Shown in pieces: positions 1 to 64,000 of a DNA stretch of 64,000 nt. The DNA comes from Alphaproteobacteria bacterium. Its GTDB lineage: Bacteria; Pseudomonadota; Alphaproteobacteria; UBA828. The stretch is taken from assembly GCA_963422645.2 (NCBI GenBank), contig CAXXVO010000012.1:192001-256000 (forward strand). Reading direction: 5' to 3'. How positions within the stretch are numbered: the first letter of the stretch is position 1; each line of letters opens with the position of its first letter. The notes beneath the pieces were generated by a model. That model was not told the DNA's origin, did not search any database, and was given only the letters and a program-made list of their open reading frames with translations. Position numbers and translations under genes: made by a program.

Positions 1-41
1 ATCACCCCCAATAGGGGGTCACTTTTCCACGCTTAACAACA
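1..41 (-). mobile_element. Terminal inverted repeat of an IS21-family-like element; the rest lies outside the window
   Basis: Minus strand from 41 reads TGTTGTTAAGCGTGGAAAAGTGACCCCC. The TG terminus and AAAnTGACCC core resemble IS21 ends. Confidence 0.6.
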
Positions 42-199
42 ACGGCGGATGACCGCCGCTCGGGGCCCGCCGCACGCCGACAGATGAAGCGCGAGATGGG
101 CATGCCGGCGGCCTCGGCGCGCTCGCGGATGCGCTGCCATTCGGTGTCCGTGGCCATCACCGTGCGCGGGTGCCGTCCCGGGTCCGGTGCCTCTTGCAT
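42..199 (-). pseudogene. Ribbon-helix-helix (MobC/TrwA-like) protein, C-terminally truncated by the IS21-like end
   Basis: RTVMATDTEWQRIRERAEAAGMPISRFI fits the MobC-like RHH pattern. The reading frame runs into the IS end at 41. Confidence 0.55.
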
Positions 200-203
200 A
201 GTC

Positions 204-2561
204 TCAGACTTCCTGACCTCTGCTGATTTTAGGTGACACGAGCCGCGCGGATTCCGAGGCCCCGTCGATGTCGTAGACTATGCGCAGACGGGTGCCGGGG
301 AAGACCGTTTCGGTGGCGTTCAGGTCGCTCAGAACCGCATCGATCCAACGGTCGCAGGCGTCGTTTGCGAGGCCAAGAATGTGGACCCGCAGGAGGCCAT
401 TGCCAGGATCCGGCAGGATGTCGGCATCGGCGGTGAGCAGCGCTTGAAGCAGTTTCCGGGGATGGGGCTTGTGGCCCTGCGCCTGCATGACGGGAAGCAT
501 CATGCGGGTTTCGGCGCGGTAGGCGATCATCCGGATGACGTCGAGGAGGAGGCGCTCGCGCGCGGGCAAGGCATCGAGCTGCTCGGCTTCGTCGAGGTCG
601 CCGGCCCGGCAGTGCTTGGGCGTCTCCCTGCGGCTGGCCCTGACGATGTCGCGGACATCCTGGAGGTCCCTGACTTCCCTCCTGAGTTCCGCCGTCGGCT
701 GCTTCTTCCGGGCCGTGTCGGCGATGCGGTTGCGCAGGCGGCCAAGCTGGCGGTCGAGGCGATGGATTGCCTTGTCATAGGCCCGCCGCAGCGGGTTGAC
801 GACCATGGCGGCGGGATCGAGAGGCTCGAGCTCGTGGGTCGGCAGGGCGTCGAGATTGAACTCGTCACGCATGTACTTGAAGAAGTTCTCCTGCGACCAG
901 CGCGAGAACATGGCGCCCGCAACCTCAGCCATCGGCTTGTGCGGATCGGTGGTGATCAGCGGCACCTGACGGCCGTTGTCGAGCAGGCGGCGGATCTGGC
1001 GCACCCTGAAGCCGTTCGGCAACGTCACCGGCTTCTCAGCCAGCCGCATGGTGGCGCTGCCGTCCGCCGCCGGTCCGTGAATGGGAACGGTCATCGCGCC
1101 GAAGTCCTCGGCCGGCCAGTCCTCGCCCCTGAAGTTCTTGTGCCAGGTCAGGCAGGCGACGCCGCGCCTCGCCAGCCGGCGGAACAGATCCGGGCTCCAG
1201 CCCTCGCGGTCGAAGACCAGGGTGAGCGCCGGCTGGCCGGGATGCTCGGCGGTCAGGTCCGGCGCCCCGGCGCCAACGATCCCAAGCTCCTGCAGCGCCG
1301 GCACCACGTCGGCTTCGATGGCCGCGACCATCTTCGGGTCCAGCGGCTTGTGCAGACAGAGCAGCGGCTTGCCGCCCAGAGCGTTGATCCAGTAGCTGGC
1401 GCTCGCCGGCAGGCACAGCTTCTCGCGCGAGACGAAGTGCTTGGGCAAGCGCCCCTTGCGGCCGGAGTAGACCTTGACGTGCCCGTCGATGGCCAGCGTC
1501 GCCCAGAGCTCCGGCTCGTCGGCCTGCCAGCGCCTGGCAAGGGCGAGCTGCCACGCCCGCACGCCGGCCTCGTCGTCGGCGATGAGAGCGATCTTGCGGC
1601 GCAGCGTCTTGACCTCGGGGCAGCGATCGAGGCCGAGAATGGCGCCCCATTCGCCCGGCGCCTGGTAGCGCAGGCTCTCGGGGTTGCGCACCCGCGCCAA
1701 GGTCATGAAGGCCAGGAAGAGCAGGATCGTAGGCAAGCCGTAATAGCCCTTCGGCAGCAATGGCAGGAGACCGGTCTCGGAGAGAAGACCTTCCTTCAGC
1801 AGGGCCGGCAGGGCGGCGAGCACGCCGCCGAAGCGGACACCGCGGGCGGCGGCGGCGAACTGCGGTTCGACCGGCCCCGCCTGTCCACAACTGGCCAGAA
1901 CCCGAGCCGGAACATCGCAAGTCGCACGCCCCATCGGCGCCTGCCGGTCCCGCCGATCGCGCGCGCTGCGATCCGTTTGCGGCTGCGCTTCCAGCCCCGG
2001 CGCCGTCTCCGGCCCCGGGGCACCGGTACTCTCTTCATCGACACGGCCTTCAGGAGCCGCACCCGCGTCAGGCGGCGCAGCCAGCGCTGAGCGTCCGGGC
2101 TCCCCATCCGCCTCCGTGTTGCCGATCAGTCCCTGACGGCGCCACTTGTTGACCGATGGCGCTGACACGCCGAGAACCCGGGCCGCCGCAGAGCCGCTCA
2201 GGCCCGATGCCAGCAACGCCGTCGCCTTCTCCGCCAACTCCGGAGTGAACACCGACGGCCCGCGACCGCGCCGGGGCTTCATGAACCCCGCTTCGCCCTC
2301 GGCCAGGTAGCGCCGTCGTGCGCGCTGCACCGTCGCGCGCGAGACAGCGAAAGCGTCAGCCAGTTCCTGCGGCGAGACCGCGCTGATCGCCGCGAGGCGG
2401 CCGATCCGCAAGAGCATGGCCGTGCGGTCATCGGCGGCGTGGCTGTCAAAGGGAATGAGGTTGGAAAAGTAGGTGAAGGTGTCGTCCGAGATCAGGACGG
2501 CGAAGCAGCTGTTGCCGATCGAGACCGCCTCTGGAGGGCACATTGGGAGGGTACTGGGCAT
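204..2561 (-). CDS. Large DDE transposase with two N-terminal HTH segments (785 aa)
   Basis: IDGH, FDREG and RWSQENFFK motifs. The ORF fills the IR-bounded element. Confidence 0.85.
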   Translation of the reverse strand: MPSTLPMCPPEAVSIGNSCFAVLISDDTFTYFSNLIPFDSHAADDRTAMLLRIGRLAAISAVSPQELADAFAVSRATVQRARRRYLAEGEAGFMKPRRGRGPSVFTPELAEKATALLASGLSGSAAARVLGVSAPSVNKWRRQGLIGNTEADGEPGRSALAAPPDAGAAPEGRVDEESTGAPGPETAPGLEAQPQTDRSARDRRDRQAPMGRATCDVPARVLASCGQAGPVEPQFAAAARGVRFGGVLAALPALLKEGLLSETGLLPLLPKGYYGLPTILLFLAFMTLARVRNPESLRYQAPGEWGAILGLDRCPEVKTLRRKIALIADDEAGVRAWQLALARRWQADEPELWATLAIDGHVKVYSGRKGRLPKHFVSREKLCLPASASYWINALGGKPLLCLHKPLDPKMVAAIEADVVPALQELGIVGAGAPDLTAEHPGQPALTLVFDREGWSPDLFRRLARRGVACLTWHKNFRGEDWPAEDFGAMTVPIHGPAADGSATMRLAEKPVTLPNGFRVRQIRRLLDNGRQVPLITTDPHKPMAEVAGAMFSRWSQENFFKYMRDEFNLDALPTHELEPLDPAAMVVNPLRRAYDKAIHRLDRQLGRLRNRIADTARKKQPTAELRREVRDLQDVRDIVRASRRETPKHCRAGDLDEAEQLDALPARERLLLDVIRMIAYRAETRMMLPVMQAQGHKPHPRKLLQALLTADADILPDPGNGLLRVHILGLANDACDRWIDAVLSDLNATETVFPGTRLRIVYDIDGASESARLVSPKISRGQEV

Positions 2562-2715
2562 GGTTGAGACCGTGCAATTGGTATCAAATTATAATATCAG
2601 ACCTCGGGCGCGACACCCAGCGAAAAACCGCCTGAAACAACCGAAATGTATCAGAATTCAAGGAGTTCCCGGCACGCTGCCCAGAACAGCCAGCATCACG
2701 AGGTCAGGAAGTCTG
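205..2715 (-). mobile_element. Complete insertion sequence of an unclassified family (IS4/IS1634-like DDE chemistry)
   Basis: Perfect 16-bp IR CAGACTTCCTGACCTC at 205-220 and 2700-2715, with direct repeat AGTCT at 200-204 and 2716-2720. Confidence 0.9.
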
Positions 2716-3169
2716 AGTCTGTGCTACTGCTATGTGTCCTCTACGGCTCGATCACCATATAGCACACAAACCAGCACGCAATACACATGGGCATAGTATC
2801 CTGACCTCTCCATAACGCAGCTTGCCTCAACCACATCGCACACGGTCACCGCACAGTCCCCATCCACTCAGGAACCATCCCTTTGCCTAGTATATCAGCA
2901 CAGTCTACTTCCCCATATGCAACTCGAGCACCCTACGTTGCACGCAGACGCCCATGATCACGAACCTGAAAGCCCCTTGCGCCAGCTCCCAATACCTTGT
3001 AATGTGTAACTGCCCAGGTACCCCTCTCTCTTATGGAACAAGCCAGTTCCTTTTGCGTCAACGCCCCCACGCCGCGGGGGTGCCTACTCTCTTGAGCGCG
3101 AGAGGATGATGAACGCCGCGTCGCGAACAAGATGAGAGGACAGCGATACTCAGGATGAGCCGGAGAAGT

Positions 3170-4708
3170 TCAGGAGCGCAGTATAGGGATCAGCTGCATC
3201 GGTTCCGGGTGCGCCAGGATTTGCAGGATGTTCCAGCCTTGCTTTCGAGCGGTGACGATGACGCTGCGCATTCCGGCGAAGTTGCAGGCGCCTTGCAGGG
3301 AGCGGAAGCCGCCTGAGATCTTCTCATGCACTTTGTTCATACGGATGTCACGCTCCGCCTCGTTATTCGTGAACGGCGTGCGCAGGTCGGTGAGGAAGCG
3401 CAGGCAGCCCTCCTTATGCTTTTGAAGGCGGCGCGCGAGGTTGTGGCCGATGCGGCGTTTCTTTCGCCCTCGCTTTGCGATCTGGAGCGGCGGTTGGGCC
3501 TCATGGAAGGCGATGGCTTCTTCGAGGATACGGTCCCATGCCCTTGAGATGCGGGCCACCAGGGAGGCGGGGACTTGACGGTCTTTCTCACGGGCGAAGC
3601 GGGCGGCCCTGCGCGCGCGCTGAAGCAGGCGGTGCATGCTCGCCGCCCATTCCTCCTTCTCGATGTCGATCAGGGCCTGGAGTTCGCGCAGGTGATGTGC
3701 GTTGCAGGCGCCGTGGCGGACGCCCTTGATGGTGAAGTAGGGGGCGAAGTCGTCGTGGACGAGGATGCCTTTCAGGTTCTTTTCGACATCGCCGCGTCCC
3801 TCGCCGATGCGCAGGACGGTGAGCAACGGGGTGCACAGCACATGGAGCCAGCGGGTACGGGCGGCGATACGCAGGCCGGTCTCGTCGAGGTGCTTGACCG
3901 GCGCCTGCGTGCGGATCAGATCGGCGACATGGTCGAGGAAGCCCTCGAAGCGCTGCGCTGTGCGCCGGCCCATGGCGGCGATCGTGGCAGTGGAGATGGA
4001 CACCGCGAAGATGTCGCTCATGAGTTCGGCCAGACGCTTCTCGGGCACGAACTGGGCGTACAGCAGGTAACTCACCCAAGCGGTGATGCGAGGGCCGTAC
4101 TGGACCGGGGCGGTGACGCCCGGCGGGAAGGCGGCTCGTGTCAGCGTGCCGCATGCGCCGCAGAGGCAGCGATGGGCGCGGTGTTCGGTGACCTCGAGAG
4201 GCTGCGGCTCGGGTACGTCGAAGACCTGCCGACAGGCGGGCGCGCCTTGCCGGTCGGCGTCCGAGAGCTCGACGCCACAGCCGGAACAGGTGGAGGGGTG
4301 GTGATCGACGACACGGTCCGGGCTGTCGCTCCGCGCGAGGGTGGTTCCCTTGTGGCCGGGCTGGCCGCCACTGGGCCCGCCGGACTTTCCGCGCTGGCTT
4401 TGGGTGCGCCTCTGGGCTCCGCTTTTCTTCTTGAGCCCGTCGCTGGCGGGGGGCTTGCTGCTTGTGGTGCTGTTGAGGGCCGCGCTGCGCTCGAGTTCGG
4501 CGATGCGCTCGCGCAGGGCCGCGTTCTCCTGCTCGAGTGCGGCATTTTCCCGGGCGAGCGCGGTGGCTGATCGCAGCAGCCCCTGCCCCCATTCCCGGAC
4601 GGCAACGACGACAGTGGTTGCGAGGGATGATGGCTCGAGAAGCTCCTTCAGGCAGCAGAAGGCCTCGTTACGGGCGGCGAGGTCTTCGTGCCAGTGCGAC
4701 ACCGTCAC
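3170..4708 (-). CDS. tnpC: IS66 family transposase TnpC
   Basis: Coiled coil, NSTTSSKPPASD, Cys zinc finger, LDETG, VHDDF and TNNEAERDIR. The GTG start at 4708 overlaps the MTase stop (GTGA). Confidence 0.9.
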   Translation of the reverse strand: MTVSHWHEDLAARNEAFCCLKELLEPSSLATTVVVAVREWGQGLLRSATALARENAALEQENAALRERIAELERSAALNSTTSSKPPASDGLKKKSGAQRRTQSQRGKSGGPSGGQPGHKGTTLARSDSPDRVVDHHPSTCSGCGVELSDADRQGAPACRQVFDVPEPQPLEVTEHRAHRCLCGACGTLTRAAFPPGVTAPVQYGPRITAWVSYLLYAQFVPEKRLAELMSDIFAVSISTATIAAMGRRTAQRFEGFLDHVADLIRTQAPVKHLDETGLRIAARTRWLHVLCTPLLTVLRIGEGRGDVEKNLKGILVHDDFAPYFTIKGVRHGACNAHHLRELQALIDIEKEEWAASMHRLLQRARRAARFAREKDRQVPASLVARISRAWDRILEEAIAFHEAQPPLQIAKRGRKKRRIGHNLARRLQKHKEGCLRFLTDLRTPFTNNEAERDIRMNKVHEKISGGFRSLQGACNFAGMRSVIVTARKQGWNILQILAHPEPMQLIPILRS

Positions 4709-5370
4709 GTGTCTTCGGCCTCGACGGCCATCATGGCGGCGAGCACGGCGAGGCGTTCGCCCGGCGGCAAGGCCTGGTAGCGCCGGCCCCAGTTGGCTGC
4801 CTTGCGCTTGATGCGCTGGCGGTCGGTGAAGTTCCGGCCTGCGTGGCTGGCCCAATGCATCCGGTCGGGGGCGTAGTTGAACCAGACGACCTCGGTTCGC
4901 ACCAGACCCTGGGTCGTGACCTGCAGCGCCAGCCGGCGCCATCCCGCCAGCACCTCGTCATAGAGCGCCGACGGATGGCCCGAGATCATGACCTGGCAGG
5001 GCAGAGCCTTGAGCAGCGCGAGAAGCGCGACGTGGCCGGCCTCCTCGTACTCGAAGCGGTAGCGCTGCGCCGAGCGGCGGGTCGCGTGCAGATAGGGCGG
5101 ATCGCTGTAAACCAGCTCCGGGCCCAGGAACGGGAACGAGGCCAGGAAGTCATGGGCACAGCCGTGAACCAGATCGACCGGGTAGTCGCAGACGAAGGCC
5201 TCGAGCGCCTGCGCATCGCGGTCGATGCCGATCGAACGCACGGCCGGCGGCTTGCGCTTCATCAGCGCCCCGCCCCCAAGGTGGCTTTCGATGTAGACGG
5301 AGTGCGGCGGCATCAGCGCAATCAGCGCTTGGCACAGACCTGCTGTCGCCTTCGAGCCGAAATACCCCAT
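4705..5370 (-). CDS. DNA N6-adenine methyltransferase (Dam/D12-like, short, 221 aa)
   Basis: YFGSK, SAM-binding ESHLGGGA and catalytic SDPPY, in alpha-class order. Confidence 0.85.
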   Translation of the reverse strand: MGYFGSKATAGLCQALIALMPPHSVYIESHLGGGALMKRKPPAVRSIGIDRDAQALEAFVCDYPVDLVHGCAHDFLASFPFLGPELVYSDPPYLHATRRSAQRYRFEYEEAGHVALLALLKALPCQVMISGHPSALYDEVLAGWRRLALQVTTQGLVRTEVVWFNYAPDRMHWASHAGRNFTDRQRIKRKAANWGRRYQALPPGERLAVLAAMMAVEAEDT

Positions 5371-5670
5371 GGACCGCTCCCGTCACGCGAGAGAGCAGTC
5401 CATAGTCCCGCAACTCTATGAGGTCAAGAACCAATCGCGGTGGCAGAACCAGGCCGCGGCCGCCGCCATAATCACCGTCCTCAACTCAGGATTGGGGTAC
5501 CTGGGTAGTTACTGTAATGTAACTTACTATTCGGGAGAAAAAGCACTCTATAGATTTTCCAATGTAACGAACGTCTACAGTATCAAGTCTTCGCACCCCG
5601 AATCGGTTCTGAGTTCTGGACCAGTCATAAGAGCCTCGTGGCCAGGCCGCAAGCGCGCGATCAGGTGACC

Positions 5671-6414
5671 CTATTCCTTCGGTCGATCGGCTGAGGGCGC
5701 GGGGCTTTCGGCTCTCGAGTCTCCTTCGTCTTCATCCAACCTGCCCCCAAGCTTGGCGTCGGGTGGGCTGACGATGCCGCCGGAGATCACGAGCTTGACG
5801 CCTTCCTCCACGGTCATGTCCAGCGGGATGCAGTCCTTGCGCGGCACGAACAGGAGGAAGCCCGAGGTCGGGTTGGGCGTGGTCGGCAGAAACACGTTGA
5901 CCATTTCCTCCTCTGTGACCCGCTGCACCTCGCCCCGCGTGGGGCTGGTGATGAAGCCGATGACCCAGATGCCCCGGCGCGGATACTCGATCAGCACGAC
6001 TTCGCGGAAGGCGTTGGCCGACTGGGCCAGCACCGCATCGAAGATCTGCTTGAGCACACCATAGATCGTACGTACCACGGGCACGCGCGAGACCAGGTTC
6101 TCGCCGAAGCGGACCAGGAAGCGGCCGGCAACGTTGGTGAACAATGCGCCGACCACCGTGACCAGGATGAGCACGATCACGATGCCGACGCCGGGAACGT
6201 TCCGGCCCAGAACGTCAGAGGGGTTGTAGGCGTCCGGGATCAGCGGAACGACCGCGCGATCGAACACGTCGACCACCAGCCAGAGCAGCCATAGGGTGAT
6301 GCCGATCGGCGCGGTGACGACGACACCGGTGAAGAAGTACGTCCTGAGGCGTGCGAAGAGGCCGCGCTTGCGCGGCGGCTGGATCAGACGAGGGGGCGGC
6401 GTGCTCTCGTTCAT
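5671..6414 (-). CDS. DUF502 family membrane protein
   Basis: LRTYFFTG, IYGVLKQI, IEYPRRG and FLPTTPNPTSGFL motifs. ATG at 6414. Confidence 0.9.
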   Translation of the reverse strand: MNESTPPPRLIQPPRKRGLFARLRTYFFTGVVVTAPIGITLWLLWLVVDVFDRAVVPLIPDAYNPSDVLGRNVPGVGIVIVLILVTVVGALFTNVAGRFLVRFGENLVSRVPVVRTIYGVLKQIFDAVLAQSANAFREVVLIEYPRRGIWVIGFITSPTRGEVQRVTEEEMVNVFLPTTPNPTSGFLLFVPRKDCIPLDMTVEEGVKLVISGGIVSPPDAKLGGRLDEDEGDSRAESPAPSADRPKE

Positions 6415-6704
6415 CTCGGAGAGTGACGCCGGCGCCCCGGTCCCTCGGGGTGATCGAGCGTTCTCGTCATGATCCCGCGGCCCCGCTTGTACTCCCTCAT
6501 GTGTACCTGCCGCATAGCGTTGCCGCCAGATCATTCGTTGTGCGGCAATGGTGAGCGGGCCCCCTGATTCGGCCCTCTGCGGCGGCTTGGCGGGCTATGG
6601 CACGGCGCCTATCATGACGCCGGAGAGCGCACCTTCGCGTGGCCGGCGGCGCGGCCGAGGCTGCGGGCCGGAAGGGATTGCGCGCAGCAAGGGGGGAGGA
6701 GCCG

Positions 6705-7652
6705 ATGTCCAGACAACTCATCGTCGCTGCGGCCCAGATGGGCCCGGTCGCGCGCACGGAGACCCGCTCGCAAGTTATCGACCGATTGATCGCGATGCTG
6801 CACAACGCGCACCGGGCGGGCGCCACGCTCGTGGTGTTTCCGGAACTTGCACTCACCACCTTCTTTCCGCGTTGGGTCATCGACGATCCCGAGGAGCTCG
6901 AGAGCTATTTCGAGACCGAGATGCCGAACAACGAGACCCAGCCGCTCTTCGCTGCCGCGCAGGAACTGGGTATCGGATTCCACCTCGGCTACGCTGAGAT
7001 GGTCATCGAGGACGACGGTTCAAAGCGCTATTTCAACACGGCCGCCCTGGTCGATCGCGAGGGGCAGATCGCCGGGAAGTACCGCAAGGTCCATATCCCT
7101 GGTCATGCAGAGCCCCAGCCGGGCCAGATCCACCAGCATCTCGAGAAGCGCTACTTCGAGCCTGGCGACCTGGGCTTTCCCGTGTTCCGCACCATGGACG
7201 GCATCATGGGGATGTGCATCTGCAACGACCGGCGCTGGCCCGAGACCTACCGGGTGATGGGCCTTCAGGGCGTCGAGCTGGTCATGCTCGGCTACAACAC
7301 GCCGAGCACCAATCCCTTCGCCAAGGGACAGGAAGCGCCGCATCTCGGCATGTTCCACAACCACCTCTCGATGCAGGCGGGCGCCTACCAGAACGGTACC
7401 TGGGTGGTGGCGACGGCCAAGGCCGGCACGGAGGAGGGGATCCACCACATGGGCGGAAGCTGCATCATTGCGCCGACCGGTGAGATCGTGGCCCAGGCCC
7501 AGACCGAGGGCGACGAGGTGATCGTTGCGCCGATCGATCTGGAACGCGGGGTCTATATCCGCGAGACCATCTTCAACTTCGCCGCACACCGGCGGATCGA
7601 GCATTACGGACTTATCTCCAGCCGGGCCGGCGCGGAGCCGCCGCCCGCTTGA
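6705..7652 (+). CDS. N-carbamoyl-D-amino-acid hydrolase (nitrilase superfamily)
   Basis: Glu-Lys-Cys triad in FPELALTTFFPRW, YRKVH and ICNDRRWPE. GGAGG RBS. Confidence 0.85.
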   Translation: MSRQLIVAAAQMGPVARTETRSQVIDRLIAMLHNAHRAGATLVVFPELALTTFFPRWVIDDPEELESYFETEMPNNETQPLFAAAQELGIGFHLGYAEMVIEDDGSKRYFNTAALVDREGQIAGKYRKVHIPGHAEPQPGQIHQHLEKRYFEPGDLGFPVFRTMDGIMGMCICNDRRWPETYRVMGLQGVELVMLGYNTPSTNPFAKGQEAPHLGMFHNHLSMQAGAYQNGTWVVATAKAGTEEGIHHMGGSCIIAPTGEIVAQAQTEGDEVIVAPIDLERGVYIRETIFNFAAHRRIEHYGLISSRAGAEPPPA

Positions 7653-7675
7653 GTGCCGCTGGCCGGCGGGCCGCC

Positions 7676-8647
7676 TCAGAGGGTGAGGACGATCTTGCCG
7701 AAGTGAGCGTTGGCGCGCATGTGAGCCTGCGCCTCCGCCGCCTGCTCGAGCGGGAAGGTGCGATCGATGGGCAGGCTCAGCGTGCCGTCCTCCACCGCCT
7801 CCCAGATGTCGGCGCGCATGGCGGCGTTGATGGCACGCACCTCCTCCACTGAACGGGTGCGGAAGGTCACGCCGATGTAGTCGATGCGCTTCAGCGCATG
7901 CAGGTCGAAGTCGAAATCGGCGGTGAAGCCGCCGAGGCGACCCACGTTGACGATCCGCCCCAGCACCGCCGCTGCTTGCATGGTCTGGTTGGCGAGCCTG
8001 CCGGTGACCTGGTCGATGGTGAGGTCCACGCCCTTGCCGCCGGTGGCTTCGCGCGCCTGCTCAACCCAGCCGGGATCGCTTGGGTCCAGGGCGAGGTCTG
8101 CACCGAACTCGGCGAGACGGGCGCGCCTGCCGGCATCGCGCGAGGTGGCGAGCACCGTGCCCGCGCCCTTGAGGCGGGCGATCTGGATCGCCATGAGCCC
8201 CACGCCTGAACTCGCGCCCTGAATCAGGACGGACTCTCCTGCGGCGAGGCGGCCGTTGGTGATGAGTGCGTCGTGCATGGTCTGGAGCGCGATGGGGAGC
8301 GTCGCCGCCTCGACCGGATCGGACGCTGACTTGGGCACGGGGCACACCCGGCCCCAGTCGGTGACGGCGTATTCGGCGTAGCCGCCGGCGCCAGAGCACA
8401 TGACCTGATCGCCCGGCCGGAATTCCGGTACTTCGGCACCGACAGCAGCGACCTCTCCGGCCCATTCGAGGCCCGCGATCGTGCCCGCGCCGCCGAGCGC
8501 TCCGTGCGGCCGGCCTGCCGCCATGATCAGGTCCGCCCGGTTCAGGCCGCTGGCGGAGACCTTGACCAGGACCTCGTTGGGCTTGGGCTCGGGCACCGGC
8601 ACATCGCGAACCGCCAGACCTTCGTCACTAAGCACCACTGCCTTCAT
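7676..8647 (-). CDS. NADPH:quinone oxidoreductase (MDR family)
   Basis: GLNRAD, GLEWAG, GASSGVG and HFGKIVL. Confidence 0.85.
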   Translation of the reverse strand: MKAVVLSDEGLAVRDVPVPEPKPNEVLVKVSASGLNRADLIMAAGRPHGALGGAGTIAGLEWAGEVAAVGAEVPEFRPGDQVMCSGAGGYAEYAVTDWGRVCPVPKSASDPVEAATLPIALQTMHDALITNGRLAAGESVLIQGASSGVGLMAIQIARLKGAGTVLATSRDAGRRARLAEFGADLALDPSDPGWVEQAREATGGKGVDLTIDQVTGRLANQTMQAAAVLGRIVNVGRLGGFTADFDFDLHALKRIDYIGVTFRTRSVEEVRAINAAMRADIWEAVEDGTLSLPIDRTFPLEQAAEAQAHMRANAHFGKIVLTL

Positions 8648-8916
8648 GCGCCGACTCCCGCGGGGGTTCCCATCGTTGCCCCCCTTATATCCTGCGTCGT
8701 CTCAATTCGCTCGGGTTGGCACCACCTCGGGCGGGTCTCTCCCTCTGTGTGCGCGGCAGGGCTGTCGTCAGGCGCCCAAGATTGACCGACACAATGATGT
8801 GAAACATAAGTCCATAAGTGTGAGATATGCGGGTTGCCATGCAGGCGTCCGGCGCGCGCAAGGCACACTCGGCGAGAGATGACGCGTTGATGACGGGACC
8901 TGTGGATCGGCGACGG

Positions 8917-11343
8917 ATGCGAAGGGTAGTGGTCGCGATCCTCCTGCTGACAGGGGTCGCATTGGTCGGGGCCTGTGGCGGCGGGGGCGGCGACGCAAAT
9001 CCGCAAACAACGGCCCCGCCTGCGCCGGACCCGCCACCCACGCCGGACCCGCCGCCGATGCCGGATCCGGAGCCTCCGGTTGTCTCGCCCGCATGCGTCG
9101 AGACCGTCATCGGGTGCCTGGTGCAGGAGAGCTATGAAGCGGAGCGCCGAACGATCGCGGATGCGCACAGCGGCGAGGACGACTTCAAGAATCAGTGGGG
9201 CCTGGCGCCGCTCCGGGCTGATATTGCCTATGCGCAACTCCAGCTAAAGCACGGTATCGGAAGGGAAGTCGGTAACGGTCAGACAGTCGGTCTCATCGAC
9301 ACCGGGATCGATGCCGGACACCCGGTGTTCGCCGGCAAGACGATAAGCGAGCACTTGTCTGGAAGTGCGCAGGACGAGACTGGCGACGAATTTTCCCACG
9401 GGACGGCGGTCGCGAGTGTCATCGCGGCAAGGCGGGACGCCGTGTTCGACTACGCCGGTGCGAGCCCCGCGCACGGCGTAGCCTGGGGTGCCGATATCGC
9501 GATGTTGGCTATCCCGACCAGCTCGGGAGGCGGCACTTACGTTCCGATCCATTTGTCCGGTCAAACCAGTGCCGACGACCGATGGGCGTCCAGGCTCAAT
9601 CACATGATCGATTGGTCGATTGGCGGGCGCATGCTCGATTTCGTCAACGTCAGCGTCGGGTACCACGGGATCATCGATCAATACAGCGAGCAGGAAGTTC
9701 GTGACAGTTTCGGCGCTTCGATAGCTGCGGTCGAACAGGCGGGCGTCGTCGACAAGACAGTCTTCGTTTGGGCCGCCGGTAACGCGCACGGAGACCATTG
9801 CCATGCGGCCGACTTCGCGAAAAACCCGGACTTGTGCGTGAACGGGACCATCAACGCCAAGTCGGTCGAGTTCATGCCGGGTTGGCCGGCGCGCGTTGCC
9901 GAGCTGCGCGGACACCTTGTCGCTGTCGTGGCCGTTGCCCCGGATAGCGACGGGGATGGAACCTACGAGATTGCCGACTTCTCCAATCGCTGCGGAATCG
10001 CCAAGGATTGGTGCATCGCCGCACCGGGGGAGGACGTGCGGGTAGCGTACTTCGGGCCTTATGAAGGGATTCTTGGAGCCCGGCGTAACGGCAACGGCCG
10101 CGGAACATCCTATGCAGCGCCCATGGTGACCGGCGCGCTCGTGGTGATGAAGGATTATTTCCGAGACGAACTCTACAACACCGATCTGGTCGCTCGGCTC
10201 CTGGCAACCGCCGACAAGGGCGGCATCTATGCGGACGCAGATGTCTATGGCCAGGGTCTCTTGAACCTGGCTGCCGCGACCACGCCCGCCGGTACACCCG
10301 GTATTGCGCTCGGCCCGCGGGTCGCGGATACCAGCGTCGATCTGACGGCAACCGGCCTCGGGCTCGGCGATGCCTTCGGCGACGGGCTCTCGCAGGCGCT
10401 GGCAGGCCGAGAAATCGCGGCGTTCGACGAGCTCGGAGCGCCATTCTGGTACGCGCTCGGCTCGCTCACCGCTCCCGCGGACGGCCCCTCCGCAAGCGCG
10501 CGGTTGTAGAGCTTCATGGCGCAACGGCTCGAAGGACAGGAGCCCGGCACTTGGCGCCCAACCGTTGGCGCGGCCGAGAACGGCGAAGAGGACGGCAATT
10601 CCGCCCCGCTTCGGCTGGGCTTGCTGGCATCGCCCGGGTTGGGGAAGGGGAGCGGGCATCTCTCCCTCGCCGGGCGGGCGCTAACAGTCGGCGCTACGGG
10701 GGAGCGCGGTCTCAGCGCCGCGGCCTTCTCGACCGAGGGCCTGGACGGGCGGGCGCCCGTGTCGGGCGCCACGTTTGCCTGGCGGCCGGAAGGAGCCGCT
10801 CTCAGCCTGCGCGGCGGCCTGGTGGGCGAGCGTGAGAACCTTCTCGGCTCACATGCGGCCGGCGCCTTCGGGCGCATGGCGGCTGCATCTGCCTTCGCCG
10901 GGGTTCAGGCGGGTGCGCATGTCGGCCCGTGGCGGCTCTGCGTCAACACTGAGGTCGGCTCAGTCAACGCGTCGGTGCAGGGCGGACTGATCGCCGACGT
11001 CTCGCCGCTCACCACGAGCGCCTTCGCCCTGCAAGCGACGAAGACGTTCGCCGGCGAGGGCACGCTCACACTCTCGCTCTCGCAACCTCTCCGCGTCGAG
11101 GCCGGCCGCGCGCGTCTTTCCGTTCCTGTGGGTCGCACGAAGGATGGAAGGGTGCGGCGCCACTCGATGATGGCCGATCTCGTGCCCTCGGGCCGGGAAA
11201 TCGAAGTCGCTGCCCAGTGGCGGCAGCCGCTCGCAGCGGCGGGCGAGCTGCGGTTCGGTGTGGCCTGGACCCGCCATCCGGGACACGCTGCCTCGGCAGA
11301 TCCCGATCTGACCTTCCTCGCTGCATGGCGCCGAATCTTTTGA
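8917..11343 (+). pseudogene. Lipoprotein S8 subtilase with a C-terminal outer-membrane beta-barrel, split by an in-frame TAG at 10507-10509
   Basis: Lipobox LVGAC, Pro-rich linker and triad IDTG/HGTAV/GTSYAAP. Downstream ORF 10516-11343 is in the same frame and ends in the barrel-type WRRIF. Confidence 0.8.
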
Positions 11344-11578
11344 TAGGGTGTAGTGTGAGTTGGCGGGTGCCTTGCGCTCCGGAAGAGAGGGGACAAGTCG
11401 TACCGGCGAGGTGATTCACGTACGATCGCAAATCCCCTATGCCCTTGACGGCATAGTGTTATAGCCAGTCGTAACCGTTGACGCTTATCATGGTCATGCT
11501 CAAACTTTCGCCGTCGAGTCGGTCGTCACGATACTCAGTATCGAACCCACGAAAGTGAAATGGGAGCAAGCAATGAAC

Positions 11579-13466
11579 GTAACTGCCCAGGTTCTTGCTG
11601 TGAAAATTCTCTGGGATTCGGCACAACGCTACCCACGCGACGCCCGTGTGCTCCTCTGGGGTCGCCGGGTTTCACAGCTCACGATGCCCCTCTTGCGGAC
11701 TGCGACCGGTAAGCTACCCCGATGTGGCCCGAAGTCCGCCCGCGCGACGGGCACCGATTTTCATTCTATGGGGTGGTCCAGCACGGCGTCGACCATGATC
11801 GTTTATGAGAATGGCTCCGCTGTTGGAGAACCCGTGCCAGGTGAGCTTACGCGCACTTGACGGTGGCGATGAGCCGATCCGATGGGCTGGTCAGGGCTTC
11901 GATGATATTCCAGCCCTGCTTTCTGGCGGTGGTGATGACGCTGCGCAGGATGGCGAAGTTCTCGGCCCCCTGCGCGGACCGGAAGCCCCCGGAGATCTTC
12001 TGGCGCAGCTTCATCATCCGAAGGTCGCGCTCGGCCTCGTTGTTCGTGAACCCGACCTCGAGGTCGATCAGGAACCGGAGCACCGCGCATTTGTGGTCGC
12101 GCAGCCTCAAGGCCAGATTGTGACCGATCCTTCGCTTCCGGCGCTTCTTCCTCTTGCCAGGCGAGAACGGTGGTTGGCTCTCGTGAAAGGCCAGCGCATC
12201 GGCGATGATCTCGTCGTATCGGCGCTCGATCAGCGCCACAAGCCTCGCCGGAACGGCGATATCCTTGTCCAGCGCGATGCGGGCGGCGCGATTGGCTCGG
12301 CGCAGGAGCTGCTGCATCCGCCGGGCCCAAGCCTCCCCTTCGATGTCCACCAGCGCCTGCAACTCCCGCAGGTGATGGGCGTTGCACAGGCCGTGCTCCA
12401 CCCCTTCCATCGCGAAGTACGGCTTCCAGTGATCGTGCACGACGATGCCGGAGACACCCGAGAGCAGGGCGCCGCGCTTGCCGCTGACCCGGTACGCCGC
12501 CAGCAGCGGCGTGCAGATCACATGAAGCCACTGCGTCTGACCGCCGATCCGCAAGCCGGTCTCGTCCATGTGTTTCACCCGCGCCGTGCCCGCCGCCAGG
12601 TCCTGTATGTGCAAGGCCGCGTCCCGCAGCCGCTCGGCCGCCCTCTCGCTCATCGTCGCCAACGTCGCAGCCGTCACCGGCGCGCCGAAGAGCTCGGCCA
12701 TCACCTGCGACAGCCGATCCTCCGGCAGGAAGTGAGCGTGCTGAAGGTAGACCGCCACCCCGGCAATGCGCGGGCCGTACTGCACCGGCGCCGACACCCC
12801 GTCGGGGAACGCCGCCCGGGTCACCGTCCCGCAATGCCCGCAGCACTTGGCATGCGCCCGGTGCTCGGTCACCTCCAGGGGGCTCGGCTCGGGCAGATCG
12901 AACACCTGGCGGGCGACGGGCGTTCCCGCCCTGGCCGCGTCCGAAAGCGGCGAACCGCATCCCTTGCAGGAAGCCGGGACGTGATCCTTCACCCGATCCG
13001 GGTGATCGGCGCGGCGCAGCGTCTTGCCCTTGTGGCCGGGCTGGCCACCGGGCTTGCGGCCCGATTTGCCGCGCAGGCTTCGGGTTCGCCGCTTCGAATT
13101 CGGCTTCCTCAGCCCATCGCTCGAAGGCGGCTTGCCGCTGTTGCCGCTGTTGAGGCCGAGACGGCGCTCCAACTCCTCGATGCGCTCGACGAGACGCGCG
13201 ACTTGCTCTTCCAGCCGCGCGTTCTGCTGCCGAAGCCAGGCATTTTCCTCCCGAAGCCGGGCGTTCTCCTCCTCCAGGCGGGCGATCTTCTGCGCGGGCG
13301 TTTCGGGCGCTGCTCCCGTCGAAGGGCCGCGCGGCGACTCGGGATTGCTCATGTCGTTGTTGAGTCATTTCCCGAAATTCCCGTCAAGCCCTTTCCACCA
13401 ACTCCGAACGAGAAACGCCTCAATCCACTGGCCCAAAATGACAAATCAGACGACCTGGGCAGTTAC
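11579..13466 (-). mobile_element. Complete single-ORF IS66-family element inserted at the hupB start
   Basis: Perfect 14-bp IR GTAACTGCCCAGGT at 11579-11592 and 13453-13466. 8-bp TSD CAATGAAC at 11571-11578 and 13467-13474. Confidence 0.95.
11847..13352 (-). CDS. tnpC: IS66 family transposase TnpC
   Basis: NSGNSGKPPSSD, zinc finger, MDETG, VHDHW and TNNEAERDLR. Clearly related to the transposase at 3170-4708. Confidence 0.92.
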   Translation of the reverse strand: MSNPESPRGPSTGAAPETPAQKIARLEEENARLREENAWLRQQNARLEEQVARLVERIEELERRLGLNSGNSGKPPSSDGLRKPNSKRRTRSLRGKSGRKPGGQPGHKGKTLRRADHPDRVKDHVPASCKGCGSPLSDAARAGTPVARQVFDLPEPSPLEVTEHRAHAKCCGHCGTVTRAAFPDGVSAPVQYGPRIAGVAVYLQHAHFLPEDRLSQVMAELFGAPVTAATLATMSERAAERLRDAALHIQDLAAGTARVKHMDETGLRIGGQTQWLHVICTPLLAAYRVSGKRGALLSGVSGIVVHDHWKPYFAMEGVEHGLCNAHHLRELQALVDIEGEAWARRMQQLLRRANRAARIALDKDIAVPARLVALIERRYDEIIADALAFHESQPPFSPGKRKKRRKRRIGHNLALRLRDHKCAVLRFLIDLEVGFTNNEAERDLRMMKLRQKISGGFRSAQGAENFAILRSVITTARKQGWNIIEALTSPSDRLIATVKCA

Positions 13467-13468
13467 CA

Positions 13469-13744
13469 ATGAACAAGGCTGAGCTGATCAAGGCTGTCGC
13501 GAGCAGCGCGGACATCTCCAGTGCCGACGCGGTGCGCGCGGTGGACAGCGTGTTCGGCGCCATTACTGACACGCTACGGAGCGGCTCCGATGTCAGATTG
13601 GCGGGGTTTGGGTCGTTCAGCGTCGTCGAAAGGAAGGCCACGACCGGGCGAAACCCCCGTACCGGCGAATCCATTTCGATTGCCGCCTCCAAGCAGCCGA
13701 AGTTCAAGGCCGGCAAGACGCTCAAGGACGCGGTCAACGACTGA
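13469..13744 (+). CDS. hupB: DNA-binding protein HU
   Basis: MNKAELI, GFGSF, GRNPRTGE and PKFKAGKTLKDAVN. Confidence 0.95.
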   Translation: MNKAELIKAVASSADISSADAVRAVDSVFGAITDTLRSGSDVRLAGFGSFSVVERKATTGRNPRTGESISIAASKQPKFKAGKTLKDAVND

Positions 13745-13767
13745 TCGGCGTCCCGCTTGGCAGGCGC

Positions 13768-13843
13768 GGGCGGTTAGCTCAGCTGGGAGAGCGCTTGGTT
13801 TACACCCAAGAGGTCGGCGGTTCGATCCCGTCACCGCCCACCA
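13768..13843 (+). tRNA. tRNA-Val (TAC)
   Basis: Cloverleaf with anticodon arm CTTGG-TT TAC AC-CCAAG, GTTCGA T-loop and CCA end. Confidence 0.95.
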
Positions 13844-14014
13844 GGCGTTGGTTGTTCCAGGGTTGCAAAGCGCGGAGACTCACCCGTGGAGGTCGTACCC
13901 CGAAGCGGGTGGTCTCTATCCGCCTGGAGTCCCAGCCAAGCAACTTGACCCCGCCGGACCCCTGCTCTACATGGTGACGGCCGGCGCGGCGACGGCACGT
14001 CGGCCGGATCCTGC

Positions 14015-14093
14015 GGGGGTGTAGCTCAGCTTGGTTTAGAGCGCCGGCCTGTCACGCCGGAGGTCGCGGGTTCGAGTCCCGTCACTCCCGCCA
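14015..14093 (+). tRNA. tRNA-Asp (GTC)
   Basis: Acceptor stem GGGGGTG/CACTCCC, anticodon arm CCGGC-CT GTC AC-GCCGG and CCA end. Confidence 0.95.
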
Positions 14094-14265
14094 TAACCCC
14101 GGAGCGCCGTTCTGGAGCGCCGGGACGGGAAGAGCTGCAACGGGGTGCCGATTTGATGCAGGCCGCGGGATTCGGGGGTGGCCAAGAATGGCTACGGCAC
14201 GAATGCCGTAGGGGCCCTGCGCGTGGCCTGAGGGCCGCTGATCGCCGGCTTGCGGGTCGTGGCCG

Positions 14266-14640
14266 ATGATTGCATCGACCGGGCTGCTCCTCGAATACCT
14301 GCCGATCGTCATCTTTCTCGGCATCGCCGGCGTGATGGCGATCGCCGCCATCGCGGGCTCCTACGTGCTCGCGCCGCAACGGCCCGACCGGGACAAGATC
14401 GCCGCCTACGAGTGCGGCTTCGACGCCTTCGAGGATGCGCGCGGCCGCTTCGACGTGCGCTTCTATCTCGTGGCGATCCTCTTCATCATCTTCGATCTCG
14501 AGGTCGCTTTCCTGTTTCCGTGGGCGGTCTCGTTCAGCGAGATCGGGCTCTACGGTTTCTGGTCGATGATCGTCTTCCTCGGGCTGCTGACCATCGGCTT
14601 CGTCTACGAGTGGAAGAAGGGCGCGCTCGAATGGGAGTAG
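14266..14640 (+). CDS. nuoA: NADH-quinone oxidoreductase subunit A
   Basis: [16 protein letters not shown] and [10 protein letters not shown]. Confidence 0.97.
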
Positions 14641-15185
14641 GGACCACGACCGTCGGCCTGCCGGGCCAGCCGCTGCCGGCGGGTGAGGCCCAGGACCAGG
14701 CGCTCGCGCTGGTCAGCGACGAGTTGAACGACAAGGGCTTCGTCGTCGCCCAGCTCGACAGCGTCATCAACTGGGCGCGCACCGGCTCGCTCTGGCCGAT
14801 GACCTTCGGGCTCGCCTGCTGCGCGGTCGAGTTCATGCAGACCATCGCGTCCCGCTACGATATCGACCGCATCGGCATGGTGCCGCGCGCGAGCCCGCGC
14901 CAATCGGACGTGATGATCGTCGCCGGCACGCTGTGCAACAAGATGGCGCCCGCGTTCCGGCGGGTTTACGACCAGATGCCGGAGCCCCGCTACGTCATCT
15001 CCATGGGAAGCTGCGCCAACGGCGGCGGCTATTATCACTACTCCTATTCGGTGGTGCGGGGCTGCGACCGTGTCGTCCCGGTGGATGTCTATGTCCCCGG
15101 TTGTCCGCCCACGGCCGAAGCGCTGCTTTACGGCATCATGCAATTGCAGCGGAAGATCCGGCGTACGGGGACCATCGCGCGCTAG
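14631..15185 (+). CDS. nuoB: NADH-quinone oxidoreductase subunit B
   Basis: [19 protein letters not shown] and YVPGCPP. Confidence 0.97.
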
Positions 15186-15209
15186 CGCGCGTCGAGAGCG
15201 GGCGAGGGG

Positions 15210-15833
15210 ATGGACACGGCCGGACTACGCGACCTCGGCGAGCATGTCGCGACCAGTCTCAGCGACTACGTGTACGCGGCCGAGGTCGTCCGCGACGAGC
15301 TCACCGTCGACGCGCGCGCCGACCAGGTGGTGCGTGTCCTGAAGTTCCTGAAGGACGATCCGCGCTGCCGCTTCGAGCAGCTCACCGACCTCTGCGGCGT
15401 CGATTACCCGGAGCGTGACCCGCGCTTCGATGTCGTCTACCACCTGCTCAGCATGAGCCACAATTGCCGGCTGCGCCTCAAGATCGGTATCAACGAGGAC
15501 CAGCCGATGCCTTCGGCGACCGAGATCTACCCCTCCGCCGGATGGTGGGAGCGCGAGGCCTGGGACCTCTACGGCATCTACTTCGCCGGCAACCCGGACC
15601 TGCGCCGGCTGCTCACCGATTACGGCTTCGACGGCCATCCGCTGCGCAAGGACTTTCCGCTTACCGGCTATGTCGAGCTGCGCTACGACTCTGAGCAGAA
15701 GCGGGTGGTGTACGAGCCGGTGAAGCTCACCCAGGAATTTCGCCGCTTCGACTTCCTGAGCCCCTGGGAAGGCGCGTCCTACCCGCTGCCGGGCGACGAG
15801 AAGGCCGGTGACGCCGGCGAGGACGGGCGCTGA
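15210..15833 (+). CDS. nuoC: NADH-quinone oxidoreductase subunit C
   Basis: EREAWDLYG and GHPLRKDFP. Confidence 0.97.
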
Positions 15834-15835
15834 CC

Positions 15836-17014
15836 ATGAGCGAGCGCCAGATCCGCAACATGACCCTGAACTTCGGGCCGCAGCATCCGGCGGCGCACGG
15901 CGTGCTGCGCCTGGTGCTGGAGATGGACGGAGAGGTGGTCGAGCGCGCGGACCCCCACATCGGCCTGCTCCATCGCGGCACCGAGAAGCTGATCGAATAC
16001 AAGACCTACCTGCAGGCCGTGCCCTACTTCGACCGGCTCGACTATGTCGCGCCGATGAACCAGGAGCACGCTTACGCGCTCGCCGTCGAGGCCCTGCTCG
16101 GGCTCGAAATTCCCGAGCGCGCGCAGTACATCCGCGTGCTCTACAGCGAGATTTCGCGCATCGCCAACCATCTGATGAACATCTGCACCATGGCGCTCGA
16201 CGTCGGTGCGATGACCCCCTTCTTCTGGGGCTTCGAGGAGCGCGAGCTGACCATGGAGTTCTACGAGCGGGCCTCGGGCTCGCGCCTCCATGCTGCATAC
16301 TTCCGCCCCGGCGGCGTCGCCTACGATCTCGCCCCGGAACTGCTCTCGGATATCGGTGCGTGGAACGAGAGATTTCCCAAGGTCATCGACGACATCGAGA
16401 ACGTGCTGACCGAGAACCGTATCTTCAAGCAGCGCACGGTCGATATCGGTATCCTGAGTGCGCAGGAGTGCTTCGACTGGGGGCTGACCGGGGCGGTGCT
16501 GCGCGCCTCCGGCGTTTCCTGGGACCTGCGCCGCAATCAGCCCTACGAGGTCTACAGCGATCTCGACTTCGGCGTGCCCATCGGCTCCAACGGCGATTGC
16601 TACGAGCGTTATCTCGTCCGCATGGAGGAGATGAGGCAATGCGGCAAGATCATCACCCAATGCCTTGAAAAAATGCCGGATGGACCGGTCAAGGTTCAGG
16701 ACAACAAGATCACGCCGCCGTCCAGGGCCGCGATGAAGGAGTCGATGGAGGCGCTGATCCATCACTTCAAGCTCTACACCGAGGGCTACCATGTGCCGGC
16801 GGGCGAGACCTACCGGGCGGTGGAGGCGCCGAAGGGCGAGTTCGGGGTCTATCTCGTGGCCGACGGCACCAACCGGCCCTATCGCTGCAAAATCCGGGCG
16901 CCGGGCTTCGCGCACCTGCAAGTGCTCGATCACATGAGCAAGGGCCACATGCTTGCGGACACGGTGGCCAACCTCGCGAGCATGGACATCGTGTTCGGGG
17001 AGGTCGACCGGTGA
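15836..17014 (+). CDS. nuoD: NADH-quinone oxidoreductase subunit D
   Basis: [14 protein letters not shown] and DIVFGEVDR. Confidence 0.97.
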
Positions 17015-17604
17015 CGGGCGAAGCCGGCAACGGCGCCGAGGCTTTCGTCTTCACGCCCGAGAACCGAGCCAAGGCGGACGCGGTGATCGCCAAGTACCCG
17101 GCGGGCTGCCAGGCCAGCGCGGTGCTGCCGCTGCTCGACATTGCCCAGCGCCAGAACGACGGCTGGATCTCCCAGGCGGTGATGGAGCACGTCGCCGAAG
17201 TGCTCGACATGGCGTCGATCCGGGTCTACGAGGTTGCGACCTTCTACTCGATGCTGAACCTGGAGCCGGTCGGCCGCAATCACGTCCAGCTTTGCCGCAC
17301 GACGCCGTGCTGGCTGCGGGGATCGGACGCGTTGCGCGACGCCTGCCGCGAGGAGCTCGGCATCGGCCTCGGTGGAACGACCGAAGACGGCCTCTTCACG
17401 CTGACCGAGGTCGAATGCCTCGGCGCCTGCGTCAACGCGCCCATGGTGCAAATCAACGATCACTTCTACGAAGACCTCGATCCGGCGCGCATGAAGGAAA
17501 TTCTGCGCGCCTTCAGGGCCGGGAGCCCGCCCGAGCCGGGCCCGCAGACCGGCCGCCAGACCTCTGCGCCCGCCTCCGGCCTGACCACACTGACCGAGCT
17601 CTGA
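17011..17604 (+). CDS. nuoE: NADH-quinone oxidoreductase subunit E
   Basis: 2Fe-2S motifs CRTTPC and ECLGAC. Confidence 0.95.
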
Positions 17605-17606
17605 AC

Positions 17607-18917
17607 ATGCTCAGCGATTCCGACCGCATCTTCACCAACCTCTACGGCGCCCAAGACTGGGGCCTGGCCGGTGCCCGCGCGCGGGGCGACTGGGACGGCA
17701 CGGCGGCGCTGATCGCCAAGGGGCACGACTGGATCATCGATCAGGTCAAGGAGTCGGGCCTGCGCGGGCGCGGCGGCGCCGGCTTCCCGACCGGGCTGAA
17801 ATGGTCCTTCATGCCCAAGGAGGAGGCCCCCGGGCGCCCGCACTACCTCGTGGTCAATGCCGACGAGAGCGAGCCCGGCACCTGCAAGGACCGGGACATG
17901 ATGCGCCACGACCCGCACAAGCTGATCGAGGGCTGCCTGATCTCGGGCTTCGCCATGCGGGCTCATGCGGCCTACATCTACATTCGCGGCGAGTTTTACG
18001 ACGAGGCGGTCGCGCTCCAGGCGGCGATCGACGAGGCCTACGACGCGGGCCTCATCGGCAAGAACCCCTGCGGGACCGACTGGTCCTTCGACGTCTATCT
18101 GCACCGCGGCGCCGGCGCCTACATTTGTGGCGAGGAGACCGGGCTGCTCGAGAGCCTTGAGGGCAAGCCCGGGCGGCCCCGGCTCAAGCCGCCCTTCCCG
18201 GCGGCGGTCGGTCTCTACGGCTGCCCGTCCACGGTCAACAACGTCGAGACCATCGCGGTCGTGCCCACCATCCTCAGGCGCGGCGCGGAATGGTTCGCCG
18301 GTATCGGCCGGCCCAAGAACACCGGTACCAAGGTCTTTTGTATCTCCGGCCACGTCAATCAGCCGTGCAATGTCGAGGAGGAGATGGGCATCCCCATGCG
18401 CGAGCTGATCGAGAAGCACGCGGGCGGGGTGCGCGGCGGCTGGGACAACCTGCAGGCGGTGATCCCCGGCGGCGCCTCGGTGCCGCTGCTGCCGAAGTCG
18501 ATCTGCGACGAGGTGCTGATGGACTTCGACTCGCTGATGGCCGAGAAATCCGGCCTTGGGACGGCGGCGGTGATCGTGATGGACAAGTCGGCCGACGTGG
18601 TCGAGGCCATCGCCCGGCTCTCCCACTTCTACATGCACGAGAGTTGCGGCCAGTGCACGCCCTGCCGGGAGGGCACCGGCTGGGTCTACCGCGTGATGCT
18701 GCGCCTGATCAGGGGCGAGGCGTCGGTCGAAGAAATCGACATGCTGTGGGACGTGGTGGGGCAGATCGAGGGCCACACCATCTGCGCCCTCGGCGATGCG
18801 GCGGCGTGGCCGGTGCAGGGGCTGATCCGCCATTTCCGGCCCGAGCTCGAGCGGCGCATCCTGGCCGAGAAGGTCGGCAGCGGAGACGCAACTGCCGCGG
18901 CAGCGGCAGCGGCCTGA
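17607..18917 (+). CDS. nuoF: NADH-quinone oxidoreductase subunit F
   Basis: [21 protein letters not shown] and [12 protein letters not shown]. Confidence 0.97.
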
Positions 18918-18928
18918 GGACGCATCCG

Positions 18929-20989
18929 ATGACGACGCTCACCATCGATGGCGCCGAGATCACGGTCGAGCCCGGCTCGACCGTGATGCAGGCCTGCGTG
19001 CAGGCGGGCAAGGAGATTCCGCACTTCTGCTATCACGACCGGCTCACCATCGCCGGCAACTGCCGCATGTGCCTGGTGGAGATGGAGCGCTCGCCCAAGC
19101 CCATCGCGTCCTGCGCGATGCCGGCGGCGGAGGGCATGGTGATCCGCACCGACACGCCGGAGGTGAAGAGGGCGCGGGAAGGGGTGATGGAGTTCCTGCT
19201 CATCAATCACCCGCTCGACTGCCCGATCTGCGACCAGGGCGGCGAGTGCGACCTGCAGGACCAGGCCATGGCCTATGGCCGGCACTTCAGCCGCTTCAAC
19301 GAGAGCAAGCGCGCGGTGCGCGACAAGGATGTCGGGCCGCTGATCGAGACCATCATGACGCGCTGCATCCATTGCACGCGCTGCATCCGCTTCGCCGACG
19401 AGATCGCGGGGGTCGAGGAGTTCGGCGCGGTCTTCCGCGGCGAGCACATGGAAATCGGCACCTATGTCGAGAAGGCGGTCTCCTCCGAGCTCAGCGGCAA
19501 CATGATCGACCTCTGCCCGGTCGGCGCGCTGACCTCGAAGCCCTACGCCTTCGTCGCGCGCTCGTGGGAGTTGCGCACGACCGAGACGGTCGATGTGCTC
19601 GATGCCGTGGGCTCCAACATCCGGGTCGATGCGCGTGGGACCGAAGTACTGCGGGTGGTGCCGCGCCTCCACGACGACATCAACGAGGAGTGGCTCTCCG
19701 ACAAGAGCCGCTTCGCCTACGACGGGCTGCGCCGCCGCCGCCTCGACCGCTGCTACGTGCGGCGAAAGGGCGCGCTCGAAGCCGCAAGCTGGGCCGAAGC
19801 ATTCGACGCCATCGCTGCAGCGGCAGAGGGTCTGGACGGCAGCCAGATCGCGGCGCTTGCGGGCGATACGGCCGACTGCGAAGCCATGACGGCGCTCGCC
19901 GACCTGATGGGAGCGCTGGGCTCGCCCCATCTCGATTGCCGGCAGGACGGCGCCAAGCTGGATGCCACCAGCCGCGCCTCCTACCTCTTCAACACGACCA
20001 TCGGCGGGATCGAGGAGGCCGACGCGATCCTCCTGATCGGTGCCAACCCGCGCTGGGAAGCGTCGCTCGTCAATGCGCGTATCCGCAAGCGCTGGCGCCG
20101 GGGCGGGCTCAAGGTCGGCGTCATCGGCCCTGAGGTGGAGCTGACCTATCCCTACCACCATCTGGGCGACGGGCCGGAGACCCTCGCTGCCCTCGCAAAG
20201 GGTGGAGATGCCTTCGCCGATGTTCTGAAGATGGCCGAGCAGCCGATGCTGATCGTCGGCATGGGCGCGCTCACGCGGCCTGACGGCGCCCAGGTACTGG
20301 CCCACGCCAGGGCGGTTGCGGAGGCGACCGGGATGGTCGCCGAGGGCTGGAAGGGCTTCAACGTGCTGCACACGGCCGCCGCCCGCGTCGGCGGGCTCGA
20401 CCTCGGCTTCGTGCCGGGCGAGGGGGGCCGCGATGCGGCGGCGATCTGCGAAGGCGCCGGCGACGGTGCGATCCGCCTGCTTTACCTGCTGGGCGCCGAT
20501 GAGAATGCGCTGAAGCGGCCGGAGAACTGCTTCGTCGTCTACCAGGGCCACCACGGTGATGCCGGGGCGCGGATCGCCGACGTGATCCTGCCGGGCGCCG
20601 CCTACACCGAGAAAGACGGCACCTACGTCAATCTCGAAGGCCGGCCGCAGCGGGCCTTTGCCGCGACCGCGCCGCTCGGCGACGCGCGGGAGGACTGGCG
20701 CATCCTGCGCGCTCTCTCCGCCCGTCTCGGCAAGCCTCTGGCCTACGACACCCTGGATGAGCTTCGTGCCCGCATGGTGGAGCGAGCGCCGGCGCTCGCC
20801 GCGATCGGTCAGGTGACCGCGGCGCCATGGGTCGAATTCGGCGCCGCCGGCGCCATGGATGAGGCGCCCTTCGCGTGCCCCATCGGGGATTTCTACCAGA
20901 CCGATCCGATCACCCGCGCCTCGGTCACCATGGTCGAGTGCAGCGCGGCCTTCGTCGCGGCGGTGGAGGGGGGCGCCAGCGATGGCTGA
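18929..20989 (+). CDS. nuoG: NADH-quinone oxidoreductase subunit G
   Basis: [20 protein letters not shown] and RCIHCTRC. Confidence 0.97.
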
Positions 20990-21998
20990 GGTGGGCGTCT
21001 GGAGCACTTACTTCTACCCGCTCTTCCTGACCGTCGGGTACATCCTCGCGATCGTGGTGCCGCTGCTGCTGGTATTGGCCTTCATCACCTATTTCGAGCG
21101 CAAGGTCTGGGCGGCAATCCAGCTGCGCAAGGGGCCCAATGTCGTGGGTCCTTTCGGCCTGCTGCAGCCGGTGGCGGACGGGATCAAGTGTCTCTTCAAG
21201 GAGACCATCATTCCTGCCGGCGCCAACCGGATGCTCTTCGTGCTGGCGCCGATGGTGACCTTCAGCCTGGGGCTCATCGGCTGGGCGGTGATCCCCTTCG
21301 ACCAGCATCTGGTGCTCGCCGACCTGAACGTGGGGCTGCTCTACCTCTTCGCGGTCTCTTCCCTCGGGGTCTACGGCATCATCATCGCGGGCTGGGCCAG
21401 CAACTCGAAGTACGCCTTTCTCGGCGCGCTGCGCTCGGCGGCGCAGATGGTCTCCTACGAGGTCTCCATCGGCTTCGTGCTGGTGACGGTGCTGCTCTGC
21501 GTCGGCTCGCTCAACCTCAACGACATCGTCGAGGCGCAGAGGGGGCTCTGGTTCTTCATCCCGCTCTTCCCGATGTTCGTGATCTACGTGGTGTCCGCGC
21601 TGGCCGAGACCAACCGCACGCCCTTCGACCTGCCGGAGGCCGAGGGCGAGCTGGTTGCCGGCTACCAGGTGGAATACTCGTCGATGACCTGGCTGCTCTT
21701 CATGATGGGGGAGTACGCCAACATCGTCCTCTTGAGCGCGCTCAGCGTGATCCTCTTCCTCGGCGGCTGGCTGCCGCCCTTCCACGTCGAGCCGCTGATG
21801 GCGGTTCCCGGCGTGGTCTGGTTCCTGCTGAAGACTGCGGTCGTTGTCTTCTTCTTCACCTGGACCCGCGCGACGCTGCCGCGCTACCGCTACGATCAGC
21901 TCATGCGGCTTGGCTGGAAGGTGTTCCTGCCGGCCTCGCTCGCCATGGTCGTGATCGTCGCAGGCGCGCTGCACGCGTTCGACTGGTTGCCGAGGTAA
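20982..21998 (+). CDS. nuoH: NADH-quinone oxidoreductase subunit H
   Basis: GLLQPVADG and PFDLPEAE. Confidence 0.97.
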
Positions 21999-22062
21999 GT
22001 CACTCTGGCGACGGCAGGTGGCCTGTGCTATGGCCGCGCCCGGCGCCAAATAGGAGGTCGCC

Positions 22063-22551
22063 ATGCCAGCGATTGAGCAGACAGTTCGATCCTTGCTCCT
22101 GACGGAGCTGGCGGTCGGACTCGGCGTGACCTTCAAGCAGATATTCAAGCGCAAGGCGACGCTCAACTACCCCTATGAGAAGGGCATGCTGAGCCCGCGT
22201 TTCCGCGGCGAGCACGCGCTCCGCCGCTATCCCAACGGCGAGGAGCGCTGCATCGCCTGCAAGCTGTGCGAGGCGATCTGCCCTGCGCAGGCCATCACCA
22301 TCGAGGCGGAGCCGAGGGAGGACGGCAGCCGGCGCACCACCCGTTACGACATCGACATGGTGAAGTGCATCTACTGCGGCTTTTGTGAGGAGGCCTGCCC
22401 GGTCGACGCCATCGTCGAGGGGCCGAATTTCGAGTTTGCCGCCGAGACCCGCGAGGAGCTGCTCTACAACAAGGACAAGCTGCTCGACAACGGCGACCGC
22501 TGGGAGCGGGAGATCGCCGCCAACCTGAGCGCGGAGGCACCTTACCGCTGA
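22063..22551 (+). CDS. nuoI: NADH-quinone oxidoreductase subunit I
   Basis: Two CxxCxxCxxxCP 4Fe-4S motifs. Confidence 0.97.
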
Positions 22552-22600
22552 GCCGGCATCGGCAGGGGCGGAACGGTAAGCCAAGCGGGATCGCGGCACG

Positions 22601-23230
22601 ATGATCATCCAGACGATCATGTTCTACGTCCTCGCCGTGGCGACGGTGGGCGCGGGCGTCATGGTGATCGCCTCGCGCAACCCGGTTCACTCGGTGCTCT
22701 TCCTGATCCTGGCGTTCTTCAACTCGGCCGGGCTCTTCGTGATGATGGGTGCCGAGTTCCTGGCGATGATCCTGATCATCGTCTACGTCGGCGCCGTCGC
22801 CGTGCTCTTCCTCTTCGTCGTGATGATGCTGAACATCAACTTCGCGGAGCTGCGCGCGGGCTTCCTGCAATACCTGCCCATCGGCGGGGTCATCGGCATC
22901 ATCCTGCTTGCCGAGCTTGTGCTGGTCTTCGCCTCGGGCGTCATCGACATCGAGGTGCCGACGACGGTCGCGTCGCCGACGCCGGCCGCTGACGAGATCT
23001 CCAATACCCAGGCGCTGGGCGACGTGCTCTACACGCACTACGCCTACCTCTTCCAGGGCGCGGGATTCATCCTCTTGATCGCGATGGTGGGCGCCATCGT
23101 GCTCACCCACCGTCGGCGCACCGACGTGAGGCGCCAGCGCATCGCCGATCAGGTGGCGCGCGATCCCAAGGCTGCCGTTCAGGTCACCGACATCGAGCCG
23201 GGCGCGGAGGGGACATGGAAATCGGACTGA
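22601..23230 (+). CDS. nuoJ: NADH-quinone oxidoreductase subunit J
   Basis: NPVHSVLFL and [17 protein letters not shown]. Confidence 0.96.
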
Positions 23231-23523
23231 CCCATTATCTCACCGTGGCCGCGATCCTCTTCACCCTCGGCGTCGTCGGCATCTTCCTCAACCGCAAGAA
23301 CGTCATCATCATCCTGATGGCGATCGAGCTGATGCTGCTTGCCGTCAACATCAATCTGGTCGCCTTCTCGACCTTCCTCAACGACATGGTGGGCCAGGTC
23401 TTCGCCATGCTCGTGCTCACGGTCGCGGCTGCAGAGGCTGCGATCGGCCTCGCCATCCTGGTCGTCTACTTCCGCAATCGCGGCAGCATCGCCGTCGAGG
23501 ACGTCAACGTGATGAAGGGTTAG
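23215..23523 (+). CDS. nuoK: NADH-quinone oxidoreductase subunit K
   Basis: IELMLLAVN and [11 protein letters not shown]. Confidence 0.97.
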
Positions 23524-23529
23524 GGGCCG

Positions 23530-25458
23530 GTGCTCTATTACGCCGCGCCCATTTTCCTGCCCCTCTTCGGGGCGGTGATCGCCGGCCTGTTCGGCCGGGT
23601 GATTGGCGCGCGCGGTGCCCAGTTCGTGAGCTGCGGCGCGATGGGCGCCGCGGCGGTGATGGCGATCGTGGTCTTCACCGAGGTCGTGCTCCAGGGCGAG
23701 ACCGCGACCATCGTCCTCTTCGACTGGTTCGCCTCAGGCGATCTCGACGTCGACTGGCTGCTCAGGTTCGACGAGCTGACCGCAGTGATGGTCTTCGTCG
23801 TCTGCGTGGTCTCGTTCCTGATCCACGTCTATTCGATCGGCTACATGGCGCACGACCCCCATGTGCCGCGCTTCTTCGCCTACCTCTCGCTCTTCACCTT
23901 CTTCATGCTGGCGCTGGTCAGCGCCGACAACTTCCTGCAGATGTTCTTCGGCTGGGAGGGCGTCGGCCTCGTCTCCTATCTGCTGATCGGATTCTGGTAC
24001 AAGCGGCCGGCGGCGAATGCCGCGGCGATCAAGGCCTTCATCGTCAACCGGGTGGGCGACTTCGGCTTCGCGCTGGGCATCCTCGCCATCTTCCTGATGT
24101 TCGACACCGTCTCGTTCGACGCCGTATTCGCCGGCGCGCCAGGGATGGTGGACGCCGAGCTCACCTTCCTCGGCCATTCCTTCGACTTCCTGGAGGTCGC
24201 CTGCATCCTGTTCTTCGTCGGCGCCATGGGGAAATCGGCGCAGTTCCTGCTGCACACCTGGTTGCCGGATGCGATGGAAGGGCCGACGCCGGTCTCCGCG
24301 CTGATCCATGCCGCGACCATGGTGACCGCCGGCGTCTTCATGGTGGCGCGGCTCTCGCCGATCTTCGAATACGCGCCGATCGCGCTCTCGGTGGTGACCT
24401 TCTTCGGCGCGACGACGGCGATCTTCGCCGCGACCATCGCGATTACCCAAAACGACATCAAGCGGGTGATCGCCTATTCGACCTGCAGTCAGCTCGGCTA
24501 CATGTTCTTCGCCTGCGGCGTGTCCGCCTACGGCGCCGGCATCTTCCACCTGACCACGCATGCGTTCTTCAAGGCGCTGCTCTTCCTCGGTGCGGGCGCG
24601 GTGATCCACGCCATGTCGGACGAGCAGGACATGCGCAAGATGGGCGGCATCTGGCGCATGATCCCGGTGACCTACGTGCTGATGTGGATCGGCAACCTGG
24701 CGCTCGCCGGGATCTTCCCCTTCTCGGGCTTCTTCTCGAAGGACATCATCCTGGAGTCCGCCTTCGCCTCGCACACCGGACTCGGCATGTACGCCTTCGG
24801 ACTGGGCATCCTGGCGGCGTTCCTGACCGCGTTCTATTCGTGGCGGCTGCTCTTCCTGACCTTCCACGGCAAGCCGCGCGCCGATGAGAAGGTGATGGCG
24901 CACGTGCACGAGGCGCCGGCGGTGATGTGGGTGCCGCTGGTGGGGCTCGCCATCGGCGCCATCGTGATCGGCTACCTGATGCTGCCGATGGTGGCGACCG
25001 ACATCGACTTCTGGGGCACCTCGATCCTCGTCCTGCCGATCCATAACGCGCTGGAGGAGGCGCACCACGTCGACTTCTGGGTCAAGGCGCTGCCGATGGC
25101 GGTGGGCGTGCTCGGGATCGCCGGCGCCTTCCTGTTCTACGTGCTGAAGCCGGATCTGCCCGGCCGGCTCGCCACCCGCGCGCGGCCTGTCTACCTCTTC
25201 CTGCTCAACAAGTGGTACTTCGACGAGCTCTACGACATCCTCTTCGTGCGCTCCGCCAAGTATCTCGGGCGCAACCTCTGGAAGCAGGGCGACGGCGCCG
25301 TGATCGACGGCATCGGGCCGGATGGCATCGCCGCCGCGACGCTCTCGGTCGCACGTCGCGCGGTGAAACTTCAGTCAGGCTACGTCTATCACTACGCCTT
25401 CGCGATGCTGCTGGGGCTTGCGGCCATCGTCACCTGGTATCTGATCGCCGGCAGGTAG
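23530..25458 (+). CDS. nuoL: NADH-quinone oxidoreductase subunit L
   Basis: GWEGVGL and WLPDAMEGPTPVSALIHAATMV. Confidence 0.97.
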   Translation: MLYYAAPIFLPLFGAVIAGLFGRVIGARGAQFVSCGAMGAAAVMAIVVFTEVVLQGETATIVLFDWFASGDLDVDWLLRFDELTAVMVFVVCVVSFLIHVYSIGYMAHDPHVPRFFAYLSLFTFFMLALVSADNFLQMFFGWEGVGLVSYLLIGFWYKRPAANAAAIKAFIVNRVGDFGFALGILAIFLMFDTVSFDAVFAGAPGMVDAELTFLGHSFDFLEVACILFFVGAMGKSAQFLLHTWLPDAMEGPTPVSALIHAATMVTAGVFMVARLSPIFEYAPIALSVVTFFGATTAIFAATIAITQNDIKRVIAYSTCSQLGYMFFACGVSAYGAGIFHLTTHAFFKALLFLGAGAVIHAMSDEQDMRKMGGIWRMIPVTYVLMWIGNLALAGIFPFSGFFSKDIILESAFASHTGLGMYAFGLGILAAFLTAFYSWRLLFLTFHGKPRADEKVMAHVHEAPAVMWVPLVGLAIGAIVIGYLMLPMVATDIDFWGTSILVLPIHNALEEAHHVDFWVKALPMAVGVLGIAGAFLFYVLKPDLPGRLATRARPVYLFLLNKWYFDELYDILFVRSAKYLGRNLWKQGDGAVIDGIGPDGIAAATLSVARRAVKLQSGYVYHYAFAMLLGLAAIVTWYLIAGR

Positions 25459-25462
25459 CGGC

Positions 25463-27001
25463 ATGACCGATTGGCCGATCCTGTCCACCGTCACCTTCCT
25501 GCCGCTGGTGGGCGTATTCTTCATCCTGCTTATTCGTGGGGACGAGCGGCAGATCGCGGCCAACTCCCGCCACGTGGCGCTATGGACCTCGGTGGTCACG
25601 TTCGCGCTCTCGATCTTGCTGGTCGCGGATTTCGACACCTCGACCGCCGAGTTCCAGTTCGTCGAGTTGGTGCCGTGGCTGCCCGAGCACAACATCGGCT
25701 ACCACCTGGGCGTCGACGGGATCTCGATCTTCTTCCTGATCCTGACCACGTTCCTGATCCCGATCTGCATCCTCGCCTCGTGGGAGGCGATCGCGACGCG
25801 CGTGCGCGAATTCATGATCGCCTTCCTGGTGATGGAGACGCTGATCGTCGGTGTCTTCTGCTCCCTCGACTTCGTGATGTTCTACATCTTCTTCGAGGGC
25901 CAGCTGATTCCGATGTTCCTGATCATCGGCATCTGGGGCGGCGCGCGGCGGGTCTATTCGGCCTTCAAGTTCTTCCTCTACACGCTGGTGGGCTCGGTGC
26001 TCTTCCTGCTGGCGATCCTGTTCATGTACCTCGACGCCGGCACCACCGACATCCCGATGCTGCTCGTGCACGAGTTCGCGCCGGCGATACAGACCTGGCT
26101 CTGGCTCGCGCTCTTCGCCTCCTTCGCCGTCAAGCTGCCGATGTGGCCCTTCCACACCTGGTTGCCGGACGCCCACGTGGAGGCGCCGACGGCGGGCTCG
26201 GTGATCCTCGCCGGCATCCTGCTGAAGATGGGGGGCTACGGCTTCCTCCGCTTCTCGCTGCCGATGCTGCCGGATGCGAGCGCCTACTTCGTGCCCTTCG
26301 TCTATTCGCTGAGCGTGGTCGCGATCATCTACACCTCGCTGGTCGCGCTCATGCAGCAGGACATGAAGAAGCTGATCGCCTACTCCTCGGTCGCCCACAT
26401 GGGGATCGTCACCATCGGCATCTTCACCTTTACCGGCCAGGGCATCGAGGGCGGCATCATCCAGATGCTGAGCCACGGCATCGTCTCGGCGGCGCTCTTC
26501 CTCTGCGTCGGCGTGGTCTACGACCGCACCCACACCCGCGAGATCGCGGACTACGGCGGGCTGGTGCACCGCATGCCGATCTACGCCTTCGTGCTGATGG
26601 TGTTCACGCTGGCCGCGATCGGCCTGCCCGGCACCAGCGGTTTCGTCGGCGAGTTCATGGTGCTGGTGGGCGCCTTCCAGTCCAACACCTGGGTCGCCAT
26701 GCTGGCGCTCACCGGCGTGATCCTGGGCGCCGCCTACATGCTCTGGCTCTACCGGCGCGTGATCTTCGGCGAGCTCACCAAGGAGAACCTCAAGTCGATC
26801 ACCGACCTCAACTGGCGCGAGGTCGGCATCTTCGCGCCGCTGGTCTCGCTTGCACTGGTGCTGGGGCTCTATCCCGAGCCCTTCCTCGACGTGCTGCACG
26901 TCTCGGTCGAGAACCTGATCGCGCAGACCAAGGGGGCGCCGCCGCTGCCGATCGCCGGGCCTGAGAGCGTGCCGGTGCCCGCGCTCGCGGCGCTGAATTA
27001 G
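25463..27001 (+). CDS. nuoM: NADH-quinone oxidoreductase subunit M
   Basis: [13 protein letters not shown] and [10 protein letters not shown]. Confidence 0.97.
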
Positions 27002-27011
27002 GGGCGGGGCG

Positions 27012-28472
27012 ATGCAACCCTTCGTCGAGCCGGACTATCTGCCCGCGCTGCCGGAGCTCTTCCTCGCAGGCGCCTCGGTCGTCCTGCTGATGGCCGGCGT
27101 CTTCATCGGCGACCGCTCGACCCGGCTGATGACCTGGCTCGCCTGCGTCGCCATGGCCGCCGCCTTCGTCATGGTGCTGATACTCCCCGACGAGCGGACG
27201 ACCACCTTCTTCGGGCTCTTCGTGGTCGACCGCTTCGCCGCCTTCATGAAGTGCCTGGTGTTGGTGGGAGCGGCGGTGACGCTGATCGTCGGCCTCGGCT
27301 ACGTGAAGCGCGAGGGGATGAACCGCTTCGAGTTCCCGGTGCTGATCGTGTTCGCCACCCTCGGCATGATGCTGATGATCTCGGCGAACGACCTGATCGC
27401 GCTCTATGTGGGGCTCGAGCTGCAGAGCCTCTCGCTCTACATCGTCGCCGCGTTCCGCCGGGATTCGCTGCGCTCGACCGAGGCCGGCCTCAAGTACTTC
27501 GTACTGGGCGCGATCTCGTCGGGCCTGCTGCTCTACGGCTGCTCCATGGTCTACGGCTTCACCGGCGTGACCGGCTTCGAAGGGATCGCCGAAGCGCTGG
27601 CCACCACCGTGCCGGGTAACGTGGCGGCGGAGACGGGCGTCCTGATCGGGCTCGTGTTCATCGCCGCGGCGCTGGCCTTCAAGGTCTCGGCGGTGCCCTT
27701 CCACATGTGGACGCCCGACGTCTACGAGGGCGCGCCGACACCGGTCACCGCCTTCTTCGCGGCGGCGCCCAAGGTCGCGGCCATGGCGCTGCTGCTCCGG
27801 GTCTTCCTCGGCCCCTTCCACGAGCTTGCGGGCCAGTGGGACCAGATCATCATCTTCATCTCGATCGCCTCGATGGGCCTCGGCGCCTTCGCCGCCATCG
27901 GCCAGAAGAACATCAAGCGGCTGATGGCCTACAGCTCCATCGGTCATGTCGGCTACGCGCTGGTCGGGCTCTCGGCGGGCACGCCCGAAGGCATCCGGGG
28001 CGTGCTCGTCTACATGTTGATCTACATGGTGATGACCCTCGGCGGCTTCGCCTGCATCCTCGCCATGCGCCAGCGCGGCCAGATGGTAGAGGAGATCAGC
28101 GATCTCTCCGGCCTCTCCAAGACCAACCCGGCTCTTGCGTTGGCGATGGCGATCTTCATGTTCTCGATGGCGGGCATCCCGCCGCTCGCCGGCTTCTTCG
28201 GCAAGCTCTACGTGTTCCTGGCCGCGGTGGATGAGGGGCTCTACGGGCTCGCCGTCTTCGGGGTGTTGGCGAGCGTTGTCGGCGCCTACTACTACATTCG
28301 GATCGTCAAGGTGATGTACTTCGACGAGCCGACGGAAGGCTTCGACCGCCCGGTCGGCCTGGAGCTTTCCGCCGTGCTCGCGGGCACGGGCATCATCACG
28401 CTCTTCTTCTTCGCCTACCCGGCGCCCATTCTGGCCGGGGCGGAAGCCGCTGCCGCGGCGCTCATGCCCTGA
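27012..28472 (+). CDS. nuoN: NADH-quinone oxidoreductase subunit N
   Basis: EAGLKYF and [14 protein letters not shown]. Confidence 0.97.
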
Positions 28473-29275
28473 GCGCGACCCCCGCCACCACGCCCCTGCC
28501 GCCGGCGACGCTGCCGCCGGGCTACGCTCTGATCGCCCTCGACGAAGCCGGCAGCACCAACGACGAGGCCAAGGAGCGCGCGGCCCGCGGCGCGCCGGAG
28601 GGCACGGTCGTCTGGGCGCGCGTACAGCGGGCCGGGCGCGGCAGACGGGGCCGCTCCTGGGTCTCGCCGCCGGGGAATCTCTACTTCTCCGTGATCCTCC
28701 GCCCGGCCTGCGAAGCGCGGAGCGTAGCCCAGCTCTCCTTCGTTGCCGCGCTTGCCGTCCTCGACCTCGTGGATGGAGCGTTGCCCGGCCAGGCGCGCTG
28801 CAAGTGGCCGAACGATGTGCTCGTGGATGGCGGCAAGGTCGCCGGCGTTCTTCTTGAATCCGCGCTCGGGCCGGGCGGGCGCGTGGACTGGGTGGTGCTC
28901 GGCATCGGCGTGAACCTCGCAAGCCATCCGGGGCTCGAGGGTCCCGTTCCTTCGACGAGCCTCTCCGCCGCTGGCGCGCCGGCGCTTGCGCCGGAGGACG
29001 CGCTCTGCTCGGTGCTGGTGGCTCTTGCCCAGCGTCGGCGGCAATGGGAAACCCAGGGCTTCGCGGCGGTACGAAGCGCCTGGCTCGCCCGCGCCCACGG
29101 TCTCGGCGGCCCCGTGACGGTCGTGAATGGCGAGCGGCGCCTGACTGGGGTCTTCGAAGCCCTCGACGAGGAGGGCGCGCTGGTGCTCGCTCAGCCGGGC
29201 GGGGAGCGACTCTCGATCGCGGCCGGCGATGTGTTCTTCGGCGATGCGGAAGCGGCGCATGCTGCTCGCGGTTGA
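28469..29275 (+). CDS. birA: Biotin--protein ligase; probable CTG start overlapping the nuoN stop
   Basis: GSTNDEA and [12 protein letters not shown] lie in frame upstream of the tracked GTG at 28691. KWPND and KVAGVL follow. Confidence 0.9.
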
Positions 29276-30050
29276 CGCCGGCAACACCAACACCGTCTTC
29301 GCCGTGTTCGACGAGGCCGGGGAAGGGGAAGAGGCACCGCGCGGCCAGTGGCGGGCCATGACCGACGCCCGGCGGACGAGCGACGAGTACGCGGTCTGGC
29401 TCGGGCAGCTTCTGGCGCAGGCCGGCGTGCGCCTCGCCGATATCGACGAGGCCATCGTCTCCAGCGTGGTGCCGCAGGGGATCGGCGCGCTGAAATCCCT
29501 TTGCGCCGACCATTGCGGCTGCGAGGCGCAAGTGGTCGGCGAGCCGGGGGTCGAGCTCGGCATCGCGGTCAACGTGCCCCGGCCCGAGGAGGTGGGGGCC
29601 GACCGGCTGGTCAACACGATAGGTGCCCATATCCGCCATCCGGGCGCGCTCGTCATTCTCGACTTCGGCACCGCGACCACCTTCGATTCCGTGAGCGCCG
29701 AGGGGGCGTACGAAGGCGGCATCATCGCGCCCGGTATCGGACTTTCGCTGGAGGCACTGCACCAGGCCGCTGCGCAGTTGCCGCGCATCGCGGTCAAGCG
29801 CCCCGAGCAGGTGATCGCCAAGGCGACGGTGCCGGCCATGCAGTCCGGCATCTACTGGGGCTACGTGGGGCTGATCGAAGGGATCGTTGCGCGTATGAAG
29901 GCCGAGATCGCGGCACCGGTGACGACGGTCGCAACCGGCGGGCTGGCCGGCCTCTTCGGCGATGCCACGGACGCGATCGACGCGGTCGATCCCGATCTGA
30001 CGATTCGAGGCCTGCGCGAGACTCACCGGCGCAACCGGGAAAAGCGATGA
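29259..30050 (+). CDS. coaX: Type III pantothenate kinase
   Basis: DAGNTN, GADR, DFGTATT and TGG motifs. Confidence 0.95.
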   Translation: MLLAVDAGNTNTVFAVFDEAGEGEEAPRGQWRAMTDARRTSDEYAVWLGQLLAQAGVRLADIDEAIVSSVVPQGIGALKSLCADHCGCEAQVVGEPGVELGIAVNVPRPEEVGADRLVNTIGAHIRHPGALVILDFGTATTFDSVSAEGAYEGGIIAPGIGLSLEALHQAAAQLPRIAVKRPEQVIAKATVPAMQSGIYWGYVGLIEGIVARMKAEIAAPVTTVATGGLAGLFGDATDAIDAVDPDLTIRGLRETHRRNREKR

Positions 30051-31732
30051 ACGAGCCCTCGACGGCTGCCGCGCCCAGTATGCAGCGCGACGCGCTGCAC
30101 TTCCTGCCGCTCGGCGGGGCCGGCGAGATCGGCATGAACCTCAACCTCTACGCCTGCCAGGGCCAGTGGCTGATGGTCGATCTCGGCATCACCTTTGCAG
30201 GCGACACGCTGCCCGGGATCGACGTGCTCATGCCGGACCCGGCCTTTATCGAAGAGCGTCGGAAGGACCTGCTCGCGATCGTGCTGACCCATGCCCACGA
30301 GGACCATCTGGGTGCGGTCGCCTATCTCTGGCCGAGGCTACGCTGCCCCGTGTACGCGACCCCCTTCGCAGCCGCGGTGCTGCGCGAGAAGCTGGCGGAC
30401 GCGAAGCTGCTCTCGGAGTTGCCGCTGACCGAAGTGGCGCTCTCGGGCCGGCTCGACCTCGGGCCCTTCGCGCTCACCTTCATCTCGCTCACCCATTCGA
30501 TTCCCGAGTCGAACGCGCTGCTCATCGAGACACCCTACGGGCGGGTCATGCACACCGGCGATTGGAAGATCGATCCTGACCCGTTGGTCGGCGATCCCCT
30601 GGACGAGGCCGCGCTGCGGCAGGCGGGTGAGGCCGGCGTGCTTGCGCTGGTGGGCGATTCCACGAACGCGACGGTCGAGGGAGAGTCGGGGTCGGAGGGC
30701 GAGGTGCGCGAAACGCTCACGCGTCTCATCGCCGAGCGCGAGCACGGCCTCGCCGTCACCCTCTTCGCCTCCAACGTCGCTCGGCTCGAATCGGTGGCGC
30801 TGGCGGCGCGGGATGCGGGACGAGAGCCGGTGCTGGTCGGGCGCTCGCTCCATCGCTACGTGCGGGCGGCGCGCGGCTGCGGCTATCTCGACGGCGTTCG
30901 GCTGCTCACGGAGGACGAGGGCGCGCCGCTGCACAGCGGCCAGGTGGTCTATCTCTGTACCGGCTGCCAGGGCGAGCCGCGCGCTGCGATGGCCCGGATT
31001 GCCGGCGACAGCCACCCGCGGGTGAGCCTCGGCGAAGGCGACACCGTGATCTTCTCGTCGAAGATCATTCCCGGCAACGAGCGGCCCATCGGCGACCTGC
31101 ACAACCGGCTGCTGCGGCGCGGTATCGAGGTCATCACGGAGGAGGACGCGGGCGTCCACGTCTCCGGCCATCCCTGCCGGGGCGAGCTACGCCAGATGTA
31201 CCAGTGGATCCGGCCGCAGATCGCGGTGCCGGTGCACGGCGAAGCGCGCCACATGCAGGCCCACGGCGCGCTGGCCCGCGCGCTGCAGGTGCCGGAGCCG
31301 GTCTTCGTCGAGAACGGCGACCTGCTGCGCCTCGCGCCGGGGCCGGCAAGGGTGATCGGCCGCGCGCCGGCCGGGCGGCTCGCGCTGGACGGCGAGCGGA
31401 TCGTCGCAACCAATCACGTCTCGATCGGCGCGCGGCGCAAGCTGATGCACAATGGGGCGGTCTTCGTCTCGGTCGTGGTCGACCGCAGCGGGCGCACCCT
31501 GGTCTCGCCCCAGGTCTCGGGCCGGGGCATCCTGGACGGCGAGGGCGAGCAAGAGGCGCGGGAGGCGATTGCGGCAGACGTGGCAGACGCGGTGGACTCG
31601 CTGCCGCGGGCGCAGGCCCGGGAGGAGAGTGCGATCGAGCAGGCGGTGCGGCAAGCCATCCGGCGCGCGCTGCGCGCGAGCCACGGCAAGCGCCCGGTGA
31701 TCGATGTGCAGATCTCGCGGGTGCCGGGCTGA
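30047..31732 (+). CDS. rnj: Ribonuclease J
   Basis: GEIGMN, THAHEDH, HVSGH and PVHGE. Confidence 0.95.
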   Translation: MNEPSTAAAPSMQRDALHFLPLGGAGEIGMNLNLYACQGQWLMVDLGITFAGDTLPGIDVLMPDPAFIEERRKDLLAIVLTHAHEDHLGAVAYLWPRLRCPVYATPFAAAVLREKLADAKLLSELPLTEVALSGRLDLGPFALTFISLTHSIPESNALLIETPYGRVMHTGDWKIDPDPLVGDPLDEAALRQAGEAGVLALVGDSTNATVEGESGSEGEVRETLTRLIAEREHGLAVTLFASNVARLESVALAARDAGREPVLVGRSLHRYVRAARGCGYLDGVRLLTEDEGAPLHSGQVVYLCTGCQGEPRAAMARIAGDSHPRVSLGEGDTVIFSSKIIPGNERPIGDLHNRLLRRGIEVITEEDAGVHVSGHPCRGELRQMYQWIRPQIAVPVHGEARHMQAHGALARALQVPEPVFVENGDLLRLAPGPARVIGRAPAGRLALDGERIVATNHVSIGARRKLMHNGAVFVSVVVDRSGRTLVSPQVSGRGILDGEGEQEAREAIAADVADAVDSLPRAQAREESAIEQAVRQAIRRALRASHGKRPVIDVQISRVPG

Positions 31733-31745
31733 GCGGAGCGGGACC

Positions 31746-32150
31746 ATGATCGGACGCCTGAACCATGTCGCCATCGCCGTGCCCGACCTCGCGGCGGCGA
31801 GCGCGCTCTACCGCGGGACCCTGGGCGCCGAGGTCTCCGAGCCCCTGGACCTGCCGGAGCACGGGGTGACGACGGTCTTCGTCACACTGCCCAACACCAA
31901 GCTCGAACTGCTGCATCCCTTTGGGGAGGGTTCGCCCATCGCGGGCTTCCTCGCGAAGAACCCGGCGGGCGGTATCCATCATCTTTGCTACGAGGTGGAC
32001 GACATCGCCGCGGCGCGCGAGCGCCTGGTGGCCGAAGGTGCGCGGGTGCTGGGCGACGGCGAGCCGCGCACGGGCGCTCACGGCAAGCCCGTGATCTTCC
32101 TCCATCCCAAGGATTTCTGCGGCACGCTGGTCGAGCTGGAGCAGGTCTGA
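31746..32150 (+). CDS. mce: Methylmalonyl-CoA epimerase
   Basis: LNHVAIAV, GIHHLCYEV and FLHPKDFCGTLVELE. Confidence 0.95.
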   Translation: MIGRLNHVAIAVPDLAAASALYRGTLGAEVSEPLDLPEHGVTTVFVTLPNTKLELLHPFGEGSPIAGFLAKNPAGGIHHLCYEVDDIAAARERLVAEGARVLGDGEPRTGAHGKPVIFLHPKDFCGTLVELEQV

Positions 32151-32160
32151 GGCCGCCGCT

Positions 32161-32403
32161 GTGGACATCTTCGGCATCATCGTCGTCTTCGTGATCGCCT
32201 GGTGGCTCTCCTTCTTCGTCGCGCTGCCCTTCGGGATCCGGCCGATCGAGAACCCGGAGCCCGGCCACGCGCCCGGCGCCCCGCAACGCCCGCGGCTCTG
32301 GCGCAAGGCGGCGATCGCCACCGTGGCCGGCAGCGTGATCACCGGCGCCATCGTCGGCGTCGTCGAAGCCGGCTGGCTCTCGCTCGAGACCTTCGCGGAG
32401 TAG
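32161..32403 (+). CDS. DUF1467 family membrane protein
   Basis: WW..F..LPFG and GAP..P motifs, in the usual position after mce. Confidence 0.85.
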   Translation: MDIFGIIVVFVIAWWLSFFVALPFGIRPIENPEPGHAPGAPQRPRLWRKAAIATVAGSVITGAIVGVVEAGWLSLETFAE

Positions 32404-32425
32404 GTGCGGACCGGGGCAGAGTGCC

Positions 32426-32962
32426 TTGACCAGCTATTGCGATATCGCGCCGGGGCATCCCTTCCACGGGCCCTATCACGACCGGGTATACGGCTTCCCG
32501 GTGCAGGACGACGACCGGCTCTTCGAGCGACTCGTGCTGGAGATCAACCAGGCCGGGCTCTCGTGGCTCACGATCCTGAAGAAGCAGGAGGCCTTCGTCG
32601 CGGCCTTCGAGGAGTTCGAGATTGCGCGGGTCGCGGCCTACGGCGAGGCGGAGCGGGCGCGGCTGCTGGCCGACGCGGGCATCATCCGCAACCGGCTCAA
32701 GGTCGATGCCGCCATCGAGAACGCCAGGCGAATCCAGGCGCTACAGGAGGCTCACGGCTCCTTCGCCGCCTGGCTCGACGCCCATCATCCGAGGCCGCAT
32801 GCGGACTGGGTCAAGCTCTTCAAGGCGCACTTCAAGTTCACGGGCGGCGAGATCTGCCGCGAGTTTCTGATGTCCACCGGCTATCTGGAAGGCGCCCACC
32901 GGCCGGACTGCCCGGTCTACGCCGAGATCATGAAGCAGGCCCCGCCCTGGACCCGTGCTTAA
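32426..32962 (+). CDS. tag: DNA-3-methyladenine glycosylase I
   Basis: YHD, QAGLSW, IIRNRLK and the C-terminal H...C zinc ligands. Confidence 0.9.
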   Translation: MTSYCDIAPGHPFHGPYHDRVYGFPVQDDDRLFERLVLEINQAGLSWLTILKKQEAFVAAFEEFEIARVAAYGEAERARLLADAGIIRNRLKVDAAIENARRIQALQEAHGSFAAWLDAHHPRPHADWVKLFKAHFKFTGGEICREFLMSTGYLEGAHRPDCPVYAEIMKQAPPWTRA

Positions 32963-32968
32963 CCCGAA

Positions 32969-34147
32969 TTAGACGGCGATCTCGTCCACCTTGACCCAGC
33001 GCCGCTCGGCGTCCGAGACGATGCAGGCGTCGATCACGCGCTGGATCTCCGCAGCCCATCTGAAGTCCGGATAGGCCGGCTTGCCGGCGGCGACCGCCTC
33101 CATGAGGTCCTGCACCTCCATCACCTTGAAGTCGTTGTAGCCGGAGCCCATTCCCGCAACCGGAAAGAACGCCGCGTAGTTGGGGTCATGCGGCCCCATC
33201 GAGATGTGCTTGAAGCCCCTCGTGGCCTGATCGCCCTCCTCCTTGTAGACCTGCAGGTCGTTGATGTGGTCGTAGAAGTAGCGGATCCCGCCCTCGGTGC
33301 CGGTCAGCTCGTAGCCGATATCCATGCGCTTGCCCATCGACACGCGGCTCATCTCCATGTGTCCGTTGAGGCCGCCCGATGTCTTGAACATCACGGTCGC
33401 AAGGTCGTCGGTCTCCACCGGCACCATCGGCCCGCCGCCGTCCCCGCGGACGCTGAGGCTGACGCCGGCCTCCGTCGGCGGCGCCGGGCGCTCGGGGATG
33501 ATGATCTCGAGGTTGCACATCACCTCGTCCACCTGCTGGTTCACGAGGTGGGTCAGGAAGGCGAAGCAGTGGGCGCCGATATCGCTGATGACGCCGGAGC
33601 CAGCCCGCGCCTTGTCGTTGCGCCAGGAGAAGGGAATTTCCGGCTTGGCCAGGAAGTCGCCGCAGAACGTTCCGCGGTAATAGGTGGGCACCCCGATCTC
33701 GCCGTCCCCAACCAGCCGCCGGGCGAGGGTCTGGACCGGATTCTTGATGTAGTTGAAGCCGACCATCGTGATGACGCCCGCCTTCTCGGCCGCCTCCGCC
33801 ATTGCGAACGACGACTTGGTGTCGTTCGAGAGCGGCTTCTCGCAATAGATGTGCTTGCCGGCGGCGACGGCGGCCAGCGCGATTTCGGGATGGAGATCGT
33901 TCGGGGTGTTGATGTCGACGATGTCGACGTCGGGATCGTTGACGACGTCGCGCCAGTCCGCCGTATGGCGGCGGAAGCCGAGTTCCCGCGCCGACCGGCT
34001 CGCGATCTCCTCGTTCACGTCGGCAAGCACCTCGAGCACGGGAACCGCCGGCTTGCCGCCGAATGCGAGCGGCTGGGCGCGGTAGCAGAGGGCGTGGGCC
34101 TTGCCCATCCAGCCAGCGCCTATGAGTCCGATCTTCAACTCTCGCAT
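32969..34147 (-). CDS. Gfo/Idh/MocA family oxidoreductase
   Basis: GAGWMG, CEKP, GFNY and DIGAH. Confidence 0.9.
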   Translation of the reverse strand: MRELKIGLIGAGWMGKAHALCYRAQPLAFGGKPAVPVLEVLADVNEEIASRSARELGFRRHTADWRDVVNDPDVDIVDINTPNDLHPEIALAAVAAGKHIYCEKPLSNDTKSSFAMAEAAEKAGVITMVGFNYIKNPVQTLARRLVGDGEIGVPTYYRGTFCGDFLAKPEIPFSWRNDKARAGSGVISDIGAHCFAFLTHLVNQQVDEVMCNLEIIIPERPAPPTEAGVSLSVRGDGGGPMVPVETDDLATVMFKTSGGLNGHMEMSRVSMGKRMDIGYELTGTEGGIRYFYDHINDLQVYKEEGDQATRGFKHISMGPHDPNYAAFFPVAGMGSGYNDFKVMEVQDLMEAVAAGKPAYPDFRWAAEIQRVIDACIVSDAERRWVKVDEIAV

Positions 34148-34488
34148 GAGTCCATCCAATCCAATGATAATTCGTCGGCCGACAGGGCCTTGAGGGGAGC
34201 AACGAAGGGGGCGCCCAAGCCGGGGACCCGCGCCGCAGCGGCATCCTATCAAGCGCCCCGAATCCAGGCCAGCGTCGCCCGGCGATGGAACAATTCACGC
34301 CGAAACGGTCGAGCCAAGAGCCTTCGCGTCGGTGAGCGAGCGGCCGGCGAATGGCGCTGGCCTTGGCACCTGCGATCGGTCACCATGCCGCGCAGCGCAG
34401 ACCCCGGCGGCGCAACGATCGTCCGCGCGTGCCAGGGAGGGCAAATGATGCGCCGCGCCAAGCGGCGCCGATAGCGAGGGAGAGACAC

Positions 34489-35250
34489 ATGGATCTCGGT
34501 TTGAAAGGCAGGAAGTCGCTGGTGACCGGCGGCACCAAGGGTATTGGCCGCGCGATCGCGAACGAGCTCGCGGCAGAGGGCGCCGATGTCGCGATCTGCG
34601 CGCGCACCGAGGCCGATGTGGAGGAGGCGGTCTCCGCGCTTGCCGCGACCGGCGTGCGCGCCTCGGGCCGCACGCTCGATGTCGGCGATGGGCCGGCCGT
34701 GCGCCAGTGGGTCGACGACGTCGCCGCCGAGTTCGGCGGGCTCGATATCGTGGTGCCCAATGTCAGCGCGCTTGCGGCCAGCCCGGACCTGGAGTCCTGG
34801 CAGAAGGAATTCAATGTCGACATGATGCACACCGTCCATACGGTGGAGGCGGCGCTGCCGCATCTGGAGAAGTCGGACGCGGGCTCCATCGTGGTGATTT
34901 CGAGTGTCTCGGGTATCGAGATCGACTTCGCCGCCGGGCCCTACGGCGTCTTCAAGGCGGCGCTGATCCACTATTCCGCCGGGCTCAGCCGGCAGCTTGC
35001 GGCCAAGGGTATCCGCGCCAACTCGGTCTCGCCCGGCAACACTTATTTTGAGGGCGGCTTCTGGCAGGACATCGAAAAAGGCAATCCGGATCTGTTCAAT
35101 CTGGCCTTGAGCCTCAACAAGACCGGGCGCATGGCGACGGCCGAGGAGGTGGCCAACGCCACGGTGTTCCTCGCGAGCCCCAGGGCGAGCTTCATCACCG
35201 GCACCAACATCAAGGTGGACGGCGCGCTCACCAACGGCGTGCAGTACTGA
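34489..35250 (+). CDS. Short-chain dehydrogenase/reductase
   Basis: TGGTKGIG, YGVFK and NSVSPG. Confidence 0.9.
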   Translation: MDLGLKGRKSLVTGGTKGIGRAIANELAAEGADVAICARTEADVEEAVSALAATGVRASGRTLDVGDGPAVRQWVDDVAAEFGGLDIVVPNVSALAASPDLESWQKEFNVDMMHTVHTVEAALPHLEKSDAGSIVVISSVSGIEIDFAAGPYGVFKAALIHYSAGLSRQLAAKGIRANSVSPGNTYFEGGFWQDIEKGNPDLFNLALSLNKTGRMATAEEVANATVFLASPRASFITGTNIKVDGALTNGVQY

Positions 35251-35281
35251 GCCGATCCGGCGGCGATCGGGAGAGGCTGCG

Positions 35282-35752
35282 ATGGCGGACGCGGAGTGGA
35301 CGGTCTACCTCTCCGGCGAGATCCATAGCGACTGGCGCGATCGCATTCGCGCCGGGGCTGAGGCGCAGAGCCTCGACATCGCGTTCGTCTCGCCGGTGAC
35401 CGACCACGCGGCGAGCGACGATTGCGGGGTCGCCATCCTCGGCGCCGAGGAGCGGCCCTTCTGGAAGGACCACAAGGGCGCGCGGGTCAACGCCATCCGC
35501 AACCGCACCCTGATCCGGCGTGCGGATATCGTGGTCGTGCGCTTCGGCGACAAGTACCGGCAGTGGAACGCGGCCTTCGACGCCGGTTACGCCGCCGCGC
35601 TGGACAAGCCGATCATCACGCTGCACGAGCCTGCGCTCACCCATGCCCTGAAGGAGGTGGACGGTGCCGCGCTCGCCGTCGCCGGGACGCCGGAGCAGGT
35701 GGTCGAGCTGCTGCGCTACGCGATGACCGGCACGCTCCCGTCCGCCGCGTAG
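35282..35752 (+). CDS. YtoQ family protein
   Basis: VYLSGEIHSDWR and YRQWNAAFDAG. Confidence 0.85.
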   Translation: MADAEWTVYLSGEIHSDWRDRIRAGAEAQSLDIAFVSPVTDHAASDDCGVAILGAEERPFWKDHKGARVNAIRNRTLIRRADIVVVRFGDKYRQWNAAFDAGYAAALDKPIITLHEPALTHALKEVDGAALAVAGTPEQVVELLRYAMTGTLPSAA

Positions 35753-35764
35753 AGGAGCTCCCTC

Positions 35765-36226
35765 ATGCCCAAGATCGACTTAGACCGGGTACCGGCCAAG
35801 GCCGGGTCGGGTTATCCGCCGCCCTTCAAGGCGATGGCGGAGGGGCGCATCAAGCAGGCTTTGGGCGATGCGGGCGGACTGACCCAGTTCGGGGTCAATC
35901 TCACACGCTTGCCGCCGGGTGCTGCGACCGCGCAGCGCCACTGGCACGAGACCGAGGACGAGCTGGTCTTCGTCGTCTCGGGCGAGCTGGTCCTGATCGA
36001 GGAGGGCGGCGAAACCCCGCTCGGGGCGGGGGAGGCGGCGGCCTTCAAGGCCGGCCACGCCGATGGCCATTATCTGCTGAACCGCTCGGCGGAGGATGCG
36101 GTGGTGCTGGAAATCGGGACCCGTGCCAGCGACGAGCGCTGCCACTATCCCGATATCGACCTGGTCTACGAGAAGCGTGGCGGTGGGATCCGCTTCACCA
36201 ACAAGGCGGGCGAGCCCTACGACTGA
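35765..36226 (+). CDS. Cupin domain protein
   Basis: LGDAGGLTQFGVN, RHWH..EDE and YPDID. Confidence 0.85.
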   Translation: MPKIDLDRVPAKAGSGYPPPFKAMAEGRIKQALGDAGGLTQFGVNLTRLPPGAATAQRHWHETEDELVFVVSGELVLIEEGGETPLGAGEAAAFKAGHADGHYLLNRSAEDAVVLEIGTRASDERCHYPDIDLVYEKRGGGIRFTNKAGEPYD

Positions 36227-36250
36227 TCGGCGCCGGGGCGCATTCCCGGA

Positions 36251-38146
36251 CTATTCTTCGATGGCCGGCCGGTAGGTTCCGAAATTCCAGAGGTGCCCTT
36301 CGGGATCGCGCGCCGAGAAGTCGCGCGAGCCGTAGGGCGTGTCCTCCAGCTCGCGGACGATTTCGGCACCGGCCTCGACGGCGCGGGCGTAGTGGGCGTC
36401 CGTATCCTCGACCACGATATAGATCGACTGCGTGACGCCGCCGAGGTCGCAGGGCGTCTGCATTTTCAGCTCGTCGTCTCGTATCGAGCCCACCATGACC
36501 ATGCCGCCATCGAACGCGAGCTGGGCGTGGGCGATGGTGTCGTCCGGGCCCGGCACGACCATGATCTCGGTGAAGCCGAAGGCCTCCTTGAGCCAGACGA
36601 TCGCCGCAGGCGCGTCGCGGTAGCTGAGGCATGGAATGACGGTGGGGGCGTGCTCGGCCATGGCGGCATCCTTCATGCTCTGGAGTAGAGGGTGCTCGAC
36701 GGGGAGGTCAGCGTCGGCCTCATCCTTATCCTCTGGAGCCGGCGGCGGAGGCTCATCCTCCATCTCCTCCGGAGGTGCGGGCTCTTCCTCCGTCTCTGGA
36801 GGTGCGGGCTGGACCTCGGCTTCGGCCAGTGTGGTCTCCGGGCAGCGCGTGTTTCGCCGGCTTGGCGGGCCCAAGGCGAGAAACGCGTCGCGCGGGAGCC
36901 CGAAGGTCTGGTCGACCTCTTCCGCCACGTCGACCGTCTCAAAGGTGAGGGAGCCGTCTTCTTCCGTGACTTCGACGATGAAGGCGTCGGTCACGGCCTG
37001 GCGGTTCTCGTCGAGCGCGACCGGGCCGCCGAAGGGGGTATCGAAGCGAAGCTCCGCGAGCGCCTCGCGCAGGTCCTCGTGCCCATCGCCGAGGACGCCG
37101 TCGGTCTCTTCGAGGGCGAGGAGCAGCGCCTTGGTGTTGACGTAGTAGGCGAGCGCGAAGAGGCCCGGCATCTGGCCAGCGTCCGGGAAGCTTTCGCGAT
37201 AGCGAGTCGAGAACTCCTCCCACTCGTCGTTGTCGTCGCTCTCGGAGACGGGCAGCGCCGAAATCGCCCCCGTCAGCAAGGGCCGGGTGGCGTCGGCCGA
37301 GCGCAGGAGGTCGCCGCTCAGGGTTGTGGAGCTCGCCACGAGGGCGGCCTGCCCGCCGGCCTCGCCGTAGGCTTCGAGGAATCGCCGCGCCGCGCGTGGC
37401 TGCATGGCCAGGAACACGCCATCTGTCTCGCTTCGGGCGACCCTCTCGGCGAGGCGTGTGGTGTCGCTTGCGCCCGGTGAGACCCAGTGCCTGGCCAGCA
37501 GGCGGCCGCCCGCGGCGCAATAGTCCAGCACGAAGCCCATGAGCTGGGTGTAGGGCAGGGAGTAGTCCTCGCTGACCGTGACGATCGTTTCGATGTCTTT
37601 TTCTTCGTAGGCGTAGCGCCCGAGACCCCCGATCCACTGCATGCTGTCGGGATTGAAGCGGAAGAAGTTCTCGGCCGGCGCGCGCAGGGTGGCATCCTGG
37701 GCGGCCGAGGCGCCATTGATGAAGGTCACCTCCGGCACGCTCTTGGCGAAATCGCGGAGCGCGATGCCCTCAATCCCGGCGAGGGGGCCGATGACGATGC
37801 TGGCGCCGCCCTCGATCAGCAGGCGCGCCTTGGCGACCACGGATTCCGGGGTTCCGTCCGTGGACTCGATCATGGCCTCGATGGGCCGCTCGCCGTTGCT
37901 CTCCTCGTACTCCTTCATGGCCAGTTCGTGGCCGCGCAGGGCATCCTGCCCGAGCGGCTTGAACGCGCCCTCGAGCGTGGCGAGCACGCCGATTTTCAGG
38001 GTGTCGGTCTCGGCATTCGCCTGAATGCCGACCAGGAGCGAAACGGCGACCAGAACGACGCCTGCGATGCGGCGTGGTCCGCGCGGTGCGCGAGCGCGCA
38101 CTCGCCCCAGGCGCCCGCTCTCCGAGCGTGGCGGCGCCTTCGTCAC
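36251..38146 (-). CDS. Branched-chain amino-acid-type ABC solute-binding protein in one frame with a C-terminal VOC/glyoxalase domain (VOC ATG at 36661)
   Basis: Signal peptide, LKIGVL...GPLAG and a Pro/Glu linker, then YRDAPAAI.WL..AFGF and YGSRDF..RDPEGHLW. Confidence 0.75.
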   Translation of the reverse strand: MTKAPPRSESGRLGRVRARAPRGPRRIAGVVLVAVSLLVGIQANAETDTLKIGVLATLEGAFKPLGQDALRGHELAMKEYEESNGERPIEAMIESTDGTPESVVAKARLLIEGGASIVIGPLAGIEGIALRDFAKSVPEVTFINGASAAQDATLRAPAENFFRFNPDSMQWIGGLGRYAYEEKDIETIVTVSEDYSLPYTQLMGFVLDYCAAGGRLLARHWVSPGASDTTRLAERVARSETDGVFLAMQPRAARRFLEAYGEAGGQAALVASSTTLSGDLLRSADATRPLLTGAISALPVSESDDNDEWEEFSTRYRESFPDAGQMPGLFALAYYVNTKALLLALEETDGVLGDGHEDLREALAELRFDTPFGGPVALDENRQAVTDAFIVEVTEEDGSLTFETVDVAEEVDQTFGLPRDAFLALGPPSRRNTRCPETTLAEAEVQPAPPETEEEPAPPEEMEDEPPPPAPEDKDEADADLPVEHPLLQSMKDAAMAEHAPTVIPCLSYRDAPAAIVWLKEAFGFTEIMVVPGPDDTIAHAQLAFDGGMVMVGSIRDDELKMQTPCDLGGVTQSIYIVVEDTDAHYARAVEAGAEIVRELEDTPYGSRDFSARDPEGHLWNFGTYRPAIEE

Positions 38147-38512
38147 GCTGTGCCAATCATGCTAACGTGTTCGCAACCCGCTGTATTCGAGCAACTGCCG
38201 TGCGTATCGCGTCGCGCGCGGCGCCGCCGCAAGACCTTATAGCGGCCCGCACCGGCCATGGCCATGCGCGCGTCGCTGCTGGTCTGGCGGCCACGCCACA
38301 CGAAGTCGCGACCTTCATGCGCCGAGGGAGTGAGGCTCTCGGAACAGGCGGGCGCCCCGCGTCCGATGGCGGAAGAGGCAACCCGGACGCTGGCGGCTCT
38401 CCGATTCCACGGGTGACCGTCGTGGCCGCAGGGTCTAGGCTACAAATCAGCGGGCTGTCGGCGAAGGGCGCGAGGCGCCGCGGCTGACGCCTAACCCAGG
38501 GAGGAAGCAATC

Positions 38513-39811
38513 ATGGCAAAGACCACGGAGCATCGGAAGCAGGGACCGAGCCGGCGCTCGATTCTCAAAGGCGCTGCCGCAGTGGCCGGCGTCGCGGCCG
38601 GCACGAAGGCGCTCGGCGGATTTCCCACGGTCTGGGCGCAAGATACCAAAGACATCGTGATCAACCATTCGGGCATGTCGTATTCGACGATCATCCAGAT
38701 CGCCGAGCAGGCGACGGTGGATCTGCCCTTCTCGGTGGAGATGGCCGTCACCGATCACGCCGGCATGCTCAACCGGCTGACGACGCAGTCCGATTCGATC
38801 GATGTCGCCGACATCGAGCTCTGGATGCGGGTCATCACCGTGCCGCGCGGCATCTACCAGGCAGTCGATCCTGCCAAGATCATGCACTGGGACAAGACGA
38901 CGTCGCTCTATCGGGAAGGCACGTTCGACGGCAATCAGGTCTCGCGCCAGGGGGTCTCGCCCCATGAGGTGATGTATTTCGCCGATGCCGACGCCAATGC
39001 GCTTGCCGACGGCACCACCGATTACGCGACCATGACCCCCGGCGTGTTCAATGCCGATACGCTCGGCATCCAGCCGGTTGAGATCGGCCGTCCGATCAAC
39101 AACTGGCACGAGCTCTTCAACGAGGAGTTCAGCGGCCGGGCGGCGGGGATGGATATTCCGCCGATCATGATCATGGACGCTGCGCTCGCCATCGAATCGA
39201 CCGGCGAATACACCTATGCCGACAAGGGCAACATGACCAAGGAAGAGATCACGATGACCGTGGACCGGCTCATCGATCTCAAGAAGAAGGGCCATTGGCG
39301 GTCCATGTGGGGCACCTTCGACCAGTCGGTGCAGTTGATGACCTCGGGCGAGGTGGTGATCCAGTCGATGTGGTCGCCGGCCGTGACGGCGGTGCGCGCC
39401 GCAGGCGTGCCCTGCGTCTACCAGCCGCTCGCCGAGGGCTATCGCGGCTGGGGCAACGGCCTCAGCCTGATGAGCCACCTCGAGGGCAAGAGGCTCGGCG
39501 CGGCCTACGACTACCTCAACTGGTACTACGACGGCTGGATGGGCGCCTTCATCGCCAAGCAGGGCTACTATCTCGGCGTCTCGGAGACCGCCAAGGCCTT
39601 CATGCAGCCCTTCGAGTGGGATTACTGGTACGAGGGCAAGCCGGCGGCCGATACCATCAACGATCCCTACGGCAACCCGATGGAGAAGGCGGGGCACGTC
39701 CGCGACGGCGGCTCGTTCTCCAATCGCTTCGGCAACATGGCGTGCTGGAACACGCTGATGGATAACCAGCAGTTCCTGCTCAAGAAGTGGACAGAGTTGC
39801 AGACGGCCTGA
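38513..39811 (+). CDS. Tat-exported ABC solute-binding protein (PotD/PotF-like)
   Basis: SRRSILK twin-arginine signal, GEVVIQSMWS and EGYRGW. Confidence 0.85.
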   Translation: MAKTTEHRKQGPSRRSILKGAAAVAGVAAGTKALGGFPTVWAQDTKDIVINHSGMSYSTIIQIAEQATVDLPFSVEMAVTDHAGMLNRLTTQSDSIDVADIELWMRVITVPRGIYQAVDPAKIMHWDKTTSLYREGTFDGNQVSRQGVSPHEVMYFADADANALADGTTDYATMTPGVFNADTLGIQPVEIGRPINNWHELFNEEFSGRAAGMDIPPIMIMDAALAIESTGEYTYADKGNMTKEEITMTVDRLIDLKKKGHWRSMWGTFDQSVQLMTSGEVVIQSMWSPAVTAVRAAGVPCVYQPLAEGYRGWGNGLSLMSHLEGKRLGAAYDYLNWYYDGWMGAFIAKQGYYLGVSETAKAFMQPFEWDYWYEGKPAADTINDPYGNPMEKAGHVRDGGSFSNRFGNMACWNTLMDNQQFLLKKWTELQTA

Positions 39812-39827
39812 ACGGCCTTATCCCTGC

Positions 39828-39855
39828 GGGCGGGGCCGCCATTCCGGCCCCGCCC
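39828..39855 (+). terminator. Intra-operon stem-loop after the solute-binding protein gene (attenuator or mRNA stabiliser)
   Basis: 11-bp stem GGGCGGGGCCG/CGGCCCCGCCC followed by a pyrimidine run. Confidence 0.55.
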
Positions 39856-39887
39856 CCTCCTTTCACCCGATTGGATTCGGTCTCGCG

Positions 39888-40763
39888 ATGAGCAATGGCA
39901 CCGGCGGGAAGCGGCAGCCCTTCGTGCGGGTGGCCCCGCTCAGCCTTGCGCTGGGGGTGTTCTTCGTCGTGCCGCTGGGCGTTCTGGTGGCGGTCAGCTT
40001 CTTCGAGAGCGACATGATCTTTGGCATGAGGCCTGCGCTCACGCCGGAGAGCTACATTGAGCTGTTCACCACCATGAACACGCTCTGGCTCTATCTCAGC
40101 ACCCTCAAGTTCGCGGCGATCGTCTGGGCGGTTACGCTGCTCATCGGCTTCACCATCGCCTACTTCCTGGTGTTCCACGTCCGCTCTCTGTTGATCGCGA
40201 TCGGGCTCTTCCTGCTTTGCACCGTGCCCTTCTGGACCTCGAACATCATCAGAATGATCTCGTGGATCCCGCTTCTGGGGAAGCAGGGGCTGGTCAATCA
40301 GGCGCTGATGGGTCTCGGCATCGTCGACGACCCGGTGGAGTGGCTGCTCTTCTCCGACTTCTCGGTAGTGGTGAGCTACGTCCACCTTTTCACGCTCTTC
40401 ATGATCGTCCCGATCTTCAACTCGATGGCGCGCATCGACAAGGCGCTGATCGAGGCGGCGCGGGACGCAGGCGCAAGCTCTTTGCGCATCATGTGGGAGG
40501 TCATCGTTCCGCTTTCTCGCAGCGGCATCGCGCTCGGCTCGATCTTTGTCATCGTGCTGGTGATGGGCGACTTCTTCATCATCAAGGTGATGAGCGGCGG
40601 GCAGAGCGCCTCGGTCGTCTCCGCCATCTTCGAGGACATTAACGTCCTGCTCTATCCGTCTGCCTCGGCGAGCGCGGTGGTGCTGCTGATCGTCGTCGTG
40701 ATGATGGTGATGGGCGTGCTGCGGGTGGTCAACATCCGCAGGGAGCTGGCGGGCAGCACGTAG
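39888..40763 (+). CDS. ABC transporter permease (PotB-like)
   Basis: PFWTS motif, EAARDAGA loop and TM helices. Confidence 0.9.
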   Translation: MSNGTGGKRQPFVRVAPLSLALGVFFVVPLGVLVAVSFFESDMIFGMRPALTPESYIELFTTMNTLWLYLSTLKFAAIVWAVTLLIGFTIAYFLVFHVRSLLIAIGLFLLCTVPFWTSNIIRMISWIPLLGKQGLVNQALMGLGIVDDPVEWLLFSDFSVVVSYVHLFTLFMIVPIFNSMARIDKALIEAARDAGASSLRIMWEVIVPLSRSGIALGSIFVIVLVMGDFFIIKVMSGGQSASVVSAIFEDINVLLYPSASASAVVLLIVVVMMVMGVLRVVNIRRELAGST

Positions 40764-40773
40764 GAGAGGGGGC

Positions 40774-41628
40774 ATGGCGCGATCATCAACGACCCATAAG
40801 CCCAGGCCCTGGACCTTCTATCCGCTGGCGGCGTTCTTCGGCCTCTTCGTGCTCTTCCTCTACGGGCCGATGTTCTGCATCTACATCCTCTCGTTCCAGG
40901 GACCGAATGCCTCGCTGGTCTTCCCCATGCAGGGCGTCTCGGTGCACTGGTTCGATGCGCTCTTCGGCCAGGCGCGCACCGGCGATGTCGGCGGCGCGTT
41001 CGCACGCTCGTTGCCGCTCGCGCTCATCATCCTCGCGGTCACCGTGCTCTTCTCGGTGGCGGCTGGATTGGCGTTCCGCGCGCGCTTCTTCGGCAACTCC
41101 GTGATCTTCTACACGGCGATCGGAAGCCTCGTGGTGCCGGGCCTGGTACTCGGGGTCGGTATCACGTTGCTGCTCCAGCTCCTCGGCTGGAACGCCCACT
41201 GGTACTCCTCGGCGCTCGGCGCGCACCTGACCTGGACGCTGCCCTTCGGGCTGTTGATCATGTTTGCCGTGCTGAGCCGCTTCGACCCGCGCGTGGAAGA
41301 GGCGGCGCGCGACCTCGGCGCCAGCAACCTGCAATCCATGCGCTACGTGATGATCCCGATCCTGCTGCCGGGCATCATCGCGGTGGCGCTCTTCGGCTTC
41401 ACCCTCTCCTACGACGAGTTCCCGCGCAGCACCTTCACCGTTGGCGCGCGCAACACGCTGCCTTTGGAGATCTGGAGCATGACCACCAACGTCACCTCGC
41501 CGGCGCTTTATGCGCTCGGCACCGTGACGACGGCGATCTCCTTCTTCATCATCCTGATCTCGCTGACCGCCATCGGCTTGATCCAGCGGCGGCGGCAGCG
41601 CGCCCTGCGGCAGGGGCCCAGAGCTTAG
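40774..41628 (+). CDS. ABC transporter permease (PotC-like)
   Basis: EEAARDLGA, FTLSYDEF and TLPL. Confidence 0.9.
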   Translation: MARSSTTHKPRPWTFYPLAAFFGLFVLFLYGPMFCIYILSFQGPNASLVFPMQGVSVHWFDALFGQARTGDVGGAFARSLPLALIILAVTVLFSVAAGLAFRARFFGNSVIFYTAIGSLVVPGLVLGVGITLLLQLLGWNAHWYSSALGAHLTWTLPFGLLIMFAVLSRFDPRVEEAARDLGASNLQSMRYVMIPILLPGIIAVALFGFTLSYDEFPRSTFTVGARNTLPLEIWSMTTNVTSPALYALGTVTTAISFFIILISLTAIGLIQRRRQRALRQGPRA

Positions 41629-41734
41629 TGAGGTGATTCCGAGGCTCGGCTCTATCAGGTTGCGTACCACCGCATAACGTCATGGCCGGGGCGCGTCTGC
41701 GAACCGGCGTCAGCGTGGACGAGGACTCTCTGAT

Positions 41735-41759
41735 GTGCTACATTGTAGCCCAATAGCAC
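41735..41759. promoter_or_regulatory. Palindromic operator upstream of the relB/dinJ-like gene
   Basis: GCTACA-T-TGTAGC (41737-41749) nested in GTGCTA...TAGCAC. Confidence 0.55.
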
Positions 41760-41777
41760 GTCCTTGAGGATCGGATC

Positions 41778-42035
41778 ATGAACACGGTCGTCCGCGCCCG
41801 TATAGACGAAAAGACCAAGGACGAGGCCGCTGCCGTGCTGGCCGCGATCGGCCTTACAGTGTCCGACGCTTTTCGCTTGATGATGGTGCGGATCGCCGCT
41901 GAGAAGCGACTGCCCTTCGAGCCCCTTGTGCCCAATGACGAGACGATCGAAGCCATGAGAGCTGCTCGGCGCGGCGACTTGATCACCGTCGGCGGCGTGT
42001 CTGAGCTAATGGCCGATCTGAATGCGGACGATTAG
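41778..42035 (+). CDS. RelB/DinJ family antitoxin
   Basis: VRARID..K..A..VL..IGL..SDA and LPF..PN..T..A motifs. Confidence 0.9.
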   Translation: MNTVVRARIDEKTKDEAAAVLAAIGLTVSDAFRLMMVRIAAEKRLPFEPLVPNDETIEAMRAARRGDLITVGGVSELMADLNADD

Positions 42036-42303
42036 ACGGACCGCTGCATTCAAACGAGACTACGGACGCGAGAAGAAGGGCCGCTTCGCCAAGACCCTCG
42101 ACCTTGAGGTCAAGAACGTTGTAGCCGATTTGGCAGCCGATCGGCCCCTGCCGCGACGTCATCACGATCACGCGTTGACCGGGCCGTGGAAGGACCATCG
42201 CGACTGCCACGTTCGGCCCGATCTGGTCTTGATCTATCGCAAGCCGGATACCCACCATCTCGACCTTGTACGACTGGGCTCCCACAGCGAGCTCGGTCTC
42301 TGA
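42022..42303 (+). CDS. YafQ family mRNA interferase toxin
   Basis: FKRD, DHALTG.W, RDCHVRPDLVLIY and RLGSHSEL. Confidence 0.9.
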   Translation: MRTIRRTAAFKRDYGREKKGRFAKTLDLEVKNVVADLAADRPLPRRHHDHALTGPWKDHRDCHVRPDLVLIYRKPDTHHLDLVRLGSHSELGL

Positions 42304-42431
42304 CCGGAGCGGTCTTCGGGTGCAACGAGTGCTCTCTCGATGGATCCGGTATTCGGGTGTTGGAGCAGGGCGCCGATGGTGGAGAGGGCGAGGCCCTTCG
42401 ACATCGCGAGGGCCTGTTATAATACTGCCCC

Positions 42432-43808
42432 ATGAACCTTCATCGAATGCTCGAGGAGCGCGCGCGGGCCGGCAAGCCGGTGCGCGTCGGACTGATCGGG
42501 GCCGGCAAGTTCGGCACCATGTTCCTGGCTCAGGCCAGGCGCACGCCCGGCCTCCACGTGATGGCGGTGGCCGACCTCGACCCCGCCCGCGCAGACGCCG
42601 CGCTCGCCCGCGCAGGCTGGTCGGAGGATGAGCGCCGCGCGCGCTCCTTCGCCCAGGCCATGCAGGGCGGCGGCACCCACGTCTGCGACGGCGCGCTCAC
42701 GCTGATCGGGGCGGAGGGCCTGGATGTCGTCATCGATGCGACCGGGCACCCGGCGGCGGGCATTGCCCATGCGCGCGCCTGCTTCGCCGCAGGACGCCAC
42801 GTGGTGATGGTCAACGTCGAGGCCGACGCGCTCGCCGGGCCGCTGCTCGCTAAGGAGGCGGCGGAGGCCGGCGTGGTCTACTCGCTCGCCTACGGCGACC
42901 AGCCGGCGTTGATCGCGGAGATGGTGGACTGGGCGCGGGCCTCGGGCCTCGAGGTCATCGCCGCCGGCAAGGGGACGCGCTACCAACCGGGCTTCCACCA
43001 CGTGACGCCCGACGATGTCTGGACCCACTACGGGCTCACGCCGGCGGAGGCCGAGGCCGGCGGCATGAACCCGCAGATGTTCAACTCATTCCTCGACGGC
43101 ACCAAGTCGGCGATCGAGATGGCCGCCGTCGCCAACGCGACCGGGCTCACGCCCGCGCCCGAGGGGCTCGGCTTCCCGCCTTGCGCGACCGACGAGCTGC
43201 CCTCCCTGCTCAGGCCGCGCGATGAGGGCGGCACATTGCACCACAAGGGCCAGGTCGAGGTGATCGCGAGCGAGAGGCGCGACGGCAGCGGGATCGACGC
43301 GCACCTGCGCTGGGGAGTCTATGCGGTGTTCGAGGCCGGCACGGACTATGTCGCAAACTGCTTCCGCGAATACGGGCTCTGCACCGATTCCACCGGGCGT
43401 TACGCCTCGATGTACAAGCCCTATCACCTGATCGGGCTGGAGCTCGGCATCTCGGTGGCCTCCGCCGCCCTGCGCGGCGAGCCCACCGGCGCGCCGACCG
43501 GGTTCCGCGCCGACGCGGTGGCCTGCACCAAGGCGCATCTGCAGGCCGGCACGCGGCTCGACGGGGAAGGGGGCTACACCGTCTACGGCCGGCTGATGCC
43601 GGCGGCCGCGAGCCTCGCCGGCGGCCACCTGCCCATCGGTCTCGCCCACGGCGTCAGGTTGACCCGCGCGGTCGAGCCCGACACGCCGCTCACCTGGGCC
43701 GATGTGAGCGCCGACGAGGACGATGCGGCGGCAGAGGCGGTGCGCACCCGGCGTGCGATGGAAGCGGCGTTCGCGCCGGATGGGCCCGGCGCGGCGGCGA
43801 GCGCCTGA
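42432..43808 (+). CDS. NAD(P)-dependent oxidoreductase with C-terminal SAF domain (homoserine dehydrogenase-like)
   Basis: GAGKFG, NVEAD, GDQP, SFLDGTK and LDGEGGY. Confidence 0.85.
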   Translation: MNLHRMLEERARAGKPVRVGLIGAGKFGTMFLAQARRTPGLHVMAVADLDPARADAALARAGWSEDERRARSFAQAMQGGGTHVCDGALTLIGAEGLDVVIDATGHPAAGIAHARACFAAGRHVVMVNVEADALAGPLLAKEAAEAGVVYSLAYGDQPALIAEMVDWARASGLEVIAAGKGTRYQPGFHHVTPDDVWTHYGLTPAEAEAGGMNPQMFNSFLDGTKSAIEMAAVANATGLTPAPEGLGFPPCATDELPSLLRPRDEGGTLHHKGQVEVIASERRDGSGIDAHLRWGVYAVFEAGTDYVANCFREYGLCTDSTGRYASMYKPYHLIGLELGISVASAALRGEPTGAPTGFRADAVACTKAHLQAGTRLDGEGGYTVYGRLMPAAASLAGGHLPIGLAHGVRLTRAVEPDTPLTWADVSADEDDAAAEAVRTRRAMEAAFAPDGPGAAASA

Positions 43809-43819
43809 GGGAGGAGAGC

Positions 43820-44644
43820 GTGCCCAGGCACCTTTCCGCCGAGGCCGTCGCCCAGTACGAGCGCGACGGCTTCTATTTCCCGATCCGGGTCATCCCGGCG
43901 GCGGAGGCGCGCGCGATTCGGAGCGATGTCGAGGCCGCCGAGCGTCACCTCGCGGCCCAGGGCGAGCGGTTGCGCCATCGTCCCCACCTGCTGGTGACCG
44001 CGCTCGACCGCCTGATCCGCAACGAGACGGTGCTGGATGCGGTGGAAGACCTGCTCGGTCCCAACCTGCTCTGCTGGACCTCGCTCTTCTTCACCAAGGA
44101 TGCGCACGACCCGGCCTTCGTCTCGATGCACCAGGACTCGACATACTGGGGCCTCAGCAGCCTCGAGGTGGCGACCGCCTGGATTGCGCTCTCGCCCAGC
44201 ACCGTGGAATCGGGTGCCATGCAGTTCGCGCCCGGCACCCACAAGCTCGACCAGATCGCCCACCGCGATACCTTCCAGGAGCACAACATGCTCACGCGCG
44301 GCCAGATCGTGGAGCACGAGGTGGACGAAGACGAGGCCGTCGATGTCGTGCTGCAGCCGGGCGAAGCCTCGCTGCACCACGTGCGCCTGATCCACGGCTC
44401 CGGCCCCAACAACTCCGACGACCGGCGCATCGGCTTCGCCATCCGCTACATCCCCACGCATGTGAGGAACGTGGTCGGGCGCGACTTTGCGGCGCTGGTG
44501 CGGGGCGTCGACGAGTACGGGTATTTTGATGCCGAGCGCCGGCCCGAGCGCGACCTGGAGCCCGAGGCGCTGGCGGCCTATGAGGCCGCGAACGCGAGCC
44601 ACAACGCCGTGCTCTACGCGGGCGCGGCACAGATGCGGGGCTGA
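43820..44644 (+). CDS. Phytanoyl-CoA dioxygenase family Fe(II)/2OG oxygenase
   Basis: HQD...H(GS) facial triad and a conserved Arg. Confidence 0.9.
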   Translation: MPRHLSAEAVAQYERDGFYFPIRVIPAAEARAIRSDVEAAERHLAAQGERLRHRPHLLVTALDRLIRNETVLDAVEDLLGPNLLCWTSLFFTKDAHDPAFVSMHQDSTYWGLSSLEVATAWIALSPSTVESGAMQFAPGTHKLDQIAHRDTFQEHNMLTRGQIVEHEVDEDEAVDVVLQPGEASLHHVRLIHGSGPNNSDDRRIGFAIRYIPTHVRNVVGRDFAALVRGVDEYGYFDAERRPERDLEPEALAAYEAANASHNAVLYAGAAQMRG

Positions 44645-44902
44645 TCTGCGGCCCGCTTCGGCCCCTTCTCCTCCGCGTACCGTGGCGCGATGCACAGCAC
44701 GCGGTGACCCCAGATTGAGGGGGACGAGCGTCGGCGTCGCGGCTGCCGGCTTGCCCGGGGCATCCCACTCGTCCCGCTCAATCCCGGCGAATCCCGCCAA
44801 AAAATTTCTCCGGGCGGACTTGCCAGGGAGCGACGATGGATGGCGAAGCCGCGCCGCATTGCGCTTTGCCGCCGCCCTTGGCCGGAGGGAGACCGTAGAG
44901 CG

Positions 44903-46936
44903 ATGAAGGGCCGCTCTCTGCTCTGGACGCCCCTTCGCCTCGGCCGAATCGAGCTTCGCAACCGCTTCGTGCTGCTGGCCCACTGGAACGGGCTCGACGC
45001 GCCGGACGGGACGCCGACGGAGGACCTCGCCGCCTACTACGAAGCGCGGGCCAGGGGCGGAGTCGGGCTCATCGTGACCGGCAGCCACGCCATGCATCCC
45101 TCCGGCCAGATGAGCCCGAATTACGGCCGGGCGTGGGATCGAGACGCTATTCCCGCATACCGGCGGATCGTCGATGCGGTGCATCCCCATGGCGCGCACG
45201 TCTTCGCCCAGCTCAGCCATGCCGGGCACACCAGCCTCGAACACCCGCCGAAGGAGCTCTGGGCGCCCACCCAGATGCCCGAGCCCTATTCGCGCTACAA
45301 CACGGTCGAGATGGGGCCGGCGGAGATCGAGGCGGTGATCGAGGGCTTCGCGGCGTCGGCGGTCAACATGCGCGACGCCGGTTACGACGGGGTCGAGATC
45401 AAGCTCGGCCACGACGGGCTGCTGCGCAGCTTCGTCTCGCCCTTCTTCAACCGCAGAGAGGACGCCTACGGCGGCTCCTTCGAGAAGCGCATGCGCCTCC
45501 CCCTCGAAGTGCTGGCGGCGGTGCGGGAGGCGGTCGGCCCCGACTGGCCCGTCTCGGTCCGCCTCTGCCTGCACGAGTACACCCCCTTCGGCTACGACCT
45601 CGACTACGGCCTCGAGATCGGCCGCGCTCTTGCTGCAAGCGGGCACGTGGATCTCTTCTGCTCCGACGCGGGAACCTTCAGCAGCTTCTGGATGGAGATT
45701 CCGCCCTCGGCGGTGCCGCAGCTTGTCTTCAACGACCTGAACGCCGCGCTCAAGCGCGCGACTCCGATACCGGTGGTCGCCTTCGGCCGGATCAAGAACC
45801 CCGTGGACGCGGAAGGGATTCTCCAACAGGGCGATGCCGACCTCATCGGCATGGCGCGCCAGCTCATTGCGGACCCGGAGCTGCCCAACAAGGTCCGGGA
45901 TGGCCGGCTCGGCGAGGTGCGGCCCTGCATTGCCGGCAACGTCTGCCTCCATCAGATCGATCAGAGGGACCCGATCCGCTGCGCGTTGAACCCTGCGGCC
46001 GGGCAGGAACGCAGGCTGGGCGCGCTCGCGCCCGCCGCTCTGCCCCGTCACGTGGCGGTGGCCGGGGGCGGCCCGGCCGGGCTGAGCGCTGCGGTGACCT
46101 TGGCGCGGCGCGGCCATCGGGTCACCCTCTTCGAACGTGAGAACGAGCCGGGCGGCCTCATCCGGCTCGCAGCACGCCAGCCGCTGCACGCCGAGATTGG
46201 CGAATCGGTCGAGCATCTTGCCTCGGAGGCGGCGCGCGTCGGGGTCGATATCCGGCTGGGGGCGAGGGCGGGCGTGGATACGATCGAGGCGCTCGGCCCC
46301 GACGCGGTGATCGTCGCCACCGGCTCACGCCCCTACCTCCCGGGGCGCGATGCCCCTGACGGACCGAGCCCGCCCATTGCGGCGGAGGGCATGTGGGCGT
46401 CGATGGGCGGGTTCGTCCCGGGCCTCGCCGACGATCCCAGGGTGGTCTCGGTCGACGACGTGATGTCCGGACGAATCGAAGCGGGGAAGAGCGTCGTCGT
46501 CCTCGACCGCAACGCCCACTGGGAGGCGTGCGGCACCGCCGAGTTCCTGCTGGAGGCAGGCCGGCGGGTCGAGTTCGTGACGCCTCTCGGGGCGGCCGGC
46601 GTGGACCTCGAACCGGGCAACGCCCCGCTCTTCTACCAGCGCGTCCGCCCGCAGGGGCTTCGCATCACGGTGCACGCGGACATCTGCTCGATAGGGCCGG
46701 AGGGCGTGGTCGTCGTCGACGTCCACACCAACGAGGAGCGGACTCTCCGCGATGTCGATACGATCGTGCTCGCCATCGGGCGCCGATCGAACGATGCGCT
46801 CTACTGGGCGTTGCGGGAGCGGCTGCCCACCTTCCGCATCGGAGATTGCCGCGCGCCGCGCCTTCTCGATAACGCGATCCGCGACGGCGACGCCATCGGG
46901 CGCGAGCTCGATGCGCGGCTCGGCGAAGCCGGATGA
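44903..46936 (+). CDS. Old-yellow-enzyme/FadH-like flavoprotein oxidoreductase
   Basis: QLSHAG, NRREDAYGGS, Cys cluster, GGGPAG and IGDC. Confidence 0.88.
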   Translation: MKGRSLLWTPLRLGRIELRNRFVLLAHWNGLDAPDGTPTEDLAAYYEARARGGVGLIVTGSHAMHPSGQMSPNYGRAWDRDAIPAYRRIVDAVHPHGAHVFAQLSHAGHTSLEHPPKELWAPTQMPEPYSRYNTVEMGPAEIEAVIEGFAASAVNMRDAGYDGVEIKLGHDGLLRSFVSPFFNRREDAYGGSFEKRMRLPLEVLAAVREAVGPDWPVSVRLCLHEYTPFGYDLDYGLEIGRALAASGHVDLFCSDAGTFSSFWMEIPPSAVPQLVFNDLNAALKRATPIPVVAFGRIKNPVDAEGILQQGDADLIGMARQLIADPELPNKVRDGRLGEVRPCIAGNVCLHQIDQRDPIRCALNPAAGQERRLGALAPAALPRHVAVAGGGPAGLSAAVTLARRGHRVTLFERENEPGGLIRLAARQPLHAEIGESVEHLASEAARVGVDIRLGARAGVDTIEALGPDAVIVATGSRPYLPGRDAPDGPSPPIAAEGMWASMGGFVPGLADDPRVVSVDDVMSGRIEAGKSVVVLDRNAHWEACGTAEFLLEAGRRVEFVTPLGAAGVDLEPGNAPLFYQRVRPQGLRITVHADICSIGPEGVVVVDVHTNEERTLRDVDTIVLAIGRRSNDALYWALRERLPTFRIGDCRAPRLLDNAIRDGDAIGRELDARLGEAG

Positions 46937-46979
46937 CGACGACCGCGATTTGGGTGAGCGCACCCAGACGGAGGATTCC

Positions 46980-48392
46980 ATGACGGACTTGTCCCTCGCC
47001 TACACGTCAGCGACGACGCTTGCCGGACTGATCGGGGAGAAGAAGGTCTCGCCCGTCGAGGTGGTGCAGAACAGCCTCGCACGCATCGAGGAGGTGAAGG
47101 GCGCCCTCAACGCCTTCTGCTTCACCTATCCGGAAGAGGCGCTGGCTCCGGCGCGGGAGGCCGAACGGGCTGTCATGGCAGGAGAGCCGCTTGGGCCGCT
47201 GCACGGCGTGCCGATCGCCATCAAGGATCTGACGCCGACCAAGGGGAAGCGAACCACGCTCGGCTCCAAGATCTATGAGAACTGGGTGCCGGAGTTCGAC
47301 GTGCCCATCGTCGAGCGCCTGCGCGCCGCTGGCAGCATCCTGGTGGGCAAGACCGCGACGCCCGAGTTCGCCTATGCCGGCTTTTGCAAGAGCGCGCTCT
47401 GGGGCGACACCAACAATCCCTGGGATACGACGCGCTCGCCGGGGGGCTCGTCCGGCGGATCGGGGGCGGCGGTCGCGGCCGGCTGTGTGCCGCTCGCCGA
47501 GGGCACCGACGCGGGCGGCTCGGTCCGCATCCCGGCGGCCTTCTGCGGCACCGTCGGACTGAAACCGACCTTCGGGCGTATCCCGCTCCAGATGCTGCCG
47601 ACCGCGTTCGACGATCTTCTTCACTTCGGCCCGCTCGCGCGGACGGTTGCGGACGCTGCGCTCTTCCTCAGCGTCACCCAGGGTCCCGACGACCGCGATT
47701 TTCTGTCGTTGCCACAAGGCCCCGCGATCCGGGTTCCTCCGCCCTCGGATATCCGAGGCCTCAAGCTCGCGGTGAATTACGACTTCGGCTTCTACGCCAT
47801 CGACGACGACGTGCGCGCTCAGACCCGGGAGGCCGCCCGCGCGCTCGAAGACGCCGGCGCCACGGTGGAGGAGGTGGAGATCGCTTGGACCCGCGACGTC
47901 ATCGATCGCTGGGTCGAGCACTGGGGCGTGCTGCAAGCTGCGTGCTTCGGCCAGCATCTCGGGGAGTGGCGCGATCAGATGGACCCGGTGCTCGTCGCCT
48001 ACATGGACAGGGGCCTCGCCATGGGCGCGGTCGACTTCAAGACTATCGAGATCTTCCGCACGCAGATGTGGGAGGACCTGCGGCCGATCTTTGCCGCGTA
48101 CGACGCGCTGCTGACGCCCACCTGCGCGCAGCCGCCCCCGCCGAACGACACGCTCGATCCGGACTACTACCGTGTCGACGAGCAGGGGCGCTTCTGCGGG
48201 CTCTACATGACCTACCCCTTCAACTTCCTGCACCAGTGCCCGGCGCTCGCGGTGCCCTCCGGCGTCACGCAGTCGGGGCTGCCGACGAGCCTGCAGATCG
48301 TCGGCCGGCGCCACGACGACAACGGCGTGCTCAGGATCGGGGCCGCGCTCGAGGCGATCCGTCCCTGGGCCCAGCGCACGCCGCGGCTGTAG
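46980..48392 (+). CDS. Amidase-signature family amidase
   Basis: IKDL, GGSSGGS and GTDAGGSVRIPA. Confidence 0.92.
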   Translation: MTDLSLAYTSATTLAGLIGEKKVSPVEVVQNSLARIEEVKGALNAFCFTYPEEALAPAREAERAVMAGEPLGPLHGVPIAIKDLTPTKGKRTTLGSKIYENWVPEFDVPIVERLRAAGSILVGKTATPEFAYAGFCKSALWGDTNNPWDTTRSPGGSSGGSGAAVAAGCVPLAEGTDAGGSVRIPAAFCGTVGLKPTFGRIPLQMLPTAFDDLLHFGPLARTVADAALFLSVTQGPDDRDFLSLPQGPAIRVPPPSDIRGLKLAVNYDFGFYAIDDDVRAQTREAARALEDAGATVEEVEIAWTRDVIDRWVEHWGVLQAACFGQHLGEWRDQMDPVLVAYMDRGLAMGAVDFKTIEIFRTQMWEDLRPIFAAYDALLTPTCAQPPPPNDTLDPDYYRVDEQGRFCGLYMTYPFNFLHQCPALAVPSGVTQSGLPTSLQIVGRRHDDNGVLRIGAALEAIRPWAQRTPRL

Positions 48393-48487
48393 TCCTCCGG
48401 GCCTCGATGAGCGGACGCGCCCGCATTGCGCTTTGACGCAGCCTTGGGCATAAACGCGGCGCGTTCGTTGGGAGCGAGGCGACGGTC

Positions 48488-49804
48488 ATGCGGCGCTCAC
48501 GTTACTTCTTGCCGACTCTGAGAGAGAACCCGGCCGAGGCGCAGATCGTCTCGCACCGGCTGATGCTGCGCGCGGGCATGATCCGGCAATCGAGCGCCGG
48601 CATCTACAGCTGGCTGCCGCTCGGCCACCGGGTGCTGCGCAAGATCGAGCAGGTGGTGCGCGAGGAAATGGACGCCGCCGGCTGCCAGGAGATCCTGATG
48701 CCGGCGGTGCAGCCGGCCGAGCTCTGGGAGGAGAGCGGCCGCTACCACGATTACGGCAAGGAGATGCTGCGCTTCACCGACCGGCACGAGCGCCCGATGC
48801 TCTTCGGCCCCACCCATGAAGAGGTCGTGACCGATATCTTCCGGAGCTCCGTGCGCAGCTACCGCGACCTGCCGCAGAACCTCTATCAGATTCAGTGGAA
48901 GTTTCGGGACGAGCTGCGCCCGCGCTTCGGCATCATGCGGGGCCGCGAGTTCTACATGAAGGACAACTATTCCTTCGACTTGGACCATGCCGGCGCCGTG
49001 CGCTCCTACAACAAGATGTTCGTGGCCTACCTGCGCACCTTCGCCCGGCTCGGGCTCACCTCGATCCCGATGCAGGCGGAGAGCGGGGCCATCGGCGGCG
49101 ACTACAGCCACGAGTTCATCGTGTTGGCGGATACCGGCGAGAGCGCCGTCTTTTGCGATCGCGCCTGGCTCGACACCGACCCGCTCGCGCTGGGGATCGA
49201 CTACGAGGCCGAGCTTCAGCCGATCGTGGACGAGTGGACCCGGCTCTACGCCGCTACCGACGACAAGCACGACCCCGCCGCCTGCCCGGTGCCGGAGGAT
49301 GCGCTCTACCAGGGGCGGGGCATCGAGGTCGGCCACATCTTCTACTTCGGCACCAAGTACTCGAAGGCCATGGGCGCCACGGTGAACGACCCGGACGGCG
49401 CCGAGGTCGCGGTGGAGATGGGCTCCTACGGGATCGGCGTCTCGCGCCTTGCGGGCGCGATCATCGAGGCGAGCCACGACGAGGCCGGTATCATCTGGCC
49501 CGAGGTCGCGGCCCCCTTCAAGGTGGGCCTGATCAACCTGCGCGTGGGCGATGCGGGATGCGACGAGGCCTGCGAAGCGCTCTACAGGCAGCTCGTCGAG
49601 GCGGGAGTCGAGGTGCTCTACGACGACCGGGACGAGCGCGCGGGCGTCAAGTTCGCCGAGATGGAGCTGATCGGGCTGCCCTGGCAGGTCGCGATCGGCC
49701 CGCGCGGCGTCAAGTCGGGCACGGCGGAGTTGAAGGCGCGGGCCGGCGGCGAGGCCGAGGCGCTCTCGTTCGAGTCGGTGTCGGCACGCCTGATAGAAGG
49801 CTAG
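48488..49804 (+). CDS. proS: Proline--tRNA ligase (short alphaproteobacterial type)
   Basis: [16 protein letters not shown] and GIEVGHIF. Confidence 0.96.
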
Positions 49805-49816
49805 CGACCGACACGC

Positions 49817-51053
49817 ATGTTCTCAGCCTTCGAACGCCTCGTCGCGTTTCGCTACCTGCGCGCCCGCCGGCAGGAAGGTCTCGTCTCGGTCATCGCGGCG
49901 TTCTCGCTGATCGGCATATTCCTGGGCGTCGCCACGCTCATCATCGTCATGTCGGTGATGAACGGCTTTCGCGAGGAGCTGCTGACCCGGATTCTCGGTC
50001 TTAACGGCCACATGACGACCTATGCCTTCGAGGACGGCTTCACCGACTTCGATGCGCTCGCGGGACGCATCCAAGGGGTGGATGGCATCGTCACCGTCTC
50101 GCCCATCGTCACCGGGCAGGTGATCGCAGCGGCGAACGGCAGGGCCACCTTCGGCCAGGTGCGGGGCGTGCGCGAGGCCCACCTGGAGGCGCGGCCCTTG
50201 CTGATGGAGAACGTGGTCGGGGGCACGCTCGACGATTTTGCCGCCGGGGAAGGCGTCGTGATCGGCAACCGCATGGCCCGCAAGCTCGGCGTCAGCGTCG
50301 GCGATTCGATCACGCTGCTCTCGCCGGAAGGCCGGACCACCCTGATGGGGTCGGTGCCGCGCTCGCGCGCTTACGCCGTGGCGGCGACCTTCGACATCGG
50401 CATGTTCGAGTACGACTCCACCTTCGTCTTCATGCCGCTCGACCTGGCTCAGATCTATTTCAGGAAGAAGGGCGCGGTCACCGCCATTGAAATGACAGTC
50501 GCAGACCCCGAGCGCATACGTGAGGTCGAGTCCGCGGTCAAGCAGGTCGTGGGCAGCCAGGGCTGGATCGTGGACTGGCGGCGAGCCAACGCGCAGTTCG
50601 TCAACGCGCTCCAGGTCGAGCGCAACGTCATGTTCGTGATCCTGACCCTGATCGTGCTGGTGGCCGCCTTCAACATCATCGCCGGGCTGATCATGGTGGT
50701 GAAGGACAAGGGCCGCGACATCGCGATCCTGCGAACCATGGGGGCGACGCGCGGGCAGATTCTGCGCATCTTCTTCATGAACGGCGCGGCGATCGGGGTG
50801 GCGGGCACCGTGCTGGGCGTGGGCGGCGGCATCGCCTTCGCCGCCAACATCGATACCATCCGCGTCTGGCTGGAGGGCTTGACCGACACGGCGCTGTTCC
50901 CGGCCGAGATTAGATTCCTCTCCCAGCTCCCGTCGCGGACCGATCCGACCGAGGTGGTGATCGTGGCGGCGATGGCAATCGGCCTCTCGTTCCTGGCGAC
51001 GATCTATCCCGCGTGGCGGGCGGCGCGGCTCGATCCGGTGGAGGCGCTCCGCT

Positions 51054-51061
<8 letters not shown>
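49817..51061 (+). CDS. lolC: Lipoprotein-releasing ABC permease LolC/E
   Basis: SVMNGF, IAILRTMGA and PVEALRYE. Confidence 0.9.
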
Positions 51062-51752
<691 letters not shown>

Positions 51753-51756
51753 ACCG

Positions 51757-52482
51757 ATGACCTCAGATCCAAGTACCGCGCCCGTGCTGCTCGTGACCCA
51801 CGTCACGGCCTTCGACGTCGGTGCGATCCCGGACCTGCTCGCCGACCGCGGGCAGCCGTCGCGGGTCATGCGGGCCAACAAGGGCGAACCCTTTCCGCAG
51901 GATGTCGAATCGCTTGGCGGCTTGGTCAGCTTCGGGGGACCGCAGAGCGCGAACGACGATCACATCGACTACGTGCGCGCCGAGCTCAATTGGATGCCGC
52001 GCGTGATGGCGGCCGGTGTGCCCCTGCTCGGCATCTGCCTCGGGGGCCAGATGGTGGCGCGTACCCTGGGTGCCGCGGTGGGGCCAGACCCGAACGGGCT
52101 CTACGAGTTCGGTTACTACCCGATCGAGCCGGTGGACGGTGCGGCCGAAGAGCTGGCCCTCGACGGGACGCTCAACGTGGCGCACCGCCATGGCGAGGCG
52201 TTCACGATCCCCGCCGGCGCGCGCAGGCTCGCGCGGCGCGACTTGTTCGAGAACCAGGCATTTCGCTACGGGGCGACGACCTGGGGCGTGCAGTTCCATC
52301 CCGAGGTCAACGACACGGTGCTGGGGCGCTGGCTCGACTGCGATCCGCCGCCAGAAGACCTGGAACGCAGCGGCGCGCAGACGGTGGCGGTGCAGCACGC
52401 CAATCACGCGCGCCATCACCGGGCGATGCACGACTGGCTCGGGCGCTTCCTCGCGCTTTGGCTCGCCAGTGCGGAGCGCTGA
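51757..52482 (+). CDS. Class I glutamine amidotransferase-like protein
   Basis: GGP, GICLG and QFHPE triad. Confidence 0.85.
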   Translation: MTSDPSTAPVLLVTHVTAFDVGAIPDLLADRGQPSRVMRANKGEPFPQDVESLGGLVSFGGPQSANDDHIDYVRAELNWMPRVMAAGVPLLGICLGGQMVARTLGAAVGPDPNGLYEFGYYPIEPVDGAAEELALDGTLNVAHRHGEAFTIPAGARRLARRDLFENQAFRYGATTWGVQFHPEVNDTVLGRWLDCDPPPEDLERSGAQTVAVQHANHARHHRAMHDWLGRFLALWLASAER

Positions 52483-52483
52483 C

Positions 52484-53077
52484 ATGGTCAAGAGCCTGAT
52501 CGTCGGCGTGACCGGCGCGAGCGGCGCCGTCTACGGCGTGCGCCTGCTCGAGGTGCTGCGCGAGACACCGGTCGAGACCCACCTCGTGGTCAGCAAATGG
52601 GGGCAGAGAACGCTGGAGCACGAGACCGGCCGAAGGCTCGAGGACCTGCGCGCGCTCGCGGATCACCACTACGGCGCGGGCGACATGGCTGCCCTGATGT
52701 CGTCGGGCTCGGCGGCCATCGACGGCATGGTGATCGCGCCCTGCTCGGCAAGGAGCCTCGCGGCGATCGCCTGCGGGCTGAGCGAGAATCTGATTCATCG
52801 GGCCGCCGACGTCATAATCAAGGAGCGCCGGCCGCTTGTGCTCATGGTGCGGGAGACACCGCTCAGCGCCATCCACCTGGAGAACATGCTCAAGCTGGCG
52901 CGGCTCGGGGTGACGATCCAGCCCCCCGTTCCCGCCTTCTACAACGAGCCGGGATCGATCGACGAGATCGTCGACTATACTGTCGCCAGGGCGTTGGATC
53001 AGTTCGGGCTCAAGCTCGATCTGGGCGAGCGCTGGCGTGGCGAGCTTGCGCGCAGCGTCGTTTCGTCCGAGGGCTGA
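52484..53077 (+). CDS. ubiX: Flavin prenyltransferase
   Basis: TGASG, APCS, KERR, RETP and PAFY. Confidence 0.93.
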   Translation: MVKSLIVGVTGASGAVYGVRLLEVLRETPVETHLVVSKWGQRTLEHETGRRLEDLRALADHHYGAGDMAALMSSGSAAIDGMVIAPCSARSLAAIACGLSENLIHRAADVIIKERRPLVLMVRETPLSAIHLENMLKLARLGVTIQPPVPAFYNEPGSIDEIVDYTVARALDQFGLKLDLGERWRGELARSVVSSEG

Positions 53078-53111
53078 TGCAGGTTGGGGCCGGCTTGGCC
53101 GGGCCTCGAGA

Positions 53112-53780
53112 TCAGAACGTGTGGGCTGCCGCGATTGCGATGGCCCGTTCGATATCGGCGATGGCGCCGGCCATCTCGCGCCCGATCAGGTCCATCTTGC
53201 GGACTTGCTCGATGCGGGGCTCGACCCGGTCGATCTCCCGCTTCGAGTAGATCGTCCGCAGGATGTTGCAGCTATCGACGAGACAGATCAGGGCGACATC
53301 ACGCGGGTCGGGAATCTCGTCCGAGAACAGCACGTCCGAGATTCGTTTCTTCGCCTCCTGCTCAATCTTGCCGTCGAAGGTCGGATAGCGGCGGGAGCGA
53401 AACACCCAAAGAAACTTTTCTTTCTGGCGCTGCAAGACACCGCGTTCCACCAGCTTTTCGAGCGCGGTCGCCCGAATTGTCACGTCGTGGCTGGCGGATG
53501 CCTCCTCGGCGGAGAGAGTCTCGATCCAGGCCCTGCTGTCGGCGACGCCTTTCTCGCCCGCGATCCGGGCCAGGGTGCGGTCGAGCAGGGAATCGCCCGT
53601 CGGGTCGGAATTGATGACCACCAGCTGCTCGGGGTCGGTATCGATCCGGTTCGCGAACGCCAGGTCCATGAGGACCGCACCCGTGAGCGCGCGGTTGAGC
53701 GTGTGCTCGCTCACCGGCAGGAAGGTGCCGTTCTCGTCATGGAGAAGGAGCACCATGATTTCTTCGTAGAATGTCAGCAT
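53112..53780 (-). CDS. GPP34/GOLPH3 family protein
   Basis: LT..EE..LLL, GA.L.DL, TGD.LLD and L..RG.L...R.YP pattern. Confidence 0.75.
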   Translation of the reverse strand: MLTFYEEIMVLLLHDENGTFLPVSEHTLNRALTGAVLMDLAFANRIDTDPEQLVVINSDPTGDSLLDRTLARIAGEKGVADSRAWIETLSAEEASASHDVTIRATALEKLVERGVLQRQKEKFLWVFRSRRYPTFDGKIEQEAKKRISDVLFSDEIPDPRDVALICLVDSCNILRTIYSKREIDRVEPRIEQVRKMDLIGREMAGAIADIERAIAIAAAHTF

Positions 53781-53833
53781 GAAACCGTTTCCCGAGGGTC
53801 AGGGTGAGGGCCGGCGGCTCGGGGAGCCGCGCC

Positions 53834-54169
53834 TCAAGCGACCGCGGCGAGCGCAGCCTCGTTCGTTTCGTGGCACTCGATGATCGCGAGAAATCCGCTC
53901 ATCTCCATGACCGCCCGACACTCGGGCTGCAGGGCCGCCATAGCCAGCTTCCCGCCACCTTGCTGACACTTACGGGCGCTGATGAGCAGGACACGCAGGC
54001 CGGCACTGCTGACGTAGCCCATCTGGCTGCACTCCAGCACCAGTCGCACGTCGCCACGTTCCACGATTGCGGCGACTTTCGCCTCCAGGTCCGGCGCAGT
54101 CATCCCGTCCAACCGGCCGTTGAGGGAGACGACGACCGCCGTTCCCTCTGTCCGTTCCTCGATTTCCAT
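53834..54169 (-). CDS. STAS domain anti-sigma factor antagonist
   Basis: GRLD and YVSSAGLR phosphoserine motif. Confidence 0.9.
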   Translation of the reverse strand: MEIEERTEGTAVVVSLNGRLDGMTAPDLEAKVAAIVERGDVRLVLECSQMGYVSSAGLRVLLISARKCQQGGGKLAMAALQPECRAVMEMSGFLAIIECHETNEAALAAVA

Positions 54170-54254
54170 CGCGGTCTCGCTCTCCGCTTTGGGTTGCTCG
54201 CGCCAACGGGCACGGGCGGCAAAGATACGCTGTTAGAGTCGTTCTCTGCAATGG

Positions 54255-55484
54255 TCACACGCTGCCGCCGTCACGCCAGAGTCGGGGCCAGTTGAGACCG
54301 AGGAGGAGGGCGGCGACCAGGCCCTCCGCCGCGACGATGCGCACGGCATTGGCAACGCCGAAGAGCTCGCCCATGAGCCCGATATTGGTGAACCCGATCA
54401 CGCCGGCGCCGATCGTGAGCGAGAGGATGCCGAGCATGCGGCCGCGCATCTCCGGCGGCGCCATCCCGTATATCAGGACGGTTTGCATGGTGGAGAAGCC
54501 GGCCGCGCCGAGCCCTACGAAGAAGATCACGATCGCCATCGGCGCGGTCTCCGTCATCCAGCTCGCGACGAAGGCCAGAGCGGAATAGCTCGCGGTGCCA
54601 AAGAAGTAGAAGCGGCGGTATGCGCCTGGCCGGACGCCGATGGCGGCGATCAGCAGCGCCCCGGTGAAAGCGCCGCCGCCCTCCAGCGCGGCGAGGCCGC
54701 CGATGGCGGCGGGGCTCAGGCCGAGCTTCTCCGTGCCGATGACCGGGATCATCGAGACGAAGGGGAAGCCCCAGATGTTGAAGATCACCGTGACGTAGAG
54801 GATGCGGCGGATTTCCGGCTCGCGGGCGAGGAAGCGGAAGCCTTCACGCAGATCGCCGAGAAGCCTTGCCGAGCGCTGGCCGGCGCCGGACGCAAAGGCC
54901 TTCGGAAGACCCGGTGTCAGCATCAGGCACAACGCGTAGAGCACCGCTGCCAGGCCGAATGCGCCGCCGAGACCGAGCCACTGGTAGAGCAGGCCGCCGA
55001 AGAGCGGACCGATGAGCCGCATGGCGTTGCTCGTGGCGCTGTCGAGGCTCATGCCGGCGGCGATTCGCCCCGCGCCGGCGACGTCGCCGATCATCCGCCG
55101 GCGGACGGGCATGTCCGTGGTCCAGACGACGCCGGAGAGGAAGGTCGCAAGCGCGATGTGCCAATAGGCGGCGATGCCCGAGAGCGCGAGGGCGAGGACG
55201 GCGAGCGAGACCAGCGCTGCGAGCCCGTGTGAACTGTAGAGCAGAATTCGCGGGGACACGCGGTCGGCGAAGGTGCCGACGATGGAGCCGAATACGGCCA
55301 GCGGCAGCATGCGTAGGATGACGAGCAGCGCCACCAGCACCGGCGATCCGGTGGTCTCCACGGCGAAGATGCCGACCACCAGGAGCTCCAGCCAGCGGGA
55401 GCCCATGCTGAGGAGGCCGATGAGCCAGAGGCGCAGATAGAGCGGGTCGCCCAGGAGCTCGGTCAGCCGGCGCGGCAGGATCAT
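54255..55484 (-). CDS. MFS transporter
   Basis: GTFADR motif A, multiple hydrophobic segments and EMRGR. Confidence 0.88.
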   Translation of the reverse strand: MILPRRLTELLGDPLYLRLWLIGLLSMGSRWLELLVVGIFAVETTGSPVLVALLVILRMLPLAVFGSIVGTFADRVSPRILLYSSHGLAALVSLAVLALALSGIAAYWHIALATFLSGVVWTTDMPVRRRMIGDVAGAGRIAAGMSLDSATSNAMRLIGPLFGGLLYQWLGLGGAFGLAAVLYALCLMLTPGLPKAFASGAGQRSARLLGDLREGFRFLAREPEIRRILYVTVIFNIWGFPFVSMIPVIGTEKLGLSPAAIGGLAALEGGGAFTGALLIAAIGVRPGAYRRFYFFGTASYSALAFVASWMTETAPMAIVIFFVGLGAAGFSTMQTVLIYGMAPPEMRGRMLGILSLTIGAGVIGFTNIGLMGELFGVANAVRIVAAEGLVAALLLGLNWPRLWRDGGSV

Positions 55485-55662
55485 CGATGGCGCCTCGCGT
55501 TGGGCGGCAGGGTAGAGGGGACAAAGAGCCAGCCGGTGGCCCGGTGGGACATTGGAACGCGCGGCGCGCAAAGCGCCCATGCCCCCTCACTATGACACGA
55601 ACCGGGGTGCGCTGGGGGACAGCGGTCTGGCCGTCGCGAATCGGCGTGTAATCCGGTGTCGC

Positions 55663-55689
55663 GGCATTGATTTCATTGCAATCAACGCC
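55663..55689. promoter_or_regulatory. Imperfect palindromic operator upstream of the FitA-like antitoxin
   Basis: GGCATTGATTTCATTGCAATCAACGCC. Confidence 0.55.
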
Positions 55690-55724
55690 TACATTCTTGA
55701 GGGTTGAGAGGGAGGGGTGGCGCA

Positions 55725-55967
55725 ATGGCAAGCATTACGATCCGCAACCTCGACGATGGCGTGAAGTCGCGGCTGAGGATACGGGCGGCCGAGCATGGAC
55801 GTTCCATGGAGGAAGAGGCCCGGTTGATCCTGCGGGATGCGGTCGGGACGGAAGCCGGAGCGGACAACCTCGCCAGTGCCATTCGCGCGCGCTTCGCACC
55901 ATTTGGCGGGGTAGAGCTCGAACTTCCGCCGCGGGAGGCCATGCGCGAGCCACCCAATTTCGATTGA
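55725..55967 (+). CDS. FitA-like RHH antitoxin (plasmid stability protein)
   Basis: MASITIRNLDD..K.RLR.RAA.HGRSMEEEAR.IL. Confidence 0.88.
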   Translation: MASITIRNLDDGVKSRLRIRAAEHGRSMEEEARLILRDAVGTEAGADNLASAIRARFAPFGGVELELPPREAMREPPNFD

Positions 55968-55976
55968 TGGCTGTCG

Positions 55977-56024
55977 ATGTTCGTCCTGGATACAAATGTA
56001 GCATGTTCTTTCCTACTGGCCTAA
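55977..56024 (+). pseudogene. N-terminal stump of a VapC/FitB PIN toxin
   Basis: MFVLDTNV is the first PIN motif. Unrelated sequence follows, with a TAA after 15 codons. Confidence 0.75.
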
Positions 56025-56385
56025 CCTACCGTATTCAAATAGCTTTTCTTTTTGCCCAACTGGCCCGTAAGCAATTCGGAAGCGGATTGGGGTGAAAGCC
56101 CGCGCGTTTCGGCGCGGCGCTGTCGACGGAAACCGCCTACCACTCCGTTGACCATCGGACCATCGTAACCGCTCGTCGGCCATCCGCTCGTGCGCTGTCC
56201 CGTTCGGCGAACCATCGGTGCGACGCAGACTCCATTGCGGTGCCGCGTTTCGGGATCGTAAACACCGGCCGAGCGCGTGGCCGGCGTACGGACATGCCGG
56301 TGATGTCGGCACGGGGGCCTGTTGCCACCTGCATTGCTGAGCGCACCGCACTTTCACTCCCGGCCGTCGGGTGCGTGGGCTGGCC

Positions 56386-57087
56386 TTACACCCGTCTGAC
56401 GGTCCAGAGTACCTTGCCGACGATGTGCACGTCTTCGGCAAGGCAGGTGTAGTCGGCGTAGTCCGGGTTGGCTGATTTCAGCCGCAGCTCGGGCGCGCCG
56501 CCGGCGTCGTTCACATGCTCGACGCGCTTGACCACGAGCCCGGTTCCGTCGAAGAGCACGAACATCTCGCCGGTGGCGGGGACGCGCCGGGCGGTGTCGA
56601 CGAGCAGCCGGTCGCCTTCGGAGAGCTCGGGCTCCATCGATTCGCCGCGCACCCGCAGCACGCGGATGGCGCCGGGGTTTGCGCCCCCCTCGTAGCGGAT
56701 CATCCCCTCGGGGAGGAACCAGCGCGCGCGCTCGGCGACGAACTCGTCGGCAAGCGCGCCGGGTCCCGCGGACGCCTCGACATCCACCTCCGGGACGGCG
56801 GCGAGCGGCACCGGTCCGGGATCCATCTCCTGTCGGCGCCGCTTCTTCGCTGCCGCCCTCTTGCGCCGGGGCGGGCGCTCGGCGTGGTGCAGATCTCCGG
56901 CCTTGCAGCCAAGCAGGCCGGCGAGCTTTTCCGCGTCCTGGTGCGAGATCACCTTGGGGGTGCCGCGCTCGAGGAAGCCGTGCAGGTAGGAGACGTTGCG
57001 GCCGATGGCGAGCGACACCTCGCGCATGTTCATGCCGCGCCTCCAGAGCAGGTCGCGGATGTTCTGTCGTACCGGGTCGCGTTCCAT
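56386..57087 (-). CDS. CI/LexA-like repressor (HTH plus S24 peptidase)
   Basis: N-terminal HTH, Ala-Gly cleavage site (ASAG), and the Ser-Lys dyad in GESMEP and VKRV. Confidence 0.9.
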   Translation of the reverse strand: MERDPVRQNIRDLLWRRGMNMREVSLAIGRNVSYLHGFLERGTPKVISHQDAEKLAGLLGCKAGDLHHAERPPRRKRAAAKKRRRQEMDPGPVPLAAVPEVDVEASAGPGALADEFVAERARWFLPEGMIRYEGGANPGAIRVLRVRGESMEPELSEGDRLLVDTARRVPATGEMFVLFDGTGLVVKRVEHVNDAGGAPELRLKSANPDYADYTCLAEDVHIVGKVLWTVRRV

Positions 57088-57131
57088 CGCGTTGCCTCGC
57101 TGGGTTGTCGCCGGTTGACGGCGGATGGCAT

Positions 57132-57183
57132 AGCGTATTCACTAACTAACACGATTGTCAACGACAATCTGCCTGCGTATCTT
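57132..57183. promoter_or_regulatory. Divergent overlapping promoters with a 17-bp palindromic operator
   Basis: Operator GATTGTC-AAC-GACAATC (57153-57169). Rightward TTGTCA-N17-TATCTT; leftward TTGACA-N18-TACGCT. Confidence 0.65.
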
Positions 57184-57191
57184 CCGCCGCC

Positions 57192-58115
57192 ATGAACGCA
57201 CTCACCACACATTTCCGCCACGCCGTGCGGGCGTATCTCGACCGCACCGGCACCGCACCCGCGCGGCTTGGGCTCGCGGAATCGCGCCAGTTCGGCGGCT
57301 GCTTCGTGCTCGGCATCCAGGTGATCTCCGCGCTCCGCGACCTCTACGGGCGCAACGGCGCGGAGACCATCTCGGGGCTCTGCGGCACCCGCGTGGTGCT
57401 CGCCGCCCCCGACCGCGACACCGCGCAATGGTCGGCCGACAGCCTCGGCCGCAGCGAGGTCGAGGAGGTGACGGAGGGGTTCTCCTACGGCGCCAACACC
57501 ATCCGCGACGGCGTCTCGCTCACGCCCAAGCGCGAGCTCCGCGCGCTCGCGCTCGCCTCCGAGATCATGCAGCTCGAGAGCCTCCACGGCTGGCTGCGCT
57601 TCCCCGGCCCGCTCCCGGTCGCCCCGATCCGGCTCGACTACGTGAAGCGCCCGAAGGCCGCCGAGCGGTTCGTGCCGCGGCGAGATGCCGGCCGGGACGA
57701 GACGGCGGCGGCAGCCAGGCCTCCCGGATCGACGGAGACCGAAGCGGATGCCGCACCGGAAGCGGCGGACCCTCGGGGCGAGCTCCCGAGCCTCCCGCCG
57801 CCCGACCCGGAACGGAAGCCGGCTCGCACCGGATCGGCCGGCGCGGAGGCCAAGCCAAGGGATGCACCGACGACGGTCGGCGAGCTGGACCGGGCCACAG
57901 AAGCCCCCGCCGGCGCCGCGCGGCCAGCGGACGGTTCCGGCGAGGTGGCGGGGACGGGCGGTGCAAGCGGCGGTGACGCGCCGGGCGAGTCTTCGGCCCG
58001 CGAACGCGCCGCCGCGCCCGGTGGGCGGGACAGCACGGCTTCGGGTCCGTATACCGGGGATGACGATGACGCGGCCGGCGGCGCTGACGGCCGTCCGGCC
58101 TGCGAGTGGCTCTGA
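57192..58115 (+). pseudogene. In-frame chimera: ~27 aa of a Cro-like protein fused to the C-terminal part of a TraD/TrwB coupling protein
   Basis: MNALTTHFRHAVRAYLDRTGTAPARLG is followed directly by the T4CP motifs LAESRQFGGCFVLGIQ...LYG...SEIMQL. No TM anchor or Walker A/B. Confidence 0.75.
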
Positions 58116-60943
58116 TGGTCGTCTCCATCGGCGCCGTCGCCTCGCCCGCGCAAGGTACGTCCTACTACGAGCGCGACGGCTACTACGCGAAGGACGACCC
58201 TGCCCACAGGGCCGCCAGCGCCTGGGCCGGAAAGGGCGCCGAGGGGCTGGGCCTCGAAGGCCCGGTCGACCCGGAGACGTTCCGCGCGGTACTCGAAGGC
58301 GAGGTGCCGGACGGATCGGGAAAGCGCCTGGGACGCCTCGACAGAGACGGCAACCGCATCCATCGCCCCGGCCGCGACCTGACGTTCAGCGCGCCGAAGT
58401 CCGTGTCTCTCGCCGCGCTGGTCGGCGGCGACGGCCGCGTAGTCGAGGCCCATGACCGGGCCGTCGCCCGCACGCTTGCCTGGGTCGAGGGCAACGCCGC
58501 CGAGACCCGCATGCGGGATCCGGAGACGGGAAAGATGGTCCGGGCCGGCAACCAAAGAGTCGTGGCGGCAACGTTCCGCCACGATACGTCCCGCAACCTC
58601 GATCCCCAGCTCCACACCCACGCCGTGCTCGCCAACATGGTGCAGGGCGGAGACGGGAAGTGGCGGACCATGGCCAACGAGTCGCTCTACCGCCAGCAGA
58701 AGCTGATCGGCATGGTCTACCGCAGCGAACTCGCCCGAGGCATTGCCGGGCTCGGCTACGGCATCGAGAAGAGCCATGCCGACGGGCGCTTCGAGATCGC
58801 GGGCGTGTCCCGCGAGGTGATCGAGGCCTTCTCCACCCGGCGCGCCGAGATCGAGGCCGCGGTCGCCGAGCGCGGCGCCGCGGGGACCGCCGCCGATGCG
58901 CGCCTCGCCGAGCGCGCGGCGCTGATGACGCGGGCCCACAAGCGCGATGTCGACAAGGCGGCGCTGCGCGAGAGCTGGCAGCGGCAGGCCGCCGGACTCG
59001 AGTTCGATGCGCGGGCCATCGTCGCCGAGGCCTTGCCGCGGGACGCCGGAAGGGAGCCGATCGTGGCGCGAGCGACGGACACCGCGCCGCGCGAGGCGGC
59101 GGCCCTTGCGGGCGCTGCCGGGAGGAAGGAGCCTGTGGGGCCGGACGGTGTTCCGAAGACCCCGGCGGCGGAGGCCATGGAATGGGCGGTCTCCCACTTG
59201 GCCGAGCGGGAGGCGGTGTTCTCCCGCGCCGACCTGCTGGCCGCCGCCCTCGCCTGGCGGCCCGGAGCGGTCTCCGTCGGAGAGGCGGAGATGACGGTGG
59301 GCACTCTCCGGAAGGCCGGCACGCTCCACGCCGCGCCCGCGCACGAAGCCGGCGACGGGATGACGACGGACAAGGCGCTCGCCGACGAGCGCGAGACGAT
59401 CGGGCTGATGCGCGACGGTCAGGCCCGCGGGCGGCCGGTGATGCGAAGCTGGATGGTGAGCGCGCGCCTGCACAGGGGACCGCTGACCCACGGGCAGCGG
59501 GAGGCGGTCAAGCTCATCCTCGGCGCGAAGGACCGGGTGGTGGGCGTCCAGGGCTATGCCGGCACCGGCAAGACCGCCATGCTGAGGCGCGTCCAGGCGC
59601 TGGCGGCGAAGAGCGGCTACCGCATGATGGGGCTCGCCCCCTCGGCCTCGGCGGCGAGGACGCTCGGCGCCGAGGCCGGCATCGAAAGCGAGACGCTGCA
59701 GCTCTTCCTCGCGCGCAACGCCGGCGTCGCGCAAGCGCGCCTTTCGAAGAAGGGCGAGCGCGAACTGCGCAGCCGCTTCGCCAAGACCGTGCTGGTGGTG
59801 GACGAAGGCTCGCTCGCCTCCACCGTCCAGGCCCGCGACCTGCTGCGGATCGCGACCGTGCTGCGCATCCCACGAGTGGTGCTAGTCGGGGACTCGAAGC
59901 AGCTCGACGCGGTCGATGCCGGGAAGCCGTTCGCGCAGCTTCAGGCCGCCGGCATGAAAACAGCCATCATGGACGAGATCATGCGCCAGCGCGACCCCGA
60001 CCTGAAGGCCGCGGTCGAGGCGAGCCTCGCGGGCGAAACGGCCAAGGCGTTCGGGAAGCTCGGCGCCAACGTCGCCGAGGTGAAGGCCGACAACATCGCG
60101 GGCGCGGTCGCCGCGCGCTGGCTCGCGCTCTCCCCGGAGATGCGCAACCGCACCGGGGTGATGGCCCCGAGCCACGCGCTCCGCCAAGCCATCAACGGCC
60201 ATATCCGCGAGCGTCTCGCCCGTGAGGGCCGCATCCACGGCCCCGCACTCCAGAGCGAGCGGCTGGTCTCGAAGGGCTACACCAACGCGGAGAAGGCGCT
60301 CGCCGGGAACTATGCGGTGGGCGATGTCGTGGTCTTCCACCGACCGTACAAACGGATCGGCGTCGAGAAGGGCGACGAGCGCCGCGTCGCCGGCGTCGAT
60401 CACGCGCGAAGGGAGGTCCTGCTCGGCGGGGGAGAGCACGGGACGGTGGGCTGGAAACCCGGCGAAATTGCCGGGAGCCGGGGCGGCAGCGAGGTCTACC
60501 GGGCCGAGGCGCTCGAGCTCCGCGCCGGCGACCGCGTCCGCTGGACCCGCAACGACACCGTGCTCGGGCTCGTCAACAGCCACACCGCCGAGGTGGTGGC
60601 GGTGACCGGCGGCCGGGTGTCCTTCCGGCTCGAGGACGGGCGCATGCTGAGCCTGAACGAAGGCGATCCGCAGATGCGCCATCTCGACCATGCCTGGGCC
60701 TCGACCGTACATGCGTTCCAGGGCCGTACCGTCGACAACGTGATCGCCGCCATGGAGGCAAACCATCCGCACCTGACCAATCATAAAACGATGTATGATT
60801 CTCGCCTGTTCGACAACGGTGCGCAGAGGCGGTCAGAGACACGCGGGAGTATAATAGTCGATTGTTATAGCTATATATTATCCCGTTCTCTCCTACAGCT
60901 ACCCGCTTTCTGCCGCGCCACAGATGCGCTCCGATGCGCCTAG
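58115..60943 (+). pseudogene. MOBF relaxase-helicase (TrwC/TraI-like); homology ends near 60796
   Basis: YYERDGYY, DLTFSAPKSVS, HDTSRNLDPQLHTH, GYAGTGKT, DEGS and STVHAFQG. Helicase motif VI is replaced by unrelated AT-rich sequence. Confidence 0.85.
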
Positions 60944-61184
60944 ATTGGAAGTCGGTCGCTTGCGAATTGCTTACGGACCTGATACACGATCCCGCTCAGA
61001 ATTCGTAATGCTTCTGTTCTCAGGTGATGGATGGTGATTTCACCGATTGAGTGTCCGCTTCCAGTCTCGTCGGAGAGGCCGCAGCCAGATGTCCCTCCTG
61101 GGCTCGGCCCGCTTCATGTGCGTGTCGTAGCGCCCGCGCAAAAGCCTCTGGTAACGCCGCCGGTGATTCGATATCGTCTCGCCC

Positions 61185-63623
61185 ATGGCGATGCGAGACG
61201 AGGATTTCGGGACGGCGCTGACACCGACCGAGGGGGACGAGGCGATCTGGTCGCCCCCCATGTCGGCGCCGGCGAGCGAGCCGCGCGACTGGCAATCTCT
61301 GTGCGAACAGGCGCAGGCGCGGGCGGAAGCAGCGGAAGCGCGTGCGGAAGAGTTGCGCTGGGCGGAAGTCGCCGCCCGCAGCGATGCGGGTGCGTGGAAG
61401 TCGCGGTTCAAGGCCTGCCGGCAGAGGCTGAGCGAGGCCGAGGAAGAGACCGGGGACCTCCGCCGCGCGGCCAAGGACGTGCCGGCCTTGCAGGCCGAAG
61501 TGGCGCACTTGCAGGAGTTGCTCTCCGAAGCCCGCAGCGTATCGAGCGAGTTCGGCACGATCGAAGCGCTGCGCGACGAGGTTGCTCAGTTGCAAGAGGC
61601 CCTGGCGTCGAAAGCCCGGAAGGACGCGACGGGGCCACTGTCGAGGGAGAATGCCCGGCTCCGCAAGACCCTGGAGCGGTCGCAGGGACAGAAGGACGAG
61701 GTCGCGGCGTTGCGCGGAGAGGTCTCGGCGCGGCGCAAGTCGGAGCGGGCCGCGCAGACGGCGCTGTCGAAGGAGAGCATCCGGCTGGGCAAGGCGCTGG
61801 AACGGACGCAGAAGCAGAAGGACACGGTCAAGGCGCTGCGCGAGGAAGTCGATTCCCTGACCCGGGAGACCCGTCGGCAGAACCGGGAGAACGGCCGGCT
61901 GCGCCGCGAGCTGGAGTGGTTGCAGGGCATCAGGGCGACGGCACGTGGGTTGTCCGACGAGGTCGAGCTGCTGCGCGCGGAACTGGCGGAATACCACGAC
62001 CAGACGAACTTCATCGATTGGCAGGACAGGCGCATCGTCGACTTGCAAATTGCCCTGGATACGTCGGCCTTCAAGACCGAGCGGCTGGAGGCCGAGCTTG
62101 CCGAACGTCCCCTGCTGCCTGCGGCCTTGAAGAGATTGCGCCAGCAGGAGAAGACCATCGAGTCCCTGCGGGCCCGGATCGAGACGCTGGAAGAGGAGCT
62201 GGCCAAGCTGCGCTCGAGCCGGGCCGTCCTGTCGAAGGCGCTCCACGGCAGGAAGAGCGAGCAGCAGCAGAAGCCCGGTACGGGGCGCAAGCGCGGCCAG
62301 CAACGCGGCGCGCCCGGCCACGGCCGCACCCCGCGGCCCAAGCTCCAGGAGAAGAAGGAACGGCGCAACCCGCCGAAGGATGCGCGCATCTGTTCCTGTT
62401 GCGGCAAGCCCTATGTCGCCAACGGCGAACGCTCCACGAGCCTGATCGAGATCGAGGTCAAGGCCCACATCCGCAGGATCGTGCGGCCGCGCTACCGCCG
62501 GGGCTGCGAGTGTGCGTCCTCGCCCCTGGAAGCGATTGCGCCGCCGGTGCCGCGGCTGTTCCCCGGAACGCTCTTCGGAACCAGCTTCTGGGCACGGTTC
62601 CTGTTCGAACACTGTGGGTGTCTGCGCCCGCTGTGCCGGGTCGCCGCGTGGTACGGGGACCAGGGGCTGCCGGTCTCGCCGGGTACGCTGGCCAACAGCC
62701 TGAAGCGCTTCGTGCCGCTGTTCGACCCGCTCTACGAGGCGATCCTCGCGCACCAGAACACCGCGGCGTTGCGCCATGCCGACGAGACCGGCTGGCGGGT
62801 ACAGGAGTTCCGCGACACCGGCCGTTCGAGCCGCGCCTGGCTGTGGGTCTCGGTCAGCAAGGATTCGGTCTACTACATCATCGACCCCTCGCGCAGCGCC
62901 GAGGTCGCAAGGACCCTGTTCCGCGACACCGCCTGTATCGTCTTCCTGGTCTGCGACCGCTACAGCGCATACAAAACGCTGGCGCGCGAACTCGCCGGCA
63001 AGGTGATCCTGTGCTGGTGCTGGGCACATCAGCGACGCGACTTCGTCGACTGCGCGACCGGGCAGGAGGCGCTGACCGAATGGTGCCAGGAATGGGTCGA
63101 GCGGATCGCGCTCGTCTACCACCTGAACGACGAACGGCTGAAGCATTACGACCCCGCTCTCGAACGCCAGACACGGGCCTTCGACGCGGCGCAGCGCAAG
63201 CTCGGAAGGGCGGTCAAGCGCCTGTTCGCGGACGCCGAGGCGGAACTGGCCGGCCTGCCGGACAAGGACCGTCGGGCAAAGCCCTTGCGCTCGCTGCTCA
63301 ACCACCGCGAAGGGTTGTGCGTCTTCGTCGACAATCCCCAGGTTCCGATGGACAACAACGCCGGGGAGCGGGCGATCCGCGGGCCGGCCATCGGGCGCCG
63401 ATTGAGCTTCGGTTCCAACAGCGAGGACGGCGCGAAGTTCACCGCGACCATGTACTCCGTCATCGGCACGCTCTCGATGAACGGCATCGACGTGCCGCGC
63501 TGGCTGGAGGCATGGTTGAAGGCCTGCGCGGAGAATGGCGGCAAACCGCCCGACGACCTGTCCCCATGGCTGCCGTGGACGATGAGCGAGGCGCGCAGGC
63601 GCAAGTTCACGGCGCAGGAATGA
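61185..63623 (+). CDS. tnpC: IS66 family transposase with a very long N-terminal coiled coil (812 aa)
   Basis: GRKSE, zinc finger CSCC...CEC, ADETGW, CDRYSAY, CWAH.RR and NNAGERAIR. Confidence 0.88.
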   Translation: MAMRDEDFGTALTPTEGDEAIWSPPMSAPASEPRDWQSLCEQAQARAEAAEARAEELRWAEVAARSDAGAWKSRFKACRQRLSEAEEETGDLRRAAKDVPALQAEVAHLQELLSEARSVSSEFGTIEALRDEVAQLQEALASKARKDATGPLSRENARLRKTLERSQGQKDEVAALRGEVSARRKSERAAQTALSKESIRLGKALERTQKQKDTVKALREEVDSLTRETRRQNRENGRLRRELEWLQGIRATARGLSDEVELLRAELAEYHDQTNFIDWQDRRIVDLQIALDTSAFKTERLEAELAERPLLPAALKRLRQQEKTIESLRARIETLEEELAKLRSSRAVLSKALHGRKSEQQQKPGTGRKRGQQRGAPGHGRTPRPKLQEKKERRNPPKDARICSCCGKPYVANGERSTSLIEIEVKAHIRRIVRPRYRRGCECASSPLEAIAPPVPRLFPGTLFGTSFWARFLFEHCGCLRPLCRVAAWYGDQGLPVSPGTLANSLKRFVPLFDPLYEAILAHQNTAALRHADETGWRVQEFRDTGRSSRAWLWVSVSKDSVYYIIDPSRSAEVARTLFRDTACIVFLVCDRYSAYKTLARELAGKVILCWCWAHQRRDFVDCATGQEALTEWCQEWVERIALVYHLNDERLKHYDPALERQTRAFDAAQRKLGRAVKRLFADAEAELAGLPDKDRRAKPLRSLLNHREGLCVFVDNPQVPMDNNAGERAIRGPAIGRRLSFGSNSEDGAKFTATMYSVIGTLSMNGIDVPRWLEAWLKACAENGGKPPDDLSPWLPWTMSEARRRKFTAQE

Positions 63624-64000
63624 CCGGCGCCATCGAGTGCCGGTACTACGGGCGCGACTTCACCACCGACGAGATGGCGCTGCTGCGCGCCCTGATCGCC
63701 GCCGATCCGCAGCCGACCCGCGCCGCCCTGTCCAGAGAGTTCTGCCGGCGTATCGGCTGGCTCAAGCCCGACGGCGGCCTCAAGGACATGATGGCCAAGG
63801 TGACCATGCTCGCCATGCACCGCGACGGCGTGATCGTTCTGCCGCCGCCGAGGGGACGGCAGGGCCGGCCCAAGCCCTTCGTCTTCGGGCCTGACACCGA
63901 GCCGCCGCTGTTCCCGGCGCCGACGACGCTGGACGAGGTGCGCCCCCTCGACTTCCGCACCGTCATGCGCAACACGCGGGAAGGCAGGCTCTGGAACGAG
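63620..64000 (+). CDS. DUF4338 (DruA-like) family protein, N-terminal part running off the window
   Basis: Hand translation MTGAIECRYYGRDFT...R..LSREFC..IGW.KPDG.LK.M...LPPP...LWNE. ATGA overlap with the transposase stop. Confidence 0.7.
   Translation, partial: MTGAIECRYYGRDFTTDEMALLRALIAADPQPTRAALSREFCRRIGWLKPDGGLKDMMAKVTMLAMHRDGVIVLPPPRGRQGRPKPFVFGPDTEPPLFPAPTTLDEVRPLDFRTVMRNTREGRLWNE

Follow-up and report, generated by a model that had tools for sequence, protein, structure and literature searches.

An IS66-family insertion sequence in the window, the 64,000-nucleotide stretch of alphaproteobacterial DNA analysed here, carries ahead of its transposase gene a cassette of about 760 bp, consisting of a promoter (TTGAC-17 bp-TATGG), a dyad (CATAG-N10-12-CTATG), a leader hairpin, and an open reading frame for a protein with the fold of Dam adenine methylases (hereafter MTase). 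The same cassette sits ahead of transposases from two deep IS66 clades, from the IS701 family, and from an ISAs1-like background. Because it heads the transposase genes of at least three unrelated families, it has the appearance of a control module common to them, not of a passenger picked up by chance. We consider it slightly better than an even bet (a probability of roughly 0.55) that the transposase gene is driven by this captured cassette and that the encoded protein would bind its own dyad, repress the transposase, and likely methylate a narrow target.

The element occupies positions 3006-5512 on the minus strand (2507 bp). Inverted repeats beginning with GTAA and an 8-bp target duplication are hallmarks of the IS66 family, and the element has both; its 19-nt repeats and the flanking copies of TGTAATGT bear out the ends proposed in the preliminary description, which had been made from the letters of the window alone (Table 1). 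Within a run of C in the inverted repeat, at about 3020, the window copy is one C short, the extra C being present in 35 of the 36 copies in the genome. TnpC contains the Pfam domains DDE_Tnp_IS66 (PF03050, 4.4e-41), DUF6444 and zf-IS66, and scores 289.7 bits against NCBIfam NF033517 (cutoff 180). In canonical three-gene IS66 elements tnpA and tnpB precede tnpC. Neither is present upstream of tnpC here: the element holds only two genes, of which the upstream one encodes the Dam-fold protein, and it therefore belongs with the tnpC-only IS66 group. The position of the MTase gene upstream of tnpC and the GTGA overlap between them were found as first described. In the window copy the tnpC reading frame remains open 5′ of this overlap, in relatives such as locus L011 the tnpC start falls exactly on the overlap with the MTase stop, and the GTGA is also present in IS66A-type relatives; the arrangement suggests that translation of the two genes may be coupled. 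As had also been claimed, no restriction endonuclease gene lies beside the MTase gene, whose neighbours are tnpC inside the element and unrelated genes outside it.

Table 1. Positions of the cassette-bearing IS66 element, its control sequences, and the related IS66 element in the window.
Feature	Positions	Strand	Remarks
Target duplication, left copy, TGTAATGT	2998..3005	.	identical to 5513-5520
Terminal inverted repeat, transposase-distal end, GTAACTGCCCAGGTACCCC	3006..3024	.	19 nt, 95% complementary
tnpC, IS66-family DDE transposase	3170..4708	-	512 aa, GTG start; Pfam and NCBIfam
GTGA overlap of MTase stop (TGA) and tnpC start (GTG)	4705..4708	-	sequence
MTase, Dam-fold protein of the Upf31 family lacking a target-recognition domain (TRD)	4705..5370	-	221 aa; open reading frame, fold, motifs
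Leader hairpin, immediately downstream of the -10 box	5374..5398	-	-12.2 kcal/mol; 3′ arm holds Shine-Dalgarno GGGAG (5377-5381)
Cassette promoter	5399..5427	-	TTGACC (5422-5427), 17-bp spacer, TATGGA (5399-5404); conservation among relatives
Dyad, putative operator and/or methylation site	5401..5420	-	CATAG (5416-5420)-N10-CTATG (5401-5405); conservation
Terminal inverted repeat, promoter-proximal end	5494..5512	.	19 nt, partner of 3006-3024
Target duplication, right copy, TGTAATGT	5513..5520	.	8-bp direct repeat with 2998-3005
Related IS66 without the cassette	11579..13466	-	tnpC 11847-13352, 501 aa; same 14-nt inverted-repeat core GTAACTGCCCAGGT
Target duplication of the related IS66, CAATGAAC	11571-11578 and 13467-13474		

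The element is an active, tnpA/tnpB-less member of its family. The genome contains 36 full-length copies, all 99.7-100% identical, and 22 of them are flanked by perfect 8-bp duplications, each at a site of its own, so that the element stands far beyond chance; across these 36 copies the MTase reading frame has three variable sites and no indels. The copies and their duplications also support the earlier claim that the MTase gene moves as part of the element, and the genome has about 80 copies of this gene. The preliminary description had in addition pointed to a second IS66 in the window, with the same inverted-repeat core and tnpC only, and this too proved correct. Its TnpC is 60% identical to the cassette-bearing TnpC, the first 50 residues of which have no counterpart in it. 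This sister element had been put forward as a natural control; an IS66 without the MTase does indeed exist here, but with no fewer than 37 full copies in this genome it thrives without the cassette. Therefore, the cassette is either dispensable for the proliferation of the sister element there, or it acts in trans.

The MTase displays the motifs FGSK, HLGGGA (motif I, residues 30-35), IGIDRD and DPPY (residues 90-93), with 54 residues from motif I to DPPY (about 55 had been estimated), and residues D90, P91, P92, E28 and G32-34 do not vary among 33 relatives. A Pfam search gave no match at E<=0.01; scores fell under the cutoffs for both PF02086 (E=0.16, 12.1 bits, cutoff 22) and TIGR00571 (E=1e-4, 22.1 bits, cutoff 114.85), and a search of PDB sequences with the family profile returned only a weak match to DpnM (E 0.0014) together with spurious TPR matches. 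The protein matches phrog_56 at 2e-17, and a few of its relatives carry a precomputed PF02086 match. In structural comparisons, for which Foldseek was also run, the model of the protein (pLDDT 78.6) matched E. coli Dam (2g1p) with Z 18.0 and an rmsd of 2.3 A, T4 Dam (1yf3) with Z 17.4, and DpnM (2dpm) with Z 17.2, and generic methyltransferases reached Z 14.5 or less. As modelled, the protein has lost the target-recognition insert of Dam, since only 148 residues align where its residues 1-167 match Dam residues 8-270, and it has gained two C-terminal helices (181-199 and 203-218) beyond the matched region. A homodimer prediction scored 0.29 against a mark of 0.42 and is counted neither way. 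The MTase also matches Upf31 with 46.7% identity over residues 1-206. According to a preprint on that protein (10.1101/2024.02.05.579024), Upf31 represses its own promoter (0.09 vs 4.76 XylE units), has a C-terminal dimerisation domain (aa 175-225) and inverted repeats at its promoter, showed no GATC methylation, and gave no SMRT signal when overexpressed in methylase-free E. coli. The strain used for that test was without the plasmid's own repeat sites.

Homologues of the MTase number 3706 proteins at E<=1e-3, and 354 genomic relatives are spread over Alpha-, Beta- and Gammaproteobacteria, Tectimicrobiota, Planctomycetota, Bacillota, Chloroflexota and Acidobacteriota. Over 1076 pairs the median dN/dS of the MTase gene was 0.234 (range 0.079-0.54), and within the same elements it was 0.12-0.23 for the MTase vs 0.24-0.28 for TnpC; judged by these sequence comparisons, the gene is under purifying selection that is tighter than that on its own transposase. 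A one-off capture followed by neutral decay, which had been named as a way for the idea to fail, does not describe a widespread gene with a dN/dS of about 0.23. IS66 TnpC lies downstream in 68 of the 80 loci kept (65 by tblastn, 3 truncated). An IS701-family transposase follows in seven (NF049999, 300-311 bits, cutoff 170), and the remainder comprise one ISAs1-like case, two unclear ones, and two at contig ends; a second ISAs1-like case was found on a metagenome contig (L154). Overall, the MTase gene is the first in an operon-like pair with a transposase gene in 76/80 loci, with gaps of -13 to +67 nt. In locus L125 the cassette adjoins an Ogg-type glycosylase in a non-IS context. Several further associations were rejected. 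An apparent link to IS1634 in L063 was discarded on two counts: the block that this locus has in common with L044 stops 114 nt before the IS1634 gene, and the neighbour in L044 differs. Similarly, a supposed hydrolase fusion in L077, along with L040 and L084, turned out to represent truncated N-termini of IS66 clade-B transposases.

The cassette has been exchanged between families. For example, an IS701-type element (L038) and an IS66-type element (L011) have only 760 bp in common, at 82.8% identity, and this block reaches from 16 nt before the -35 box to about 20 nt past the stop codon, including a relic GTGA. The IS701-type elements have their own inverted repeats and 5-bp duplications, with the cassette inside, and in the MTase tree their copies nest within those from IS66 elements (clade support 100/96). 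In fact, the MTase remains 66-75% identical where the paired TnpC proteins are only 27-34% identical. These observations bear on the suggestion that the methylase is targeted to its transposase, or, put more strongly, that it is a dedicated partner which replaces TnpA/TnpB, binds TnpC or the ends of the element, and takes part in the reaction itself. Such a partner would account for the MTase occupying the tnpA/tnpB place of a three-gene IS66, for the tight overlap with tnpC, and for the unmatched first 50 residues of TnpC. However, a protein 83-85% identical serves IS701-family transposases in elements with unrelated ends, one 70-72% identical serves ISAs1-like transposases, and the cassette alone is common to all of these elements; tnpC-only IS66 elements with the same inverted-repeat core thrive without the MTase, and no dyad is present within the inverted repeats of the element. 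We therefore regard a transposase-specific partner as unlikely, and as the least probable of the explanations considered here.

Conservation extends to the control sequences of the cassette. TTGAC is present in 46/47 unique upstream stretches, and in 40/42 a hexamer starting with TA follows at a spacing of 17 bp. Owing to TATGGA as its -10 box, the window copy yields no promoter in a simple sigma-70 scan. When metagenomes were scanned with the promoter pattern only, 120 matches were obtained, of which 50 had an MTase gene 20-45 nt downstream; the other 70, some of them at contig ends, were without an MTase at E<=1e-5 and may be due to chance. The dyad spans the spacer and the -10 box of the promoter. 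Its strict form occurs in 50/78 loci and a loose form in 67/78, and its cells are complementary at 92.5% vs 14-53% when slid. Both sides are changed, to CGTAG/CTACG, in 3/35 sequences, a count reached by 21/500 shuffles. Within the genome, 59 of the 60 occurrences of the dyad lie inside copies of this insertion sequence vs about 7 expected by chance, and CATAG-N10-CTATG also stands upstream of a plasmid homologue with 55% identity. As its right half falls on the -10 box, the dyad may owe part of its conservation to that of the promoter, and the distance of about 16 bp between the centres of its half-sites departs from the one turn that is usual. The hairpin in the leader of the window copy has a z of -1.90, and in single-sequence folds of leaders from diverse elements z was negative in 18/20 (range +0.39 to -3.62). 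On a MAFFT alignment of the leaders RNAalifold found no consensus structure, the arms being off by one column between clades.

We propose that the Dam-fold protein acts as a repressor: bound to its own dyad, it would hold down the cassette promoter and hence also the transposase gene linked to it. Little transposase would then be made, whatever the site of insertion, and still less as copies of the element become more numerous. Since the SAM-binding and DPPY residues are invariant, the protein probably also methylates a narrow target, for which the TAG/CTA adenines of the dyad are candidates. One of these is the -11 adenine of the -10 box, and the promoter could thereby respond to the hemimethylated state that follows replication, much as IS10 does under host Dam. 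The earlier idea that the enzyme may regulate transposition is plausible. Counting against our proposal, Upf31 is only 46% identical and its operator differs from the dyad, and the MTase-less sister element is equally abundant in the genome. As a further and more tentative step, the cassette might act as a horizontally exchangeable epigenetic governor, its protein both methylating and binding the dyad, the -11 adenine included, with the operon firing only briefly from hemimethylated DNA after replication and being shut off as copies accumulate; a cassette that brings its own site could be adopted by any transposase family, as it has been by IS66, IS701 and ISAs1-like elements.

Clearly less probable than our proposal, though the best placed of the competing explanations, is that the MTase is a site-specific orphan adenine methylase and a true passenger, kept for anti-restriction or for benefit to the host as its relatives on conjugative plasmids and phages are assumed to be, which exerts no control over the transposase and whose promoter dyad only autoregulates the methylase itself. 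Its catalytic motifs are invariant, its relatives at 46-56% identity appear in 196 plasmid records (134 of them conjugative) and in 78 phage records, one Xanthomonas plasmid carries a relative among transfer and establishment genes, and insertion sequences with methyltransferase passengers are on record, IS220 being cited as one in PMC11891212. Against this, a passenger would not need a fixed position in three IS families, and yet the gene comes first in its pair with the transposase in nearly every locus; about 80 copies per genome would be an odd supply of a protective methylase, and Upf31 showed no methylation. The original suggestion was of a low-specificity m6A writer, having lost its specificity with the target-recognition domain, that alters the host methylome or shields the element from restriction. 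The insert is indeed absent, and non-specific Dam-like enzymes do exist (PMC3299994, PMC5778455). Nevertheless, those enzymes keep a divergent insert and so differ in architecture, a promiscuous enzyme could not hide from the kinetic assay in which Upf31 is described as silent, and the dyad conserved at its promoter speaks for binding to a specific sequence. A low-specificity writer is accordingly unlikely.

A literature search, with ISfinder outside its scope, found no published description of a methylase-bearing IS66 or of a cassette common to several families, and PMC9296519 lists IS66 counts and orphan methylases and draws no link between them. The cross-family cassette and its promoter dyad are new here. 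If the proposal is true, a single cassette swapped between unrelated IS families, and better conserved than the transposases it serves, would add a new level to the modularity of mobile DNA. It would also provide a natural context for the Upf31 family, whose members are annotated as DNA adenine methylases and whose one tested member did not methylate. Insertion sequences are thought to regulate themselves by tricks specific to each family.

Several known systems resemble the element in part. Like the tnpA/tnpB-less IS66 elements, which we take to be the ISBst12 group of ISfinder and of which the second IS66 in the window is an example, it has a zipper and a zinc finger at the N-terminus of its DDE_Tnp_IS66 transposase, inverted repeats starting with GTAA, and a duplication of 8 bp; those elements consist of a single gene, whereas here the cassette comes before tnpC. 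Host Dam methylation controls IS10 and IS50 at a site that overlaps the -10 region of the transposase promoter, coupling expression to replication and damping it otherwise. The candidate methylation site in the window dyad similarly overlaps a -10 region, but in IS10 and IS50 the methylase is that of the host and the site is GATC, while the window element would bring its own enzyme and site. With E. coli Dam, T4 Dam and DpnM, which are D12-class N6-adenine methyltransferases, the MTase has in common motif I, DPPY and an xGxK motif at the N-terminus, as well as the catalytic Rossmann fold (Z 17-18, rmsd 2.3-2.6 A). It differs from them in the absence of the recognition insert of about 100 residues, in about 50 added C-terminal helical residues, and in falling under the Pfam and TIGRFAM cutoffs. 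Non-specific Dam-like enzymes include Hia5, Hin1523 and Nme1821 (PMC3299994) and M.EcoGII (PMC5778455); those of PMC3299994 have 281 aa, a divergent insert at residues 80-170, and DPPY at 194. We rejected Hia5 and M.EcoGII as architectural precedents, an insert being kept in both. Transporter insertion sequences such as IS220 likewise carry a non-transposase gene inside the inverted repeats that moves with them; in contrast, the extra gene here has its own promoter, heads the transposase operon, is more constrained than the transposase, and is common to three IS families.

A further comparison is with Upf31 (upf31.0) of IncP-1beta plasmids such as pBP136. Upf31 is a single plasmid backbone gene with no transposase linkage, its operator CAGCATCG is unlike the dyad of the window cassette, and it is proposed to act through KorB, which is absent from an insertion sequence. 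The two proteins are nonetheless 46-47% identical across 93% of the length, all Dam motifs being kept, and in each a helical C-terminal domain follows a globular one with the Dam fold. In Upf31 a repeat adjoins the -35 box of a TTGACA promoter, and the protein is reported to be an autorepressor. The MTase promoter holds a conserved dyad that is a putative operator.

The two ORFs of the IS66-family element overlap at a GTGA formed by the TGA stop of the first gene, for the Dam-fold protein labelled MTase, and the GTG start of tnpC. As the preliminary description had it, the inverted repeats and 8-bp duplication bound both genes and no restriction gene is present among the element's two ORFs; tnpA and tnpB are likewise absent. 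TnpC matches DDE_Tnp_IS66 in Pfam (4.4e-41) and NF033517 (289.7 bits; cutoff 180). The insertion site is an AT-richer spacer upstream of an adjoining gene (204-2561, minus strand) for a 785-aa Transposase_29 protein (PF21804, 6e-101) with N-terminal HTH domains, a relative of which adjoins the MTase unit at another locus, L044. Target DNA past the duplication (5513-5530, GTAACTTAC) resembles an IS66 IR tip, and the insertion may have landed beside IR-like sequence.

Features of the IS66-family element in the window
Feature	Position	Strand	Remarks
IS66-family element, 2507 bp	3006-5512	minus	ends are inverted repeats; two ORFs inside
Terminal inverted repeats, 19 nt	3006-3024 and 5494-5512		complementarity 95%
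8-bp direct repeat TGTAATGT			flanks both ends of the element
MTase, 221 aa	4705-5370	minus	first ORF
TnpC (IS66 transposase), 512 aa	3170-4708	minus	second ORF, GTG start

The MTase has no Pfam match at E<=0.01; PF02086 (E 0.16) and TIGR00571 (E 1e-4) align over the DPPY region only, far under their cutoffs, and phrog_56 'DNA methyltransferase' is matched at 2e-17. The best structural match of its AlphaFold model (33 relatives as input, pLDDT 78.6) is E. coli Dam (Z 18.0, rmsd 2.3 A, 148 residues), with T4 Dam at Z 17.4 and DpnM at 17.2, as compared to 14.5 or less for generic methyltransferases; the comparison was also run with Foldseek. Residues 1-167 of the model cover Dam residues 8-270, and therefore the recognition insert present in E. 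coli Dam is absent from the MTase, as the preliminary description had concluded from the 54-residue gap. The rest of the model, residues 168-221, makes up two helices, without structural match. Among relatives, FGSK, HLGGGA, IGIDxD and DPPY show little or no variation, and the invariance of the SAM and DPPY residues argues for continued selection on chemistry, or at minimum on binding that depends on SAM.

Within the 5.9-Mb genome (23 contigs) we found 36 full-length copies of the element at 99.7-100% identity, 22 of them with a perfect 8-bp duplication of their own, mostly AT-rich, and therefore this is an active IS. Across these copies the MTase gene has three variable sites and no indel; the IR of the window copy lacks one C found in the other 35. 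Matching duplications are absent from the remaining 14, several of which have reciprocally swapped flanks, for example GACTCTCC/ATGTATTC at C9:531722 (contig:position) and ATGTATTC/GACTCTCC at C6:391794, as expected for scars of rearrangement or recombination between IS copies. Many fragments, interrupted by other ISs, are also present. In truncated copies another repeat, ending CAGACTTCCTGACCTC..., interrupts repeatedly at the same element positions (~179, 415 and 437) and resembles an IS for which the tnpC-distal end contains a hotspot. A second lineage adds 24 full MTase copies (for example, C10:127908-128567 and C8:733609-734268), with the MTase 84-88% identical in amino acids and the TnpC ~76%; two of these MTase genes contain an in-frame TAG. 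The genome therefore contains ~80 copies of the MTase gene. The related MTase-less IS66 (IS66-2, 11579-13466) does share an identical 14-nt IR core, as previously noted; its TnpC is 60% identical and its full copies number at least 37, which equals the cassette-bearing IS in abundance. In many cases a copy of the latter lies inside the ends of this sister: flanks GACAAATC, GAAACGCC, GTCATTTC and GAAAATTC correspond to IS66-2 near 13441, 13411, 13365 and 11602, which suggests that IR-proximal DNA of the sister is targeted.

The MTase gene is not a one-off capture. Relatives at E<=1e-3 number 3706 proteins, of which the best 120 have identities of 70% or more, with many on 1-3 kb contigs; clustering at 50% identity gives 5660 clusters, and MTase-encoding places number 354 in eight phyla or classes, often with many copies per genome. 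Distribution is patchy and bursty: the IS-type gene occurs in none of 400 other genomes evenly sampled from the phylum and in three of 20 others of the same genus (1, 16 and 2 copies). Median dN/dS is 0.234 over 1076 pairs (0.05<dS<1.5), which together with this spread speaks against a single capture followed by neutral decay. Where both genes come from the same elements, constraint is tighter on the MTase (0.12-0.23) than on TnpC (0.24-0.28).

Among 80 loci kept for a partner census, IS66 TnpC lies downstream of the MTase in 68. Two deeply separated clades are seen among these TnpCs, one ~68-92% and the other only 27-34% identical to TnpC of the window element, while MTase identity stays at 66-95%. 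In seven loci the partner is an IS701-family transposase (NF049999, 300-311 bits) and in one an ISAs1-like transposase (DDE_Tnp_1_assoc and DDE_Tnp_1), a pairing also seen on an unrelated metagenome contig (L154); two loci are unclear and two run into a contig edge. The IS701-type elements occur in multiple copies, enclose the MTase gene within their own IRs (CTCGACTTTGTACA...) and have 5-bp duplications (CTNAG, TTCAG). One IS701-type and one IS66-type element have in common a single 760-bp block, at 82.8% identity, and nothing else; this cassette begins 16 nt ahead of the -35, reaches ~20 nt beyond the MTase stop and still contains the IS66-type GTGA junction. In the MTase tree (omitting identical rows and the frameshifted L037), IS-borne genes form one clade versus plasmid homologues (support 97/96), with IS701 copies nested within IS66 copies (100/96, 18 rows). 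This use across IS families makes it unlikely that the MTase is a TnpC-specific partner, and with it the proposed transposase-targeted writer. IS701-type elements also contain, between IR and cassette, a third, divergently oriented ORF of 95 aa with a weak DUF3024 match (E 3e-4; L038:3472-3759, minus strand; also L036, L049 and L076). At L125:2063-3589, on a 34-kb metagenome contig, an Ogg-type HhH DNA glycosylase gene (PF22175, 2.6e-16) comes after promoter, dyad and MTase, in place of a transposase.

Upstream of the MTase lies TTGAC(A)-17 bp-TATGG(T), with a dyad whose CATAG occupies spacer positions 3-7 and whose CTATG overlaps the -10. Promoter and dyad are common to IS66 clades A and B, the IS701-type and ISAs1-like elements and a plasmid homologue with 55% identity. 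TTGAC is found in 46/47 unique upstream stretches, and the dyad in strict form in 50 and loose form in 67 of 78 loci, two others being too near a contig end. Complementary dyad cells reach 92.5% versus 14-53% with the partner slid; both halves are changed together (CGTAG...CTACG) in three sequences, and 21 of 500 shuffles gave at least as many. In all, 59 of 60 dyads in the genome lie in copies of the window IS (~7 expected by chance) and the sixtieth adjoins a diverged copy. Scanning metagenomes with the promoter pattern alone gave 120 matches, 50 with this MTase 20-45 nt downstream; clade-B IS66 TnpC follows in 15 of the 19 having at least 900 nt past the MTase gene. Because of its TATGGA -10, the window copy yielded no promoter call in a simple sigma-70 scan. 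A leader hairpin 3' of the -10 holds the ribosome-binding site in its 3' arm; its stem sequence varies between clades, and for 18 of 20 leaders folding is better than in shuffled versions (z down to -3.6).

Relatives 46-56% identical to the MTase occur in 196 plasmid records (134 conjugative) and 78 phage records, and include upf31.0 of IncP-1beta plasmids, which keeps every Dam motif. A preprint on Upf31 (10.1101/2024.02.05.579024) reports neither GATC methylation nor a SMRT signal in methylase-free E. coli; the protein acted as a strong repressor of its own promoter and needed a C-terminal dimerisation domain for its phenotype. Because of this result and of the dyad in the MTase's own promoter, a broad methylome writer, including the low-specificity m6A writer of the preliminary description, is unlikely.

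Insertion sequences with methyltransferase passengers are already known (IS220, as cited in PMC11891212). Our literature search, with ISfinder outside its scope, found no description of the cassette-bearing IS66 group, nor of a cassette common to IS66, IS701 and ISAs1-like elements or of its promoter dyad. The sequence data point to a control cassette, comprising a sequence-specific Dam-fold protein and its cognate site in its own promoter, placed ahead of any transposase adopting it. We infer that autorepression by the MTase would keep transposase output low, independent of insertion context and copy-number-limited, and that the most economical methylation target would be the dyad itself; the adenine in its right half forms promoter base -11. 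Host Dam controls IS10, and dyad methylation at the cassette promoter would mimic such control.
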